Assembly (NCBI GenBank): GCA_963799485.1 | Contig: CAWCXJ010000006.1 | Coordinates: 32,001 to 96,000 of the forward strand | Length of the DNA stretch: 64,000 nucleotides | Direction of reading: 5' to 3' | Source of the DNA: an uncultured Trueperaceae bacterium | GTDB taxonomy: Bacteria; Deinococcota; Deinococci; Deinococcales; Trueperaceae | Shown here: one piece after another, positions 1 to 64,000 of the stretch | Position numbering within the stretch: position 1 is the first letter of the stretch | Layout of the letters: the number at the start of each line of letters is the position of its first letter | Program-made: the position numbers and the translations under genes | Notes under the pieces: generated by a model | The model's database searches: none | Seen by the model: the letters and a program-made list of their open reading frames with translations, nothing else | What the model was told of the DNA's origin: nothing

Positions 1-255
1 TTTAGTAAAAAGTTTACGGCAGGCAGAGTATTCGCTTTTACGACGAAAGCTTCGGGCTATCATAGCAGCGCCGGTTATCAAGCCGGGGACGTGCTGCTTT
101 TCGGGCCGGAGTCGAGGGGATTGCCCGAAAGCGTGCGTCAAAGCTGCACTCAGGTAAGAATCCCGATGCTGCCGGAGGCGCGTTCGCTCAATCTGGCGGT
201 GAGCGTCGGGATTGGGGTGTACGAGGCGTGGCGGCAGCTGGGACACGCAGCGTAA
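1..255 (+). CDS. trmL: tRNA (cytidine/uridine34-2'-O)-methyltransferase TrmL (SPOUT family), 3' part, cut by window edge
   Basis: Own translation of frame 1: ...DVLLFGPESRGLPE...VRIPMLPEARSLNLAVSVGIGVYEAWRQL; SPOUT motifs FGPExRGL and RSLNL; TAA at 253-255. Confidence 0.9.
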   Translation, partial: FSKKFTAGRVFAFTTKASGYHSSAGYQAGDVLLFGPESRGLPESVRQSCTQVRIPMLPEARSLNLAVSVGIGVYEAWRQLGHAA

Positions 256-720
256 TTTCAGGAACCTGTTGCTTTTTCTTGGTCTTATTGTCGTCTTTCG
301 GCAACTATGGACAGGTTTCTACTTTAACTCGAATAACTCGAGGTTAAAGTGTAAACCGATATACCCTGTTCCGCTGATTGTCCGCTAGCTCTTCGGTAAA
401 GCCGCGCTTGGTTAGCTGCGCGCGGTGCGTTCGCTGTAATCTCAGGTACGGCTGAGGTGCGCTGCTGCCTTCTCGACGCTAAAGCTTGGCTGTTTGAACA
501 AGAAAGTAGGCTTGGAGCCTTGATATCTTTATAACTGCTTGCGGCACGACCCTTTTGGCGAAAGGATTTCACGAGCCGTCGTTACTGTTTCTCGATTTAT
601 CGGTGCGGACACCCGTCAGAAAAAACCTGAGCCAGCCCTCCCGGTCATCGTTACTGCGGGTCGCCGTAAGTCTGTTGCGCCAGCCCTTGCGCTCCAGCCT
701 GCAGCTGTTTATAACAGGCT

Positions 721-1410
721 ATGACCCGGACTAAGACTCGCGGAACTTGTGCGCTCTGCGGTTATGAAAGCACCAAGGCTGGTATTACCCGGCATCTGAA
801 AACGTGCCCCGGTACGCATGACGGCAAGGCGGGGAAGGCTACCAAACTCTGGCAACTCCGCATTCAAGACGCCTACAGCCCCCTGTACTGGCTCGACCTC
901 GAGGTCAAAACGGGCGCGACGTTAGCCGCTGTGGACGCGTACTTGCGTGAGGTGTGGCTCGAGTGTTGCGGACACCTGAGCGCGTTTGATATCAACGGTG
1001 AGCGCTACGGGGGTTCACACGGTGGCGTTCCCGGTGGTTTCGACCTCGGCGAAAAGAGCCTGAACGTAAAGCTAAGTGGCGTGCTTTCTCCCGACCTCGA
1101 GTTCACACACGAATACGATTTCGGTAGCACCACCGAGCTGACCCTCAAAGTCACCGGGGAGCGCGAAGGGCGCGTCGGGCCGGCCCCGCTCCGACGCTTG
1201 GCGCGTAACGACGCCCCGACCTGGCCCTGCCGCGTTTGCGGCGAACCGGCGACGCAGCTGCACACCGAGATGTACGACGAGGAGAACCCGTTTTACTGCG
1301 ACCTTCACCGCGACCTTCACGCCGCGCAGCAGGGCGACGAATGGGCGTTTTTGCCGGTGGTCAACTCGCCGCGCATGGGGGTGTGCGGCTATACCGGACC
1401 GGCGGCGTAA
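721..1410 (+). CDS. pRiA4b ORF-3-like / IS1096 passenger TnpR-family protein with Cys/His clusters
   Basis: WLECCGHLSAF and HEYDFGSTTEL motifs; CxxC pairs near both ends; C-terminal PVVNSPRMGVCGY; TATAAC 5 nt before ATG. Confidence 0.6.
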   Translation: MTRTKTRGTCALCGYESTKAGITRHLKTCPGTHDGKAGKATKLWQLRIQDAYSPLYWLDLEVKTGATLAAVDAYLREVWLECCGHLSAFDINGERYGGSHGGVPGGFDLGEKSLNVKLSGVLSPDLEFTHEYDFGSTTELTLKVTGEREGRVGPAPLRRLARNDAPTWPCRVCGEPATQLHTEMYDEENPFYCDLHRDLHAAQQGDEWAFLPVVNSPRMGVCGYTGPAA

Positions 1411-1434
1411 AGCGCACAAAAAAGTGGACAAAAG

Positions 1435-2766
1435 TTAATCGGTTGTCTCGGGCGGCGCTTCAACTCTATTTTCCAACGCCTCCGGTTCCGGCGACACGAG
1501 CAGTTTATCGACGCGCGAGCCGTCCATATCGACGACTTCAAAACGCCACCCTTCCGCCTCGAAGCTTTCCGAGGCCGACGGAATACGGTCCATATACGAG
1601 GTCACGAACCCGCCGAGCGTGCGAAAATCGCCTTCGTCCTCACGGGGTAACGCCTTGAGGTGCAAGAGGTCTTTGAGGTCTTCGACTTCCAAAAGCCCGT
1701 CTAGCAAGTAAGAGCCGTCCTCACGCTGTGAGACGTACTCGGAGTCTAGTTCGTCGGGCTCGGGCAGGTCGCCGACCAAACCCTCGAGCACGTCATTTAG
1801 CGTTACTAGTCCTTCGGTGTGTCCGTATTCGTTGACGACGACCGCAACGTGCGTCCCGCTCTCGCGGTACTGCTCTAAAAGCTTCAAAACAGGTAGCGTC
1901 TCTGGTACGAAGAGCGGCTTTTTACTCATGGCGGCAAGGTCGAGCCGTTCGTCGTCCATACAACCTTTAAGCAGGCTGCGGGTATGCACCATGCCGACAA
2001 TTTCGTCTAAGTTGTCGCGGCAGACCAGAATGCGCGAATAGCTGTAGGCGTCCAAATGTGCTTTCAAGGTAGCAGGGTCGCTGTCGACCTCCAACCAGCC
2101 GATGTCGCGCCGGGGCGTCATGATCGACGACACATACTGGTCGCCGAGCCAGAATAAATTTTCGACGATGGCCTGTTCGCTCGCCTCGAAGACGCCCGCG
2201 TCGGCCCCTTGTTGCAAGAGCGAGTTGATCTCTTCTTCGCTCACCGGCGGGTCGCTGCTCTGCCGCGCCCCGATAAGCCGCAGTAATCCTTCAGTCGAAA
2301 CCGACAGCAGCTTGACGAGGGGTGTGGCAATCCGTGATACCCGGCTCATCAGACCGGCGATCGACATCGCAATCCCTTCGGGATTGTTCAGCGCGACGCG
2401 TTTGGGAACGAGTTCACCAACCACGAGCGAGATGTAGGTGATGGCGACAATCAGCACGCCGAAACTGACCGGATAGCTGACTGCGCTGCTCAGACCGAGG
2501 CGGTTAAGCGACTGACTGAGCGGCTCCGCCAACGACGCGGCCCCGAACGCCCCCGAACCGACGCCGACAAGCGTGATGCCGACCTGTACGGTCGATAAAA
2601 AACGGTTAGGGTCTTGGGCCAACGTCAGGGCGTTGGCGGCGCGGCGGTTGCCCTCTTCCGCCAGTTTTTGCAGTTTGGGTTTGCGCGATGAGACGACCGC
2701 CATCTCGCTCATGGCAAAAAGTCCGTTGATTAAAATCAGCAAGAGTATAACCAGAACGTTAAGCAC
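1435..2766 (-). CDS. Hemolysin-family / HlyC-CorC transporter-associated protein (CNNM-CBS-CBS-CorC)
   Basis: NGLFAMSEMAVVS, FLSTVQVGIT, GELVPK, IMTPR, NEYGHTEGLVTLND, C-terminal TLGG...FEVVDMDGSRVDK. Confidence 0.9.
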   Translation of the reverse strand: MLNVLVILLLILINGLFAMSEMAVVSSRKPKLQKLAEEGNRRAANALTLAQDPNRFLSTVQVGITLVGVGSGAFGAASLAEPLSQSLNRLGLSSAVSYPVSFGVLIVAITYISLVVGELVPKRVALNNPEGIAMSIAGLMSRVSRIATPLVKLLSVSTEGLLRLIGARQSSDPPVSEEEINSLLQQGADAGVFEASEQAIVENLFWLGDQYVSSIMTPRRDIGWLEVDSDPATLKAHLDAYSYSRILVCRDNLDEIVGMVHTRSLLKGCMDDERLDLAAMSKKPLFVPETLPVLKLLEQYRESGTHVAVVVNEYGHTEGLVTLNDVLEGLVGDLPEPDELDSEYVSQREDGSYLLDGLLEVEDLKDLLHLKALPREDEGDFRTLGGFVTSYMDRIPSASESFEAEGWRFEVVDMDGSRVDKLLVSPEPEALENRVEAPPETTD

Positions 2767-2834
2767 GCACGTCCTCGAGCGGGGTTGGGTCTAAGTAGGG
2801 ATTCAAAAAGTAGGGGAAACTGGGGGGTTCTGCT

Positions 2835-3785
2835 TCAAGGGTATCGTTCATCTCTGCGTAGTGTAGCACCCCCCGGGGTCGCTGAACTGTACGCAGACGT
2901 CTTAAGGTAGTGGGCCCACAAACCCTGCTCGGAACCGTAACGCTCGGCGAGTTCACGGGCGCGGCCCGAACTGACCTCGAATCCGCCCGTATAGACCTTT
3001 GAAATTGCATTTAGCATCCCGGTATCTGTCCACGGTACGTGTTCGGTGCGGCCCAAGCCCCGGAGCATGATAAAGTCCACCGACCACGCGCCCAGGCCCT
3101 TGATACTTCCCAGCCACTTGGCAACGTCGCCGTAAGGGGCGCTCCGCAAAAACGGTTCATCTGCGGTGGCAAAGGCGCGAATCACGTGCAAGAGGCGCTC
3201 GGTTTTACGGGTATTGTTGGTCGCCGCTAAAACCCGCGCCTGCGGGTTTTCCACCATCGCCTGCGCCTCGGGAAACGCGGTGTAGGTCTTACCTTTATGC
3301 TCGAGAATGCCCCCAAAAAACCCAGCCAGCTTCGCCATCGTCTTGTGCGCAAACCCGTTGGGCGTGCGCTGCTGAACGAGCGCCCAACACGCCGCCTCGA
3401 ACGGCGTCAGGACTTTGAGCATGTGGTAGCCGTGCCAGGTTTTTATAACCCCTTCAAATATCGGGTCGGCGCGAGCGTAGAGCGGGTTTACGTCATCATC
3501 CAGCCCCAGATAAAAACGCACGCGCTCAGCAGTCGCTTTAACCAGTTCATCGCTCAGCCCTTCGGCGCAGAGGGTTAGCTCGAGCCCTCCCACCTCCGCC
3601 GCCCGAACCTCGAACAGCACCGGAGCGCCGTAAATACTGACGATACGCCGGAGCGTCTCCCCCCGAATTTGCCTGTGTGCCGGAACTCGCTCGTAGTCGC
3701 GGGCGTAAAACGCGCGGATAAAGGCGAGCGTCCGTTCAAACGAAAAAGGCGGAGTCGCGGTTAGGGTCAAGCGGTGCTGCTCCAT
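2835..3785 (-). CDS. alkA: DNA-3-methyladenine glycosylase II (AlkA-like, HhH-GPD)
   Basis: PFEAACWALVQQ, HhH IKGLGAWSVD, LRGLGR..VPWTD; start could be 3797. Confidence 0.75.
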   Translation of the reverse strand: MEQHRLTLTATPPFSFERTLAFIRAFYARDYERVPAHRQIRGETLRRIVSIYGAPVLFEVRAAEVGGLELTLCAEGLSDELVKATAERVRFYLGLDDDVNPLYARADPIFEGVIKTWHGYHMLKVLTPFEAACWALVQQRTPNGFAHKTMAKLAGFFGGILEHKGKTYTAFPEAQAMVENPQARVLAATNNTRKTERLLHVIRAFATADEPFLRSAPYGDVAKWLGSIKGLGAWSVDFIMLRGLGRTEHVPWTDTGMLNAISKVYTGGFEVSSGRARELAERYGSEQGLWAHYLKTSAYSSATPGGATLRRDERYP

Positions 3786-3908
3786 CTTTACAGTCAAGCC
3801 TGTAGCGCGCGCCGTAAAAAGCTCCTGTCTTACGCTCGAGGTCGAACCGGGAACGCTTCAGAGTACACCGATTTTCGTCTCGGCCCCTACCCAAACCCCC
3901 TACGCGTG

Positions 3909-3917
3909 TGCTACACT
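3909..3917 (+). promoter_or_regulatory. Candidate extended -10 promoter (TGcTACACT) of the amine/GABA operon
   Basis: TGnTACACT in the divergent alkA/GNAT intergenic region. Confidence 0.35.
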
Positions 3918-4168
3918 CACCCAAGACGGTTAAAAGGGAGCGTGAAAGTTTCAAGACAACCCTAAAGTGTGAGTAGACCAAATGGAGCCGTTTGGGTTTC
4001 GGGAGGCGAAAACTCTCGCGTAAAGGTTGTGGAGAAGCAAAAGCCACAAAAGGACTGAGCATCAAGCACTTGCTTTTGGTCTTTTCGTCCGCCCTTGTTT
4101 TCCACAATACAGTACGAACTCATGCCAGCGAACACGTTGATTAGGGCATTGTCCAGAAACGTATCGTT

Positions 4169-4918
4169 ATGAAAGGCGCAGAAAGTTCTATAGAAGTTGC
4201 AACAGGTTTAGAGGTACAGGGCTCAGCCCGTACTGAAGCCGAATACCGGGTCAAGCAAGTCGGACCCGAACACGGTCGAAGTATTCACGAAGTCGTATGT
4301 TACGCCAACAAGTTTCCGGTCGGCACCAAAGGCTGCATCAACCAGGACAATATCACCGAGATGGTGCGGCGTTTTCCCGCAGGGCAATTCGTGGTCGTGA
4401 CCGACACGCCGGAAGGTGAAAAGGTCATCGGGTTGGCGCTCGCCATGCGAACGGACTACGCCCCGTCGGCGAGACCTCTGGGGTGGCTCGAGATGATCGG
4501 CGACTTGAACCTCGCCAAACACGACCCCGAAGGCGAGTGGCTTTACGGCGTCGAAAAAGCGGTACACCCCGAGTATCAGGGGCGCGGCGTCGCGTCGGCA
4601 CTCTACAAGGCGCAGTTTGCCCTTGCGGAGCGTTTGGGGCTGAAGGGGATGTACGCGGGCGGGATGCTCAAGGGTTATGAAAGCTACCGCGAACGCCTGT
4701 CGGTACGCGAATATGCGGGCAAGGTCATGCGCGGCGAGGTCTTCGACCCGACTGTCAGCGTGCAGATGCGGCGCGGCTTCGAGCCGCGCACCGTGATTGA
4801 AAACTACGCTTGGGACAGTCAAGCCGACCATACCGGGATGCTGATCGTCTGGGAGCGACCTGAAACGGTGCGCCCGGGACCGGCCCACGGCCTAGAACTC
4901 ACCCGCTTGCAGCGGTAA
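4169..4918 (+). CDS. GNAT family N-acetyltransferase
   Basis: Acetyl-CoA motif VHPEYQGRGVASALY; FPAGQFV, HDPEGEWLYGVE and FDPTVSVQ typical of the GNAT subtype also found fused to C-N hydrolases. Confidence 0.8.
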   Translation: MKGAESSIEVATGLEVQGSARTEAEYRVKQVGPEHGRSIHEVVCYANKFPVGTKGCINQDNITEMVRRFPAGQFVVVTDTPEGEKVIGLALAMRTDYAPSARPLGWLEMIGDLNLAKHDPEGEWLYGVEKAVHPEYQGRGVASALYKAQFALAERLGLKGMYAGGMLKGYESYRERLSVREYAGKVMRGEVFDPTVSVQMRRGFEPRTVIENYAWDSQADHTGMLIVWERPETVRPGPAHGLELTRLQR

Positions 4919-4930
4919 CCCGGGAGCGCA

Positions 4931-6232
4931 ATGAAGGTTTTAATTCTCGGCGCAGGGATGGCAGGGCTGGCGGCGGCGCGGGCGCTTCAGGACGCCGGTC
5001 AACAGGTCGGCGTTCTAGAAGCGAAACACCGTCTGGGCGGACGTGTCCACACGAATTATGACTTTGCCGGTGTTCCGGTCGAGTTCGGCGCGGAGTTCGT
5101 CCACGGCGAGTGCGCCGCGACGTGGGAACTGGTACGCGAGCTGGGACTAGAGACGGTTCACTGGAACAAGCTGGACGACTCGCTGGTGAGGTTGGAGGAC
5201 GGCGCGTGGCTGAGCATGAGAGAGGCGTGCGCCACCTATCCCGACTTTGCCCAGACCCGTTCGTGGAACCTGCCCGAGGTTGACGCGCTGCCCAATGAGG
5301 ACTGGGGCAGCTACCTGCGGCGTATCGGTTTCGACCATCGGCAGCTCCGCTACGTCGAGCGCTCGTTTGCCAACGCGTGCGGCGAAGCGATGCGGTTTTT
5401 AAGTGCCAAGGCAGTTTTGGAGGGGCTCCGCGCCGAAGACGAGGGTGGGGGAGATTACCGTGTTCTGGGCGGCTACGACGCGCTCGTCAAGGCGTTGGCA
5501 GCGGGGCTGACGATTTACGGCGACGACCCTGTAACCGAACTCGTGTGGAAAGACGGCGTGCGCGTCTTGACCCTCGGCGGTGAAGTTTATGAAGCAGACG
5601 CCGCCGTCATCACCGTGCCGCTCGGCGTGTTGCAAGCCGACGCCATCCGTTTTACGCCTGAGCTACCCGAAACGAAACGCTCGGCATTTTTAGGTCTGCG
5701 GATGGGGCCGGTCATCAAGCTCGTCTACAGCTTTGACGAAGCGCCTGTTTCGCCCGATATCATGGCAGTTTACAGCCGCCTCAACCCGCCGATGTGGTGG
5801 TCGCCGTCTTACGGGTATGACACGAACCCACACGTCTGGACGGCGTTTGCGACCGGAGATTGGGCGGCTGAACTGCTGGCGCTCGGTGAAGAGGGGGCGC
5901 TTGAAGCGGGGCTCGAGTCCTTCAAAGAAGAGTTGGGCAAACCCGGTTTAGTAGCAAAAGCGGCGCGGCTCATCAACTGGCCCGACGATCCCTACACGCG
6001 CGGCGGCTACTCGTATGTGCTGCCGGGGCAGGACGGCGCACGGGAAAAACTGGCTGCGCCGACCCCGCCCCTTTACTGGGCCGGTGAAGCGGCGGCACCT
6101 GAACCCCGCGCTGCAACGGTTCACGGGGCGCTCCTGAGCGGAAGGCGGGCGGCGCTCAAGGTTCTCGCTCACACTGCTACGCCCCAAGCTAGTGCGCGTA
6201 ACGAATTACTCGAGGTTCCCAACTATGACTAA
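4931..6232 (+). CDS. Flavin-dependent amine oxidase (MAO/PAO family)
   Basis: GAGMAGLAAA, EAKHRLGGRVHT, GAEFVHG, TVPLGVL, WPDDPYTRGGYS, AGEA...TVHGALLSG. Confidence 0.88.
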   Translation: MKVLILGAGMAGLAAARALQDAGQQVGVLEAKHRLGGRVHTNYDFAGVPVEFGAEFVHGECAATWELVRELGLETVHWNKLDDSLVRLEDGAWLSMREACATYPDFAQTRSWNLPEVDALPNEDWGSYLRRIGFDHRQLRYVERSFANACGEAMRFLSAKAVLEGLRAEDEGGGDYRVLGGYDALVKALAAGLTIYGDDPVTELVWKDGVRVLTLGGEVYEADAAVITVPLGVLQADAIRFTPELPETKRSAFLGLRMGPVIKLVYSFDEAPVSPDIMAVYSRLNPPMWWSPSYGYDTNPHVWTAFATGDWAAELLALGEEGALEAGLESFKEELGKPGLVAKAARLINWPDDPYTRGGYSYVLPGQDGAREKLAAPTPPLYWAGEAAAPEPRAATVHGALLSGRRAALKVLAHTATPQASARNELLEVPNYD

Positions 6233-7508
6233 CACAGCACGTTTGCAACACCTTTCCCCCGTCTGGTCGCATCTAACGACCTTCGAGCCGGTTCGGGGCG
6301 AAGGTATCTATCTTTACGACGCGGCAGGCCACCGGCTGACCGATTTTACGTCGGGTATCGGCGTGACGAACGCAGGGCACGCGCATCCTAAAGTTGTCAA
6401 AGCCATTCAAACCCAGGCCGAGGCGCTGATCTTTGCCCAGATGAACTGCGTCGTGCCGCCCGCCGCCGTAAAACTTTCTGAACTGCTAGGCCGCATCACG
6501 CCGGAAAAGATTGACGCGTTTTTCTTCTCAAATAGCGGTGCGGAAGCCGTCGAGGGCGCGGTCAAGCTGGCGCGGCACGCCACCGGGCGAGATAACCTCA
6601 TCGTCTTTCAAGGTGGTTTTCATGGGCGCACCGCGCAGGCGATGGCGATGACGACGGCGAAAACGGGCTATCGGCATGGGTATCAGCCGCTCCCGGCAGG
6701 GGTTTTCGTCGCACCGTTTCCGTACGCGTATCAGTACGGTTGGGACGAGGTAGAGACGGTGGATTTTTGTCTGAAGCAGTTGGAACTTCTCTTCAAGACC
6801 CAAACCGCTCCGGACGAAACGGCTGCGTTGTGTCTCGAGCCCGTCCTCGGTGAGGGCGGCTACGTTCCGGCTCCGGCAGCGTTTTTACGGGCCTTGAGAG
6901 AGATTTGCGACCAACACGGTATCTTGCTCGTTTTAGACGAAGTGCAGACCGGCTTTGGGCGTACCGGCAAGCTGTTCGCGTTTGAACACGCGGGCGTGAC
7001 GCCGGATATTCTGGTGATGGCGAAGGGTTTAGGCGGTGGGTTGCCGATTAGCGCGGTGGGCGCGAGTCGCGCGCTGATGGAACGCTGGGAGACCGGCACG
7101 CACGGCGGCACCTACGGCGGCGGCAGCGCGGTGGTGCTGGCGGGCGCAAAAGCAAATGTCGAGGTCATCTTGGACGAACGTCTTTCTGAGAATGCAGCGC
7201 AAAGGGGCGAGCAATTAAGTGCCGGATTACGAGAATTGCAGGGGCGGTATCCGGTTATCGGTGAGGTGCGCGGGCCGGGGCTCATGGTCGCTACCGAGTT
7301 TACGGACGCCGACGGAAAGCCCGACAAGAAGACGTGTGAACGGGTACAGAAGGCATGTTTGGACGTGGGGCTGATGCTCCTGACCTGCGGCCCGTTTGAA
7401 AACGTCATCCGCTGGATTCCGCCGTTGGTCGTGACCAAAGCGCAGCTTGACGAAGCGTTGGGGGTTTTTACGGGGGCGTTGGCGCAAACTGCGACAGTTT
7501 CAGCTTAG
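6225..7508 (+). CDS. Class III PLP aminotransferase (omega-amine/GABA-type)
   Basis: DFTSGIGVTNAGH, NSGAEAVE, FHGRT, EPVLGEGG, DEVQTGFGRTG, MAKG; ATG 6225 overlaps the amine oxidase stop. Confidence 0.88.
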   Translation: MTNTARLQHLSPVWSHLTTFEPVRGEGIYLYDAAGHRLTDFTSGIGVTNAGHAHPKVVKAIQTQAEALIFAQMNCVVPPAAVKLSELLGRITPEKIDAFFFSNSGAEAVEGAVKLARHATGRDNLIVFQGGFHGRTAQAMAMTTAKTGYRHGYQPLPAGVFVAPFPYAYQYGWDEVETVDFCLKQLELLFKTQTAPDETAALCLEPVLGEGGYVPAPAAFLRALREICDQHGILLVLDEVQTGFGRTGKLFAFEHAGVTPDILVMAKGLGGGLPISAVGASRALMERWETGTHGGTYGGGSAVVLAGAKANVEVILDERLSENAAQRGEQLSAGLRELQGRYPVIGEVRGPGLMVATEFTDADGKPDKKTCERVQKACLDVGLMLLTCGPFENVIRWIPPLVVTKAQLDEALGVFTGALAQTATVSA

Positions 7509-7516
7509 GAGCGTGT

Positions 7517-7885
7517 ATGGTCATCGAAAAGGTCAATTTAGCAGACAAGTTTGCGTCGTTTTCCGAACACTGGAGTCCGAAAGTTATCGGTGAGGTCAAC
7601 GATGCGGCGGTCAAGCTGGCGAAGCTTTCCGGTGCGTTCGAGTGGCACTATCATGAGCGTGAAGACGAGCTGTTCTTGGTCGTTAAAGGTCAACTGGTTA
7701 TCAAATTGCGTGACCAGGATGACATTACGCTAAACGAAGGCGAGTGTGTGGTTATTCCCAGAGGCGTCGAGCATCTTCCCGTTGCCGAAAAAGAAGCGCA
7801 CGTCCTCTTTTTTGAACCCAAAACGACGCTCAACACGGGCAATGTTCAGAGTGAACGTACTGTGCGTGAACTGGAAAGGCTCTGA
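7517..7885 (+). CDS. Cupin domain protein
   Basis: WHYHEREDELF and IPRGVEH cupin motifs. Confidence 0.85.
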   Translation: MVIEKVNLADKFASFSEHWSPKVIGEVNDAAVKLAKLSGAFEWHYHEREDELFLVVKGQLVIKLRDQDDITLNEGECVVIPRGVEHLPVAEKEAHVLFFEPKTTLNTGNVQSERTVRELERL

Positions 7886-9243
7886 TGACCGTTATCCATC
7901 TCAAAACAGAAATCCCCGGCCCGAAATCTTTAGCACTCGTTGCCCGCCGCGAAACCTCGACGCCGAGGGGTGCAGCCAAGCTGACGCCGCTCGCGTTTAC
8001 CCACGCGCAAGGTGCTGCTATTACCGACGCCGACGGCAACACGCTGCTCGATTTTGCCGGTGGCATCGGAATGCTCGCCGTTGGGCACAATCACCCCAAA
8101 GTTGTCGAAGCCATTAAAGCCCAAGCCGACGCACTTATTCACCCCTGCGCCATCGTCGGCAGTTATGAGCCTTACGTTGCGCTCGCTGAAAAACTGACTC
8201 AAATTGTGCCCATTTCCGGGCCGAAAAAGGCGATTTTGCTCAACAGCGGGGCGGAAGCTGTGGAAACTGCCGTAAAAATCGCTCGAGCCCACACCGGACG
8301 CGCGGGCATCGTCGTCTTCGAGGGCGCGTATCACGGACGTACCAACCTGACGCTCGCCATGACGAGCAAATACGGGCTGTTCAAACTCGGCTTTGGGCCG
8401 TTTGCGCCGGAAGTGTACCGGTTGCCGTTTCCGAACGTTTACCGCCGCCCACAAGGGCTGAGTGAAGATGATTTTCTGACCTACGCCGTCGGTGAGTTGG
8501 AGCACGCCATGACCGCGCAGATTGACCCCTCGGCGATTGCGGCGTTCGTGCTCGAGCCCGTGCAGGGTGAAGGCGGCTTCGTCCCGATTTCCGGGCGGTT
8601 TTACCGGCGTATCCGCGAGTTATGCGACGCCCACGGTATCGTCTTGGTCGCCGACGAGATTCAGTGCGGGATGGGGCGCACCGGCAAGCTGTTCGCCTCG
8701 GAGCACTACGGCGTCGAGCCCGACCTCATGACGGCCGCAAAATCGCTGGCGGCAGGGATGCCGATTTCAGCGGTTGTCGGCAGAGCTGAGATGATGGACG
8801 CGCCGCATCCGGGCGGACTAGGCGGCACCTACAGCGGCAACCCGCTCGCGTGTGCAGCGGCCCTGGCAGCCGTAGACATTATTTCCGACCCGGATTTTTT
8901 GGCCCACGCAACTGAACTTGGAAAAAAGCTCGAGGCTCACCTGAGAGCCTTTCAGCGTGAGTTTCCGGCGATTGCCGACGTGCGCGGTCTGGGGCCGATG
9001 CTGGCGCTCGAGTTCGCCCAAAACGGTGTTCCCGACCCGGACACGACCGCTAAAGTTATCGGCGAGGCGCTCAAACGTGGCCTGATTGTTTTACGGGCCG
9101 GGTTATACAGCAACTGTTTGCGCTTTTTGCCGCCGCTCAACCTGACGGACGACGAGCTAAGCGAAGGCGTGAACGTGCTGCACGAGGCGCTTTCGGCGGT
9201 GTTTACAAATGTCTTGACAAAAGAGGCGGTCGCTAGTGACTGA
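7885..9243 (+). CDS. gabT: 4-aminobutyrate--2-oxoglutarate transaminase
   Basis: DFAGGIG, YHGRT..MTSK..K.GFGPF, EPVQGEGGF, DEIQCGMGRTG, GGLGGTYSGNP. Confidence 0.85.
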   Translation: MTVIHLKTEIPGPKSLALVARRETSTPRGAAKLTPLAFTHAQGAAITDADGNTLLDFAGGIGMLAVGHNHPKVVEAIKAQADALIHPCAIVGSYEPYVALAEKLTQIVPISGPKKAILLNSGAEAVETAVKIARAHTGRAGIVVFEGAYHGRTNLTLAMTSKYGLFKLGFGPFAPEVYRLPFPNVYRRPQGLSEDDFLTYAVGELEHAMTAQIDPSAIAAFVLEPVQGEGGFVPISGRFYRRIRELCDAHGIVLVADEIQCGMGRTGKLFASEHYGVEPDLMTAAKSLAAGMPISAVVGRAEMMDAPHPGGLGGTYSGNPLACAAALAAVDIISDPDFLAHATELGKKLEAHLRAFQREFPAIADVRGLGPMLALEFAQNGVPDPDTTAKVIGEALKRGLIVLRAGLYSNCLRFLPPLNLTDDELSEGVNVLHEALSAVFTNVLTKEAVASD

Positions 9244-10684
9244 GTTTGCACGCACTGACTTTAAGCAGCTTATAGGCGGCTCATGGACGGACGCCCTCGG
9301 CGGCGGCACCTGGGATTTGCTCGACCCGGCAACCGAAACGTGTATTCAACCCATACCCTTCGGCGGTAAGGCCGACGCTGAGGCTGCCGTAAACGCTGCC
9401 TCCGACGCGTTTACGGCGTGGTCGCAAAAAACGCCCTACGAGCGCGGCGCAGTCTTAACGCAGGCGGCGGCGTGGCTTCGCCCCCATACCGACGACCTGG
9501 CCCGCATCACTACCGAAGAATCGGGTAAACCACTGGCTGAGTCCAAAGCGGAGTGGACGAGCGCGTGCGGGTATCTCGAGTGGTTCGCCGCCGAGGGCGT
9601 CCGGGCGTATGGGCGCGTGATTCCGGCACGGGTGGCGTCGCGCCGCACCCAAGTCATTCACCAACCGCTCGGCGTCGTCGGAACGATTACCGCGTGGAAC
9701 TTTCCGGTCTACAACCTCGTGCGGAGCTGGGCGGCGGCGCTCGCGGCGGGCTGTACGGTGGTCGGGCGACCTTCGGAATATACGCCGCGTTCGGGGATGC
9801 TGCTAGCTCGTGCACTTCAAGAGGGCGGTGCACCAGCAGGCGTTATCAACGTCGTTAGCGGCGACCCGGCGGAGGTCGCGGGCGTGCTGATGCGAGACGC
9901 CAGAGTCCGTAAAGTCGCGTTTACGGGTAGCCCCCGCGTCGGGAAACTGTTGATGGATCAGGCGAGCGAGACGGTGACGCGGTTGTCCTTGGAGCTGGGC
10001 GGTAACGCCCCGGTTTTGGTCTTTGACGACGTGGACGTTGAGCAGGCCGCCAAGTTAGCCGTGACCTGGAAAACGCGCAACTGCGGGCAGGTCTGCGTCT
10101 CGCCGCAGCGGTTTTACGTTCACGAAGCCGTTTACGGCGAGTTTACGGCGCGGGCGGCAGAGCACATGGCGGCGCTCAAAGTGGGCCGTGGGCTGGATGA
10201 AAAAACGCAGGTCGGGCCGCTGATCAATCAAACACAACGGGAGCGCGTTGAAGCTTTGGTCGCCCGGAGTGTAGACGCGGGGGCAAGGCTCGAGACCGGT
10301 GGCAGCCGCAAAAAGGGTAAAGGTTACTTCTACACGCCGACAGTGTTGAGTCACGTTTCGCCCGGTATGCCCGCCCACGACGAAGAGATTTTCGGCCCAG
10401 TGATGCCCCTGGTTCCGTTTAGCAGCACCGACGAAGCGCTAAAACTGGCGAACAGCACCGAGTACGGTTTAGCTGCGTTCGTCCTCACGAACGACCTCAA
10501 CACCAGCATTTTGGTAAGTGAAGGGCTCCAAGCTGGCATGGTCTGCATCAACGACTGGCTACCTGCCACGCCCGAAGCGCCTTTCGGCGGGGTCAAAGGC
10601 AGCGGGTTTGGGCGTGAGACCGGGAGCGAAGGGCTTTTGGAATATATGGAGACCAAAACCATCTTTACCGGCGGGGTGGTGTAA
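9236..10684 (+). CDS. gabD: NAD(P)-dependent succinate-semialdehyde dehydrogenase
   Basis: WNFP, FTGS, LELGGNAP, GQVC (catalytic Cys), EEIFGP, PFGGVKGSGFGRE; coupled to gabT. Confidence 0.8.
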   Translation: MTEFARTDFKQLIGGSWTDALGGGTWDLLDPATETCIQPIPFGGKADAEAAVNAASDAFTAWSQKTPYERGAVLTQAAAWLRPHTDDLARITTEESGKPLAESKAEWTSACGYLEWFAAEGVRAYGRVIPARVASRRTQVIHQPLGVVGTITAWNFPVYNLVRSWAAALAAGCTVVGRPSEYTPRSGMLLARALQEGGAPAGVINVVSGDPAEVAGVLMRDARVRKVAFTGSPRVGKLLMDQASETVTRLSLELGGNAPVLVFDDVDVEQAAKLAVTWKTRNCGQVCVSPQRFYVHEAVYGEFTARAAEHMAALKVGRGLDEKTQVGPLINQTQRERVEALVARSVDAGARLETGGSRKKGKGYFYTPTVLSHVSPGMPAHDEEIFGPVMPLVPFSSTDEALKLANSTEYGLAAFVLTNDLNTSILVSEGLQAGMVCINDWLPATPEAPFGGVKGSGFGRETGSEGLLEYMETKTIFTGGVV

Positions 10685-10725
10685 CCCTACAAAAACGTTA
10701 GACGTTCATCCGGTAGACTCGGCGT

Positions 10726-11682
10726 ATGAGCGTTTTACTTTTAGGATTTGCTGAAGACAAGTTCGACGACGACCAGAAAGAGGCGATTCGAGCGGCGGCG
10801 GGGGGGCTCGAGCTTCTCTACAGCAGAGATAAAGCCCAAATCGAAGCGCGGCTTGACAACATCGAGGTAGCAGTCGGGAGCTTTCCGAGGGATTTGATGC
10901 TAAAAGCGCCCAACTTCAAATGGCTCCAGCAGTGGGGCGCAGGGGCGGACTGGCTTCTAAAACACCCTGAGCTTGCCCAAAAAGATTTTACGCTGACCAA
11001 CGTTTCGGGGATTCACGAGATTCCTATCGGAGAGCAGATTATGGCGTACTTGCTGGCATTTGCGCGCGGTTTTCCGCAATCTGTGCGGGCGCAGGTGGCA
11101 AGTACCTGGTCTCAACAGAGCAAAACCTTTGAACTCGCCGGAAAAACCATGTTGCTTTTGGGTACGGGTGCGATAGGTGCGTACACTGCTAAACTCGCCG
11201 AAGCATTTGGCGTCGAAGTTGTCGGTGTGCGGCGGAGTCCAGAAAAAAGCGTTGAGCATATCGGCGAGATGGTTGCGTTAGCTGACCTGCACACAGCATT
11301 ACCTGACGCGGATTTTGTCGCCCTGACGTTGCCGCTAACAAACGACACGCGCCACATTATCGGCGAGGCTGAACTGAAGCTGATGAAAGCCTCGGCGATT
11401 CTGGTCAATATCGGGCGCGGCGGACTCATTGACGAACCCGCGCTGGTACGGGCGCTGCAAAACGGGACGATTGCCGGGGCCGGGTTAGACGTGTTTGAAA
11501 CCGAACCGCTGCCCCAAGATTCGCCGTTGTGGAAGCTGGAAAACGTCATCATCACGCCGCATATGGCGGGGGACACGCCGCATTACGACGGGCGGGCCTT
11601 GGAGATTTTCTTAAACAATCTGCGCCGTTACGTCAAGGGTGAGCCGCTGACGCATGTGGTTGATAAACAAGCTGGCTATTAG
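10726..11682 (+). CDS. D-2-hydroxyacid dehydrogenase
   Basis: GTGAIG, LVNIGRG, GLDVFETEPL, ITPHMAG. Confidence 0.9.
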   Translation: MSVLLLGFAEDKFDDDQKEAIRAAAGGLELLYSRDKAQIEARLDNIEVAVGSFPRDLMLKAPNFKWLQQWGAGADWLLKHPELAQKDFTLTNVSGIHEIPIGEQIMAYLLAFARGFPQSVRAQVASTWSQQSKTFELAGKTMLLLGTGAIGAYTAKLAEAFGVEVVGVRRSPEKSVEHIGEMVALADLHTALPDADFVALTLPLTNDTRHIIGEAELKLMKASAILVNIGRGGLIDEPALVRALQNGTIAGAGLDVFETEPLPQDSPLWKLENVIITPHMAGDTPHYDGRALEIFLNNLRRYVKGEPLTHVVDKQAGY

Positions 11683-11685
11683 TCG

Positions 11686-12411
11686 TCAGGGATGGATGAA
11701 GGTGCCCTCGCGTCCACCCTCGCAAACCCTCGCCGCCGCCCCGACCTTCCCGATGTCGAACACATGCAGCGGCAATTGGTAGTCTCTCGCCAGAATAAAC
11801 GCCGCCGGGTCCATCACCCGCAGGTCGCGCCGGATGGCCTCGTCGAAACTGAGCGTAGGGAAAAACTCGGCGTCCGGGTCGCGGTTCGGGTCACGGTCGT
11901 AGACGCCGCTTACGCCACTTTTAGCGACGAGCAGCGCGTCACACTCCGTCTCGAGCGCCCGCTGCACCGACGGATAATCGGTCGTGACATACGGCTGACC
12001 ATTGCCACCCGCAAAAATGACCAAGTACCCTTTCTCGAGATGTTGCAACGCTTTAAGCCGGATGTACGGCTCGGCAACGCTCGAGATGGGCATCGCCGTC
12101 ATCACTCGCACCTCTCTGTCAGTGCGGTTTTGCAGTACACTTTTCAGCGCGCCGCGCAGCATCAGGCCGTTAATAACTGTCCCCAACATCCCGATGTTGT
12201 CGGCTTCGGTGCGCTCGACGCCCCACCGTTCGGCGGTATTGCCGCGTAAAATATTGCCGCCTCCAATGACCACGCCGACAGAAAGCCCCAGCTCTGCCAA
12301 CGACAAAACTTCGTTGACGAGATGGCCTAACTTTTCCTCACTAAAGCCGAATCCGCTCGCGTCTGCGAGTGCGCCGCCGCTGAGTTTGAGCATGACCCGC
12401 TTGTATTTCAT
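11686..12411 (-). CDS. pyrH: UMP kinase (stand-alone, divergent paralog)
   Basis: KYKRVMLKLSG, IGGGNILRG, GNGQPYVTTD, GVYDRDP, LRVMD; GGAGG RBS; not flanked by tsf/frr. Confidence 0.85.
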   Translation of the reverse strand: MKYKRVMLKLSGGALADASGFGFSEEKLGHLVNEVLSLAELGLSVGVVIGGGNILRGNTAERWGVERTEADNIGMLGTVINGLMLRGALKSVLQNRTDREVRVMTAMPISSVAEPYIRLKALQHLEKGYLVIFAGGNGQPYVTTDYPSVQRALETECDALLVAKSGVSGVYDRDPNRDPDAEFFPTLSFDEAIRRDLRVMDPAAFILARDYQLPLHVFDIGKVGAAARVCEGGREGTFIHP

Positions 12412-12423
12412 CCCAACCTCCAT

Positions 12424-12447
12424 AAAAAAAGACGCCGTAAAAGCGTC
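12424..12447 (-). terminator. Intrinsic terminator / possible attenuator directly upstream of the pyrH RBS
   Basis: Minus strand GACGC-TTTTACG-GCGTC-TTTTTTT, then ATGGAGG. Confidence 0.65.
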
Positions 12448-12475
12448 CTCGAGTCCCGTAAATTGCCCAACCTGT

Positions 12476-12853
12476 TCATCTATTCGTCCCCGAATCGTAA
12501 CGCGCCGCGCGTACCCGCTGCACGACGGCTTCGGGGTCGCGCACGTCTACGACAACACGGTCGTAAGGCAAATCTTCAAGCTCAAAAATAATGCTTCGGC
12601 CCGTGTAGTGAACGCACCAAAACTCTCGTCCGCCCTGAAGATAAAACGTCCCCGCTTGAGTGACGCCGGGAATGCTCGTTCCGGGTGCGCGGACGACCTT
12701 CCACCAAGCTTGACCGAAGGTTGGTTGAGGGTCGGCAAAGACGCGAACGATGTTGCCATGCAAAAGGGTGAGTTGGCTCTTAAACGCCCAAACTCTGTCC
12801 CAGCCGGTAAGCTCGAGCCTCACCTGACTTGGGCTGACCATCACCTCGACCAC
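12476..12853 (-). CDS. Conserved hypothetical protein (possibly PH-like)
   Basis: 125-aa ORF with RAPGTSIPGV..AGTF; TATACT 6 nt before GTG. Confidence 0.6.
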   Translation of the reverse strand: MVEVMVSPSQVRLELTGWDRVWAFKSQLTLLHGNIVRVFADPQPTFGQAWWKVVRAPGTSIPGVTQAGTFYLQGGREFWCVHYTGRSIIFELEDLPYDRVVVDVRDPEAVVQRVRAARYDSGTNR

Positions 12854-12880
12854 GCCTAAAGTATAGCTGCTGACTGACCC

Positions 12881-12911
12881 AAAAAAAGAGGCGCAGCCAG
12901 CCGTGCACCTC
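12881..12911 (-). terminator. Intrinsic terminator after acyl-CoA dehydrogenase
   Basis: Minus strand GAGGTGCA-CGGCTGGC-TGCGCCTC-TTTTTTT. Confidence 0.7.
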
Positions 12912-12934
12912 CCCTTATCTACCAGAACAAATGC

Positions 12935-14287
12935 TTAGACAAACGCGCTGTACCCCGTCACGGCCCGTCCTACGACCAACGTATTGATCTCGTTGGTACC
13001 TTCATACGAATAGATGGCTTCGGTATCGGAAAAGTAGCGGGCAACGTGATGCTCCAACAAAATCCCTTTACCGCCGTGAAGTTCTCTTGCCAGAGCGACC
13101 GTTTCGCGGCAGCGTTTCGCCGTAAAAACTTTGGCGAGTGACGCCTGCTCGTCGCGCATCGTCCCGGCGTCCTGAAGTTGCGAAAGCCGTAGACACAGCG
13201 TCTGCATCGCCGTCACGTTGCCGAGCATCTGCACCAAGAGGTTTTGCACGAGCTGAAAGCCCGCAATAGGTCGTCCGAACTGTTGGCGTTTTTGCGCGTA
13301 GGCTAGAGACTTTTCGTATGCGCCCATCGCGCAGCCGACGCCTTGCCACGCAACCCCGGCCCGCGTCGCCCGGAGCACGTCGGCAGTTGTCCGAAATGAG
13401 TTGGCATTTTGCAAACGGTCGCTCTCGTCCACCCGGCAATCCGTCAGGGTGATGTGTCCGTTTTCCACGGCGCGCAGCGCGATTTTGCCCTGAATCTTTT
13501 CGACGCTAAAACCGGGCGTCTCTTTGCGGACGATAAAGCCCTTGACCTGATTGTCGGCCTCGTCTTTCGCCCAGATCACCGTAAAATCGCTGAAGGTCGA
13601 GTTGCCGATCCAGTATTTTTGCCCGTTTAGGATCCAACTGTCCCCGTCGCGGCGGCAGGTCGTGGTCATGCCCTGCGACACCGCCGAGCCCACGTCGGGC
13701 TCGGTCAGGCCGAACGCACCGATGACTTCAAAGTTACGCATTTTCGGGAGCCACTCGCGTTTTTGTTCTTCGGAGCCGCCCAGATAGATCGACCACATCG
13801 CCAGACCCGAATGGACGCCGAAGAATGTCGTCGTCGAAACGTCGATGCGGGCCATCTCCATGCCGATAATGCCCTCTAAAACGCTCGCATCGGGCCGCCG
13901 CTCGCCCTGCTCGTCGAACAGGGCGCTGATGATGTCCAGGTCTCTGAGTTTACCGATAAGCTGCTGCGGAAACTCGTCGCGTTGCCAGTATTCGTTGGCA
14001 ATCGGTTCGACTTCACGCTCCATAAAGTGCCGCACTTTGAGCTGTACCTCGCGCTGTTCGGGCGTCAGGAGCGCCGCAATATCGAAAAAGTCGCCGTCGA
14101 CTTCGGGCAATGCTTTGGGTTTTTTCGGGGCGGCGAGTTTCATCATCTGCTGCAAGCTGCGCTCGTCCATCGACGACACCATGCCCAGAAGCTGATTGAG
14201 GTCAACTTTCTCGGACAATCTAGCAACCTTCGCCATATCGACTTTGCTGGCTAGCGCCATGATCTTCGTCATATCTTTGATGGCCAT
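12935..14287 (-). CDS. Acyl-CoA dehydrogenase (glutaryl-CoA DH / ACX4-like)
   Basis: [44 protein letters not shown]. Confidence 0.9.
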
Positions 14288-14289
14288 AA

Positions 14290-16161
14290 CTACCTCTCGA
14301 GTTCAAGAATATGTGCTGAACCTTCTTCGGCTTTACTGTGTCCGTAAAGTGCAGCAATCTGCGTGTTGTAACGTTCTAAGACCGGTTTACGTTTGACTTT
14401 TAGGGTCGGAGTCAGGAGATTGTTGTCGATACTTAGGGTATCAGTCAGTAGCAACGCGCGTTTGGCTTGCGACCATTCGGGCAGAGCGCGGTTGGCCTCT
14501 TTTACGGTGCGTTTCAAGCCATCCGCAGCTTCATCCGGGTTGGTACCGGGCGCTAAAAAGAGGAGCGCGGCGCAGTATTTTTCACCTTCACCGATAACGA
14601 TGGCGTATTCGATGTGGGGGGCGGCCTCGAGCGCTTCTTCCAGCGGTTGCGGCATCACAAACTTGCCGGTTGAAAGCTTAAAGACATTTTTAGAACGCCC
14701 GGTAATCCTTAAAAAGCCGTCTTCCGAGACCTCGCCCAGATCGCCGGTGTGAAACCAGCCTTCCGGGTCGAGCGCTTCGGCGGTCGCCTCAGCGTTGCCG
14801 AAGTAGCCGCGCATCACCTGTGGGCCGCGGACGAGCAGTTCGCCACCCTTAGCAAACCGGACCTCGGTACCGGGGAGCAGTTCGCCGACGGTGCCGGGCC
14901 GGTTATGACCGGGCCGGTTGTAGGCGATGATCGGGCTCGTTTCGGTGAGGCCGTAGCCTTGCAGCGCGGCAACTCCGGCTGCGCCGAAAACCCGCACGAG
15001 CTCGGGGCGCAGGGCCGCGCCGCCGACGATAACGAGTTTGAGCCGTCCGCCCATCGCTTCACGCCAGCGCTCAAACACGAGTTTGGCGGCGGCGCGGTGT
15101 TGGGTGCTGTAAAACGTGTTGCTCAAGATATTTCCTGAAGGGGTGCTTTCCTCGGGTTCATAGCGCCGTGCAAGCGACATCGCCCAGTCGAAAATGGGTT
15201 TTTGGACGCCGCTCAGCTCGGCCCCGGCTTTTAAGATGCCCTCGTAAACGCGCTCCAGAACCCTCGGCACGGTTGCAAAGGTCGTCGGTTGCACCTCTTT
15301 TAAGTGGTCGCGAAGTTTGTCCGGGGTGGTAAAATACACCGCCGTACCCCACGCCAGATAGCCGTAGTGCAGCGTCCGGGCAAAGATATGCGTCAGCGGC
15401 AAAAACGATAGGGCGGTCTCTTGTCCGCGTTTAAGCTCAAGAATTCCCGCAAAGGCCGCCATCACGTTTGAGGAGATGTTTTCGTGCGTGAGCATCACGC
15501 CTTTGGGCGCCCCGGTCGTACCGGAAGTGTAGATGATGGTGGCGAGGTCGCCTGCCCGAACGCTCTGCCGGAGCGCTTTGCCCGCGTCCGCTGAGGCCTC
15601 TAGGAGCGTTTTGCCTCTTGTTATCAAAGTACCAAACGAGACAAAGCCCAGACCTTCGGGGGGTTGAGCCGCGCCCAGACTACGGATGACAACGGTGCGA
15701 ACGGCGGTGCCGTCCAGCATCGGCAACACAGTTTCCAGCAGGCCGGTGTCCGAAACGACGAGGACGCGCGCTTGTGTCTCTTGCAAGATAAACCGAACCG
15801 CGTCCGCACTCTGCGTCAGGTAAATCGGGACGCTGACGAGCCCTGCCATCAAGCAGGCCATATCGGGCAGGCAAAACGAGAGGTCGCTGTGAGTAAAAAA
15901 CGCGACGCGTTCACCTGCCTCAAGACCCATGTCACGCAGGGCGAGCGCCAATGCTTCGGCCTGGGTACGGAAGTCTTCGCTCGAGACACTTCTCCAGCCC
16001 GTTTCGCTCAGCTCGTTAAAGGCTTTTGGGTTCGGGTTGTTCGTACAAGCCTCGTCGAGCAGCGAGGGAAGCGTCCGGCCCAAAACGACCCGCCCGGTCG
16101 TAGCGGTATAGACGGGCTGAAAAGCTGGCGGCGTCGCCGCGTTAAGCGGGGCTACGGTCAT
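14290..16161 (-). CDS. Long-chain fatty acid--CoA ligase (AMP-dependent synthetase)
   Basis: [40 protein letters not shown]. Confidence 0.9.
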
Positions 16162-16282
16162 GCAGTCTCCTTAACAGACAATCTCCTCGAACCAGATGAG
16201 TTCATTGTAGCGCACTTTCCTTTGTAAGCAGGTACACCGTGAAGAAAAGCTAAAGGCCCTACCGGTTACCGCTCCCACCGGC

Positions 16283-17509
16283 CTAACGGCTCCAGAAGGG
16301 CATCTCGCCGTCGGCGAGGACGGCGGGTTCTCCGGTCAGCGGAACCACGACGATTTTTGAACCGCCTTCACTTGACATCGGCAAAACGAGGGCCGTAGAG
16401 TCGGGCGACCAGACGCTATGGCTGAGCGCGTACTGGTCGAAAAAAGGCAAGAACTGGTCGATAAACAGGGGTGTGGGCGTAAAGGCGCTGAGCAAACGGT
16501 CTTCGCCGGTTTCAACGTCGACGACGCGCAGCTCGAGTAGAGGTATATCCTGCGCTACACGCACACCAACTTTTACGGCGCTCGGTGTGCCTATATCCGT
16601 AACGTCCCCGTCGTTCCGGCGTAGCGGCGCGATGTAAGCGATGTATTTGCCGTCCGGCGACCAGAAAAAAGCGATGACAGTCGTTTCGACGAGCGGGGTG
16701 AGGTCGCCGGTTTTGGCGTCTAACAGGCGAATCGGGCCGTAAGGGAGCCCTGTAGCGACAGGCGGGTTCATAACGGCGAGCTGGTCGGCGGCGGGGCTCC
16801 ACGACAAGACGCTGAAACCTTCGTAGGGGAGTTCGCGGCGAACCTCGGCGTTCTCCGGGGTGCTGCCTGCCAACACGGTGCGGGTAGCGCCCCCGCTGAG
16901 TTCGGCGTAGGCGAGATAGTCGCCGCTGGCGGAAAGCCCCGGTGCGTTGAATAGCCCCGGCGTAGCGAGCGGGTCGCCGGTCGGCCCGGTCAGCGAGTAG
17001 AGCGCGAGTTCGCCGCTGTCCAAAACGCCGGTGTGAACGAGCAGACCGTCTGAATCTCTGCTCCACTGCCAGTAGAGCGGGGTGCCGGACGCGACTTTTT
17101 GAGTGTCCTGTGCGTCATTCCTCCCGGTAGATGCGACCTGAAGCTCGAGTCCACCCTCACCCTGCGCCAAAAAGCCGACTTTTTCTCCGTCCGGCGACCA
17201 GTAGAGGTAAATCGCCGGGTTCTCGTAGAGTGTTTGAACCTCGGCGTCGGCGCGGTCTTCCACCGTAAAAACGCCGCTCCCCTCGGCGCTCGCCCCAATC
17301 ACGGCGACGTCGTTGCCGGCAGGCGACCACGCCGGAAACTGATACCGGCGGCCTTCCGGCGTCAGGGTACGCGAGTCGGTGCCGTCCGGCGCAACGGTGA
17401 CGAGCTGTCCGTCGGGGTTGATAAACGCAATGCGCTGCGCGGCTGCGCCCGTAACGAGGAGCAGGAACGCCAGCGGGGCCGCCCGTAAAAGAGATAAAAC
17501 AGGGTTCAT
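16283..17509 (-). CDS. Secreted TolB-like beta-propeller protein (PD40 repeats)
   Basis: Signal peptide ending AAA-Q; repeated WSPDG/WSPAG motifs. Confidence 0.75.
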   Translation of the reverse strand: MNPVLSLLRAAPLAFLLLVTGAAAQRIAFINPDGQLVTVAPDGTDSRTLTPEGRRYQFPAWSPAGNDVAVIGASAEGSGVFTVEDRADAEVQTLYENPAIYLYWSPDGEKVGFLAQGEGGLELQVASTGRNDAQDTQKVASGTPLYWQWSRDSDGLLVHTGVLDSGELALYSLTGPTGDPLATPGLFNAPGLSASGDYLAYAELSGGATRTVLAGSTPENAEVRRELPYEGFSVLSWSPAADQLAVMNPPVATGLPYGPIRLLDAKTGDLTPLVETTVIAFFWSPDGKYIAYIAPLRRNDGDVTDIGTPSAVKVGVRVAQDIPLLELRVVDVETGEDRLLSAFTPTPLFIDQFLPFFDQYALSHSVWSPDSTALVLPMSSEGGSKIVVVPLTGEPAVLADGEMPFWSR

Positions 17510-17686
17510 ATTCTAGAGTAGCAGCGCTGAGCCGGAGAAACTAGGGGCTGGGGCGTAGGTCTTTTGCTAATGTCGGGCTTAGGCCACCCTACAGATGGGC
17601 AACTCTTTGCACCCTGTAACGTGCAGGCAAAGCTGGCCCGGAAAGCTCGCGCGCCACCCCGAATTTCTGTGAAAAGCTTTTGGCTT

Positions 17687-18481
17687 TTACGGCGCGTCTG
17701 CCAGCGGGTCGGGGTAGCGAAACCCAAAGCCCAGGTGTGTCCCCAAGGCTTCGCTGCTGACGCGCTTGTACCCCTGAAGATGCGGCTCGACAAAGTGCGG
17801 CGGCGCTAACCCCAAACGCTCGGCCTGACGGGTATAGACCTCTCGCCGGGTCGGGTGCTGCGGCGCGCAGACGTTCAAGGTGACGCCCCTGACGCCGCGT
17901 TCGATTACCGCTAGAAGCACGTTCAGCACATCGTCTTGGTGAACCAAGTTGACCGGCGCACTGCCCCCTGAAACGTCACGTCCGGCTAAGCGGCGGCCCG
18001 GTTGCCGGTCGTAACCGTAAAGTCCGGCGAGGCGCAAGACAGTGGCGTTTCTGCGCCGTAAAAGTGTTTCAGCCGCTAGGATGGCCCGCCCCGACGCGCT
18101 GATGTTACCGCCCGCATCGGCTTCGGTGACGGTGCGGCCCAGGTCGGGATAAACCGAGGTCGAACCGGTGAAGATGACTTGTGTGGTTTCAGGTGTGGCA
18201 GCCAAAATAGCGGCGATCTGGGCCGGGTAACGCGTTTCTACATCCGGTTTACGGCGTCCGGGGGGCAGGGTGATGACGAGGGCGTCGGCGTCGAAAAACC
18301 CCTCAGCGTTTCCGGTCAGGGTGGGGGAAAGCTCGAGCCTGTATCCCTCAATTCCTGCTTCGGCTAAAACCCCTAGCTTCTCAGCGTGCGTGACCGAACC
18401 CCGGACGTTGTAACCGCGCGAAGCGAGTTCCGCGCCGAGCGGCAAGCCCAACCAGCCGCACCCCAAAATGCTGATGTTCAC
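17687..18481 (-). CDS. NAD-dependent epimerase/atypical SDR (YeeZ-like)
   Basis: ILGCGWLG, STSVY, LRLAGLYG, VNLVH. Confidence 0.8.
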   Translation of the reverse strand: MNISILGCGWLGLPLGAELASRGYNVRGSVTHAEKLGVLAEAGIEGYRLELSPTLTGNAEGFFDADALVITLPPGRRKPDVETRYPAQIAAILAATPETTQVIFTGSTSVYPDLGRTVTEADAGGNISASGRAILAAETLLRRRNATVLRLAGLYGYDRQPGRRLAGRDVSGGSAPVNLVHQDDVLNVLLAVIERGVRGVTLNVCAPQHPTRREVYTRQAERLGLAPPHFVEPHLQGYKRVSSEALGTHLGFGFRYPDPLADAP

Positions 18482-18495
18482 CCTAGTTCACACGC

Positions 18496-18843
18496 TTAAC
18501 TACGCCGTAACTCGGTTTTGGCGGCTTTTTCGGCAAACTCGCGGGCGAAGTGTTTGATGTCCGACATGATTTCATCGTTGTTGGTAGCGTTTTTGTAGGT
18601 GTCGGCGAGGGTTAAAAGCGTCTGAAAAAAGAAATCGTTCATGTCTTCGACGCTCATCTCTTTCGTCCACAAGTCGATACGCAGCGAGTTGCGTTCTCCG
18701 GCGTCCCAGAGCGCTAAAATCATCGCGCGGGCGTCTTGTTCACCGGGGCTCGGCGCGTCGGTCGCGCTCCAGCGAATAGAATCGATGTCGTTTCTGGCGT
18801 CGCGCACAACGCGGACATGAATATCTGCAGAATTCTGGCTCAT
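18496..18843 (-). CDS. gldC: Gliding motility protein GldC family
   Basis: LALWD...SLRIDLWTKEMSVEDM..FFFQTL...ADT...AT matches the GldC pattern as recalled; TATGAT 6 nt before ATG. Confidence 0.75.
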   Translation of the reverse strand: MSQNSADIHVRVVRDARNDIDSIRWSATDAPSPGEQDARAMILALWDAGERNSLRIDLWTKEMSVEDMNDFFFQTLLTLADTYKNATNNDEIMSDIKHFAREFAEKAAKTELRRS

Positions 18844-18882
18844 AAGGGCATCATACCGAGCGCCTTCGGTTAAACTCGAGCC

Positions 18883-20138
18883 GTGATAAACCATAAGGCC
18901 GAAGTGCTGCTCCGTGAGGCGTTTCAGGTTGCGCTGCTAGCGGCAGACCCGGCGCGCGCCCTGAGCGCTTATCTGCCCCCGCCACCCGAAGGTCGGTTGG
19001 TCATCGTCGGCGCGGGCAAAGCGGCGGCGGCGATGGCCCAAGCCACAGAAACGTTTTACGGCGCGCGTTATCCAAAAGTGAGGCTCGAGGGTCTCGTCAT
19101 CACCCGCTACGGACACAGCGTCCCAACTGAACGCATCCGCGTGGTAGAAGCGGCGCATCCCGTTCCCGACGCGGCAGGCGTGGCGGCAACCGAGGAGATT
19201 TTGGCGCTTGCTGAGGGTTTGGGCGAAGACGACCTGCTGGTCTGCCTTATCTCCGGCGGCGGTTCGGCGCTGCTGTGTGCGCCGGACGGTGTGACGCTCT
19301 CAGAAAAAGCGGCGCTGACCCAGAAGCTTGTTGCGTTCCGGGGCGGACATCACCGAGATGAACGCGGTGCGGAAGCACCTCTCTAAAGTCAAAGGCGGCG
19401 GGCTCGCTAAAGCGGCCTTTCCCGCAGGAGTCGTCTCACTCATCGTTTCAGATGTTGCCGGGGACGACCTGAGTGTTATCGCGTCGGGGCCGACGGTGCC
19501 TGACGCCAGCACGCTCGCTGAGGCCAAGACGGTTTTCGGCGGTACGGCTTGGAAATCGCCCACACTTTAGCAGCGCCTCCGAAACCCCCAAACCCGGCGA
19601 CCCCATCTTTGAGCGCGTAGCAAACCAGCTCGTCGTCTCGGCCCAAGGGATGCTTGCGGCAACCGCAGCATTTTTTCGCGACCGGGGTATTGCGCCGCTG
19701 ATTTTAAGCGAATCGGTCACAGGTGAGGCGCGTGAAATTGCCAAAATGCACGCGGCAGTGGCGCGGCAAATCCGGACGCACGGGCAACCTTTAGCGCCGC
19801 CGTGTGTGCTTCTTTCCGGTGGTGAGACGACGGTTACGGTGCGCGGCAACGGGCGGGGTGGGCGTAACTGCGAGTTTGCGCTGTCGCTGTCGCTTGAGTT
19901 GAACGGACTCGAGGAGGTTTACGCGCTCGCCGCCGACACCGACGGCATCGATGGGGACACGGGCGCAGCCGGGGCACTCGTCACACCGCAAACGCTCGCT
20001 GCTATAGGCCGCGCCGAAGCGCGCCGTCACCTGGACAGCAACGACGCCTACAGCTTTTTTGAACGTGCAGGCGGCCTCATCCGTACCGGGCCGACGCTGA
20101 CGAATGTCAACGATGTGCGGCTGGTCTTGGTTCTCTAG
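18883..20138 (+). pseudogene. Glycerate kinase (MOFRL/TtuD-like), split by frameshifts
   Basis: GAGKAA, AAHPVPD, LISGGGSAL / SDVAGDD..IASGPT / GGETTV, GGRN, DTDGIDG, TNVND lie in three frames; breaks near 19325-19335 and 19530-19565. Confidence 0.85.
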
Positions 20139-20166
20139 CGGCTCGAGCGTGCAGCAGCTTGCCTTC

Positions 20167-20694
20167 TCAAAAATCTTCTGCCGAAAGACCGAAGAGCAGT
20201 AAGTCGAGATAGGCCCCCTGTTGAAAAATCATCCGCTTTTGGGTTCCCTCGAGCTCAAACCTGAGTTTTTGGTGTAACGCAATCGACGCCTCGTTGTTGC
20301 TTTGAACGCTCACATGAACCTTTTGATACCTGAGTTCGCCGAAATAATAGCGCAGCACGAGCGAAACGGCTTCCGCCGCGTAGCCTTTGCGCCGCGCCGC
20401 CGCTGCAATATCGAGGGCGTAGCTAAAGGTGCCGTTTCTAGGATTACAAGTATGCGTGACGATAGACCCGACCCGTTCGCCTGCTTTGTTTTCGATAAGC
20501 CACTGGAAAGCGTCGTCTTCGAGCCCTTTTTGCGATTGTTCCCTGACCCAGACCTCGAGAGCCGCCAGAGACAAAGGCGGCGGCAGAAAATCGAGCAGTC
20601 GGTTGCGTTCGGTGTCCCTTTGCAGCCTAAAGAAGGCCGCGTCATCCGGTTCTATAGCTCTCAGCCTGACCCTTTCACCTTCCCAAAAGTTCAC
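20167..20694 (-). CDS. GNAT acetyltransferase, RimJ/RimL type
   Basis: VRLRAIE, RRKGYAAEA, NEASIALHQKL.F..EG. Confidence 0.8.
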   Translation of the reverse strand: MNFWEGERVRLRAIEPDDAAFFRLQRDTERNRLLDFLPPPLSLAALEVWVREQSQKGLEDDAFQWLIENKAGERVGSIVTHTCNPRNGTFSYALDIAAAARRKGYAAEAVSLVLRYYFGELRYQKVHVSVQSNNEASIALHQKLRFELEGTQKRMIFQQGAYLDLLLFGLSAEDF

Positions 20695-20696
20695 AT

Positions 20697-22290
20697 TCAG
20701 CCCACACCTTCTTGCAACAGCCGCACCGCCGCTGTTGCTCCCGGCGACACTAGGGCGGTAATTTCATCCCCGGCCTCGAGCACCGTGTCCGCCGTGACGA
20801 CCCGTTCGGTCAGCGCCCGTTTGAGCGTCACCAAAATGCAGCCGTTCGGAAGTCCTAGCGTCCTCACCGCTTCGCCGTCAAAAGGTGAACCGGGTTGTAC
20901 CGTCAGCGTCAAGAGAAGCGCACCTTCGTCAGCGACGGGTACCGCGTCTGCTGGCACGTCGCGCTTGAGTTCGCGGGCTAGAGAGCGCTTCGTAAACGGG
21001 CGGTACGCCGAACCCTTCGGCGACCGCATACGCCGTAAAACACGCGAGCATTAAAGGCAGCATCTGCCCGTAGTTGCCGGTCATCTCGACGATAAGCACC
21101 AGACCCGTCAGGGGTGCCCGGACGACCCCCGTAAAAAGCGCCGCCATGCCGACGACCGCGAGCGCTTCGGGATTGATACCGAGCTGCGGAAAACCCATTT
21201 GCGACACCACGCCCAAACCCGTACCGAGCAGCGCCCCGAGCACGAGAATCGGCGCGAAGATACCCCCGGGCGTGCCGATGGCGTAGCTGCCGAGCGTCAA
21301 GACGTAGCGCAGCAGCAAAAGCGGCACGATGGCGATGAGCAGGGTGCGACCGGCGAGCGTCTGTTCGATCAAACCGTCACCGGCGCTGATAACGCCCGGA
21401 AAAAAGATACCGATAGCTGCGACGATGCCGCCGACGCCTGCCGCCGTCACGAGCGGGTTGAAAGGAATCTTGGCGACACCGTCTAGGGTCAAGAGGAGTC
21501 CTTGAGTAAAGGCGATGCTGACAAGACCCGCGAGCGCCCCGAGAACCGGATAGAGAAACAGGGTGCTGAGGGCGGGCGCGGCGTAAAAAGGGATGTCGTA
21601 AACGGGCTGCTGACCGTTGGCCAGGCGCGTCACCACGTCGGCAATCACCGAGGCGATGAGCGCCGCGCCGAAAACGTTCGGGGTAAAGCCGCGCTGGATT
21701 TCCTCGAGCACAAACACCACACCCGCCAAGGGCGCGTTAAACGCGGCGGCGAGGCCCGCACCGCTGCCCGCAGCAATCAGCGCCAGCCGTTCACCGGGAT
21801 TGCTCCGAAAAAACCTTGCCAGCGCCGACCCGAGCGCGCCGCCCATCTGCACCGTCGGCCCCTCGCGCCCGAGCGCCAGCCCGCCGCCGATAGCGAGCAC
21901 CCCACCGACGAACTTGACGGGTAAAAGCCGCCCCGGATTGAGACTCCGCAACCGGTAAAAAACCGCCTTGAGGTGCGGAATGCCGCTCCCGACCGCTTCA
22001 GGTGCAAAACGACGGACTAGAAAAACTGCCAGTGCCGCGCTTCCGGCTCCCCACAAAACGCTTGGCAGCCAGCCCCAGAAGTATTCGTGCGCGTAACTCC
22101 CCAAAACCCCGCGCAAAGCTGTACTCGCTTCCAAAAACCAGCGAAACGCCACGGCTAAAAGTCCGGTTCCGAGCCCCAACAGCGCCGCACGTGGGTAAAC
22201 CCGCCGCCGCTGCGTCCGCATCGCCAGGTAGGTGCGGATTTCGCGGTCGGCGCGGCGGGCGTTCGGGTCTAGCGGAGGCTTCGTTGCCAT
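20697..22290 (-). CDS. clcA: H+/Cl- antiporter ClcA with C-terminal TrkA-C (RCK_C) domain; single frameshift near 20983
   Basis: GSGIP, GREGPT (gating Glu), AFNAPL, EE (proton Glu), GIFAP; TrkA-C-like tail (LGLPNGCILV..KR...DTVLEAGD) in another frame. Confidence 0.85.
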
Positions 22291-22419
22291 CAGTGCATCA
22301 TAAGCCGTTCTACAGCGCCTTAACAGGGTGTTTTACCCGCCGGGCCTACGCCGAACCAGTGAACAGGCTAAAATGCGGATGGTTTTTTGCTACTCAACAT
22401 TTAGCTGATGGAGGCTGAA

Positions 22420-23355
22420 ATGACGTTAGCAGGCAAAGTGGCGGTCGTTGCCGGGGCGACGCGCGGCGCAGGGCGCGGTATCGCCGTAGAACTCGGCGCA
22501 GCGGGCGCAACCGTCTACTGCACGGGCCGCAGCGTGCGCGGGCGTCCGTCGGACATGAACCGCTCTGAAACCATCGACGAGACCGCCGAGCTGGTGACAA
22601 AAGCCGGGGGTCGAGGTATCGCAGTGCAGACCGACCACACGCACGAAACGGAGGTCAAAGCCCTTTTTGAGCGCGTCAAAACCGAGCAAAACGGGCAGCT
22701 CGACCTGTTGGTCAACGATGTCTGGGGCGGCGAGTCGCTTATCAGCTGGGGCAAGCCGTTTTGGGAACAGGACTTGGCAGCGGCGGCGAAGCTCATTGAA
22801 CGTGCCGTTTTCAGCCACATCATCACCAGCCGTTACGGGGTACCGCCGATGGTTGCGCGAGGCCGGGGACTCATCATCGAGATTACCGACGGGGACACCT
22901 TGGAGTACCGGGGCAACTTTTTGTACGACTTTGTAAAAACGTCGGTGATTCGCTTGGCGGTCGGGATGGCGGCTGACCTAAGTGGCAACACGACAACCGC
23001 CTCAGGTAGAGATGTTGCACAGCCCAAAACGAACGTCACAGCGTTGGCGCTGACGCCGGGATATTTGCGTTCGGAGGAGATGTTAGACCACTTCGGCGTC
23101 ACAGAAGAAAACTGGCAAGACGGCGCGAAAAAAGACCCATATTTTATTACATCAGAAACGCCTCTTTATACGGGGCGGGCAGTTGCAGCATTAGCAGCTG
23201 ATTCAAAGGTACACGAGAAAACAGGCAAGGCTTTTTACACGGGTAACTTGGCTACCGAGTACGGTTTTACGGATACAAACGGAACTCAACCCAACTTTCA
23301 AACTTTTTTCAAAGAGATGAAGCTTAAAGAGCCGGCGCTAGGGCAGGCTGAGTGA
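22420..23355 (+). CDS. SDR oxidoreductase (DHRS1-like)
   Basis: VAGATRGAGRGIA, LVNDVWG, YDFVK, TPGYLRSE; GGAGG RBS. Confidence 0.85.
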   Translation: MTLAGKVAVVAGATRGAGRGIAVELGAAGATVYCTGRSVRGRPSDMNRSETIDETAELVTKAGGRGIAVQTDHTHETEVKALFERVKTEQNGQLDLLVNDVWGGESLISWGKPFWEQDLAAAAKLIERAVFSHIITSRYGVPPMVARGRGLIIEITDGDTLEYRGNFLYDFVKTSVIRLAVGMAADLSGNTTTASGRDVAQPKTNVTALALTPGYLRSEEMLDHFGVTEENWQDGAKKDPYFITSETPLYTGRAVAALAADSKVHEKTGKAFYTGNLATEYGFTDTNGTQPNFQTFFKEMKLKEPALGQAE

Positions 23356-23386
23356 GACCGCTCGAGCCGCTCGGAAATCCCGTAGG

Positions 23387-23755
23387 TTACTCGAGTTCTC
23401 CCCGCGTAAACCACGCCGCTTCCGGTTCGACCGTTTCGGCAACGGCGGGGCCGGTGTCGCTCCACGCCTGATTGTCCAGCGTCATCAGCGCCGTAACTTC
23501 CATATCGTGGTCGCACAAAAGCTGACACGACAAGCGGTATTCCGGCGCGTTGCTACCGGCGAGACCCAGCTTGGCAAACTCGGCTTTGGTGTATGTGTCC
23601 GGTTCACCCGAGGCGAACGTGACGCGGCAGGTGGTGCAGCGCGCCTTGCCGCCGCAGCGGTGCCCGATAGGAACGCCCGCAGCTTCTATAGCCCGGACGA
23701 GGCGCATATCTTCTGAAACCTCGAGGCTTTGACCCGCAACTTTAAGTGTCGGCAT
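23387..23755 (-). CDS. 2Fe-2S ferredoxin
   Basis: CGGKARCTTC and RLSCQ. Confidence 0.85.
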   Translation of the reverse strand: MPTLKVAGQSLEVSEDMRLVRAIEAAGVPIGHRCGGKARCTTCRVTFASGEPDTYTKAEFAKLGLAGSNAPEYRLSCQLLCDHDMEVTALMTLDNQAWSDTGPAVAETVEPEAAWFTRGELE

Positions 23756-23762
23756 AGTTCTC

Positions 23763-24536
23763 CTATTCGGACTGCGAGGCCCACAAAGTAGCCCCGACGA
23801 TACCCGCTTCGTTGAGCAGCTCCGCCGGAACGACGGGCGTCTCGAGTTTCAAAAACTCCGCAAATTTCTCGCTCTTTTTGCTGACGCCGCCGCCCAGAAT
23901 AAACAGGTCGGGCGAGAAGATGAACTCGAGGTGTTCCAGAAACTTGTTTACCCGTTTGCCCCATTTTTTCCACGAGAGGTCGTCGTCTTTACGTACCCGG
24001 TCGGCAGCCCACGCTTCGGCCTCCTGGCCTCCCTCTAAAAACAGGTGTCCGAACTCGGTGTTCGGGACGAGCTTGCCGTCCTGAAGCATTGCGCTGCCGA
24101 TGCCGGTACCGAACGTCAGGAGGATAACGACGCCCTCTTTGCCTTTGCCCGCACCGAAAGTCGCCTCGGCGATGCCGGCGGCGTCGGCGTCGTTTAAGAG
24201 ATGAACTTCGCAACCGGTCGTTTCGGTAAAGAGTGCGTCGGCGTCGAAACCGATCCAGCTTTTATCGACGTTCGCCGCCGAGAGCGTGACGCCGCGTTTG
24301 ACGATAGCCGGGAAGGTGCAGCCGACGACCCCCTTGTAATCAAAGAACTTGACGACTTCGGCGACCGTTTCGGCGACGGCTCCAGGGGTCGAGGGTTGCG
24401 GGGTCTCGATGCGGTGGCGCTCGGTTACGAGGTCGCCGGTGCCCGGGTCGACGAGCGCCCCCTTGATGCCCGAGCCGCCGATGTCGATACCGAGGAGCGG
24501 TTGCGTGTCTTTGGAGGATGCCTTTTTACGAGCCAC
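23763..24536 (-). CDS. ppgK: Polyphosphate glucokinase (ROK family)
   Basis: [50 protein letters not shown] 24536 has CATAAT 6 nt upstream (the 416-aa track ORF is over-extended). Confidence 0.88.
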
Positions 24537-24698
24537 AGGAACATTATGCCTTATTCGCGGCGTGCCCGGTACAGGCCAGGACGTTTTTACGTGACGGACG
24601 CGCCCCAGGTCGTTCTTTGGGCAAGCTGTGGTGGCGAGTGCAAGGTAAGGCAACGTCCGGGGCGGCGCGTCCCCGTAAAGTAAGCCCTGGAGGGCAAG

Positions 24699-25511
24699 AT
24701 GAAATACGTCAACGTTCAAGGGGTGTCGGTGCCGGCGCTCGGTTTGGGTACCTGGGATTTGCGCGGCGAAAACTGTACCGAAGCGGTTTTGCACGCGCTT
24801 TCGCTCGGTTACCGGCACATCGATACGGCGCAAGGCTACGACAACGAAGAGTTTGTCGGCGAAGGGTTGCAAAAAGCCGGTATTTCCCGCGAAGAGATTT
24901 TTTTGGTAACGAAGATCAAACCGGACAACTTCAGCCGTGAACAGGTACTTGTCAGCACCGCCGAAAGCCTCGGCAAGCTGCAGACCGACTATGTAGACCT
25001 GCTGCTGCTGCACTGGCCCAACCCGGACGTACCACTGGGTGAAACGCTGGGGGCAGTTTTAGAGTTGCGCGAACAGGGTGCAGTGCGGCATATCGGCGTC
25101 AGCAACTTTCCCTCGAGGCTGGTGGGCGAAGCTCAGGAAATCGCGCCCATCTTTGCCAATCAGGTCGAGTATCACCCGTATTTGGGGCAAGAAGTGTTGC
25201 GCGAGCAGGCGAAAACGCAAGACTATCTGCTGACCGCTTACAGCCCCATCGCGCAAGGTAAGGTCACGGGCGACCCGGTACTTGAAGAAATCGGTGAGGC
25301 GCACGGCAAAAGTCCGGTTCAGGTGACGCTGCGCTGGCTGCTGCAGCAAGACCAGGTGGCGGCCATTCCCAAGTCCGCGTCGGAGAAAAATCGCGTCAGC
25401 AATTTTGAGATTTTCGACTTTGAACTTTCCGAAGGCGAGATGGCGCGTATCTTCGCTTTGGCGCGTGCTGAGCGGATGGTTGCGCCGGAGGACGGGCCGG
25501 ACTGGGATTAG
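24699..25511 (+). CDS. Aldo/keto reductase (DkgA/B-like)
   Basis: [38 protein letters not shown]. Confidence 0.9.
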
Positions 25512-25550
25512 CCGGGGTTAAACGTCGAAAGCCGGGGCTCGAGTCCTGCT

Positions 25551-25907
25551 TTAGTGCGGGTTCTCGAGCTTTAGCGGTGCTTCGACCTTTAGGTCGGGAG
25601 CGCGTGAATCTTGAATCACCTGATGAACCTCCAGCACGTTGCGCCCGGAAAACGCCTCTTTCGGCAGGGTACTGCTCTTGGCGTGCCCTTCACGAAACGC
25701 CTCAGAACTCGTCCACGTTTCAAAACTCGCGTAAGACTCCCAATAAGTGAGGACGATGTACGGTTGACCCGCGCTACTTGGACGCAGCACCTGATTAAAC
25801 AAAAACCCCGGCATACTGTCGACGAGTCCGGCACGGTTGGCAAAACGTTCTTCAAAGGCTTCGGCGTAGTCGGGATTGACGAAAATGCGGTTGGCGACGC
25901 TGATCAC
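25551..25907 (-). CDS. ABM-domain monooxygenase, IsdG/HmoA-like (possible heme degradation)
   Basis: N-terminal Asn (VANR), FEERF, MPGF, W..S.AF..GH. Confidence 0.7.
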   Translation of the reverse strand: MISVANRIFVNPDYAEAFEERFANRAGLVDSMPGFLFNQVLRPSSAGQPYIVLTYWESYASFETWTSSEAFREGHAKSSTLPKEAFSGRNVLEVHQVIQDSRAPDLKVEAPLKLENPH

Positions 25908-26165
25908 AAGAACCTCCAGAACTTTAGCGTAGCACTGATTTTCTGTGCCTGAGCACTTTTACGACGAACCGTTGCCGCTCAGGGTCGGCTTCAGGGTGTG
26001 CCGGTTCTCACGGGGCTGTAAGTTAAGGGAAACTCGACGTTTCGGTAAGCACTCAAGACCGGAATCAGCTCAACAGAAAGACAACCCCCAAACTTCTACC
26101 GACAAGTTCAGGGTGACGTGTATAAGGTTTGGGCTCGAGCTGGCTTCAGGCTGTAGACTAAAATC

Positions 26166-27140
26166 GTGCCGGACGAACCTACTCAGCCGCAGGTAGCAAA
26201 ATCCTGCTGCGCGGTTTCTCGAGCCGCCGGCGACGTTCAGGTTCCTGCTAACGCCGCGCCGACACCTATTAAAGCGCGGAGCCGACTGGCAGAAGGCACT
26301 ACCGACATGGTGCAGCTTCCGGGCGGACGTTTTCTGATGGGTAGCGAAGACGACAGCTTTCCAGGAGACGGCGAAGGTCCGGTTCGTGAGGTTACGCTCA
26401 GACCCTTCTGGATCGACCGCTACGCCGTCACCAACGCTGCCTTTGCCGAGTTCGTCGAAGCGACAGGTTATCAGACCGAGGCGGAACACTTCGGCTGGTC
26501 GTTCGTTTTTTACGGCCTTTTGCCCGAGGACTTTCCGCCGACGCGCGGCGTCGCGCAAACCCCGTGGTGGCGACAGGTTTACGGCGCAAGCTGGGCGCGT
26601 CCGGAAGGGCCACAATCTTCTGTAAATAAGCGCCTCGACCATCCGGTCGTCCACGTTTCGTGGAACGACGCGGCGGCGTATGCAAGGTGGCTGGGTAAAC
26701 GGCTGCCGACCGAGGCCGAATGGGAGTTTGCCGCGCGGGGCGGTTTGGAAGGCAAACGCTATCCGTGGGGCGACCGGCTCACGCCGGACAAAAAACACCG
26801 CTGTAACATCTGGCAGGGGACGTTTCCGACAAAAAATACCGGCAAAGACGGATTTTACGGGACTGCGCCGGTTGACGCGTTCGAGCCGAACGGCTACGGA
26901 CTCTATAACGCGGTCGGCAACACCTGGGAGTGGTGCCGGGACTTCTGGAGCCCGGACTATCGCCTCGGCGGTGCCTGTGAAAACCCGTCAGGGCCGCCCG
27001 CAGGAGCAACGAGAGTCGTCAAGGGTGGGTCGCACCTTTGTCACGCGTCGTATTGCAACCGTTACCGCGTTGCGGCCCGGACGCACAACACGCCGGACAG
27101 CACACTCGGGCACACGGGGTTTCGGCTGGTACGCAGTTAA
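26166..27140 (+). CDS. Formylglycine-generating enzyme (SUMF1/FGE)
   Basis: HPVVHVSWNDA, RLPTEAEWE, GNTWEW, KGGSHLCHASYCNRYRVAAR with the active-site Cys residues. Confidence 0.9.
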   Translation: MPDEPTQPQVAKSCCAVSRAAGDVQVPANAAPTPIKARSRLAEGTTDMVQLPGGRFLMGSEDDSFPGDGEGPVREVTLRPFWIDRYAVTNAAFAEFVEATGYQTEAEHFGWSFVFYGLLPEDFPPTRGVAQTPWWRQVYGASWARPEGPQSSVNKRLDHPVVHVSWNDAAAYARWLGKRLPTEAEWEFAARGGLEGKRYPWGDRLTPDKKHRCNIWQGTFPTKNTGKDGFYGTAPVDAFEPNGYGLYNAVGNTWEWCRDFWSPDYRLGGACENPSGPPAGATRVVKGGSHLCHASYCNRYRVAARTHNTPDSTLGHTGFRLVRS

Positions 27141-28072
27141 CTCCGAGCTTCGGCGAGCGCTCTCTCGGCTTCTGCCAACGTTGGTTGATAGGTCGTGCCG
27201 CCCGCGCCGCGCGCCGAAAGCGAACCGCACGCACAGGCAAGTCTTAGAGAACGCTCGAGCGCCCATCCCCCAAGGTACCCGTACAAAAAGCCGGCGTTAA
27301 ACGAATCACCCGCCCCGGTGGTATCGACGATTTCGACTTTCAGGGGCGGAGCCGTCACGCTCTGCTCACCCTGCCGCGCCACTGCGCCCTGCGCGCCTGC
27401 TTTGACGGCAATCGTCGGTACTTGTACGCCCAGAGTAGCCAACGCAGCCTCGAGTTCTGCTTGCCCGGTAATTTTGAGCAATTCTTGTTCGTTCGGCAAA
27501 AATACGTCGCAAACCGGCCAGAGCTTTGTCAAACCAGTGTCCCAGCGCCCGCTCGGGTCCCAGTTGGTATCTAACGAAGTGCTAAGGCCCTGCGCTTTGG
27601 CCCGCCCGAACAGCTCGGGCAGGTCGCGGCGGAGCGACTCGAGGAGAAAATAGCCACCGACATGAAGGTGGCGGGCGCGGGCCAGCACCTTCATGTCAAT
27701 GTCGCCGAGGCCGAGCCTGGCGATACTTCCGGGAAAGGTCAGGATGGCGCGGTCGGCGGGTTGCGAGAGGATGACGCTAAACCCCGTTTGTACCGAAGTG
27801 TCTACTTGGCAGCTCGCGGTGTCGATACCTCGAGCGCGCATCGCGTCCAGCATAAAGCGACCGAATATGTCGTCCCCGACAACCCCGGTAAATGCGGTTC
27901 GAAGCCCCAAACGCGCCGCGCCGCAGGCGACCATCACCGACGATGAGCCGATAGTGAGTAGGGCGTCGTCAACGAGCTTTTCAGCCTGCCCGAAGGCGGG
28001 CGTCAGGTCACCGCCGCGCAAGATGAGGTCGGGGTTGATTTCACCAACGACGAGGAGGTCGTACTCAAGCAT
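27137..28072 (-). CDS. PfkB family carbohydrate kinase
   Basis: GSSS..A.GAARLG, VGDD.FG, PNEQE, DTTGAGDSFNAG; AAGGAG RBS. Confidence 0.9.
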   Translation of the reverse strand: MLEYDLLVVGEINPDLILRGGDLTPAFGQAEKLVDDALLTIGSSSVMVACGAARLGLRTAFTGVVGDDIFGRFMLDAMRARGIDTASCQVDTSVQTGFSVILSQPADRAILTFPGSIARLGLGDIDMKVLARARHLHVGGYFLLESLRRDLPELFGRAKAQGLSTSLDTNWDPSGRWDTGLTKLWPVCDVFLPNEQELLKITGQAELEAALATLGVQVPTIAVKAGAQGAVARQGEQSVTAPPLKVEIVDTTGAGDSFNAGFLYGYLGGWALERSLRLACACGSLSARGAGGTTYQPTLAEAERALAEARS

Positions 28073-28099
28073 TACCAAGTCTCCTTTTGAAATCGTCAC

Positions 28100-28550
28100 C
28101 TAAAAAGTCCCGGCACCCGCTCGAGAAGTTGTACTGCCAGCGCCGCTGCTTGGCTGCCGCGCCGTCTACAACTGTCCGCCGCAAGGTGTAGCTACCTGTA
28201 AAATGCCGCGCTCCGCCGGTCGTGGGCTGAGATAGTGACCGGGACGGTGACGTATCTCGAGCCCGCCGCCCCCTCCACCCGCCCCGGTTTGCCGACCTTT
28301 ACGGCGACGCGCGCCGTTTCTGCAAAGCCCGCCGTAAACTCTCTAAACGTCTGCCCACTCGCCGCGCCGTTTCCGCTCCACAAGTTGTAAGCCTGCCGAA
28401 ACTTATGAGCGTTGATGGCGGTGTAGTAGCTTTGGATGACGGCGACGGGTGAGGTTAGAGGCGTGGGGCTCGAGGTCACAGATACTTGGGACACTGGGGT
28501 ACACATCCAAAACTGAGTACGGAAAAAAGCAGACCGAAAAGCGTGTTCAT
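28100..28550 (-). pseudogene. Putative lipoprotein of unknown function, frameshifted; 3' end approximate
   Basis: ATG 28550 gives lipobox MNTLFGLLFSVLSFGC; continues in other frames as YYTAIN...AYNLW...EGAAGSRYV and FTGSYTLRRTVVDGA. Confidence 0.55.
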
Positions 28551-28573
28551 CCCGGTATGTTAGCGCCTCGACC

Positions 28574-29905
28574 CTAAGCGTTCACTCTTTCCGGCTCCGG
28601 GTTCATAAACGCCGGTAAGTACGCCTTTTGCGCCGCCGCCATCTCGTCAAACATGCTGCGGATTTCCTCTAACGAACAAACCGCCGCCGTCAGCGGGTCA
28701 ATCATCAGGGCGTGAACGGCGGCTTCGCGGTCTCCCTCCAAAACTGCGGTCGCCACCAGGTCGTGAAACGCCATGTGCGGCTGGTCTAAGGCCGCCAGAT
28801 GCGTCGGCAGTGAGCCGAAATGCGTCGGTTGCACACCTTTCTTATCCACCAGACACGCCACCTCGACCACGCCTTGCGGCAAATTATCGATCAGGCCGGT
28901 GTTCGGCACGTTGCCGTAAATCACCTGCGGTTTGCCCGTTTCCATACTTTCGATGATGTACGACGCATATTCGGGGCCACGCGCCATGTCGAAGTCTTCT
29001 CTGCCTGCCATCGCGCTTTCCAACTCGTGAAGGTATTCTTCTCTCCACCTCGGCCAGTTGTTCGCGTAGTAGCCGCTCTCGCCCTCGTAGCCGCTCCGCA
29101 TGTACTTTTCGATGAGGTCGGGGCGTTTACGAAAGTAGGCGGTGTATTCGGACGTATGCCCGCTCGATTCGGTGACGAACGCGCCCAGGTGTTTCATCAT
29201 CTCGAAGCGCACCGGGTCGCGTTCGTAGATTTCGGGGTGTTGTTTGATGCGTTCCCGTAAAACAGGGTAGAGGTCTTGTCCGGCGCGCCCCAACCTCACA
29301 ATCCACGCCAGATGATTGATCCCCGCCCCCTGCCAGTCGATCTCTTCGTAAGGGATATCCAAGTATTCGGCGAGCTGATGCGTCGTGTGCTGAATGCTGT
29401 GGCAGAGTCCGACAATCGGCAATTTTGATGCTCTCACGCCGGTTAAAACGGTTAGTGACATCGGGTTGGTGTAGTTCAGCACCAGCGCGTTCGGTGCGAG
29501 CCTTTCGGTGTCCCGTAAAATCTCTATCCAGGCGGGCAACGTCCGCAAAGCCTTGAATAAACCCCCCGGCCCGATGGTGTCGCCGATGCACTGGTCAACG
29601 CCGTACTTTAACGGAATGTCGTAGTCGTGCCGGACGTTTTCCAGCCCCGAAACCTCAACCGAGTTAATCAGATAATCCGTACCGGGCAAGAGTTTCGTTC
29701 TATCGGTTGAGGCTTCGACGTTCCAGTTGCGACCCGTTTTGCTGACGAGCCACTCGGTCATCTTGTGAGCGACCTCGAGCCTACTTTCGTCTATATCAAC
29801 TAAGGCAAACGTTCCGGTCTCGAGTCCCGGCGTCGCCAGAATGTCTTTGATAATTTCGGCAGCAAATACAGCGCTGCCTGCGCCTATGAGCGTTACTTTG
29901 GGCAT
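28574..29905 (-). CDS. melA: Alpha-galactosidase, glycoside hydrolase family 4
   Basis: IGAGS, IGDTIGPGG, NYTNP, GLCHS, GINH, TESSGH. Confidence 0.88.
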   Translation of the reverse strand: MPKVTLIGAGSAVFAAEIIKDILATPGLETGTFALVDIDESRLEVAHKMTEWLVSKTGRNWNVEASTDRTKLLPGTDYLINSVEVSGLENVRHDYDIPLKYGVDQCIGDTIGPGGLFKALRTLPAWIEILRDTERLAPNALVLNYTNPMSLTVLTGVRASKLPIVGLCHSIQHTTHQLAEYLDIPYEEIDWQGAGINHLAWIVRLGRAGQDLYPVLRERIKQHPEIYERDPVRFEMMKHLGAFVTESSGHTSEYTAYFRKRPDLIEKYMRSGYEGESGYYANNWPRWREEYLHELESAMAGREDFDMARGPEYASYIIESMETGKPQVIYGNVPNTGLIDNLPQGVVEVACLVDKKGVQPTHFGSLPTHLAALDQPHMAFHDLVATAVLEGDREAAVHALMIDPLTAAVCSLEEIRSMFDEMAAAQKAYLPAFMNPEPERVNA

Positions 29906-29931
29906 GAGGTTCCTTTCAGAAGTTAGGAGGA

Positions 29932-29999
29932 AGAAGGGAGAATACAGAATGCAGAATTGAGACTTTTACGTTCTCCCTCCTGTGTTCTACATTCTGCTT
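29932..29999. repeat. Imperfect inverted repeat built from heptamer-like (GCAGAAT) units
   Basis: gaatacagaatgcagaattg ... ttctacattctgc between the permease and melA. Confidence 0.5.
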
Positions 30000-30830
30000 T
30001 TACTTCACCCCCGAGAGCGCAATCCCTTCGATAAACTGCTTTTGTGCGAAGAAAAAGACAATCACAATCGGCGCGATGCTGACCGTCACGCCCGCCATCA
30101 TCACCGCCCAGCGCCCGCTGTACTGCGCCTGAAAGAGTGCCAGCCCGACGGGTAGGGTGGTCTTCTCCAAATCGCTCGGCAGGTAGATTAGGGGGCCGAA
30201 GAGGTCGTTCCACGAGAACAAGAAGGTAAAAATCGCCAGCGCCGCCAGCGCCGGACGTGCCAGCGGCAGGTAGATACGCCAGTAGATTGTCCACAGCGAC
30301 GCGCCGTCAATCCGGGCCGCTTCTGCGAGTTCGCCGGGAATCGTCAGAAAGTATTGCCGTAAAAGAAACGTCCCGAACGCGCCGCCTAAAAATGCGGGTA
30401 GGTACAAGGGAATCTGCGTACCGTAAAGCCCCAAAAAGCGGTAGATGATGAAGTTGGGAATCAAGGTCACCTGAAAGGGGATCATCAGCGTCACCAGCAG
30501 CAAGACGAAGAGCGCGTTACGGCCCCGAAACTTTACGGCGGCAAAGGCGAAGCCCGCCATCGAACAGGTTAAAAGTTGGCCCAGCGCCGAGAGCGAGGCG
30601 ATTTTGAAGCTGTTCCAGATAAGCCGGGTAAACGGGAGTGCGTCCCAGAGGCCGGTGTAGTTATCAAGCGTCACCGGGTCGGGGATGAGCGTGCGCGAGA
30701 ACTGGTCGGCGGGTTCTTTGAGCGACGTTGAAATCATCCACACGAACGGCCCAGCCATGATGAGTGCGCCAAAAATGAGAAGCGTGTAGGTTAGGGCGTC
30801 GAATAAGCGGTCTCGAGTTTTTATGCTCAC
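30000..30830 (-). CDS. Carbohydrate ABC transporter permease (MalG type)
   Basis: EAARIDGAS loop, WNDLFGPL, about 6 TM segments. Confidence 0.9.
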   Translation of the reverse strand: MSIKTRDRLFDALTYTLLIFGALIMAGPFVWMISTSLKEPADQFSRTLIPDPVTLDNYTGLWDALPFTRLIWNSFKIASLSALGQLLTCSMAGFAFAAVKFRGRNALFVLLLVTLMIPFQVTLIPNFIIYRFLGLYGTQIPLYLPAFLGGAFGTFLLRQYFLTIPGELAEAARIDGASLWTIYWRIYLPLARPALAALAIFTFLFSWNDLFGPLIYLPSDLEKTTLPVGLALFQAQYSGRWAVMMAGVTVSIAPIVIVFFFAQKQFIEGIALSGVK

Positions 30831-30831
30831 A

Positions 30832-31713
30832 TCACACCACCCAGCGCCGCTGAATGCGGAAATACACAAGCGTCAGGACGAAGATGATCAGCGCCAGCAC
30901 GATAGCTTGGGCGCTCGCTTGGCCCATGCGGAAGTAGTTGAAGCCGTTGCGGTAGATGGTAAAAACCAGGGTCGGGGTGGTGGAGCCACCGCTCGAGGTG
31001 CGCGTCAGGATATAGATGTATTCAAAAACCTGAAACGCGTTGATGGTCGAAATCACCGCCTGAAAAAAGATGCTCGGGACGATTAAAGGCAAGGTAACGT
31101 TGGTGAGCCGTTGCCACCCGCTTGCCCCGTCGAGTTTGGCGGCTTCGTAGTAATCACGTGGGACTGCTTGCAGTCCGGCTAAGAAGATAATCATCCCTTC
31201 ACCGATTGCACCCCAGATATTGACGACCGTGACCGAATAGAGCGCCATATCGCGGCCCAGCCAGCGCACCGGACTACCGCCCAGAGACGTGATGAGGGTG
31301 TTTAACAGCCCGTTGTCTTGCGCGTAAATCCACGTCCACAAAAGCCCGATGGCCACCGACGACGAGATGACCGGCAAAAAGAACAACACCCGAAAAAAGC
31401 TGACGCCGCGAATTTTACGGTTTAGGAGCAGCGCCACGATAAGCGACAAGACGATGACGCCGGGCACGTACATGGCGGCGAACTGCGTGGTGATGCGTAA
31501 GGACTGCAAAAAGAGCCGGTCGGTCGGCAGCGCCAGATAGTTTTGCAACCCGGCCCACGTCGGCGGCGTTAAGAGGTCCCACTCGAGCAAGCTGATAGCA
31601 GCGCTCGCTACAACCGAGCCGACCGCGCCGAACAGAAGCCCCAAGAGCGTCGGTGCGAGCAAGAGGAGCAGCCAGAGCCGCTCACGTCCCAGAGGTTTAA
31701 TCCCGCTCTGCAT
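30832..31713 (-). CDS. Carbohydrate ABC transporter permease (MalF type)
   Basis: GLQNY, FLAGLQAVP..YYEAAKLDGA, MGQASA. Confidence 0.9.
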   Translation of the reverse strand: MQSGIKPLGRERLWLLLLLAPTLLGLLFGAVGSVVASAAISLLEWDLLTPPTWAGLQNYLALPTDRLFLQSLRITTQFAAMYVPGVIVLSLIVALLLNRKIRGVSFFRVLFFLPVISSSVAIGLLWTWIYAQDNGLLNTLITSLGGSPVRWLGRDMALYSVTVVNIWGAIGEGMIIFLAGLQAVPRDYYEAAKLDGASGWQRLTNVTLPLIVPSIFFQAVISTINAFQVFEYIYILTRTSSGGSTTPTLVFTIYRNGFNYFRMGQASAQAIVLALIIFVLTLVYFRIQRRWVV

Positions 31714-31762
31714 CGTGCCCTCTCGTACCTAAAGTGCTGTAATAGCCTGTCAACGTCAGCAG

Positions 31763-33010
31763 CTACTGATTGGCGGCTAACACGTCGTCGGCAAGTGGAA
31801 CGAGTTCTTCTAACGCTTCGTCAATGCTCATATCGCCCGACCAGACGAGCGCTAACGTGTCACCGACCGCCGCCGACCACTCGCCGTAACCCCGAAACGA
31901 GGGTTTGGGGACGGCGTAGTCCAAAGCGTCCAGGTACACCTGCTGATTGACGGTGCTGCCCTCTTGATTCAAGAACACCGGACTCCGGGCAACGGACTCC
32001 AAAACCGGAATCGCAAAGCCGAGTTCAGCCAGACGTTTCTGACCTTCCGGCCCGACCGCGTACTTGACGAACTTCCAGGCGGCGTCGGCGTTCGGTGAGG
32101 CGTCGGCAACGACGAACCCGGCACTGTTGACACTCGTCGCACGTCCCTTACCACTTGCCGGAAACGCCGCCACATCGAAGTTGATACCCTGCGCGGTGTA
32201 TTCCGGCACGCTCCAGTGCCCGATGGTGGTCATCGCGGCGCGACCGGCTAAAAACATGTCGTAACCGTACTGCTCGGCCTGACCCGTGGTCGGCACTGAG
32301 CCGTCTTCAAACATCATGTCGCTCATCATCTGCCACACACCCACTGCCGGGCCTTTAGCCAAAAGCGTCTCGGTGTAGTCGTCACTGATGACTTGCCCGC
32401 CCGCGCCCCAGATGGCTGGCCCCCAGAACAGCTCCATGTCGTAAAAGTCGGCCCAAAAACCCCACTGGTCGGTGGTGCCGTCGCCGTTGGTATCGGCAGT
32501 AAGCTTTTGGGCGGCTTCACGCATGTCTGTGAGCGTCCAGTCGTCGGTGGGGTAGTCTACACCCGCTGCGCCGAACATATCTTTGTTGTAGTAGAGCACG
32601 ATGGTCTGAAAATCCCGGGGCAAACCGAAGTAGCCCTCAGGGGTTTCGTAGGCTTTAAGCGTCACCGGGTACACGCCCTCCAGCACGCCGGGATCGGCGT
32701 CCAGATAAGGTTGCAGGTTTTTGAGGACGCCCCTCGACTGCCAATCCGGGTAAAGCGGCGCGTCCATGGCGAACACGTCGGGCGGTGTGCCTCCGGCAAA
32801 AAGCGTTTGAAGCTTGTTAAAGTACGCGTCCCAGTCGCTCACGTCTACCTTGACTTTGATATCCGGGTTCGCCTGATTGAACTCGTCGGCAATCGTCTGC
32901 CAGACGCCCAGCTCTTCGGGTGAACCCCAGGCCATAAAGGTGAGGTTGGTCTGTGCCAAGGCACTACCGGCGAACAGTGAGAAAACGAGTGTAAGAAGTC
33001 CTTTTTTCAT
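31763..33010 (-). CDS. Sugar ABC transporter substrate-binding protein
   Basis: Signal peptide ALA-Q; PPDVF, LYYNKDMF, AAWKFVKY. Confidence 0.9.
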   Translation of the reverse strand: MKKGLLTLVFSLFAGSALAQTNLTFMAWGSPEELGVWQTIADEFNQANPDIKVKVDVSDWDAYFNKLQTLFAGGTPPDVFAMDAPLYPDWQSRGVLKNLQPYLDADPGVLEGVYPVTLKAYETPEGYFGLPRDFQTIVLYYNKDMFGAAGVDYPTDDWTLTDMREAAQKLTADTNGDGTTDQWGFWADFYDMELFWGPAIWGAGGQVISDDYTETLLAKGPAVGVWQMMSDMMFEDGSVPTTGQAEQYGYDMFLAGRAAMTTIGHWSVPEYTAQGINFDVAAFPASGKGRATSVNSAGFVVADASPNADAAWKFVKYAVGPEGQKRLAELGFAIPVLESVARSPVFLNQEGSTVNQQVYLDALDYAVPKPSFRGYGEWSAAVGDTLALVWSGDMSIDEALEELVPLADDVLAANQ

Positions 33011-33082
33011 CTTTGCCTCCTAGAAATGTGGCGCTGGCTGATGAAGCATGAGCTGCGGTCGGTTAGGTCATATGCGGCCCCC

Positions 33083-33966
33083 TTACAGCTTCATCCCGCT
33101 CATGGTGATGCCTTCAATCAAAAACCGCTGAGCGAACACGAACACGATGACCATCGGCAAGGTGGAGAGCGTCGCCGCCGCCATCATCACCGCGAAATTG
33201 CTGACAAACTGCCCCTGAAAGTAGGCGATACCGACCGAAAGCATCTGCATGTCGGTCGAGTTGGTGATGATAAGAGGCCACAAAAAGTCGTTCCACGACC
33301 AGAGCGTAACCAGCACGCCGAAGGCCACCATAATCGGGCGCGAGAGCGGCAGGGCGACGTGCCAGAAGACTTGCAGCGGGTTGCAACCCTCCAAAACTGC
33401 TGCGTCGATGAGGTTTTGCGGCAACGACAGGTAAAATTGCCGCAATAAAAAGGTGCCGAAAGCGCTGAACAAACTCGGGACGATGAGCCCCTGGTACGAG
33501 TCGAGCCAGCCCAGATACTTGAGGAGGATGTAGTTGGGCGCCAGCGTGACCTGCCCCGGCACCATCATCACCGCGAGGACACCGAAAAAGAGCAGGTTGC
33601 GCCCTGGAAACTTCAGACGGGCGAAGGCGAAGGCGGCGAGCGCAGCAAAGAAGACCTGACCTATCACCCGCGCCACCGTCACGATAATGGTGTTGAGATA
33701 AAAGCGCCCGAAGGGAACCTGCTCGAAGACCTCACGATAGTTTTGCCAGTGCCACGCTTCGGGCCAGAAGGTCGGCGTGGCGCTCAAGACCTCCATCTGT
33801 CCCTTGAGCGAGGTCGCCATCATCCAGATAAAGGGGACGAGCGCGGTGATGCCCGCTACGATCAAAGCGAGGTGCAGCAAGCCGAAACGGGCGTGGTTGC
33901 CGAGCCGACGGCGGCGGAACTCGAGTCCCCCCTGGGTTTGACGTTTGTTGTCCGAACCGATTGCAC
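33083..33966 (-). CDS. Carbohydrate ABC permease (MalG type); start uncertain, possible N-terminal frameshift
   Basis: DAAVLEG loop, WNDFLWPL, FLIEGI; the N-terminal 100 aa of the track ORF belong to the upstream permease region. Confidence 0.8.
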
Positions 33967-33975
33967 ACGCCCCCC

Positions 33976-34877
33976 TTATTCGTAATGAACCCAGCGCCTT
34001 TGCAACCGCAGCTGTACGGCGGTCACGACCAAGATAACGGCGAACAAAATCCAGGCGATCGCGGTCGCCTGACCCATCCGAAAAAACCGAAAGCCCTTCT
34101 TCGTAAATCAGGTAAACAACGGTGCGGAGCGTGTCCGACGCGCGTCCGGCGGTCATCGCGTACACCACATCGAAAACCTGAAACGCGCTGATTAGCGACG
34201 TAACGGTTACAAAAAACATTGTTGGACTCAGGAGCGGCAGCGTCACATAAAGGAAAGCGGTGCCAACCGGTCGCCCCATCGATTTGCGCCGCCTCGTAAT
34301 ACTCTTTGGGGATGTTTTGTAGCCCCGCCAGAAAGATAATCATGCCGTAGCCCGAGCCCTGCCAGACCGAGAGAGGCACGAGTGACGGGCATGGCGAAGT
34401 CCGGGTCGGTCAGCCATTTGATGCGGGGGCCACCGAAGAGCCCCAAGCAGCTGATTGAAAAGCCCGAAATCCGGGTTGTAAATCCAGTTCCAGACCACCC
34501 CGATGGCGACGGGCATGGTCAGGACGGGCAGAAAGAAAACGAGGCGGTAGAGGTTGCGAAAACGCAAGTCGGTGTTGAGCGCAACTGCCAGCACCAGCGA
34601 CACGAGGACGCCGATAGGGACGCTCAGCAGAGTGTAGTAGGTGGTGTTCAGGAGCGCGCGCCGAAAGGTGGCGTCGGCGAAGAGGGTGCGGTAGTTTTCC
34701 AAACCCACCCAGACTTGGGTGAGTTCAGTACGTCCCACCGGTCAGGCTGACGAAAAACGACGCGCCCAGGGCCAGGTAAAAGAACACGCCGAGACCCAGT
34801 GACCAGCGGTGCAATCATCAAATAGCCCCACATGGCCTCGAGACGGGCCTTTTTCTCCTTCTCGCGTTGAGCGCCAT
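33976..34877 (-). pseudogene. Carbohydrate ABC permease (MalF type) with several frameshifts
   Basis: Fragments WGYLMIAP / VGLENY...FFLPV...FGLFNQLL / [22 protein letters not shown] / [12 protein letters not shown]...FQVFD lie in different frames. Confidence 0.8.
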
Positions 34878-34965
34878 ACGACTCCCTTGCACCCTGAGCA
34901 ATCTTGAAAAACTGAGGAACAAGGTGAAAAAAGCTTTATGCCCCTTTTACCTTATTGCTACTGCT

Positions 34966-36180
34966 TTACTGATTCAATACGGCGTCCGCGGCAGCGGCGG
35001 CGCGCTGGCAGGCTCCGCCGATCGGCACGTTACCGTTCCAGACTTCGCCTAGAACCTCGACCACTTTGGTCTTCCACTCGCTCCCTTGCGCCGTCGTCGG
35101 ATAGGGTACGGCGTAGTCGGTCGCGTCCATGAAGACCTGTAAGTTCATCTCCGGAATCGACTCGACCCAGGCGTCTTGAAAGCCGTTATAGGCCGGGATG
35201 ACCGTACCGGACTTCGCCAGAAAGCTCGCGGCCTGGTCACTGCCCAAAAACTTGACAAATTCCCACGCTGCGTCGGGGTTTTGGGTCTTCGACCATACGA
35301 CGTTGCCGAGGCCGTGAATGATGCTGGCACGTTTCACTTGTTTGGGTAATGGGGCTACGTCGATATTCGGTTCAGCGTCGGCGTAGGTTTTCGCCATCCA
35401 CGAGCCGTCGGCAAGCATCCCGACGCGACCACCGGGAAAAAGCTGCGTTTGCGGGCTGATCGACGACATCGTTGCGCCGTCCGGCGACAGGCCGTCTGCA
35501 CAAAGCTGTAGAGGTAGTCGATAGCGTCGCAAGCGGCACGCTCGCCTACCTAAAACTTTGGTGCCGTCTTCGTTTATGACCTGCCCGCCGTTTTCATAGA
35601 TGAAGTTCCAGTAGCCTTCGCTGATCGGACGTCGTCGAGGCAAAGCCCCAGTTGCCGTCTTTGGTCAGGGTTTGCGCGGCGCTTTCAGGTCGTCCCAGGT
35701 CCAGTCGGCGGTCGGGTAGTCGAGCCCGGCTGCGTCGAACAGGTCTTTGTTGTAGTAAAGCGCGATGGTGTCGAAATCTTTGGGCAGACCGTAAAGGTCG
35801 CCGTCCAGACTGTAGAGGTTGACGAGCGCCTCGGGATAGACGGAAGTGTCGAGCGCGTCGGACATTACCCGGTCTTGCAGGTTCATGATTACACCGTTAG
35901 AAGCGTATACGGGGAAGTTCGGGCCGTTCATCCAGAACACGTCGTAGGCTTCGCCGCCCGCGACGGCGGTTTGCAGTTTGTCCCAGTAGTTGCCCCACGG
36001 CACCACCTGAATATCGACCTTGATGTCCGGGTTCTCCGCCTCGAACGCCGCCGCAATCTGTTCATGAACGGGGAGCTGATTGTTGTCCCAGATGGCGTAA
36101 GTGATGGTCGTTTGCGCGGACGCTGCCGTAAAACTTGCCGTAAAAACCAAAAACCCGAAAAGTGCGAAAAGCCGTTTCAT
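34966..36180 (-). pseudogene. Sugar ABC substrate-binding protein with frameshifts
   Basis: ORFs 35665-36180 (signal peptide, LYYNKDLF) and 34966-35643 (AAWEFVKF) form one SBP; paralogous to 31763-33010. Confidence 0.8.
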
Positions 36181-36229
36181 CTTTGACCTCCTGTAGAGAT
36201 GGTGTGAAGCGCGGGGCGGTTAAAGGGGG

Positions 36230-37276
36230 TTACTCGAGCATCACGACCGCCTCCAGATTGTTGGGCCTGTCCGGGTTCAGACCCTTGGCGAGCGAACGGT
36301 GAAATGCCAGCAGTTGCACGACCGGAAGATAAAGGGGGTTTCGCATGGTCTCAGGTATATCCGAACCGAAGGTAATGTCGGCGTCGGTCTCAGCCAGGGT
36401 CAAAATCTGTGCGCCACGCGTTTGCATCTCTTCTAGCACAGCACGCTCTTGACTACTGTTGGTGTCGGAAACGAGTCCGACTATCAGCGCTGCGTCCGTC
36501 ACCATCGACTGCGGGCCGTGGCGAAACTCCAAGAAGTGAAACGGTTCGCTGTGGCTTAAGGTCATCTCTTTCATTTTGAGACTCAGCTCACACGCGAGCC
36601 CGTAACGGGGGCCGGAGCCGAGAAAGTAAAAACGCTCGAGGCCCAAATCTCGACCCAAACGCTCAGCCAGCGGCGCGTAGTCGCTCAGCAACCGGGTACA
36701 TACGTCGGGCAAGTCACGCAGGGCCGCAGCAGTTCGTGCCCAGTGGTGCGCTAAAAAGACAGCCGCCAGATAGAGCGTGCTGAAAGCCCTGGTTTGCGCG
36801 ACACTTTTTTCCTGACCGGCCGAAAGTACCAGATTGAGATCACCGAGCGAGGCCAGTGCCGCTTCCGGGTAACAGCTGAGCGTAAGTGTTTCGCCTGTAC
36901 CCTTTGCTTTGAAACTCTCCACGGCGCGCACGGTTTCGGTCGTCGTTCCCGAACGGCTGACGGCGATCAGCAGGGTTTTTGCGTCCGCCCGGTACGCCGA
37001 CGCCGGATAGAGCCACACTTCGGAAGCGGGTAAGGCGCGCGCCCGTACCCCGGTCAGTTCCTGCACGAGCGCCGCTGCTGCCAGTGCCAGATAGTACGTC
37101 GAACCGCAACCGGTGAAGATGACCTCAGCAAAGGACTGTGGCTCAAAACCCGTGAGCGTCTCGGTACGTGCGCCCAAATACGTGAGCGTCTCCCGCCACG
37201 CCCCCGGTTGCGACATGATTTCTGTAAAGGTATACGCGCCCGGTTTGTTCTCACCCGTCATGACTTGCCCCGTCAT
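36230..37276 (-). CDS. SIS-domain phosphosugar isomerase/deaminase (AgaS/GlmS-like)
   Basis: EIMSQP, GCGSTY, SRSGTTTE, E.SVAQT, LKMKE, EFRHGP, NPDRPNNL. Confidence 0.85.
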   Translation of the reverse strand: MTGQVMTGENKPGAYTFTEIMSQPGAWRETLTYLGARTETLTGFEPQSFAEVIFTGCGSTYYLALAAAALVQELTGVRARALPASEVWLYPASAYRADAKTLLIAVSRSGTTTETVRAVESFKAKGTGETLTLSCYPEAALASLGDLNLVLSAGQEKSVAQTRAFSTLYLAAVFLAHHWARTAAALRDLPDVCTRLLSDYAPLAERLGRDLGLERFYFLGSGPRYGLACELSLKMKEMTLSHSEPFHFLEFRHGPQSMVTDAALIVGLVSDTNSSQERAVLEEMQTRGAQILTLAETDADITFGSDIPETMRNPLYLPVVQLLAFHRSLAKGLNPDRPNNLEAVVMLE

Positions 37277-38382
37277 CTTTGCTCCTCTATTGTTGCTGCC
37301 TGACTCGCCTGATTTGATATTGGCTCTGATGTCTGCGAACGCAAAACAAGGCGCTCGGCGTTGCTGAAATAGACCTTTTGCAAAACCTCATCGGGCAAGT
37401 AGAGCCCGTAGGCGTACCAGCGGCCTTGCTGCGGCACCTCGCTCAGATTGTAGTTGACGTATTCGTCGTCGGTCTCGAGCAGCCGGTAGTAGAGCCGGTA
37501 CGTCTCAGGCTCGGCGTCGGCGTCGGTGCCGAACAAGATGCGGTCTTGGTAGCGGATAAAAAAACGCCGTGCGCTATAGGGTTGACGCCCCAACTCGCCC
37601 AGGCGGGCGCTGATATCGACGTAAAAGTTCGAGCATTCGTCCAAAAGCGCCCCGACCCAAGCCAGGTTTTCGGCGTAGCAGCCGACGTGCGCGCCGATAA
37701 AAGTCGTGTCCTTGTGCCGCCGCACGAGGTTGGCGAAGTCTTCTATAATCGCCGTAAAACTCGGAAACGGCGGGCTCGGAAACCTCCAGTCGGGCTCAGC
37801 GTGCAGCTCTTCCCAGCGTTCGTTATGTGCGTCTAACGGGTCGAAAAAAGCTACCGGGTCGGCGACGTGGATGATGACCGGCACCTTCAACTCGCCGACG
37901 GTTTCCCAAAGCGGGACGAGTCGCTCATCGTCTACGGCGACGAGTTCACCGTGCTGGTCTTTAACTTGGAGGCCGAACGGTTTCCAGATTTTGAGCCCGC
38001 CTGCGCCCCGCGCGACCTGTTGCCGAAAGCGCTCTGCGGCCCACGTACCGAAGGCGTCGCCGTGTTCGGGCCAGCGCGACCAGTCCACGCCGCCGAAATG
38101 GACGAAGCGCTCGGGCGCACGCTCCTTAAAATGCGCTAAATGCCGGTCTAAAATCCCTTCGCCCCAACCGCCGTCCAAATCCACGACCGTTTTGACGTGA
38201 GCTGCCTCGAGTGCACCCAAAAGTTCTGCTATGGGTTTGTCCAACCACTCACCGCCAAACTTTGAACCCAGATGGATATGTGCGTCGATAACGGGAAAAC
38301 GCGGCGTGTCAACTTGCGTCGTCTTCACCACAAGCTTGGGCCTCGGTTTGAACTCGCTCAGGTAGATATCTCGCTCAGCCAC
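37273..38382 (-). CDS. Amidohydrolase family protein (Amidohydro_2)
   Basis: IDAHIH, GLK, IHVAD, GAHVG, DISAR, LFGTD; GTG start after AAAGGA. Confidence 0.8.
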   Translation of the reverse strand: MAERDIYLSEFKPRPKLVVKTTQVDTPRFPVIDAHIHLGSKFGGEWLDKPIAELLGALEAAHVKTVVDLDGGWGEGILDRHLAHFKERAPERFVHFGGVDWSRWPEHGDAFGTWAAERFRQQVARGAGGLKIWKPFGLQVKDQHGELVAVDDERLVPLWETVGELKVPVIIHVADPVAFFDPLDAHNERWEELHAEPDWRFPSPPFPSFTAIIEDFANLVRRHKDTTFIGAHVGCYAENLAWVGALLDECSNFYVDISARLGELGRQPYSARRFFIRYQDRILFGTDADAEPETYRLYYRLLETDDEYVNYNLSEVPQQGRWYAYGLYLPDEVLQKVYFSNAERLVLRSQTSEPISNQASQAATIEEQR

Positions 38383-38681
38383 AGCTGACAGTCCTTTCGC
38401 CGTAAAAATTGCCGTAAAATCGCTACGAATGTCCGAATTCAACGTTGATGAAGCGTATGACTGCGGTTTAGCAGCGCGCCAGCAAGGTGATATAGAGAGC
38501 GGTTTGCTTCGCTGTTGTCAGCGTAGAGCGAGCCGTAAGGTGCGGGCAAGGGGAGCGTTGAGCACTTTTCGCCGGTTCGCTCAGCGTAGGAGATTTAACC
38601 CAACTTTTATGTTTGCCTGAGCGTTCTCTAAACAGTGGCCCGAATCGGCCGTAAAGTACCGTAAAGTTTTGAGAGGTGAAG

Positions 38682-39476
38682 TCAACCGGATATGTCGGTG
38701 TTTTGCAGGCTTGGGGCGCACTCGAGCGTCAGCCCCGCCGCCCCGAGCTGCGCCGACCACTTGGCGCTCAAACCTTCGTCGGTCAAGAGGCGTTCGGCAG
38801 CTGCGAGCGGCGCAAACTTGGCGAGCGTTTTTTGCCCGACTTTGCTGTGATCGGCGACGACAATCGCCCGCGCCGAAACGCCCAAAAAAGCCCGGGCAAT
38901 CGCGCTCTCGTGATGGTCGCGCATCGAAAAACCGAAGTCCGGTGTGACGCCGCTGCAGCCCACAAAACAGAGGTCGAGCCGGTACTCTTGCAGGGTGTAG
39001 CCGACCATCTCACCGACGAGTTCATACGAGTAGGAGTTGAGCGTCCCGCCGGTGACGATAACCTTGGTCAGGCTGTGGTTGTAGAGTTCGGTGGCGACGT
39101 TGATAGCGTTCGTGACGACCGTAATCGGTTTGCCGCGCAGCCAGCGTGCGAGTTCGGTGCAGGTCGTCCCACCCGATAAGCCGACCACCATCCCCTCACA
39201 TACATGTCTGCTCGCCGCCGCTGCAATCGCGCGTTTTGCCGCCGCTTCTTTGGCTGCGGCAACCTTGAAATCTTCCAAGTAGCGCACCGGCGACCGCACC
39301 CGCGCCCGACCCCAAACCCGCTCAATCAAGCCGCGCCTTTCTAACGCGGCGAGGTCACGGCGCACGGTAGCAGGTGAAATACCGAGCAACAGGGCGATGT
39401 CGCCCGCTTTCAACTCGCCCCGGTGCAACACGAGGTCGTGAATCCGCCTCTGGCGTTCGCGGCTGCGGGAGTCCAT
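38682..39476 (-). CDS. DeoR/GlpR (AgaR-like) transcriptional regulator
   Basis: HTH SPATVRRDL; GGTT, VVTN, ADHSK. Confidence 0.9.
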   Translation of the reverse strand: MDSRSRERQRRIHDLVLHRGELKAGDIALLLGISPATVRRDLAALERRGLIERVWGRARVRSPVRYLEDFKVAAAKEAAAKRAIAAAASRHVCEGMVVGLSGGTTCTELARWLRGKPITVVTNAINVATELYNHSLTKVIVTGGTLNSYSYELVGEMVGYTLQEYRLDLCFVGCSGVTPDFGFSMRDHHESAIARAFLGVSARAIVVADHSKVGQKTLAKFAPLAAAERLLTDEGLSAKWSAQLGAAGLTLECAPSLQNTDISG

Positions 39477-39683
39477 GAAATGAGGCCAGTGTAGCGCAAA
39501 AGCCTGCGTCCGTGGTGCGGCACCAGCGAATTCGGCTGCTACGCTCAATATGAAGCTCCAAAAATCCAAAAACGAGCGTTTTGTACCTGCTACGAACGCC
39601 TCGAGTAAATCCGGTCGGCAAAAGAATTTGGGGCTGGCGGGCTAAAAAATACCCGAAAACACCCTGGCGTATCCGGGCTCTGG

Positions 39684-39712
39684 TTGACAAGCTCAGACAG
39701 TTGCGCTACAAT
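39684..39712 (+). promoter_or_regulatory. Sigma70-type promoter of the lacI-xylan operon
   Basis: TTGACA (39684-39689), 17 bp, TACAAT (39707-39712). Confidence 0.75.
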
Positions 39713-39713
39713 T

Positions 39714-39729
39714 TTGCAAACGGTTGCAA
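39714..39729. promoter_or_regulatory. LacI-family operator, copy 1
   Basis: Near-palindrome TTGCAAACGGTTGCAA with central CG, over the predicted transcription start. Confidence 0.75.
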
Positions 39730-39815
39730 GAACACTTTTGTAAGACTGACCAAAGAGGGCCGAAGTCCCGGTTTTGGCCTCATCAGCGGTAGCTGCACAA
39801 GCCTCGATACTTTTT

Positions 39816-39831
39816 TTGCAAACGGTTGCAA
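39816..39831. promoter_or_regulatory. LacI-family operator, copy 2
   Basis: Identical 16-mer just upstream of the lacI RBS. Confidence 0.75.
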
Positions 39832-39840
39832 GGGAGACAG

Positions 39841-40893
39841 ATGTCGAACGGCGTGACAATCAGGGATATCGCAAGGCTGTCCGGCGTCTCTTACTCGACG
39901 GTCTCACGCGCGCTCAGCGGCGTAGACAAGGTCAAAGAGAGCACGTATGTGAGGGTACTCGAGGCCGCTAACGAACTCGGTTACATCGTCAACCGTCAGG
40001 CGCGGAGTTTAGCGGGCGGGAACCATCAGGTCATCGGGGTGTTGCTGCACGGTCTGGAAAGCGACTACTTCGGTCAGATTCTAAAAGGCGTCGATGAAGC
40101 GCTGGCCCAAGCCGACTTTGAAATGATGCTCTTTACGACGCACCGGCGTAAGAACAGAGAAGTGGGCTACGCAACAAAGATGATGAGCGGCCTGACCGAC
40201 GGACTGCTGATCGTCTCACCGGTAGGGCAACAAGACTACATCCGCAACCTCCAGGAAAAAGCGGTGCCCTTTGTACTCGTCGATGTCGGCGCTGCAGACG
40301 AAGGCGTCACGGTCAGTGCGACCAACGCCAAAGGTGCCTACGACGCCACTTGCTACCTATTGGAGTTGGGGCATCGGCGGATCGGCTTCGTTACGGGCAA
40401 CCTCGACTTGCCCGTCGCTGTTCACCGCCTCGAGGGGTATCAAAGGGCGTTAGGGGCGTTTGCCGTACCCTTTGACGACCGCCTGGTTCAAGAAGGCGAT
40501 TTTGTACAAGAGCGCGGGCGTGAAGCGGCCCTCGAGCTGCTCGGGCGTAAACCCAGACCGACCGCGATTTTCGCCTCGAACGACGAATCTGCGTTCGGGG
40601 TGCTCGAAGCGGCGGCGTCCATGGGGGTCGCTGTACCGGACGAACTCTCGGTGGTCGGCTTCGACGACCTGCCTATCTCCAAACACGTGACCCCCAAGCT
40701 CACCACGGTGCGGCAACCACTCCGCGAGATGGGCAACGTCGCCGCAAAGCTGCTGCTGGGGCAACTCCGCCTTGGTCAACCCCCTGTTTCCGTACAGCTC
40801 CCTACCGAGCTGGTGCTCCGCGCCTCATGTGCCCCGGTAGCTCAGGCACACCGAGACATAACTGCACCGGTGACTTCAGCAGGGAGGCTCTAA
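39841..40893 (+). CDS. LacI family transcriptional regulator
   Basis: TIRDIARLSGVSYSTVSRAL, ARSL hinge, GHRRIG, VVGFDD, LTTVRQP. Confidence 0.93.
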   Translation: MSNGVTIRDIARLSGVSYSTVSRALSGVDKVKESTYVRVLEAANELGYIVNRQARSLAGGNHQVIGVLLHGLESDYFGQILKGVDEALAQADFEMMLFTTHRRKNREVGYATKMMSGLTDGLLIVSPVGQQDYIRNLQEKAVPFVLVDVGAADEGVTVSATNAKGAYDATCYLLELGHRRIGFVTGNLDLPVAVHRLEGYQRALGAFAVPFDDRLVQEGDFVQERGREAALELLGRKPRPTAIFASNDESAFGVLEAAASMGVAVPDELSVVGFDDLPISKHVTPKLTTVRQPLREMGNVAAKLLLGQLRLGQPPVSVQLPTELVLRASCAPVAQAHRDITAPVTSAGRL

Positions 40894-41050
40894 GTGTAAG
40901 AGATACCTGCAAGGCATAAAAGTTTGGGCGCGCCCAACGTTTCCCCTAGGGCAAGACGAGTGGCCTGCGCCGTTACAAAAAGCTCTAAAACTGTTTTTAG
41001 GCTGTGCGGCACGACGCCGACAAAGGCGCGTGACCAGGAAAGGACATACC

Positions 41051-42313
41051 GTGAGAAAACTTTTCATCAAGCTGTCTGTGCTGAGCTTCGCGCTCTTCAC
41101 CGGACTCTCGTTCGCCCAGCAGAAGACCATTACGGTTTCGGCGTTTGCCGGTCTCGGCGACGCAATCCAGGTCATTATCGACAAGTACGAAAAAGAAAAC
41201 CCCGACATCAAAGTCGAGCTCGAGATACGTGAGTTTGCCGACCACCACAACAACCTCGTCACGACCCTAGCAGCCGGTAGCGGCGCGACCGACGTGGTTG
41301 CTATCGAAGTCGGGTACATCGCCAAGTTCGTCGCCGACGGCGGTCTGGTCGACCTCAACGCCGCGCCTTTTAACGCCGGTGAGTTCACTCCCGGGATCGC
41401 CGACTACGCTGTGGCCCAGGGCACCAGCACCGACGGTCGCCTGATCGCCATGCCGACCGACTTGGGGCCGGGCGTGATGTTCTACCGCCGCGACCGCTTA
41501 AATGAAGTCGATACCGACGTTCAGGCGCTCGAGGGTAGCTGGGACGACTACATCGCGTTTGGTAAAACCGTCACCCGCGACACCAACGGCGACGGCGTCA
41601 ACGACGTGTTTTTGATCGCCGACGCCGCCGACGTCTACGCCGCGATGATTCGCAGCGGACTCGAGGACGGTCAGGGCATCTACTTCGACGCCGACGGCAA
41701 CAACTTGGTCAACACCGAGCGTTTCCGCGAAGCGTTCCGCGTTGCTAAAGAAATCCGCGACAACGGCTTGGACGCTAAAATTGCCGCCTGGACGAACGAA
41801 TGGTACGAAGCGTTCAAGCAAGGCACCGTCGCCACGCAGTTTTCCGGCGCTTGGCTTCAGGGCCAGCTGGCAAGCTTTATGGCTCCTGATACCGGCGGTC
41901 TCTGGGGCGCAGCTAACCTTCCGGGTGGCGCTTACGCCAGCTGGGGCGGTTCGTTCTACGCCATCCCCGAGCAGAGCCAGAACAAAGAAGCAGCGTGGGA
42001 CTTTATCAAGTACATGACGACGCAACCAGCTTCGCAGCTTCTGGCGTTCGACACCACCGAAGCGTTCCCGGCACTTAAAGAGACGTGGAAAAACGAGGTT
42101 TTCGAGCAGCCCATCGCCTTTTTGGACGGTCAAAAAGCGCGTGAGCTCTACATCGAGGTCGTCAACAACATTGCCGGTACGGTCACGAACCCCGGCGACG
42201 CTATCGCTACCGAAATCGTAGCCACCGCCCTCAACAGCGTGCTTAACGACGGCGTAGACATCGACACGGCGCTCGCCGAAGCCGATCAGATCATTCAGCG
42301 CCGCGTGCGCTAA
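41051..42313 (+). CDS. Oligosaccharide ABC substrate-binding protein (CebE-like)
   Basis: Signal peptide; MPTDLGP..MFYRRD, WGGSF.AIP, AWDFIKY. Confidence 0.88.
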   Translation: MRKLFIKLSVLSFALFTGLSFAQQKTITVSAFAGLGDAIQVIIDKYEKENPDIKVELEIREFADHHNNLVTTLAAGSGATDVVAIEVGYIAKFVADGGLVDLNAAPFNAGEFTPGIADYAVAQGTSTDGRLIAMPTDLGPGVMFYRRDRLNEVDTDVQALEGSWDDYIAFGKTVTRDTNGDGVNDVFLIADAADVYAAMIRSGLEDGQGIYFDADGNNLVNTERFREAFRVAKEIRDNGLDAKIAAWTNEWYEAFKQGTVATQFSGAWLQGQLASFMAPDTGGLWGAANLPGGAYASWGGSFYAIPEQSQNKEAAWDFIKYMTTQPASQLLAFDTTEAFPALKETWKNEVFEQPIAFLDGQKARELYIEVVNNIAGTVTNPGDAIATEIVATALNSVLNDGVDIDTALAEADQIIQRRVR

Positions 42314-42320
42314 GCATTTT

Positions 42321-42347
42321 AGAGGAGACTGCGCCGCAGTCTCCTCT
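42321..42347 (+). terminator. Stem-loop after the SBP gene (partial terminator or mRNA stabiliser)
   Basis: AGAGGAGACTGCG-C-CGCAGTCTCCTCT perfect inverted repeat followed by ACCTTTT. Confidence 0.7.
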
Positions 42348-42394
42348 ACCTTTTGTTTAGAAGCGTCATGTTCCGAAACGTCTAAGGAGGTGTT

Positions 42395-43411
42395 ATGGCA
42401 AGTGCAAGGAGGCTCGGCTCGAGCCCTGAACCTGCGATGAGCAGATCGTCGCGCTTTTTTAAGTGGCAACGCACGTACGCGCCGTATATCTTTATCAGCC
42501 CGTTTTTTATTCTCTTCGCCGTCTTTGGGCTCTTCCCGCTCGCTTTTTCTGCGTACCTGTCGTTTCAAGAGTGGAACCCGGTGCAGGGGCTCGGCGCGAT
42601 GAAGTTCGTCGGCTTGGAGAACTACAAGTTTATTTTAGAGTTTTCTAAATACAACGACTTCTGGCCCACGGTCTACAACACCTTTTGGATCGGCATCGTT
42701 TCAGGTTTGGCCCAACACCTCGTTGCGATTCCGCTGGCGTTTATCTTGATCATGGTCTTAAAGCGCTGGCGGCACGCCTTTACCGTCGCCTACTTTTTGC
42801 CGTTTGTGACCTCGATTGTGGCGATTGCGCTGGTGTTCAGTACGATTTTCGGCAATCAGTTCGGCCTGATCAACCAGGCTTTGATTGCGCTGGCCAACGG
42901 ACAATATACTTCGTGGCTCTTCGGGGGGCTACTCGAGAACGGCACCCTGCCGATCAACTGGTTGGGCATCAAAGAGAACATCAAACCGGTGATCGCCATC
43001 TTGGTGTTTTGGCGGTATTTCGGCTGGAATATGGTGCTCTACAGTGCGGGTCTGGCAACCATTCCCGGCGAATACTACGAAGCGGCCAAGGTTGACGGCG
43101 CGAATATTTTCCAGCAGTTCTGGCATATCAGCCTGCCGCTGGTTCGTCCGATCATGTTTTTTGCGGTCAGCTTGACCATTATCGGGGGGATGCAGCTTTT
43201 TGAAGAGCCGCTTATTCTTACCGGTAATATCAACGGCGGCACCGACAACGCTGGACTAACCATGGCGATGTATCTGTACCGCGAGGGCTTTTCTTATAAC
43301 TCGATGGGTACGGGCGCTGCCGTGTCGTTTATCCTCTTCGCCATTATCGGCGTCTTGACGGCGATTCAGTTTATCCTTACGGGCCGTGGTGGTCTGGAGA
43401 CCCGCGAATGA
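42395..43411 (+). CDS. Carbohydrate ABC permease (MalF type)
   Basis: PYIFISPFF, GLENY, YYEAAKVDGA, MQLFEEP. Confidence 0.9.
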   Translation: MASARRLGSSPEPAMSRSSRFFKWQRTYAPYIFISPFFILFAVFGLFPLAFSAYLSFQEWNPVQGLGAMKFVGLENYKFILEFSKYNDFWPTVYNTFWIGIVSGLAQHLVAIPLAFILIMVLKRWRHAFTVAYFLPFVTSIVAIALVFSTIFGNQFGLINQALIALANGQYTSWLFGGLLENGTLPINWLGIKENIKPVIAILVFWRYFGWNMVLYSAGLATIPGEYYEAAKVDGANIFQQFWHISLPLVRPIMFFAVSLTIIGGMQLFEEPLILTGNINGGTDNAGLTMAMYLYREGFSYNSMGTGAAVSFILFAIIGVLTAIQFILTGRGGLETRE

Positions 43412-44352
43412 CGCAGGAGAGTGCAACACAGCGGAACGTAGCACAGCGGCCCGGGATGCAAAAACCTGGGATGCAAAAGCCTGGGATGCAAAAGCCTGGG
43501 ATGCAAAAGCCTGGGATGCAAAAGCCTAAGGTGCGCGTCTCGAGGATCATCTTAATCATCGTAATGATCTTGCTGGCACTAGCGACGGTGTTTCCGTTTT
43601 ACTGGATGTACATCCTGATGACGCATAGCCGCGACACCATCTTTGCTGCGCCGCCGCCCCTTACTTTCGGTGATGATCTCCGGCGCAACTACGACGCGCT
43701 CTTAGCCGCCGTCCCGTTTTGGAAAAGTATGTGGAACAGTCTCTACCTCGGGGTGATGACGACCGTTACCACGCTGTTTTTTTGTAGCTTGGGCGGGTTT
43801 GCGCTCGCCATGTACGACTTCCGGTTCAAAAAACTGATTTTCGGCTTTATCGTAGCGACCTTTTTGATTCCCCCCATCCTCAACCTAATTCCTTTCTTTT
43901 TGATCATTCAGGCGCTCGGTTGGATTAATGAGCCCAAGTCGTTATGGGTTCCCGGTATGGCGTCGGCGTTCGGCATCTTTATGATGCGGCAGTTCTTCGC
44001 CAGCGGGATGCCCAAAGAACTCATGGACGCGGCGCGAATCGACGGGGCAGCCGAGCTGCGCATCTTTTGGAACATCGCCCTGCCGCTCGTCCAGCCAGGT
44101 TTGGCGACGCTGGGGCTCATCACCTTTATCACCTCTTGGAACGGCTTTTTGGGGCCTTTGGTGGTACTCAGGGCTAAAGAGGTGATGACCGCCCCGCTCG
44201 CGCTCCGGAGCTTGCAAGGGCTTGCCGGAACCACCGACTGGGGCGCGGTGATTTTGGGGGCCGCGCTCACCGTAACGCCGCTCGTTTTAATCTTTTTTAT
44301 TGCCTCGAGACAGATTGTCGAGGGTTTGACACAGGGTGCCATCAAAGGCTAG
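43408..44352 (+). CDS. Carbohydrate ABC permease (MalG type) with N-terminal PGMQK repeats
   Basis: ELMDAARIDGA, WNGFLGPL, GLTQGAIKG. Confidence 0.9.
   Translation: MTQESATQRNVAQRPGMQKPGMQKPGMQKPGMQKPGMQKPKVRVSRIILIIVMILLALATVFPFYWMYILMTHSRDTIFAAPPPLTFGDDLRRNYDALLAAVPFWKSMWNSLYLGVMTTVTTLFFCSLGGFALAMYDFRFKKLIFGFIVATFLIPPILNLIPFFLIIQALGWINEPKSLWVPGMASAFGIFMMRQFFASGMPKELMDAARIDGAAELRIFWNIALPLVQPGLATLGLITFITSWNGFLGPLVVLRAKEVMTAPLALRSLQGLAGTTDWGAVILGAALTVTPLVLIFFIASRQIVEGLTQGAIKG
43450..43527 (+). repeat. 15-bp tandem repeat x5 (CCTGGGATGCAAAAG), in frame, encoding PGMQK
   Basis: Directly visible; the first unit differs at two synonymous positions. Confidence 0.95.
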
Positions 44353-44444
44353 GTTCTGCTGAAGTTGTAGTTGAACGTAGCAGTCAAAGACAGTGAGGCG
44401 GTGCTGCTGTCCGCCGCCTTGCTCATTAAACAAGGAGTTTTACG

Positions 44445-45797
44445 ATGTCTAAACCTGCTTTCCCCGCCGATTTCGTGTGGGGCGTAGCGACCTCTGCGTT
44501 TCAGATCGAGGGCGCGGTCAACGAAGACGGGCGCAGTGCTTCGATTTGGGATACTTTCTGCCGTACTCCCGGGAAAGTTCATAAAGGTGATACCGGCGAC
44601 GTCGCCTGCGACCACTATCATTTGTGGGAGCGTGACTTGGGGCTGGTCAAAGACCTCGGGGTAGACGCGTACCGCTTTAGTGTCGCGTGGCCCCGGATTG
44701 TTCCCGGCGGCGTCGGCGCGGTCAACGAAAAAGGTCTGGACTTTTACGACCGCCTGGTTGACGGGTTGCTGACGCACGGACTCAAACCCTACTGCACGCT
44801 CTACCACTGGGACTTACCGCAAGTTTTAGAAGACAAGGGCGGCTGGGTCGTCCGCGACACCGCTTACGCCTTTGCCGACTACGCCGAAGTGGTCACGAAA
44901 CGCCTGGGCGACCGCGTAGCGTCTTACGCGACGTTAAACGAGCCGTGGTGCAGCGCCTATTTGGGTTACGGCAACGGACACCACGCACCCGGCTACAGCG
45001 ACCAAAAGATGTCACTAGCCGCGACGCATCACCTGCTACTGGCGCACGGGTTGGCGCTGCCCCGGATGCGACAACACGCGCCGAGCGCCGAACACGGCAT
45101 TGTCTTGAACTTAGCGCAAAGCTATCCAGAGACGGATAGCACCGAAGACCGGGCGGCGGCTGCACGTTTCGACACGCTGAACAACCTGCTCTACCTGGAC
45201 CCGCTGTTTAGGGCAAAATACCCCCAAGCCGTGATAGACAATCTGGGCGCGCTGATGCCGGAGATTCATGAAGGCGACCTCCAAACTATCACCGCCCCGC
45301 TCGACTTTCTCGGTGAAAACTACTACACCCCGTCTTTTGTCGCAGACGACCCCGAAGGCGAGTGGCCCCACATTCGCTGGGTAGATCATCCCGACGCTGA
45401 AAAAACCGCGATGGGCTGGGAGGTTCTTCCCCAAGGACTGAGCGACATGCTTACGCGGCTTTACGACGACTACAAGCTGCCCTTGTACGTGACTGAAAAC
45501 GGTGCGGCCTACGACGACCCCGACCACCTGAGCGGCAATGAGGTACAAGACAGTGAGCGCACTGCCTACTATCAAGGTCATCTAGACGCCGTTCAAACTG
45601 CGCTCGCCCGGGGCGCAGATGTACGCGGCTACTTTGCCTGGAGCCTGCTGGACAATTTCGAGTGGGCGTTTGGTTACGACAAACGCTTCGGCATCGTTCA
45701 CGTGGATTTCAAGACGCAGACGCGCACCTTAAAAGACAGCGCCAAGTGGTACCGAAGTTTTGTCGAGCAGCAACGTAAAGAACAGGTGATGACATGA
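44445..45797 (+). CDS. Beta-glucosidase, GH1
   Basis: WGVATSAFQIEG, YHWDLP, TLNEP (acid/base), VTENG (nucleophile), DNFEWA. Confidence 0.93.
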   Translation: MSKPAFPADFVWGVATSAFQIEGAVNEDGRSASIWDTFCRTPGKVHKGDTGDVACDHYHLWERDLGLVKDLGVDAYRFSVAWPRIVPGGVGAVNEKGLDFYDRLVDGLLTHGLKPYCTLYHWDLPQVLEDKGGWVVRDTAYAFADYAEVVTKRLGDRVASYATLNEPWCSAYLGYGNGHHAPGYSDQKMSLAATHHLLLAHGLALPRMRQHAPSAEHGIVLNLAQSYPETDSTEDRAAAARFDTLNNLLYLDPLFRAKYPQAVIDNLGALMPEIHEGDLQTITAPLDFLGENYYTPSFVADDPEGEWPHIRWVDHPDAEKTAMGWEVLPQGLSDMLTRLYDDYKLPLYVTENGAAYDDPDHLSGNEVQDSERTAYYQGHLDAVQTALARGADVRGYFAWSLLDNFEWAFGYDKRFGIVHVDFKTQTRTLKDSAKWYRSFVEQQRKEQVMT

Positions 45798-45822
45798 AAC
45801 ATTAGAGAAAGAGACCGAAACG

Positions 45823-46785
45823 GTGTACCCGCTAAGCATCCTTCGAAAAAGAGTAACTTTAGCCTGGTTTGTGGCTCTGCTGCTCGGCTTGACCTCCGCC
45901 TTGGCTCAAACCAACGAGAAGTTTCTAGGCAACATCTATACGGGTCAGCCCGACCCGCTCTTCTCAAAATACTGGAATCAGGTTACGCCCGAAAACGTAG
46001 GCAAGTGGGGGTCAGTAGAGTTTACCCGCGACAAGATGATCTGGAGTGGTTTAGACCAGCTGATGGCGGCGGCGAAAGAGGGCGGCTACCCGGTCAAGCA
46101 GCATACCTTCATCTGGGGGCAGCAAGAACCCCGTTGGGTCGCCGATTTGCCGCCCGAAGAGCAGCGGGCTGAAGTCAGGGAGTGGATGAGGCTTTTTGCC
46201 GAACGCTACCCCGACGTTGAGTTTATCGATGTGGTCAACGAGGCGCAGCACTTTCCGCCGAGCTACAAGGGCGCGCTCGGCGGCGACGGTGAGACGGGCT
46301 GGGACTGGCTTATCTGGTCGTTCGAGCAGGCCAGGGAGTTTTTTCCCAACAGCAAACTGCTGATCAACGACTACAATATCCTCTGCTGTTCGGGTGAGTT
46401 AGAAGTCTACAAAACGCAGATTCAGCTCCTCAAAGAGCGCGGCCTCGTAGACGGGATTGGGGTGCAGGCGCACGGCCTCGAGACCGTCCTCCCTTCGACC
46501 GTAAAACGCAGTCTGGACAGCTTAGCGGAACTCGAGCTACCTATCTACGTCTCTGAGCTTGATCTGCGCGAGTCGGACGACCAGGCGCAGCTGCAAATCT
46601 ATCAGGACATCTTTCCGGTGTTGTGGGATCATCCGGCGGTTGCGGGCGTGACGTTATGGGGCTATAAAGCCGGTGAAATGTGGCGCGACAACGCCGAACT
46701 CATCGACTGGTTCGACGAAGAGAGACCCGCGCTCACCTGGCTGATGAAGTACACCAAGCAGTCCCGGGCCACCACAAAAAAGTAA
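45823..46785 (+). CDS. Secreted endo-1,4-beta-xylanase, GH10
   Basis: Signal peptide; VTPENVGKW, HTFIW..QEP, DVVNE, INDYN, IGVQAH, VSELD, VTLWG. Confidence 0.9.
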   Translation: MYPLSILRKRVTLAWFVALLLGLTSALAQTNEKFLGNIYTGQPDPLFSKYWNQVTPENVGKWGSVEFTRDKMIWSGLDQLMAAAKEGGYPVKQHTFIWGQQEPRWVADLPPEEQRAEVREWMRLFAERYPDVEFIDVVNEAQHFPPSYKGALGGDGETGWDWLIWSFEQAREFFPNSKLLINDYNILCCSGELEVYKTQIQLLKERGLVDGIGVQAHGLETVLPSTVKRSLDSLAELELPIYVSELDLRESDDQAQLQIYQDIFPVLWDHPAVAGVTLWGYKAGEMWRDNAELIDWFDEERPALTWLMKYTKQSRATTKK

Positions 46786-46840
46786 ACCTCGCTGCTTTTA
46801 TGCTCAAACTCCGTTCCATTTCTGCCCGACTGAGGTAATT

Positions 46841-48436
46841 TTGAAAAACACCATTCAGAACCCCGTTTTACGGGGCTTTAACCCTGACCCCGCCATCACC
46901 CGCGCCGGTGACGACTACTTTATTGCCACGTCCACCTTCGAGTGGTTTCCCGGGGTGCAGATACACCACTCCAAAGACCTCATCAACTGGCGTTTGGCGG
47001 CGCGTCCGCTCACCCGCCAAAGCCAGCTCGACATGCGCGGCAATCCCGATTCGGGCGGCGTCTGGGCACCCGACCTCAGCTACTCGGAAGGGCTGTTTTA
47101 TCTTATCTACACCGACGTAAAAACCTGGGCGACCGGACACCGTTTCAAGGATACGCACAACTATCTGGTGACGGCTCCGGATATTACGGGGCCGTGGTCG
47201 GAGCCGGTTTACCTGAACAGCAGCGGCTTCGACCCCGGTTTGTTTCACGACGACGGGCGCAAATGGCTGGTCAACATGCTTCACGAGCACCGTAAAGGAC
47301 GCAATCAGTTTGCCGGAATCGTCTTGCAAGAGTACTCACCGGATGAACAAAAGCTGGTCGGGCCCGTAAAAAACATCTTTGGGGGCACCGACGTCGGGCT
47401 GGTCGAAGGGCCGCACCTCTACAAGAAGGGCGGCTGGTACTATCTGCTTACCGCTGAGGGCGGCACGGTATTTGAGCACGCGAGTACGGTGGCGCGTTCA
47501 CGAACGCTCGAGGGCCCCTATGAGGTTCATCCGCACAATCCGCTCTTGACCTCACACGGCAACCCCGAGCTTTACTTGCAAAAAGCCGGACACGCCAGCT
47601 GGGTGGAAACGCAAGGTGGTTGGTACATGGCGCACCTTTGCGGCAGGCCGCTTACACCCTTGGGTGCGTGTAATCTGGGTCGTGAGACCTCGTTGCAAAA
47701 GCTGACGTGGCGTGACGGCTGGCCGTGGTTGGACGGCGAAGGCGAGGGTTCAAACAACCCTAAACGTTACGTTCCCGCTCCCGACCTGCCGGAACACCGC
47801 TTCCCTGCCGAACCCGAAACCGACGACTTTGACGGCGACGCGCTCGGTATCCACTGGCAGAGCGTCCGCGTCCCGGTTGACGATTGGCTGACGCTCACCG
47901 AACGCCCCGGATTTTTGCGGCTTTACGGGCGCGAATCGCTCGCGTCTCGTTTCAGTCAGAGCTTGATCGGGCGGCGGTTGCAGGCGAAACACGCCCAGGC
48001 GGAAACGTGCGTGGAGTTTGAGCCCGAGTCGTTTCAGCAAATGGCAGGTCTGGCGGCTTTTTATCAGACCGACAACTGGGTCTACCTGCGCGTGAGCCGC
48101 GACGAAAAACTCGGCAAAACCTTGAACATCCTCACCTACGAAAACCGCGAGTACGACGAACCGCTCGCTGAAGAGGTCGCTGTCGGTGACGCTGAGCGGG
48201 TCTATTTGCGGGTGACGTTTACGGGGGAGACGTTCTATTTCGAGTACGCTTTGGAGCCCCAAGCGTGGCGGCGTATCGGCCCGGATTTTGCCTCGAGCCG
48301 CCTTGCCGACGAGACCTGTTCAGGGCTGAGCTTTACGGGGACGTTCATCGCCCTGTGCGCCCAAGACTTGAGCGGCGGGCGTAAACACGCTGATTTTGAC
48401 TTCTTTAGCTACCGTGAGCAAGACGAAGAAAACTAG
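46841..48436 (+). CDS. Beta-xylosidase/arabinofuranosidase, GH43 (XynB-like)
   Basis: NPVLRGFNPDP, ATSTFEWFPG, WAPD, FDP, EGPHLY, GRET, C-terminal beta-sandwich FTGTF. Confidence 0.9.
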   Translation: MKNTIQNPVLRGFNPDPAITRAGDDYFIATSTFEWFPGVQIHHSKDLINWRLAARPLTRQSQLDMRGNPDSGGVWAPDLSYSEGLFYLIYTDVKTWATGHRFKDTHNYLVTAPDITGPWSEPVYLNSSGFDPGLFHDDGRKWLVNMLHEHRKGRNQFAGIVLQEYSPDEQKLVGPVKNIFGGTDVGLVEGPHLYKKGGWYYLLTAEGGTVFEHASTVARSRTLEGPYEVHPHNPLLTSHGNPELYLQKAGHASWVETQGGWYMAHLCGRPLTPLGACNLGRETSLQKLTWRDGWPWLDGEGEGSNNPKRYVPAPDLPEHRFPAEPETDDFDGDALGIHWQSVRVPVDDWLTLTERPGFLRLYGRESLASRFSQSLIGRRLQAKHAQAETCVEFEPESFQQMAGLAAFYQTDNWVYLRVSRDEKLGKTLNILTYENREYDEPLAEEVAVGDAERVYLRVTFTGETFYFEYALEPQAWRRIGPDFASSRLADETCSGLSFTGTFIALCAQDLSGGRKHADFDFFSYREQDEEN

Positions 48437-48473
48437 GCGCAAAAAACCGACTTGACAACTCTGATACGTTTGG

Positions 48474-48499
48474 CAGGCACACTTTTTACGGTGTGCCTG
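48474..48499. terminator. Hairpin between convergent GH43 and FNR genes
   Basis: CAGGCACAC-TTTTTACG-GTGTGCCTG. Confidence 0.6.
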
Positions 48500-48532
48500 T
48501 TCGGTTTGCGCAGGTGCGGGAGCTTTACGGCG

Positions 48533-49918
48533 TTATTTGCTCAGCTCGCGTGCGCGGCTGAGCATCTCTTCGATGCGGGTCAGCTTGACGCGCGGACGGC
48601 CCTGCGCTTGACCGGCCTCGAGTTCTAGAGCGTCTAACTCGCGCCAGTAGTCAAACGGGAAAAAGTTGACACCTTTCTCGGTTAGATACTGTTCGATTTG
48701 CGCCGGATTACGGTCGGCGTCGGCGACGCGCGCGATATTTGGGGCATCTTCTAAAAGTGACCGTACCGACTCGGCGGCGTCGGCCTTGTTGGTGCCGATC
48801 ACGCCCGTCGGCCCGCGTTTAATCCAGCCGGCAACGTATTCGCCGGGAACGACCGGCCCGCCGACCGACGCAGTGACGCGGCCCTCTGCGTTGGGAATCA
48901 CGCCGCGTTTGGGGTCGAACGGGACTTCGGGGAGCGCAACGCCCTTGTACCCGACCGACCGTAACACCAGACCGACCGGTAGCACCTCGGTTTCGCCTGT
49001 AGGGGCGGCCTCGAGCCACCCGTCACGCTCACGCAGTTCGTTTTTCTGAACGCGGAGCCCCTCGACCTTACTTTCGCCCAAGACCTCAACCGGCGAACTG
49101 AGAAACTTGATATGCACCCGGCGCGGTTTGCCGGTCAGCGCCCGTCCGGAAAAATCCCGCAACACCTCGACGTTTTTGGCGACCATCTTGTCGTCTGCCA
49201 AAGACGCCTCGCTCAGCGCGTCGAGTTCCATGTCTGCAGGGTCTACCACAATGTCGGCGTTCGCCAGCTCACCGAGTTCGCGGAGTTCCTTGGTCGTAAA
49301 CTTGCCCTGCGCGGGACCGCGCCGCCCGAGCATGTAGATATCCGTGACCTGACTCGCTTGCAGCGCAGTGACGGCGTGGTCGGCGATATCGGTAGTGCGG
49401 AGTTCGTCGGCGGTTTTCGCCAAAATCCGCGTGACGTCAACCGCGACGTTGCCCATCCCGATGACCGCGACACTTTTTACGGCGAGGTCGGGCTCGAGGT
49501 CGGCAAAATCCGGGTGTCCGTTGTACCAGGCGACGAACTCGGTTGCCGACAGACTACCGGGCAGGCTTTCACCGGGGATGCCTAAGGGCCGGTCGGAGGG
49601 TGCGCCGACGGTGTAAAAAATCGCGTCGTAAAAGCGCCGTAATTCGTCCAGCGTCAGGTCTTTGCCGTAAGCGACGTGTCCGAAAAAGCGCACACGCGGG
49701 TCGTCCAGCGTCTTTTGATAGAGCTTGGTGACGCTTTTGATCTTCTGGTGGTCGGGCGCGACGCCGTAACGAACCAACCCAAAGGGGGTCGGCAAGCGGT
49801 CGAAAAGGTCGACGGTGACCGGAATATCTTGTTTGATGAGCGCGTCTGCGGCGAAAAATCCGGAGGGGCCAGCGCCGACGATGCCGACGCGTAAGGGGCG
49901 TTCTGGCGAGTAGGTCAT
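48533..49918 (-). CDS. Ferredoxin--NADP+ reductase (FprA/adrenodoxin reductase type)
   Basis: GAGPSG, PFGLVRYGVAPDH, GMGNVAVD, GRRGP, GWIKRGPTGVIGTN. Confidence 0.9.
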   Translation of the reverse strand: MTYSPERPLRVGIVGAGPSGFFAADALIKQDIPVTVDLFDRLPTPFGLVRYGVAPDHQKIKSVTKLYQKTLDDPRVRFFGHVAYGKDLTLDELRRFYDAIFYTVGAPSDRPLGIPGESLPGSLSATEFVAWYNGHPDFADLEPDLAVKSVAVIGMGNVAVDVTRILAKTADELRTTDIADHAVTALQASQVTDIYMLGRRGPAQGKFTTKELRELGELANADIVVDPADMELDALSEASLADDKMVAKNVEVLRDFSGRALTGKPRRVHIKFLSSPVEVLGESKVEGLRVQKNELRERDGWLEAAPTGETEVLPVGLVLRSVGYKGVALPEVPFDPKRGVIPNAEGRVTASVGGPVVPGEYVAGWIKRGPTGVIGTNKADAAESVRSLLEDAPNIARVADADRNPAQIEQYLTEKGVNFFPFDYWRELDALELEAGQAQGRPRVKLTRIEEMLSRARELSK

Positions 49919-50106
49919 GGTGGGTTCCTTTAGCGTGGGTTACTGCAAGGGAGGTGGTGGCTCGAGCAGCCGGGTCTTGCGAGTGCATCTCGCAACCTTG
50001 CTGTTACCCCTACCATAACGCAGCCCGGCCCGGATGACCAGCAGCTTGTAAACGCGCCCGATATTTTTTTGGGTCAAGGTACTGAAACAGCTAAAACCTG
50101 AGACAG

Positions 50107-50604
50107 CTAAAACCTAAAGCTGACGCCGCTGCCGAAATAGACCGACACACCTGTTCCGGTGAGGCTACGACTTGCCAACCCCAAGTCGAAGTTGGCCCAG
50201 ATAGGCAGTGACGCCGCTGTCCCGAACAGCGCCGCGTAGGAAAACTCAAGGCCCACCCCGCCTCCAAAGGTAAAAACCGTAAAGGGGTCGCCGAAATAGG
50301 CGGCGTAATATACGGGGTCCGGGCCGAACAAACCCGTACCGAAGCCGTACACGCGGTAGGCAGGTTCAAAGACGAAGCTGTAGGAGGCTTTGAGGCCGTA
50401 GGCACTCAGCTCTCCCAAGGGGCTGACGATACCCTCGAGCGCCAGCGCGTCGGTCAGGTCGGCTTTGAGCGAAATGGCTAGCAGCGGACGCGGAAACGCA
50501 CTATAAAATCCGACTCCCAACCGGCCCCGCTCCTGCGCCGAACCGAACGGCAAAACCGCGAACAGTAGCGCAGCGAGAACGCAGCCGTACCGTCTTTTGA
50601 ACAT
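50107..50604 (-). CDS. Putative small outer-membrane beta-barrel protein
   Basis: Signal peptide, alternating Gly/aromatic strands, C-terminal ...GVSFRF. Confidence 0.55.
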   Translation of the reverse strand: MFKRRYGCVLAALLFAVLPFGSAQERGRLGVGFYSAFPRPLLAISLKADLTDALALEGIVSPLGELSAYGLKASYSFVFEPAYRVYGFGTGLFGPDPVYYAAYFGDPFTVFTFGGGVGLEFSYAALFGTAASLPIWANFDLGLASRSLTGTGVSVYFGSGVSFRF

Positions 50605-50752
50605 GGCGTTAGTTTAGCAAAGTCTTGCGCACCACAAACGTCGCCGGGTGACGTAAAACTCCGGCAACGCTCTGCGTCTTCGCTGCTACTTTGGCAAACA
50701 CGAAAAAACGCGCCGGTAAAGCTGGCGCGGGCATAAAGGTAGCGGTAAACGG

Positions 50753-51352
50753 TTACTGCGGCTCGACGTTCAGGTACGCCCAGCTAAACGCCAGGCTGTT
50801 GTTGCCGGCGGTATCGCTAATGAACGGGCGGAAGGCGTAGGCGGTTTCCCCGGGTTGCTGAATGTTTTGCGCGTCCGGGGCGACTGTAACCGCAACCGTA
50901 CAGGTGAGTTCGGTCGGGGTTAATTCGACGGCGGTTTCACAATCGTTTGAGGCGATGGTAAAGGGGCCGGTCGGCAGCGGGCCGGCGTCCGCCGAATTAC
51001 GCAGGTAGACCTGCGCGTCACTGATGCCGTCGGGGTCGGCAAAGGTAAGCTCGAGGTAAAAGGTGCTGCCTGCCGGAACGCTCACTGCGTTAAGGGCGTC
51101 GCCGGTACTCGTGACGAAGGTTTCATTGTCGGCGCTGATGCCGATCGTGCCCTGCGGGTCGGACGTTTGCGCCGGAACGTCACCGGGAGCGGCGGGATTG
51201 GCGTCTGCCGGGTCGGCGGGAACAAGGGTCACTGCGGGCTCTTCGGGTGCAGCCACCGGGGGAACGGGCTCGAGTTCGGTCGGCTGCGTCCCCGGCGAAC
51301 AAGCAGCAAGGAGCAGGGCTAAAGCAGCGGCGTAAATGATAGAACGGTTCAT
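50753..51352 (-). CDS. Lipoprotein with Pro/Ala linker and probable Ig-like domain
   Basis: Lipobox LAAC; DPDG..DTAGN beta-rich C-terminal domain with a Cys pair. Confidence 0.65.
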   Translation of the reverse strand: MNRSIIYAAALALLLAACSPGTQPTELEPVPPVAAPEEPAVTLVPADPADANPAAPGDVPAQTSDPQGTIGISADNETFVTSTGDALNAVSVPAGSTFYLELTFADPDGISDAQVYLRNSADAGPLPTGPFTIASNDCETAVELTPTELTCTVAVTVAPDAQNIQQPGETAYAFRPFISDTAGNNSLAFSWAYLNVEPQ

Positions 51353-51381
51353 AAGACCTCCCTTAGTACGGCACTTTAACA

Positions 51382-52119
51382 TCACGGTTCAGGCGGGTTC
51401 TGCACATCTGAACCTTCTTGTACGGGGTGCGTCCGCTGTACCCGCGCGCGTCCGTAGTTACAGATGGCGAGCGCCGGACAACTACGGCAGCGCGGCGCGT
51501 TAAAGGTGCAGACGCGCTGCCCGTGCAACAGGAGCGCGATATGAAAGTTGTAGAGCAGATGCGGGTCGGGCGGCAAGAGTGCAAAAAGCGGCGCGTGCGC
51601 CGCCGTCGAGGTCTTCACCTTGGCGCTCAGGAGTCCGACGCGCTGCGACACCCGGTAGACGTGGGTATCGACCGGCAACACGGGTTTGGCAAAGCAGAAG
51701 AGCAGCACCAGTGAAGCCGTTTTGATGCCGACGCCCGGCAGCGCCGTAAGCCACGCCACGCCCTCGTCGGCGCTCAGGTCGGCTAAAAAGCTCAGATCGG
51801 TGCTGCCGCGAAGCTCGAGAATCCTCGCAATCGTCTTTTGAATCTGCGGCGCTTTGGCCGCGGCGAAGTTCGACGGTGCGATGGCGCGGGCCAGCTCCGC
51901 TGTCGGCGCGTCCTTGACGGCCTCCCATGAACCAAACTGCGCCCACATCCGGTTGTACGCGAGCTCTTCGTTTTTCCAGGTGGTGCGCTGCGACAAAATC
52001 GTCGAGATAAGTTCGTGCATCGGGTCGCGCCGGGGTTTAAGCTCGCGTTCGCCGTAGGCCCGGAGCAAGATGCGGTGCAGCTCGAGCGCTTTTTCTCTAA
52101 GCGCTGTTTGAGACTCCAT
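51382..52119 (-). CDS. Endonuclease III-family DNA glycosylase (HhH-GPD, 4Fe-4S)
   Basis: ILSQ.T, LPGVGIKTA (catalytic K), PVDTH (D), C-x6-C-x2-C-x5-C. Confidence 0.88.
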   Translation of the reverse strand: MESQTALREKALELHRILLRAYGERELKPRRDPMHELISTILSQRTTWKNEELAYNRMWAQFGSWEAVKDAPTAELARAIAPSNFAAAKAPQIQKTIARILELRGSTDLSFLADLSADEGVAWLTALPGVGIKTASLVLLFCFAKPVLPVDTHVYRVSQRVGLLSAKVKTSTAAHAPLFALLPPDPHLLYNFHIALLLHGQRVCTFNAPRCRSCPALAICNYGRARVQRTHPVQEGSDVQNPPEP

Positions 52120-52181
52120 AAACGCCAGTCTGCCGGTCGGTAGCCCCGCAAAACAATAAGGCAGCACGCCTTTACGTTTTC

Positions 52182-52406
52182 GGCTCGAGCTGTTTGAGGC
52201 ACATTCTTTATATGCCGTGCCTCTCAGCCATACGATTTAATCCCATCAGCAACTTTCTTAAACGTTTGGTAGCACTTGAGAAGCATAAGAAAGCGGCTGT
52301 GGTGGCGTGCACGGCTAAACTGTCGAAGCTCAGCTTTGGGGTGCTCACACACCTAAAACCATTCAAGTCTGCCCGGGTTCAAGCTTGACAAATCAACACA
52401 GCATCT
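52182..52406 (+). mobile_element. IS110-family remnant: transposase C-terminus plus right end
   Basis: GSSCLRHILYMPCLSAIRFNP...AVVAC..KL....FGVL....PF, then CTTGACAAATCAACACAGCATCT resembling IS110 ends as recalled. Confidence 0.75.
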
Positions 52407-52483
52407 CAGGTTCTTTAGGAAGGAGAGAAAGCCACCGCTCGAGCCAAAGGGCATCGTTGTGAGTCATTGCAGGATTTGGGTTT

Positions 52484-53215
52484 CTATATATCCTGCTGCT
52501 GCGGCACCAACACTAGGTCACGAATCGTCACGTGCGGCGGACGGCTGAGCATAAACACCACTGCCTCCGCCACATCTTCCGAGGTCAGGCTGGCATGCTC
52601 CCTAACTTTTGCGTCAATTTCAGAGGGGTCTTCAAACCCCCACAGTTCGTTGGCAACCATCCCCGGTGCCACCGCGCCCACCCGGATATTATGCGGCGCA
52701 ACCTGACGACGCAGTGTATGCACAAAGCTCTGTACCGCATGTTTCGAGGCGCTGTAAACGGGTTCCCAGTGAATATCCACAAAACCCGAAATGCTGCTGG
52801 TCACGAGAATGTCGCCGGAGTTTTGCGCGATCATCTGAGGCAATACAGCGCGGATGCTCCGCAGTACGCCGTTGATGTTGACGTCTATGAGCTGCGCCCA
52901 GGCGTCCGGGTCACCCTCGGCAGCTTTGCCGGGGATGTAGAGCCCCGCGTTGGCAAAGAGCACGTCAATACGCCCGAAACGCGCTACTGTCCGCTCGACT
53001 ATCCTCGTTGCATCTTCAGCTCGAGTCACATCAGCCTTGAGGCTTAAGGTCTCCGTAGTAAGGTCGGCGGCGAGCGCCTCGAGCCTATCCTCCCGTCGCG
53101 CTGCCAGAGCCAGTTTGCACCCTAGTGCGGTCAGCGCCCTAGCCGTCGCCGCCCCAATTCCCGAACTTGCGCCCGTAATCAGAACGACTTTGCCCTCTAG
53201 TGGTTGCGCCATCAT
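52484..53215 (-). CDS. SDR oxidoreductase, ribitol 2-dehydrogenase-like
   Basis: TGASSGIG, ANAG, EGDPD.W, WEPVYSASK.AVQ.FVHT.RRQV resembles RbtD as recalled. Confidence 0.75.
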   Translation of the reverse strand: MMAQPLEGKVVLITGASSGIGAATARALTALGCKLALAARREDRLEALAADLTTETLSLKADVTRAEDATRIVERTVARFGRIDVLFANAGLYIPGKAAEGDPDAWAQLIDVNINGVLRSIRAVLPQMIAQNSGDILVTSSISGFVDIHWEPVYSASKHAVQSFVHTLRRQVAPHNIRVGAVAPGMVANELWGFEDPSEIDAKVREHASLTSEDVAEAVVFMLSRPPHVTIRDLVLVPQQQDI

Positions 53216-53245
53216 GACCTCCCCTGTCCTCAAAACTCAATCTCA

Positions 53246-54844
53246 CTACAGCGGCATATTCCCGTGCTTCTTAAACGGCCGCGCCTCCACCTTCTCCCGT
53301 AACATCCGCAGGTGCCGAATCAAATGCTGCCGTGTGTGTTTCGGGTCGATTACATCGTCGATGTAACCGCGCCCCGCTGCCCAGTACGGGTTGTCGAAGC
53401 GCTCTTTGTACTCGGCAATTTTGGCGGCCCGGGTACTCTCCGGATTTTGCGAGCCCTGAATTTCACGGCGGTAGATGATGTTAGCCGCGCCCTCCGCGCC
53501 CATCACCGCAACCGCCGAGGTGGGCCACGCCAGCACTACATCCGCGCCCATATCGCGTGAGTTCATAGCGAGGTACGCGCCGCCGTAGCTTTTACGGACG
53601 ATGAGCGTGATTTTCGGAACCGTGGCCTCGGCGTAGGCGTAAAGCATCTTTGCGCCGTGCCGGATGATACCTGCGTGTTCCTGCGCGACACCCGGCAAAA
53701 AGCCGGTGACATCGACGAACGTCACGACCGGGACGTTATAGCAGTCGCAGGTACGGATAAATCTTGCAGCCTTGTCCGACGCGTCGATGTTGAGGGTGCC
53801 TGCCATATGGCGTGGGTTGTTGGCGACGATGCCGACGGATTGACCGCCCAGACGGGCAAAGCCGCACAAGATGTTTTTGGCGAAACCGGGTTGAACCTCG
53901 AGCCACCCCCCATCATCGACGACCGCCCGAACCACTTCCACCATCGGATACGGGCGGCGCTGGTCGGGATGCACGATGCTTAAGAGTTCCGGGGTCTGAC
54001 GTATTTCGGGGTCTTGGGTCGGTTTGACGGGCGGCTGCTCTTTGGCTGATTGCGGCAGATACGAGAGCAGCTCGCGCACGGTTTCTAAAACAGCCTCGTC
54101 GCCGTCCGCTTCAAAGTGCGCTACGCCTGATTTGCGCGCGTGAACGTCCGCGCCGCCGAGCCCCTCAAAGGTGACGTTTTCTTTGGTGACCGATTTGATG
54201 ACTTCGGGGCCGGTGATAAACATGTACGAGCTGCCCCGGCTCATCAGCACAAAGTCGGTGAGCGCCGGGCTGTAGACCGCGCCCCCGGCACACGGGCCTA
54301 AAATCGCGCTGATTTGCGGCACCACGCCCGAATAGACGGCGTTACGGTAGAAAACCTCACCGTAGCCCGAAAGTGAATCGACGCCCTCCTGAATCCGCGC
54401 GCCCGCCGAATCGTTCAGACCGACAATCGGCGCACCCGTTTTGACCGCCAAGTCCATCGCCTTGGCAATTTTTTGCGCGTGCATCTTGCCTAAAGACCCG
54501 CCCAGCACCGTAAAATCCTGGCTAAAGACGAAAACCGTGCGACCGGAAACGGTGCCGTAACCGGTGACGACGCCTTCACCGGGCGCGTCCACGCCGCGCA
54601 TCATTTCAAACCCGGCGTGCTCGGTAAACACCCCGAGTTCGACAAAACTGCCTTCGTCCAAAAGAGTAGTAATGCGCTCCCGCGCCGTCAACTTGCCCGC
54701 GTCGCGCTGTTTTTTTTGTCGCGCTTCGCCGCCCCCCCGGTAGACGGCTTTGCGGCGCTCCTCCATCTCGGCGGTGAGTTCGTTCATCCACGCAAGCGTA
54801 TCGTCGGGCCTGGGTTTTACGGGCTTGTTCGCAGGTTTGCTCAC
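53246..54844 (-). CDS. pccB: Acyl-CoA (propionyl-CoA) carboxylase, carboxyltransferase beta subunit
   Basis: GKLTARER, QDFTVLGGSLG, GARIQEG, GPCAGGAVYSPA, GIIRHGAK, KKHGNMPL. Confidence 0.9.
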   Translation of the reverse strand: MSKPANKPVKPRPDDTLAWMNELTAEMEERRKAVYRGGGEARQKKQRDAGKLTARERITTLLDEGSFVELGVFTEHAGFEMMRGVDAPGEGVVTGYGTVSGRTVFVFSQDFTVLGGSLGKMHAQKIAKAMDLAVKTGAPIVGLNDSAGARIQEGVDSLSGYGEVFYRNAVYSGVVPQISAILGPCAGGAVYSPALTDFVLMSRGSSYMFITGPEVIKSVTKENVTFEGLGGADVHARKSGVAHFEADGDEAVLETVRELLSYLPQSAKEQPPVKPTQDPEIRQTPELLSIVHPDQRRPYPMVEVVRAVVDDGGWLEVQPGFAKNILCGFARLGGQSVGIVANNPRHMAGTLNIDASDKAARFIRTCDCYNVPVVTFVDVTGFLPGVAQEHAGIIRHGAKMLYAYAEATVPKITLIVRKSYGGAYLAMNSRDMGADVVLAWPTSAVAVMGAEGAANIIYRREIQGSQNPESTRAAKIAEYKERFDNPYWAAGRGYIDDVIDPKHTRQHLIRHLRMLREKVEARPFKKHGNMPL

Positions 54845-54941
54845 GGGTGAGCCTCAGATGAAGCCGTATCAGACTGTTTCATAGCGTCCAGCATACAGAG
54901 TTAAGGCAAGAGTAGCGCGAACGTAAAGCTTAGGACTCCGC

Positions 54942-55271
54942 TTAGGGCGTCCGGGTTAGAACCCTGGTCTCATCCGGGCCGATAAAGCCCTGTTCGCGAG
55001 CGAGCTGTTCCCGAAAAACCGGGTCGTTGCGGTGCCGCAGCACAGCTTGCAAGGTGCGCGTCTCTTCTTGCAGGGCACCGATGTCCGCCGTAAGCCGGGT
55101 GATTTCGCGCTGCGTGTAGAGGTAGCGTCCACCCTCGAGCCCGATCATCAGCAGGGCGTGGAGACCTCCGACTACCGCGATAACCGTAAAAAAAATGCTC
55201 CCCCAACGCCGTGGTTTGGGCGGCCCTGTAGGTGCAGCGGCGCGTTCGGAACGCCCGAACGAAACGCTCAC
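54942..55271 (-). CDS. Septum formation initiator FtsB/DivIC family
   Basis: TM helix, coiled coil, DP.F.EQLAREQGFIGPDE. Confidence 0.75.
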   Translation of the reverse strand: MSVSFGRSERAAAPTGPPKPRRWGSIFFTVIAVVGGLHALLMIGLEGGRYLYTQREITRLTADIGALQEETRTLQAVLRHRNDPVFREQLAREQGFIGPDETRVLTRTP

Positions 55272-55433
55272 AGGTCGGGCAGAAAAGAGAGGGCGAAAAA
55301 AGAAGCAAGCATAAGTTCTAGCGTGATTGTAACAGCTTACACCGCCCTGCGCGCAAGCTCGAGTGAGACGTTAAGTACGGTACAAATCGTAAGACCAGCC
55401 CGTAAAACTTCGGCTTACGCGCAAATTAAAGTG

Positions 55434-55715
55434 CTATGGGCCTTGGTACCGCACCACTTCAGCGCGGTAGCCGAGTGCGTAAGCGAGTGCGAGCGCTAAA
55501 AGCACCAGCAAAAACACGCCTCTCGCTAAGAAAAAAACGAGCAGCGCCCCGATAACGACGTAACTTAGTGATATCCGGAACAAAGTTTTGCCCGACTTGT
55601 CACGCCCGACCACCCGGCGGCGGTTGCCGGATTCAAAGGCGCTGCGCAGCAGGCGACTCGCCAGCTTAAAGCTTCGTTTCGCTTCGGTTTCAACACGTTC
55701 CGACCAGTTTGCCAC
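55434..55715 (-). CDS. DUF4342-like small membrane protein
   Basis: GN.RRVV..D..G.TL..I.L followed by a hydrophobic hairpin; GGAGG RBS. Confidence 0.55.
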   Translation of the reverse strand: MANWSERVETEAKRSFKLASRLLRSAFESGNRRRVVGRDKSGKTLFRISLSYVVIGALLVFFLARGVFLLVLLALALAYALGYRAEVVRYQGP

Positions 55716-55760
55716 AGCGGGCCTCCAAAAAGAGTATAGCAAGGCGGCCCGCAGCGTTCG

Positions 55761-55943
55761 TTAGAACTGGTCGTAATTACAAAGTGGCGGTACCGAGGTC
55801 ACCGGCACAGTGAGAGCTAAAAGCGCGAGGTAACGTGCTTCTTCACCGTCGGCAGCGCGTTCGCTTTTGTGTCCGTCATGACGCAAGTAAAGTTCCAACA
55901 TCTCGGCGATTTCGCGGTCGTCTTCTACGACCAAAAGGGCCAT
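55761..55943 (-). pseudogene. Truncated response-regulator receiver domain
   Basis: LLVVEDDREIAEML..YL..DG......ADGEEA, then no phosphoacceptor Asp region or output domain. Confidence 0.65.
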
Positions 55944-56116
55944 ACGACCTCCGGCGCGGATTCACGCTACGCACCGCACGGCGTCGGCGCTAGTCACGAT
56001 GCTGCTGTGCCGCAGTCGACACTTAGACAAGCCCTTCACCGTAGTCAGGCATCCAGAGCATGCTCAAAGGCTCCGCAGCGTGCCAGAGAAGCCGACTGCA
56101 TCTGAGGGCGTCAACT

Positions 56117-58855
56117 TCACAAGACCGCTATTCCGGTGATGTAGCCGATACGGATATAACGGTGTGCGCTCTTGCCGAGCGTTTTTCCTGTCAGGTATGG
56201 CGTCGCCCCGGCGTACACGACCGACTCGGGGGCGATTTTCTCGGTTACGAGTTTACCTTTCGACTTTTTGGTATAACCGTAACGGTCGTAGCTCTCCTTT
56301 TCCTGATGGTAGCGCAGCTCGAGCGACCTACCTTCGCTGATGGTCGCCTGGATCAGCACCCGCATCTTGCGGGTATCCAGACCGTTTTGCATGATGCTGC
56401 CCTGGACTGCTTGCGGTTTGATGTGGGGCGCGAAGCCCTCTGAAAGCTTCACGCCGAGGTCGGACAGGCGTTGCTCGAGACCTTCCTGGTGACCTTCTGC
56501 GACGAGATAGCTGGTGTCGTTGAGCTGCTGTCCAAGATGCTGTGCAATCCCTGGGTGTTTGGCGAGTGCGGTGGCGCTCGGGTGCTGAAAGACACTGATT
56601 TTCGCTAATGCAGGCGCGGTACTCCTGCCCTCCCAGATGTTCATGAGCGCCTCGAGCTGTGGCGGAAGACCACCTTTTGCTCTGGCAGTTAACGTTTCTC
56701 GCGCGGCGGTGTTGAGTGTCCCGGCACGGATTGCAGCGACGTCCAAATGATAGGTTCCGTCAAGGTCTTGCGTGGCGAGTTGCGCTAACACCGCTCGGCC
56801 CGCCAAGTCGGTCGCTCCCTCGAGCTGAAAATGTCCTTCGGGATGAAACCTAAGCGTGCGGGCCGGTGCGAGGTTGTACTGATGACGCACGCTGACCTTG
56901 AGCTGTTTAGGTACGGTTTCCAGCAACAAGAAGCGTTCAGCTACGGCGCTAGCATCCTTGAAGGTATTCAAGGCAGCGTCGCGCTCGCCCTGGCTGGTGT
57001 ACTCGAGCAACTTGACCCTTTCCCGAACGTGTAACCGCTCACGGCGGGACGCCCAATCTCTCAGGCTGCGGGCCACATTATCAGGCACGCCCCTGCTGTG
57101 ATCTTGCAGTAGTTTGAGCAGCGCCTCGAGCTCGAGCCCGGCTTCGAGTGCCCGGTAGAGGCTTGAACGCGTGATGGTATAGCTGGCGGTCTGCGCGTCG
57201 ACGCGGGTACAATCTGCACAACCAAGCGCAGTGATGGCGAGCGGACTGAGCTCACCTAAATACACGAGGATGTCGAAGTTCGGCTGAATCAGCAGGCTGG
57301 GTTTATTTGGCTTGCCCGTGTCGGGGTCCAAACCCAAGAACCGGCGAAACTGCTCGACGTCTGGAGGCTGCTTGGCGCCTTGCAGATGTTGGCCTTGTGC
57401 CAGCCAGGTGAGCCCCAGCCCGGGCATCACCGCATACCGGTAGGCCGGATCGCCCTCGGAAGGTGCCATGAGCCTCTCCACCTTGTCGCCTCTCATAGTG
57501 TGGAGGCCGCCACGGGCAGGTTTAGCGGGTTTGGCTGCCACCTCCGGCAATTCAGCTACCGCGACCAAGCCCAGATCATGAAACGCGCCCAGCAGCACGT
57601 CGGTGAACCAGGCGGGACGTTCCGGTTGGGTATCAGGTGCCTTCCAGTGCCGGACCCGGGGGCTGAGCACACACTTGAGTGCCCGCTGCCAGAGACCCTC
57701 GAGCGCCCGCTCCAGCGGTACGGGATAGTCTGGTAACACCGCCAGACTCGCTAGCAGCGCCCGTCCCGCGACCGTCTCGGAGATCAATGAGTGGCGCCCA
57801 CCCCACGGGCCGTCGTCGGAGAGCTCTACGGCGTTTGGGAGCGCCTCGACCATAAAGCTATAAGAAACGACCAGCGGCGCATCCTGAAGCTTGCGTAGGC
57901 GTGGTAAGTTGACCCGCCAAGGGTCCTTCGTAGAACCGCTCTCAGGCGCGTCCAGCAGCCCCAGTGCGAAAGCGAGCCGTAACAAACGCTCCAGACGCGG
58001 CTCCAACCACGTTCTGCGTTTGATTAGGCGTGACAGTACCCGTTTGCTAGGCGTGCCGTTTTGGGTGATCTGCAAACCGCCCTCTTCTAGCACGAGCTGC
58101 GTCACATCGAAAAGCTCGAGCAAGGTCTGCAGCGGATGAGGTGAGCTCGGAGTTACGGCGCTAAGCGGTTCGAGCGCGAGCGTAGGCGGCAAAGGCGAAG
58201 GCTCATCAGGTAATCTGGCCAGGATTCGGGAATCGGTAAAGACGAGGTCGTCGGCTGCACCTTGCTCACTGGCGTAATAGTATGAGGTCGCAAACCACGG
58301 TGCGTGGTTGCCGGCGGGTATGAGAAGCCCGTCGCGCAGCAGCACGCCCAAATACCCTATACCGGGCGCGTGACCGAAATAATCCTTGTAAACGCTGGTG
58401 CCGGGGCGTTCCACCGGCTCGCGGCCGTGCAGCGCTGCCTGAACAATGAGCGCCCAGCCGTCCATCACGCCGCCGCGCCTTTTGACTTCACCTAGTAGCG
58501 CCCGCTCGAGTGGGCTCAGGTCGGCGATCAGCTTGTCTAGTAGTGATGCTTTACTCAGCGCCTGAACGACGGCTTTTTTGCTCTCCGCCACGCGACCGGC
58601 GTTCGCGCTTGGGTTGAAGCGTTTGGCTACCAGCTTGAGCTGATCGGCGTTCATATGCTCGAGCATGGCGTCGAGTCTGACTTCAGCCCTACGCGGCGGC
58701 GCGTTTTGACTAGACGCTACTACGTCGGTGCCGAGCACTTCTTTATTGCCGACACCCGCGCCTAGCGCGCGGAGACTCTCGGCCAGGTCAGCGGGTAAAC
58801 TCTCCAGATCACCTGCTTCTATCAGCTTGGCTAACAGCGCATCAAGGTCTCTCAC
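56117..58855 (-). CDS. XPB-associated protein: Helicase_C_3 (p52/Tfb2 clutch-like) domain plus C-terminal WYL-like domain
   Basis: LLIQPNFDILV...YTITRSSLYRALEAG...VPDNVARSLRDW; C-terminal IQATISEGRSLELRY...IAP......YL.G......R.IRI.YI. Confidence 0.7.
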   Translation of the reverse strand: MRDLDALLAKLIEAGDLESLPADLAESLRALGAGVGNKEVLGTDVVASSQNAPPRRAEVRLDAMLEHMNADQLKLVAKRFNPSANAGRVAESKKAVVQALSKASLLDKLIADLSPLERALLGEVKRRGGVMDGWALIVQAALHGREPVERPGTSVYKDYFGHAPGIGYLGVLLRDGLLIPAGNHAPWFATSYYYASEQGAADDLVFTDSRILARLPDEPSPLPPTLALEPLSAVTPSSPHPLQTLLELFDVTQLVLEEGGLQITQNGTPSKRVLSRLIKRRTWLEPRLERLLRLAFALGLLDAPESGSTKDPWRVNLPRLRKLQDAPLVVSYSFMVEALPNAVELSDDGPWGGRHSLISETVAGRALLASLAVLPDYPVPLERALEGLWQRALKCVLSPRVRHWKAPDTQPERPAWFTDVLLGAFHDLGLVAVAELPEVAAKPAKPARGGLHTMRGDKVERLMAPSEGDPAYRYAVMPGLGLTWLAQGQHLQGAKQPPDVEQFRRFLGLDPDTGKPNKPSLLIQPNFDILVYLGELSPLAITALGCADCTRVDAQTASYTITRSSLYRALEAGLELEALLKLLQDHSRGVPDNVARSLRDWASRRERLHVRERVKLLEYTSQGERDAALNTFKDASAVAERFLLLETVPKQLKVSVRHQYNLAPARTLRFHPEGHFQLEGATDLAGRAVLAQLATQDLDGTYHLDVAAIRAGTLNTAARETLTARAKGGLPPQLEALMNIWEGRSTAPALAKISVFQHPSATALAKHPGIAQHLGQQLNDTSYLVAEGHQEGLEQRLSDLGVKLSEGFAPHIKPQAVQGSIMQNGLDTRKMRVLIQATISEGRSLELRYHQEKESYDRYGYTKKSKGKLVTEKIAPESVVYAGATPYLTGKTLGKSAHRYIRIGYITGIAVL

Positions 58856-58856
58856 C

Positions 58857-59141
58857 TCAGCTCACTTTCGGCGTATGCCCGGCTTTAAGCAGCGCCTTAA
58901 GCAACGCTTGGCTGTGCTGCGGCAGCACCACGGCTTCGGTTGGAGACAACCGCGTCAGGATGAAGTCTTTAAGGCGCGCGTCAGCCTGTATAGCAGTGAG
59001 GTCGGCTGCATCCGCCACTGTGACCAGTGTCAGGCCTTCGTGTAGGACCACCTCGCCCGCCACCGGAACCGGCTCGAGCTGTGCTGCTTGTGAGGATACA
59101 GCCGCATCGGCCGGCGTGCGCTTGGCTTTTCTAGCTGGCAT
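58857..59141 (-). CDS. Small hypothetical protein, p8/Tfb5-like fold predicted
   Basis: GAGGAG RBS; stop abuts the next start; EGLTLVTVAD...LKDFILTRLSPTEAVV...ALLKALLKAG. Confidence 0.6.
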   Translation of the reverse strand: MPARKAKRTPADAAVSSQAAQLEPVPVAGEVVLHEGLTLVTVADAADLTAIQADARLKDFILTRLSPTEAVVLPQHSQALLKALLKAGHTPKVS

Positions 59142-59173
59142 ACGAACTCCTCGACACCAAGTCGTGAATGACG

Positions 59174-64000: not shown

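Follow-up and report, generated by a model that had tools for sequence, protein, structure and literature searches.

The window analyzed here, a 64,000-nucleotide stretch of DNA from an uncultured Trueperaceae bacterium, carries on its minus strand a conserved cluster in which a gene for the helicase XPB is followed by a gene for a 94-aa protein and then by a gene for a 912-aa p52/Tfb2-like protein, hereafter called BIG. The 94-aa protein is likely to serve as the p8-like subunit in a bacterial module made up of XPB, a p52-like protein and a p8-like protein, and is probably a relative of eukaryotic p8/Tfb5. The features of the locus are as follows.

59174-60904, minus strand: XPB helicase gene, 576 aa, the first gene of the cluster (NF045503 and Pfam).
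60416-60607, minus strand: XPB residues ~100-163, a module similar to the 94-aa protein, immediately preceding the helicase core (hhalign).
59147-59152, minus strand: Shine-Dalgarno-like GAGGAG, 5 nt 5′ of the ATG of the 94-aa ORF (read from the sequence).
58857-59141, minus strand: gene of the 94-aa p8/Tfb5-like protein, stop included (ATG-start ORF, relatives, codon-position differences, kept gene order).
59052-59141, minus strand: residues 1-30 of the 94-aa protein, a basic, variable tail predicted to be disordered (pLDDT, alignment).
58860-59051, minus strand: residues 31-94 of the 94-aa protein, a folded beta-alpha-beta-beta-alpha core of 64 residues (AlphaFold2 model).
58863-58883, minus strand: residues 87-93 of the 94-aa protein, the C-terminal motif AGHTPKV (alignment of 17 relatives).
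56117-58855, minus strand: gene of the 912-aa p52/Tfb2-like protein BIG, the third gene (GTG start assigned by the ORF finder; Pfam).
57035-57319, minus strand: BIG residues 513-607, first clutch-like domain, with the fold of the XPB N-terminal domain and the p52 clutch (model, VIA).
56873-57034, minus strand: BIG residues 608-661, module A, beta-alpha-beta-beta without the last helix, equivalent to the p52 C-terminal domain (VIA, hhalign).
56435-56854, minus strand: BIG residues 668-807, second clutch-like domain and module B (secondary structure of the model, hhalign).
56120-56383, minus strand: BIG residues 825-912, WYL-type beta-barrel domain (VIA).

The 94-aa ORF is a real and conserved gene that is linked to XPB and to the large protein. 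The preliminary description had presented its product as a stand-alone protein, which was borne out by the Shine-Dalgarno site, the relatives, the codon positions and the fixed neighbourhood. The ATG lies 32 nt behind the stop of XPB, and the assigned GTG of BIG begins 1 nt past the TGA of the 94-aa gene. No terminator-like site was found on the minus strand between the three genes, and no sigma-70-like promoter was found on that strand in 55600-61400, a negative that is uninformative for this phylum. Among sequencing data sets, none of RNA was listed as containing the operon, and the best one of DNA contained 0.39 of the sampled words. Close relatives of the gene numbered 30 at E ≤ 6e-26, and the family comprised 252 representative clusters at E ≤ 1e-3; 58 of these also passed E ≤ 1e-10. 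Comparison with 10 orthologues gave 209, 100 and 400 differences at codon positions 1, 2 and 3, respectively. Where the relatives on record were named, they were called hypothetical protein, with the exception of one 63-aa relative (P0028) that carries the name of a membrane protein.

The gene order around the 94-aa protein was compared among genomes. The XPB of the window scored 809.6 bits against the NCBIfam equivalog NF045503 (repair_heli_XPB), passing the cut-off of 610, and it matched Pfam Helicase_C_3 at residues 8-136 as well as ResIII and ERCC3_RAD25_C. The 94-aa gene was carried by 8 of 41 related genomes, a set identical to that of the genomes with a true XPB, of which 6 exceed the family cut-off and 2 are truncated at contig ends. 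In all eight carriers, as far as the contigs reach, XPB is followed by the small gene and then by the large gene; homologues beside XPB genes, whose absence the preliminary description would have counted against it, were thus present in every carrier. A search from a narrow alignment, whose pattern Lx[KR]AGHTPKV biases the outcome to relatives that keep the motif, yielded 29 loci in at least seven phyla, with records of Deinococcota, Deltaproteobacteria, Gammaproteobacteria, Actinomycetota, Acidobacteria, Chloroflexota and Planctomycetota; the small gene adjoined XPB in 26 of them and the gene of the large protein in 28. Three loci had no adjoining XPB, and for two of these (L026 and L033) XPB was located on another contig of the genome. 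Among 151 Actinomycetota genomes sampled, XPB was present in 22, and all 12 genomes with a match to the small-protein profile belonged to these 22. A strong match in a short frame (85-93 aa) was found in only 4 of the 22, and no profile match was found in 10 of the 22. The small protein is therefore not universal with XPB and occurs in part of the XPB-bearing bacteria. Judged by gene neighbourhood, the 94-aa protein would belong to the same assembly as XPB and a p52-like partner.

The fold of the 94-aa protein was predicted with AlphaFold2. The ten-residue blocks of residues 41-90 averaged pLDDT 81-84, and pLDDT was below 50 at residues 1-3 and 5-30. The predicted elements were strand 38-41, helix 45-53, strands 61-64 and 69-72, and helix 74-86, giving the small split alpha/beta fold with the order beta-alpha-beta-beta-alpha, which is a common fold. 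Two helices of the core and a basic, disordered N-terminus had been guessed beforehand; the helices are those of the model, and the N-terminus, starting MPARKAKRTPA, is indeed basic, low in pLDDT, and variable in length and sequence among the aligned relatives.

Foldseek searches with this model placed yeast Tfb5 at ranks 2-3 with probability 0.98-0.99 (5oqj_5, E 0.07, probability 0.99, rmsd 2.3 over 49 columns with 24% identity; 3dom_B, E 0.079), and nothing was returned at E ≤ 1e-3. After re-ranking with VIA, for which a Z below 8 may mean merely a common arrangement by the tool's own statement, Tfb5 was joint top (3dgp_B, Z 6.6, rmsd 2.3, 54 of 63 residues; 3dom_B, Z 6.6, 56 of 58 residues; rmsd 2.3-2.5 and 20-21% identity for these two chains, with nearly all of Tfb5 covered), human p8 reached Z 6.0-6.2, residues 402-459 of human p52 (9pcp_D) reached Z 5.4 with rmsd 2.6 over 55 residues, and the Z of 6.6 was equalled by the unrelated small domains of YebC, acyltransferase inserts and procarboxypeptidase pro-domains. 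XPB chains were not among the best 50 matches of the model in any of three fold searches, a result that is compatible with a likeness to the XPB module.

At the level of sequence, no match for the 94-aa protein to the Pfam family Tfb5 (PF06331) was found at E ≤ 1, and this family touched 2 of 86 relatives at a best E of 0.068, which is not significant. With a narrower profile, of 17 sequences, the PDB sequences gave 0 matches at E ≤ 10. When built from 86 relatives, the profile matched yeast Tfb5 at E 0.0088-0.014 in a gapless alignment (profile 14-61 on Tfb5 8-55), and Tfb5 was the best-scoring natural protein in this search. An E of about 0.01 is near noise here, because the Tfb5 matches are five constructs of one yeast protein, rank under three de novo designed TIM barrels, and were not accompanied by human p8, which was not listed at E ≤ 10. 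The three TIM barrel matches are repeat artefacts. Direct sequence kinship with eukaryotic Tfb5 is weak. The p8/Tfb5-like pattern proposed in the preliminary description thus stood for the fold topology, with Tfb5 joint top in VIA, and only weakly for the sequence, with yeast Tfb5 at about 0.01 and no Pfam Tfb5 match; the predicted fold is not unrelated to Tfb5, though unrelated small alpha/beta domains score equally.

Family resources were also searched with the 94-aa protein. It had no Pfam or NCBIfam family match, with nothing usable beyond ACT_3 at E 0.11. Its neighbours in the protein atlas were unnamed bacterial clusters of 80-88 aa, plus one exception (score 0.80) in which half of the members carry Helicase_C_3.

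The model of BIG residues 505-912 (pLDDT 87.5) showed a clutch domain followed by a C-terminal domain of the p8-binding type, as in p52/Tfb2. In VIA, BIG 513-607 superposed on human XPB 71-163 (6ro4_A) with Z 14.5 and rmsd 1.7 over 90 residues, and BIG 517-656 superposed on the clutch and C-terminal domain of human p52 (residues 303-458, 7nvv_2) with Z 12.8 and rmsd 4.1 over 137-138 residues. Foldseek likewise ranked p52 chains top, at E 1.2e-5. Pfam Helicase_C_3 was found in BIG at 521-614 (E 3.9e-12) and in 35 of the 35 members of the BIG family, of which 7 carry WYL. Pfam Tfb2 (PF03849) matched 13 of the 35, all under the 34.5-bit cut-off (best E 3.4e-6, 26.7 bits), and gave no match for the BIG of the window. 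A complete beta-alpha-beta-beta-alpha unit is present in module B (755-799), and the last helix is missing at the module A position (615-645). The WYL domain gave Z 9.5-10.3 in VIA to PafBC, BrxR, DriD and CapW. The C-terminal half of BIG was matched in tblastn by seven partners from outside Deinococcota, and these alignments stop at BIG 802-818.

Because of the WYL domain and of weak PbeA helicase matches to XPB, a defence-system reading of the locus was also considered. It was rejected: PADLOC gave no match for the 94-aa protein or the large protein, and XPB passes its equivalog cut-off.

The preliminary description had quoted short strings from all three proteins and suggested that one duplicated module recurs in them. 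Every string was located. Residues 32-44 of the 94-aa protein read VLHEGLTLVTVAD and residues 57-72 read LKDFILTRLSPTEAVV; in XPB, LVLEV is 107-111, VAPLLGERLTKRSFTV is 128-143 and IKQALLEVG is 151-159; in BIG, ISVFQ is 753-757, IAQHLGQQLNDTSYLV is 770-785 and LEQRLSDLG is 793-801. The suggestion itself held at the profile level. With hhalign, the 94-aa family matched XPB 77-163 with probability 88.2% (E 3e-6, query 22-92, 19 XPB N-termini aligned), BIG 731-807 with 92.2% (E 5.9e-7) and BIG 591-666 with 41% (E 2.8e-4), compared with 0.3% for the control half of BIG. Judged from these profiles, the 94-aa core represents, as a protein of its own, a module also present in XPB and after each clutch-like domain of BIG, and the homology of the module holds within the operon. 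The XPB copy, residues ~100-163, sits by its position in the protein where archaeal XPB presumably has its damage recognition domain (DRD), to which it may correspond. This name for the archaeal domain is used in two papers (PMC3353954, PMC13024598).

Similar modules were found outside the operon. In an hmmsearch of 1.84 billion proteins, the 94-aa profile matched the extreme C-termini of all 11 scanned proteins of 475-803 aa among those listed, at E 6.5e-7 to 2e-5; Helicase_C_3 was present in 11 of the 11, and 10 of them have a G[HY]TP[KR] ending. Pfam Helicase_C_3 touched 5 of the 86 relatives of the 94-aa protein (best E 0.051), and by profile similarity the 94-aa protein resembles a Helicase_C_3-type terminal module. 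At the Chloroflexota loci L036-L038, XPB and the large partner are separated by a 765-aa protein that ends in the module. These observations support the best of the alternatives, in which the small protein is the split-off C-terminal module of a bacterial Helicase_C_3 protein that acquired a p8-like role independently and has no specific ancestry in common with p8. The strongest similarities are bacterial and closer than Tfb5, to which the similarity is marginal. On the other hand, BIG superposes on the clutch and C-terminal domain of p52, XPB is a true orthologue, and Tfb5 tops the natural proteins in the PDB sequence search. Given the match of BIG to p52 and the orthologous XPB, a shared three-part module is more economical than convergence of one part. 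We therefore regard independent origin as unlikely, while still giving it some weight, and favor relationship to p8/Tfb5.

The binding of the small protein (residues 28-94) to BIG (residues 505-830) was then modeled. The predicted complex scored 0.87 (runs 0.85-0.89), compared with 0.00 for the best of three controls; 116 of 157 solved complexes attained this mark, as did 2 of 215 mismatched pairs. The score is a model confidence from unpaired alignments and may reflect memory of solved Tfb5-Tfb2 complexes. At least 95% of the contacts agreed among the runs, and the partner had pLDDT of at least 88. The predicted interface on BIG comprises 604-620 and 638-661, within the segment aligned with the p52 C-terminal domain, so that the predicted docking site is the truncated copy at about 604-661 and not the unit at 753-801 that the preliminary description had quoted. 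In the model, residues 32-41 of the small protein run antiparallel to BIG strand 609-618, and its residues 89-94 are also in the interface, 92 and 93 touching BIG residue 610. The small protein is thus predicted to strand-pair with the equivalent of the p52/Tfb2 C-terminal domain.

Instead, the small protein might act directly on XPB, by pairing with or replacing the pre-core module or by binding helicase domain 2 (HD2). Its resemblance to XPB 77-163 (88%) and the position of its gene immediately downstream of XPB are in line with such an action, and eukaryotic p8 is described as also contacting XPB HD2 and the thumb motif (PMC7708078). The complex with the large protein, however, gave the high score against controls of 0.00, a run made with the large protein only, and the small gene accompanies the large protein in 28 of the 29 loci versus 26 for XPB, with the small and large genes forming a pair without XPB beside them at L025 and L033. 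Binding to XPB and binding to the large protein do not exclude each other; as the main role of the small protein, action on XPB appears improbable to us, and docking on BIG is preferred.

Conservation along the 94-aa protein was also examined. The motif AGHTPKV and strand 1 are its most conserved part; among the 17 relatives A87, G88, H89, T90 and P91 are invariant and V93 is nearly so. Among the 150 representatives listed, GHTP[KR] was found inside the last 25 residues in 62, and the looser G[HYQ]xP[KRQST] in 115. Conservation is lowest in the tail, which some relatives lack. An RGRP-type, AT-hook-like motif was found in the tail of 8 of 132 representative relatives shorter than 200 aa, and the window copy is without it. 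The basic tail, the RGRP motif in these few short relatives and the resemblance to the XPB segment at the archaeal DRD position could point to a damage recognition domain with a basic tail that binds DNA or senses damage by itself, without a protein partner, and is merely co-transcribed with XPB; this we consider slightly less probable than action on XPB, given that the most conserved parts sit in the predicted protein-protein interface and the tail is poorly kept or missing. Finally, the notion that the ORF is a chance product of G+C-rich DNA, prompted by the 59% G+C of the window and its many overlapping ORFs of like length on both strands, is already contradicted by the comparative data (a position fixed over at least seven phyla, 252 representative clusters, an excess of third-codon-position changes), along with the Shine-Dalgarno site and the confidently predicted fold, and deserves practically no credence.

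For the favored p8-like subunit, the following mechanism can be proposed. Strand 32-41 of the small protein would add antiparallel to BIG strand 609-618 and so complete the truncated module after the first clutch-like domain, which would correspond to the site of p8 on the p52 C-terminal domain. Like p52 and p8 in TFIIH, the p52-like/p8-like pair would then keep hold of bacterial XPB and adjust its activity as an ATPase and translocase. The WYL domain of BIG could supply a single-stranded-DNA input in this lineage, and the basic tail of the small protein could contact DNA. That the proteins bind physically, that XPB is affected, that the module serves in repair and that the small protein has an ancestor in common with eukaryotic p8 is what we infer from these data. 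The eukaryotic counterparts are described in the literature: p8 and the p52 C-terminal domain have one common fold and pair via strands, and XPB ATPase is activated by p52, to which p8 adds about twofold (PMC7708078); the clutch of p52 makes a pseudo-symmetric dimer with the N-terminal domain of XPB (PMC6422496).

A broader reading is that the bottom lobe of TFIIH, in which p52 and p8 hold XPB, did not arise in eukaryotes but is an ancient prokaryotic module of three genes, surviving as an operon in many bacterial phyla, that p8, the p52 C-terminal domain and the pre-core module of XPB come from one duplicated beta-alpha-beta-beta-alpha unit, and that the small protein is an orthologue-grade relative of p8. 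We hold the chances of this reading to be close to balanced, inclining slightly against it. If it is true, loss of the small protein should destabilize the bacterial p52-like protein, as TTD-A mutations do TFIIH. In a 2012 paper, homologues of p44 and p52 were stated not to have been found in bacteria (PMC3353954), and the role of bacterial XPB is called "more elusive" in a 2026 review (PMC13024598). Our literature search, which was thin on subscription journals, found no account of bacterial p52-like or p8-like proteins. The conserved XPB/p52-like/p8-like operon would provide bacterial XPB with defined partners, offers a simple three-protein system in which to study XPB switching by p52/p8, and bears on the origin of the TFIIH core. 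In addition, a widespread family of 60-170-aa "hypothetical proteins" that is without a Pfam or NCBIfam model gains a name.

Compared with known systems, the small protein is closest in kind to TFIIH p8/TTDA/Tfb5 (GTF2H5; PF06331; PDB 3DOM, 3DGP, 6TRS). Both have a core of about 60-65 residues with the order beta-alpha-beta-beta-alpha, and the small protein is encoded with XPB and a p52-like protein and is predicted to strand-pair with the domain after a clutch domain. Unlike p8/Tfb5, it is bacterial and operon-encoded; it also starts with a basic tail of 30 residues and keeps the motif AGHTPKV at its C-terminus, neither of which p8 is known to have. The small protein also shares its fold with the p52/Tfb2 C-terminal domain, which is both the partner and the structural twin of p8, and its module ends p52-like (Helicase_C_3) proteins among the representatives listed; unlike that domain, it is a separate polypeptide. 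The pre-core module of XPB, whose archaeal counterpart is presumably the DRD, has the same predicted order of elements, with 88% probability to the XPB of the same operon; the XPB copy differs in being built into a longer chain, flanked by the N-terminal domain and helicase domain 1. The operon further resembles archaeal XPB-Bax1, where a prokaryotic XPB likewise has a dedicated, adjacently encoded partner. Bax1 is described as modulating the ATPase of archaeal XPB in a review (PMC13024598). In contrast to Bax1, a nuclease that sits on the thumb motif and HD2, the partners here resemble p52 and p8, and a nuclease domain was detected in neither.

The 94-aa protein, hereafter the small protein, is encoded between an XPB helicase gene and the gene of a 912-aa, p52-like protein, BIG. 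The three form a tight pack on the minus strand, and no terminator-like site was found on that strand between them:

59174-60904, minus strand: XPB gene, 576 aa (NCBIfam NF045503, 809.6 bits against a cut-off of 610)
58857-59141, minus strand: ORF of the small protein, 94 aa
56117-58855, minus strand: BIG gene, 912 aa (Pfam Helicase_C_3 at residues 521-614, E 3.9e-12)
56120-56383, minus strand: part of the BIG gene encoding a WYL-type beta-barrel (residues 825-912; VIA Z 9.5-10.3 to the WYL domains of PafBC, BrxR, DriD and CapW)

Between the XPB stop and the start of the 94-aa ORF lie 32 nt, which end in GAGGAG and a 5-nt spacer, and the GTG assigned to BIG lies 1 nt past the TGA of this ORF. 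The ORF is a gene. Its product has 30 relatives of 62-99 aa (E <= 6e-26), a profile of 17 relatives, searched against 1.84 billion proteins, matched 252 representative clusters with E <= 1e-3, of which 58 had E <= 1e-10, and comparison with 10 orthologues gave 209/100/400 differences at codon positions 1/2/3. Residues 1-30 are basic, variable and disordered in the model, and the core is conserved; within the AGHTPKV motif, 17 relatives show no variation at A87, G88, H89, T90 and P91. The sequence strings quoted in the preliminary description were all found in their places. An AT-hook-like RGRP motif, absent from the basic tail of the small protein, was seen in the long N-terminal tails of database relatives P0063, P0073, P0076, P0077, P0079, P0081, P0089 and P0109, and of a stand-alone relative at locus L008 (1483-1836, minus strand), which suggests DNA contact by the tails of such stand-alone relatives.

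The short ORFs immediately upstream of XPB (61036-62309, plus strand), one of which weakly matches the DDE_5 transposase model (E 1.1e-4, below cut-off), resemble a decayed insertion element. They and the patchy distribution of the operon (8/41 related genomes) hint at horizontal transfer. Downstream, a 60-aa ORF (55761-55943, minus strand) without Pfam match resembles by eye the start of a response-regulator receiver domain and is perhaps a remnant of one. Beside it, a 102-aa protein (55434-55742, minus strand) matches DUF4342 weakly (E 3.4e-5). Farther downstream, about 4 kb from the operon and beyond other genes (DivIC-like, carboxyl transferase, short-chain dehydrogenase), comes a gene for an HhH-GPD base-excision glycosylase (51382-52167, minus strand; E 1.7e-14).

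The fold of the small protein was predicted by AlphaFold2 from a 17-row alignment. Mean pLDDT was 81-84 in ten-residue blocks across residues 41-90, and the model comprised strand 38-41, helix 45-53, strands 61-64 and 69-72 and helix 74-86. Foldseek gave no match at E <= 1e-3; ranks 2 and 3 were yeast Tfb5 (5oqj_5: E 0.07, probability 0.99, rmsd 2.3 over 49 columns, 24% identity; 3dom_B: E 0.079). In a representative-wide VIA search the top Z of 6.8 went to a procarboxypeptidase pro-domain, with Tfb5 7o4i_5 at 6.1 (56/65 residues aligned) and fungal p8 6trs_D at 5.7. A second VIA comparison placed Tfb5 3dgp_B (54/63 residues) and 3dom_B (56/58) at Z 6.6, a top score shared with YebC and acyltransferase inserts, followed by human p8 (6.0-6.2) and human p52 402-459 (5.4). 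The model has the Tfb5 fold, as the preliminary description had anticipated, but this is a widespread fold, and Tfb5 cannot be picked out by the scores alone.

The sequence link to Tfb5 was also examined. A narrow profile matched no PDB sequence. With a profile of 86 diverse stand-alone relatives, the first three PDB matches were designed TIM barrels, which are repeat artefacts without any single stretch that passes; five yeast Tfb5 constructs came next (E 0.0088-0.014), matched over one ungapped stretch (Tfb5 8-55), and human p8 was absent at E <= 10. Pfam Tfb5 was touched by only 2 of the 86 relatives (best E 0.068). Since the Pfam model does not take in the small protein, membership of the Tfb5 family is not established. 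The sequence evidence suggests a kinship but does not prove it.

The preliminary description had proposed that one duplicated module built all three proteins. When the 86-row small-protein family was compared by hhalign, it matched residues 77-163 of XPB in 19 XPB N-termini (probability 88.2%, E 3e-6), and residues 731-807 (92.2%, E 5.9e-7) and 591-666 (41%, E 2.8e-4) of BIG in 24 BIG C-halves, while no region of the BIG N-half, used as control, was significant (0.3%). Among the matches listed, the family profile also hit 11 longer proteins (475-803 aa), in each case at the very C-terminus, where all of them have Helicase_C_3; 10 have a G[HY]TP[KR] ending. These results support the duplicated-module idea. 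In the Chloroflexota/Caldilineaceae loci L036-L038, two large Helicase_C_3 proteins come after XPB, one of 765 aa (3916-6213) and one of 789 aa (6203-8572). The 765-aa protein, between XPB and the BIG relative, carries at its C-terminal end the module that is separate in the window, and is a natural fused form of it. In the database proteins P0139 (296 aa) and P0176 (147 aa), the module directly adjoins a truncated part of the XPB helicase; the junctions may be genuine or may stem from errors in assembly or gene calling.

In the model of BIG 505-912 (pLDDT 87.5), two clutch-like domains are each followed by a module: the first by module A (615-645; beta-alpha-beta-beta, final helix missing) and the second by module B (755-799; the full beta-alpha-beta-beta-alpha unit). 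A helix and the beta-barrel come last. Foldseek ranked human p52 chains on top (E 1.2e-5), with XPB and WYL regulators next. By VIA, BIG 513-607 superposed on human XPB 71-163 (Z 14.5, rmsd 1.7) and BIG 517-656 on the clutch plus CTD of human p52, 303-458 (Z 12.8, 137-138 residues aligned). The predicted structure thus marks BIG as p52-like. All 35 BIG family members have Helicase_C_3, 13 match Pfam Tfb2 below cut-off and 7 have WYL; the tblastn alignments of the seven non-Deinococcota partners that match the BIG C-half reach no further than BIG residues 802-818.

Complex prediction with BIG 505-830 and small-protein residues 28-94, both as alignments, scored 0.87 (runs 0.85, 0.87 and 0.89; best of 3 controls 0.00), with contact agreement between runs of at least 95% and partner pLDDT of at least 88. 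This score was reached by 116/157 solved complexes and 2/215 mismatched pairs, counts that hold only roughly here because custom alignments were used. Predicted contacts involved BIG 604-620 and 638-661, plus 563-571, 683-692 and 715-721, and small-protein residues 28-44, 58-77 and 89-94. BIG 609-618 ran antiparallel to small-protein residues 32-41, the best-defined pairs being 611/39, 610/40, 616/34 and 618/32. The predicted docking site is module A, the segment superposing on the p52 CTD, instead of the unit quoted in the preliminary description, module B. The model supports binding of the small protein to BIG but does not show it, and solved Tfb5-Tfb2 complexes may have primed the prediction.

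The small gene was present in 8/41 related genomes, the only ones with true XPB (6 above cut-off, 2 interrupted by contig ends), in the order XPB, small gene, large gene wherever the contig extends far enough. A collection scan gave 29 loci, a set biased to motif-keepers because the scan was seeded by Lx[KR]AGHTPKV; record titles named Trueperaceae/Deinococcales, Deltaproteobacteria, Gammaproteobacteria, Proteobacteria, Actinomycetota, Acidobacteria, Anaerolineae/Chloroflexota and Planctomycetota. By tblastn, a BIG relative adjoined the small gene in 28/29 loci (exception L028, at a contig end) and XPB in 26/29 (exceptions L025, L026 and L033; for L026 and L033, XPB lies on a different contig), so the expected homologues beside XPB genes do exist. 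In L026 (2116-4391, plus strand; Actinomycetota record), whose contig lacks XPB, two further genes come after the large/small pair, one for a YhcG/DUF1016 PD-(D/E)XK nuclease and the other WGR plus ATP-dependent-ligase-like. Of 151 sampled Actinomycetota genomes, 22 had XPB; 12 had a small-protein profile match, all within those 22, but just 4 of these matches were strong and lay in short reading frames (85-93 aa). The other 10 XPB-positive genomes had none. The small gene thus goes with XPB, although not every genome with XPB has it.

In TFIIH, according to PMC7708078, p8 (TTDA; Tfb5 in yeast) and the CTD of p52 (Tfb2 in yeast) have a common fold and pair via strands, XPB ATPase is activated by p52 and about twofold more by p8, and p8 contacts XPB HD2; PMC6422496 gives the XPB N-terminal domain as pairing partner of the p52 clutch. 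A comparable role can be proposed for the small protein: it would complete module A of BIG and make it stable, and the two proteins together would hold XPB and control how active it is. Single-stranded-DNA input may come in addition from the WYL domain, present in this lineage. We infer that the 94-aa protein is a p8/Tfb5-like subunit, p8-like in action. The preliminary p8/Tfb5-like reading stands overall, with two corrections, to the docking site and to the strength of the direct Tfb5 sequence evidence, which is weak. What XPB does in bacteria is termed 'more elusive' in PMC13024598, and according to a 2012 paper (PMC3353954) bacteria had yielded no p44 or p52 homologues. A literature search whose coverage left out most subscription journals turned up no paper describing p52-like or p8-like proteins of bacteria.
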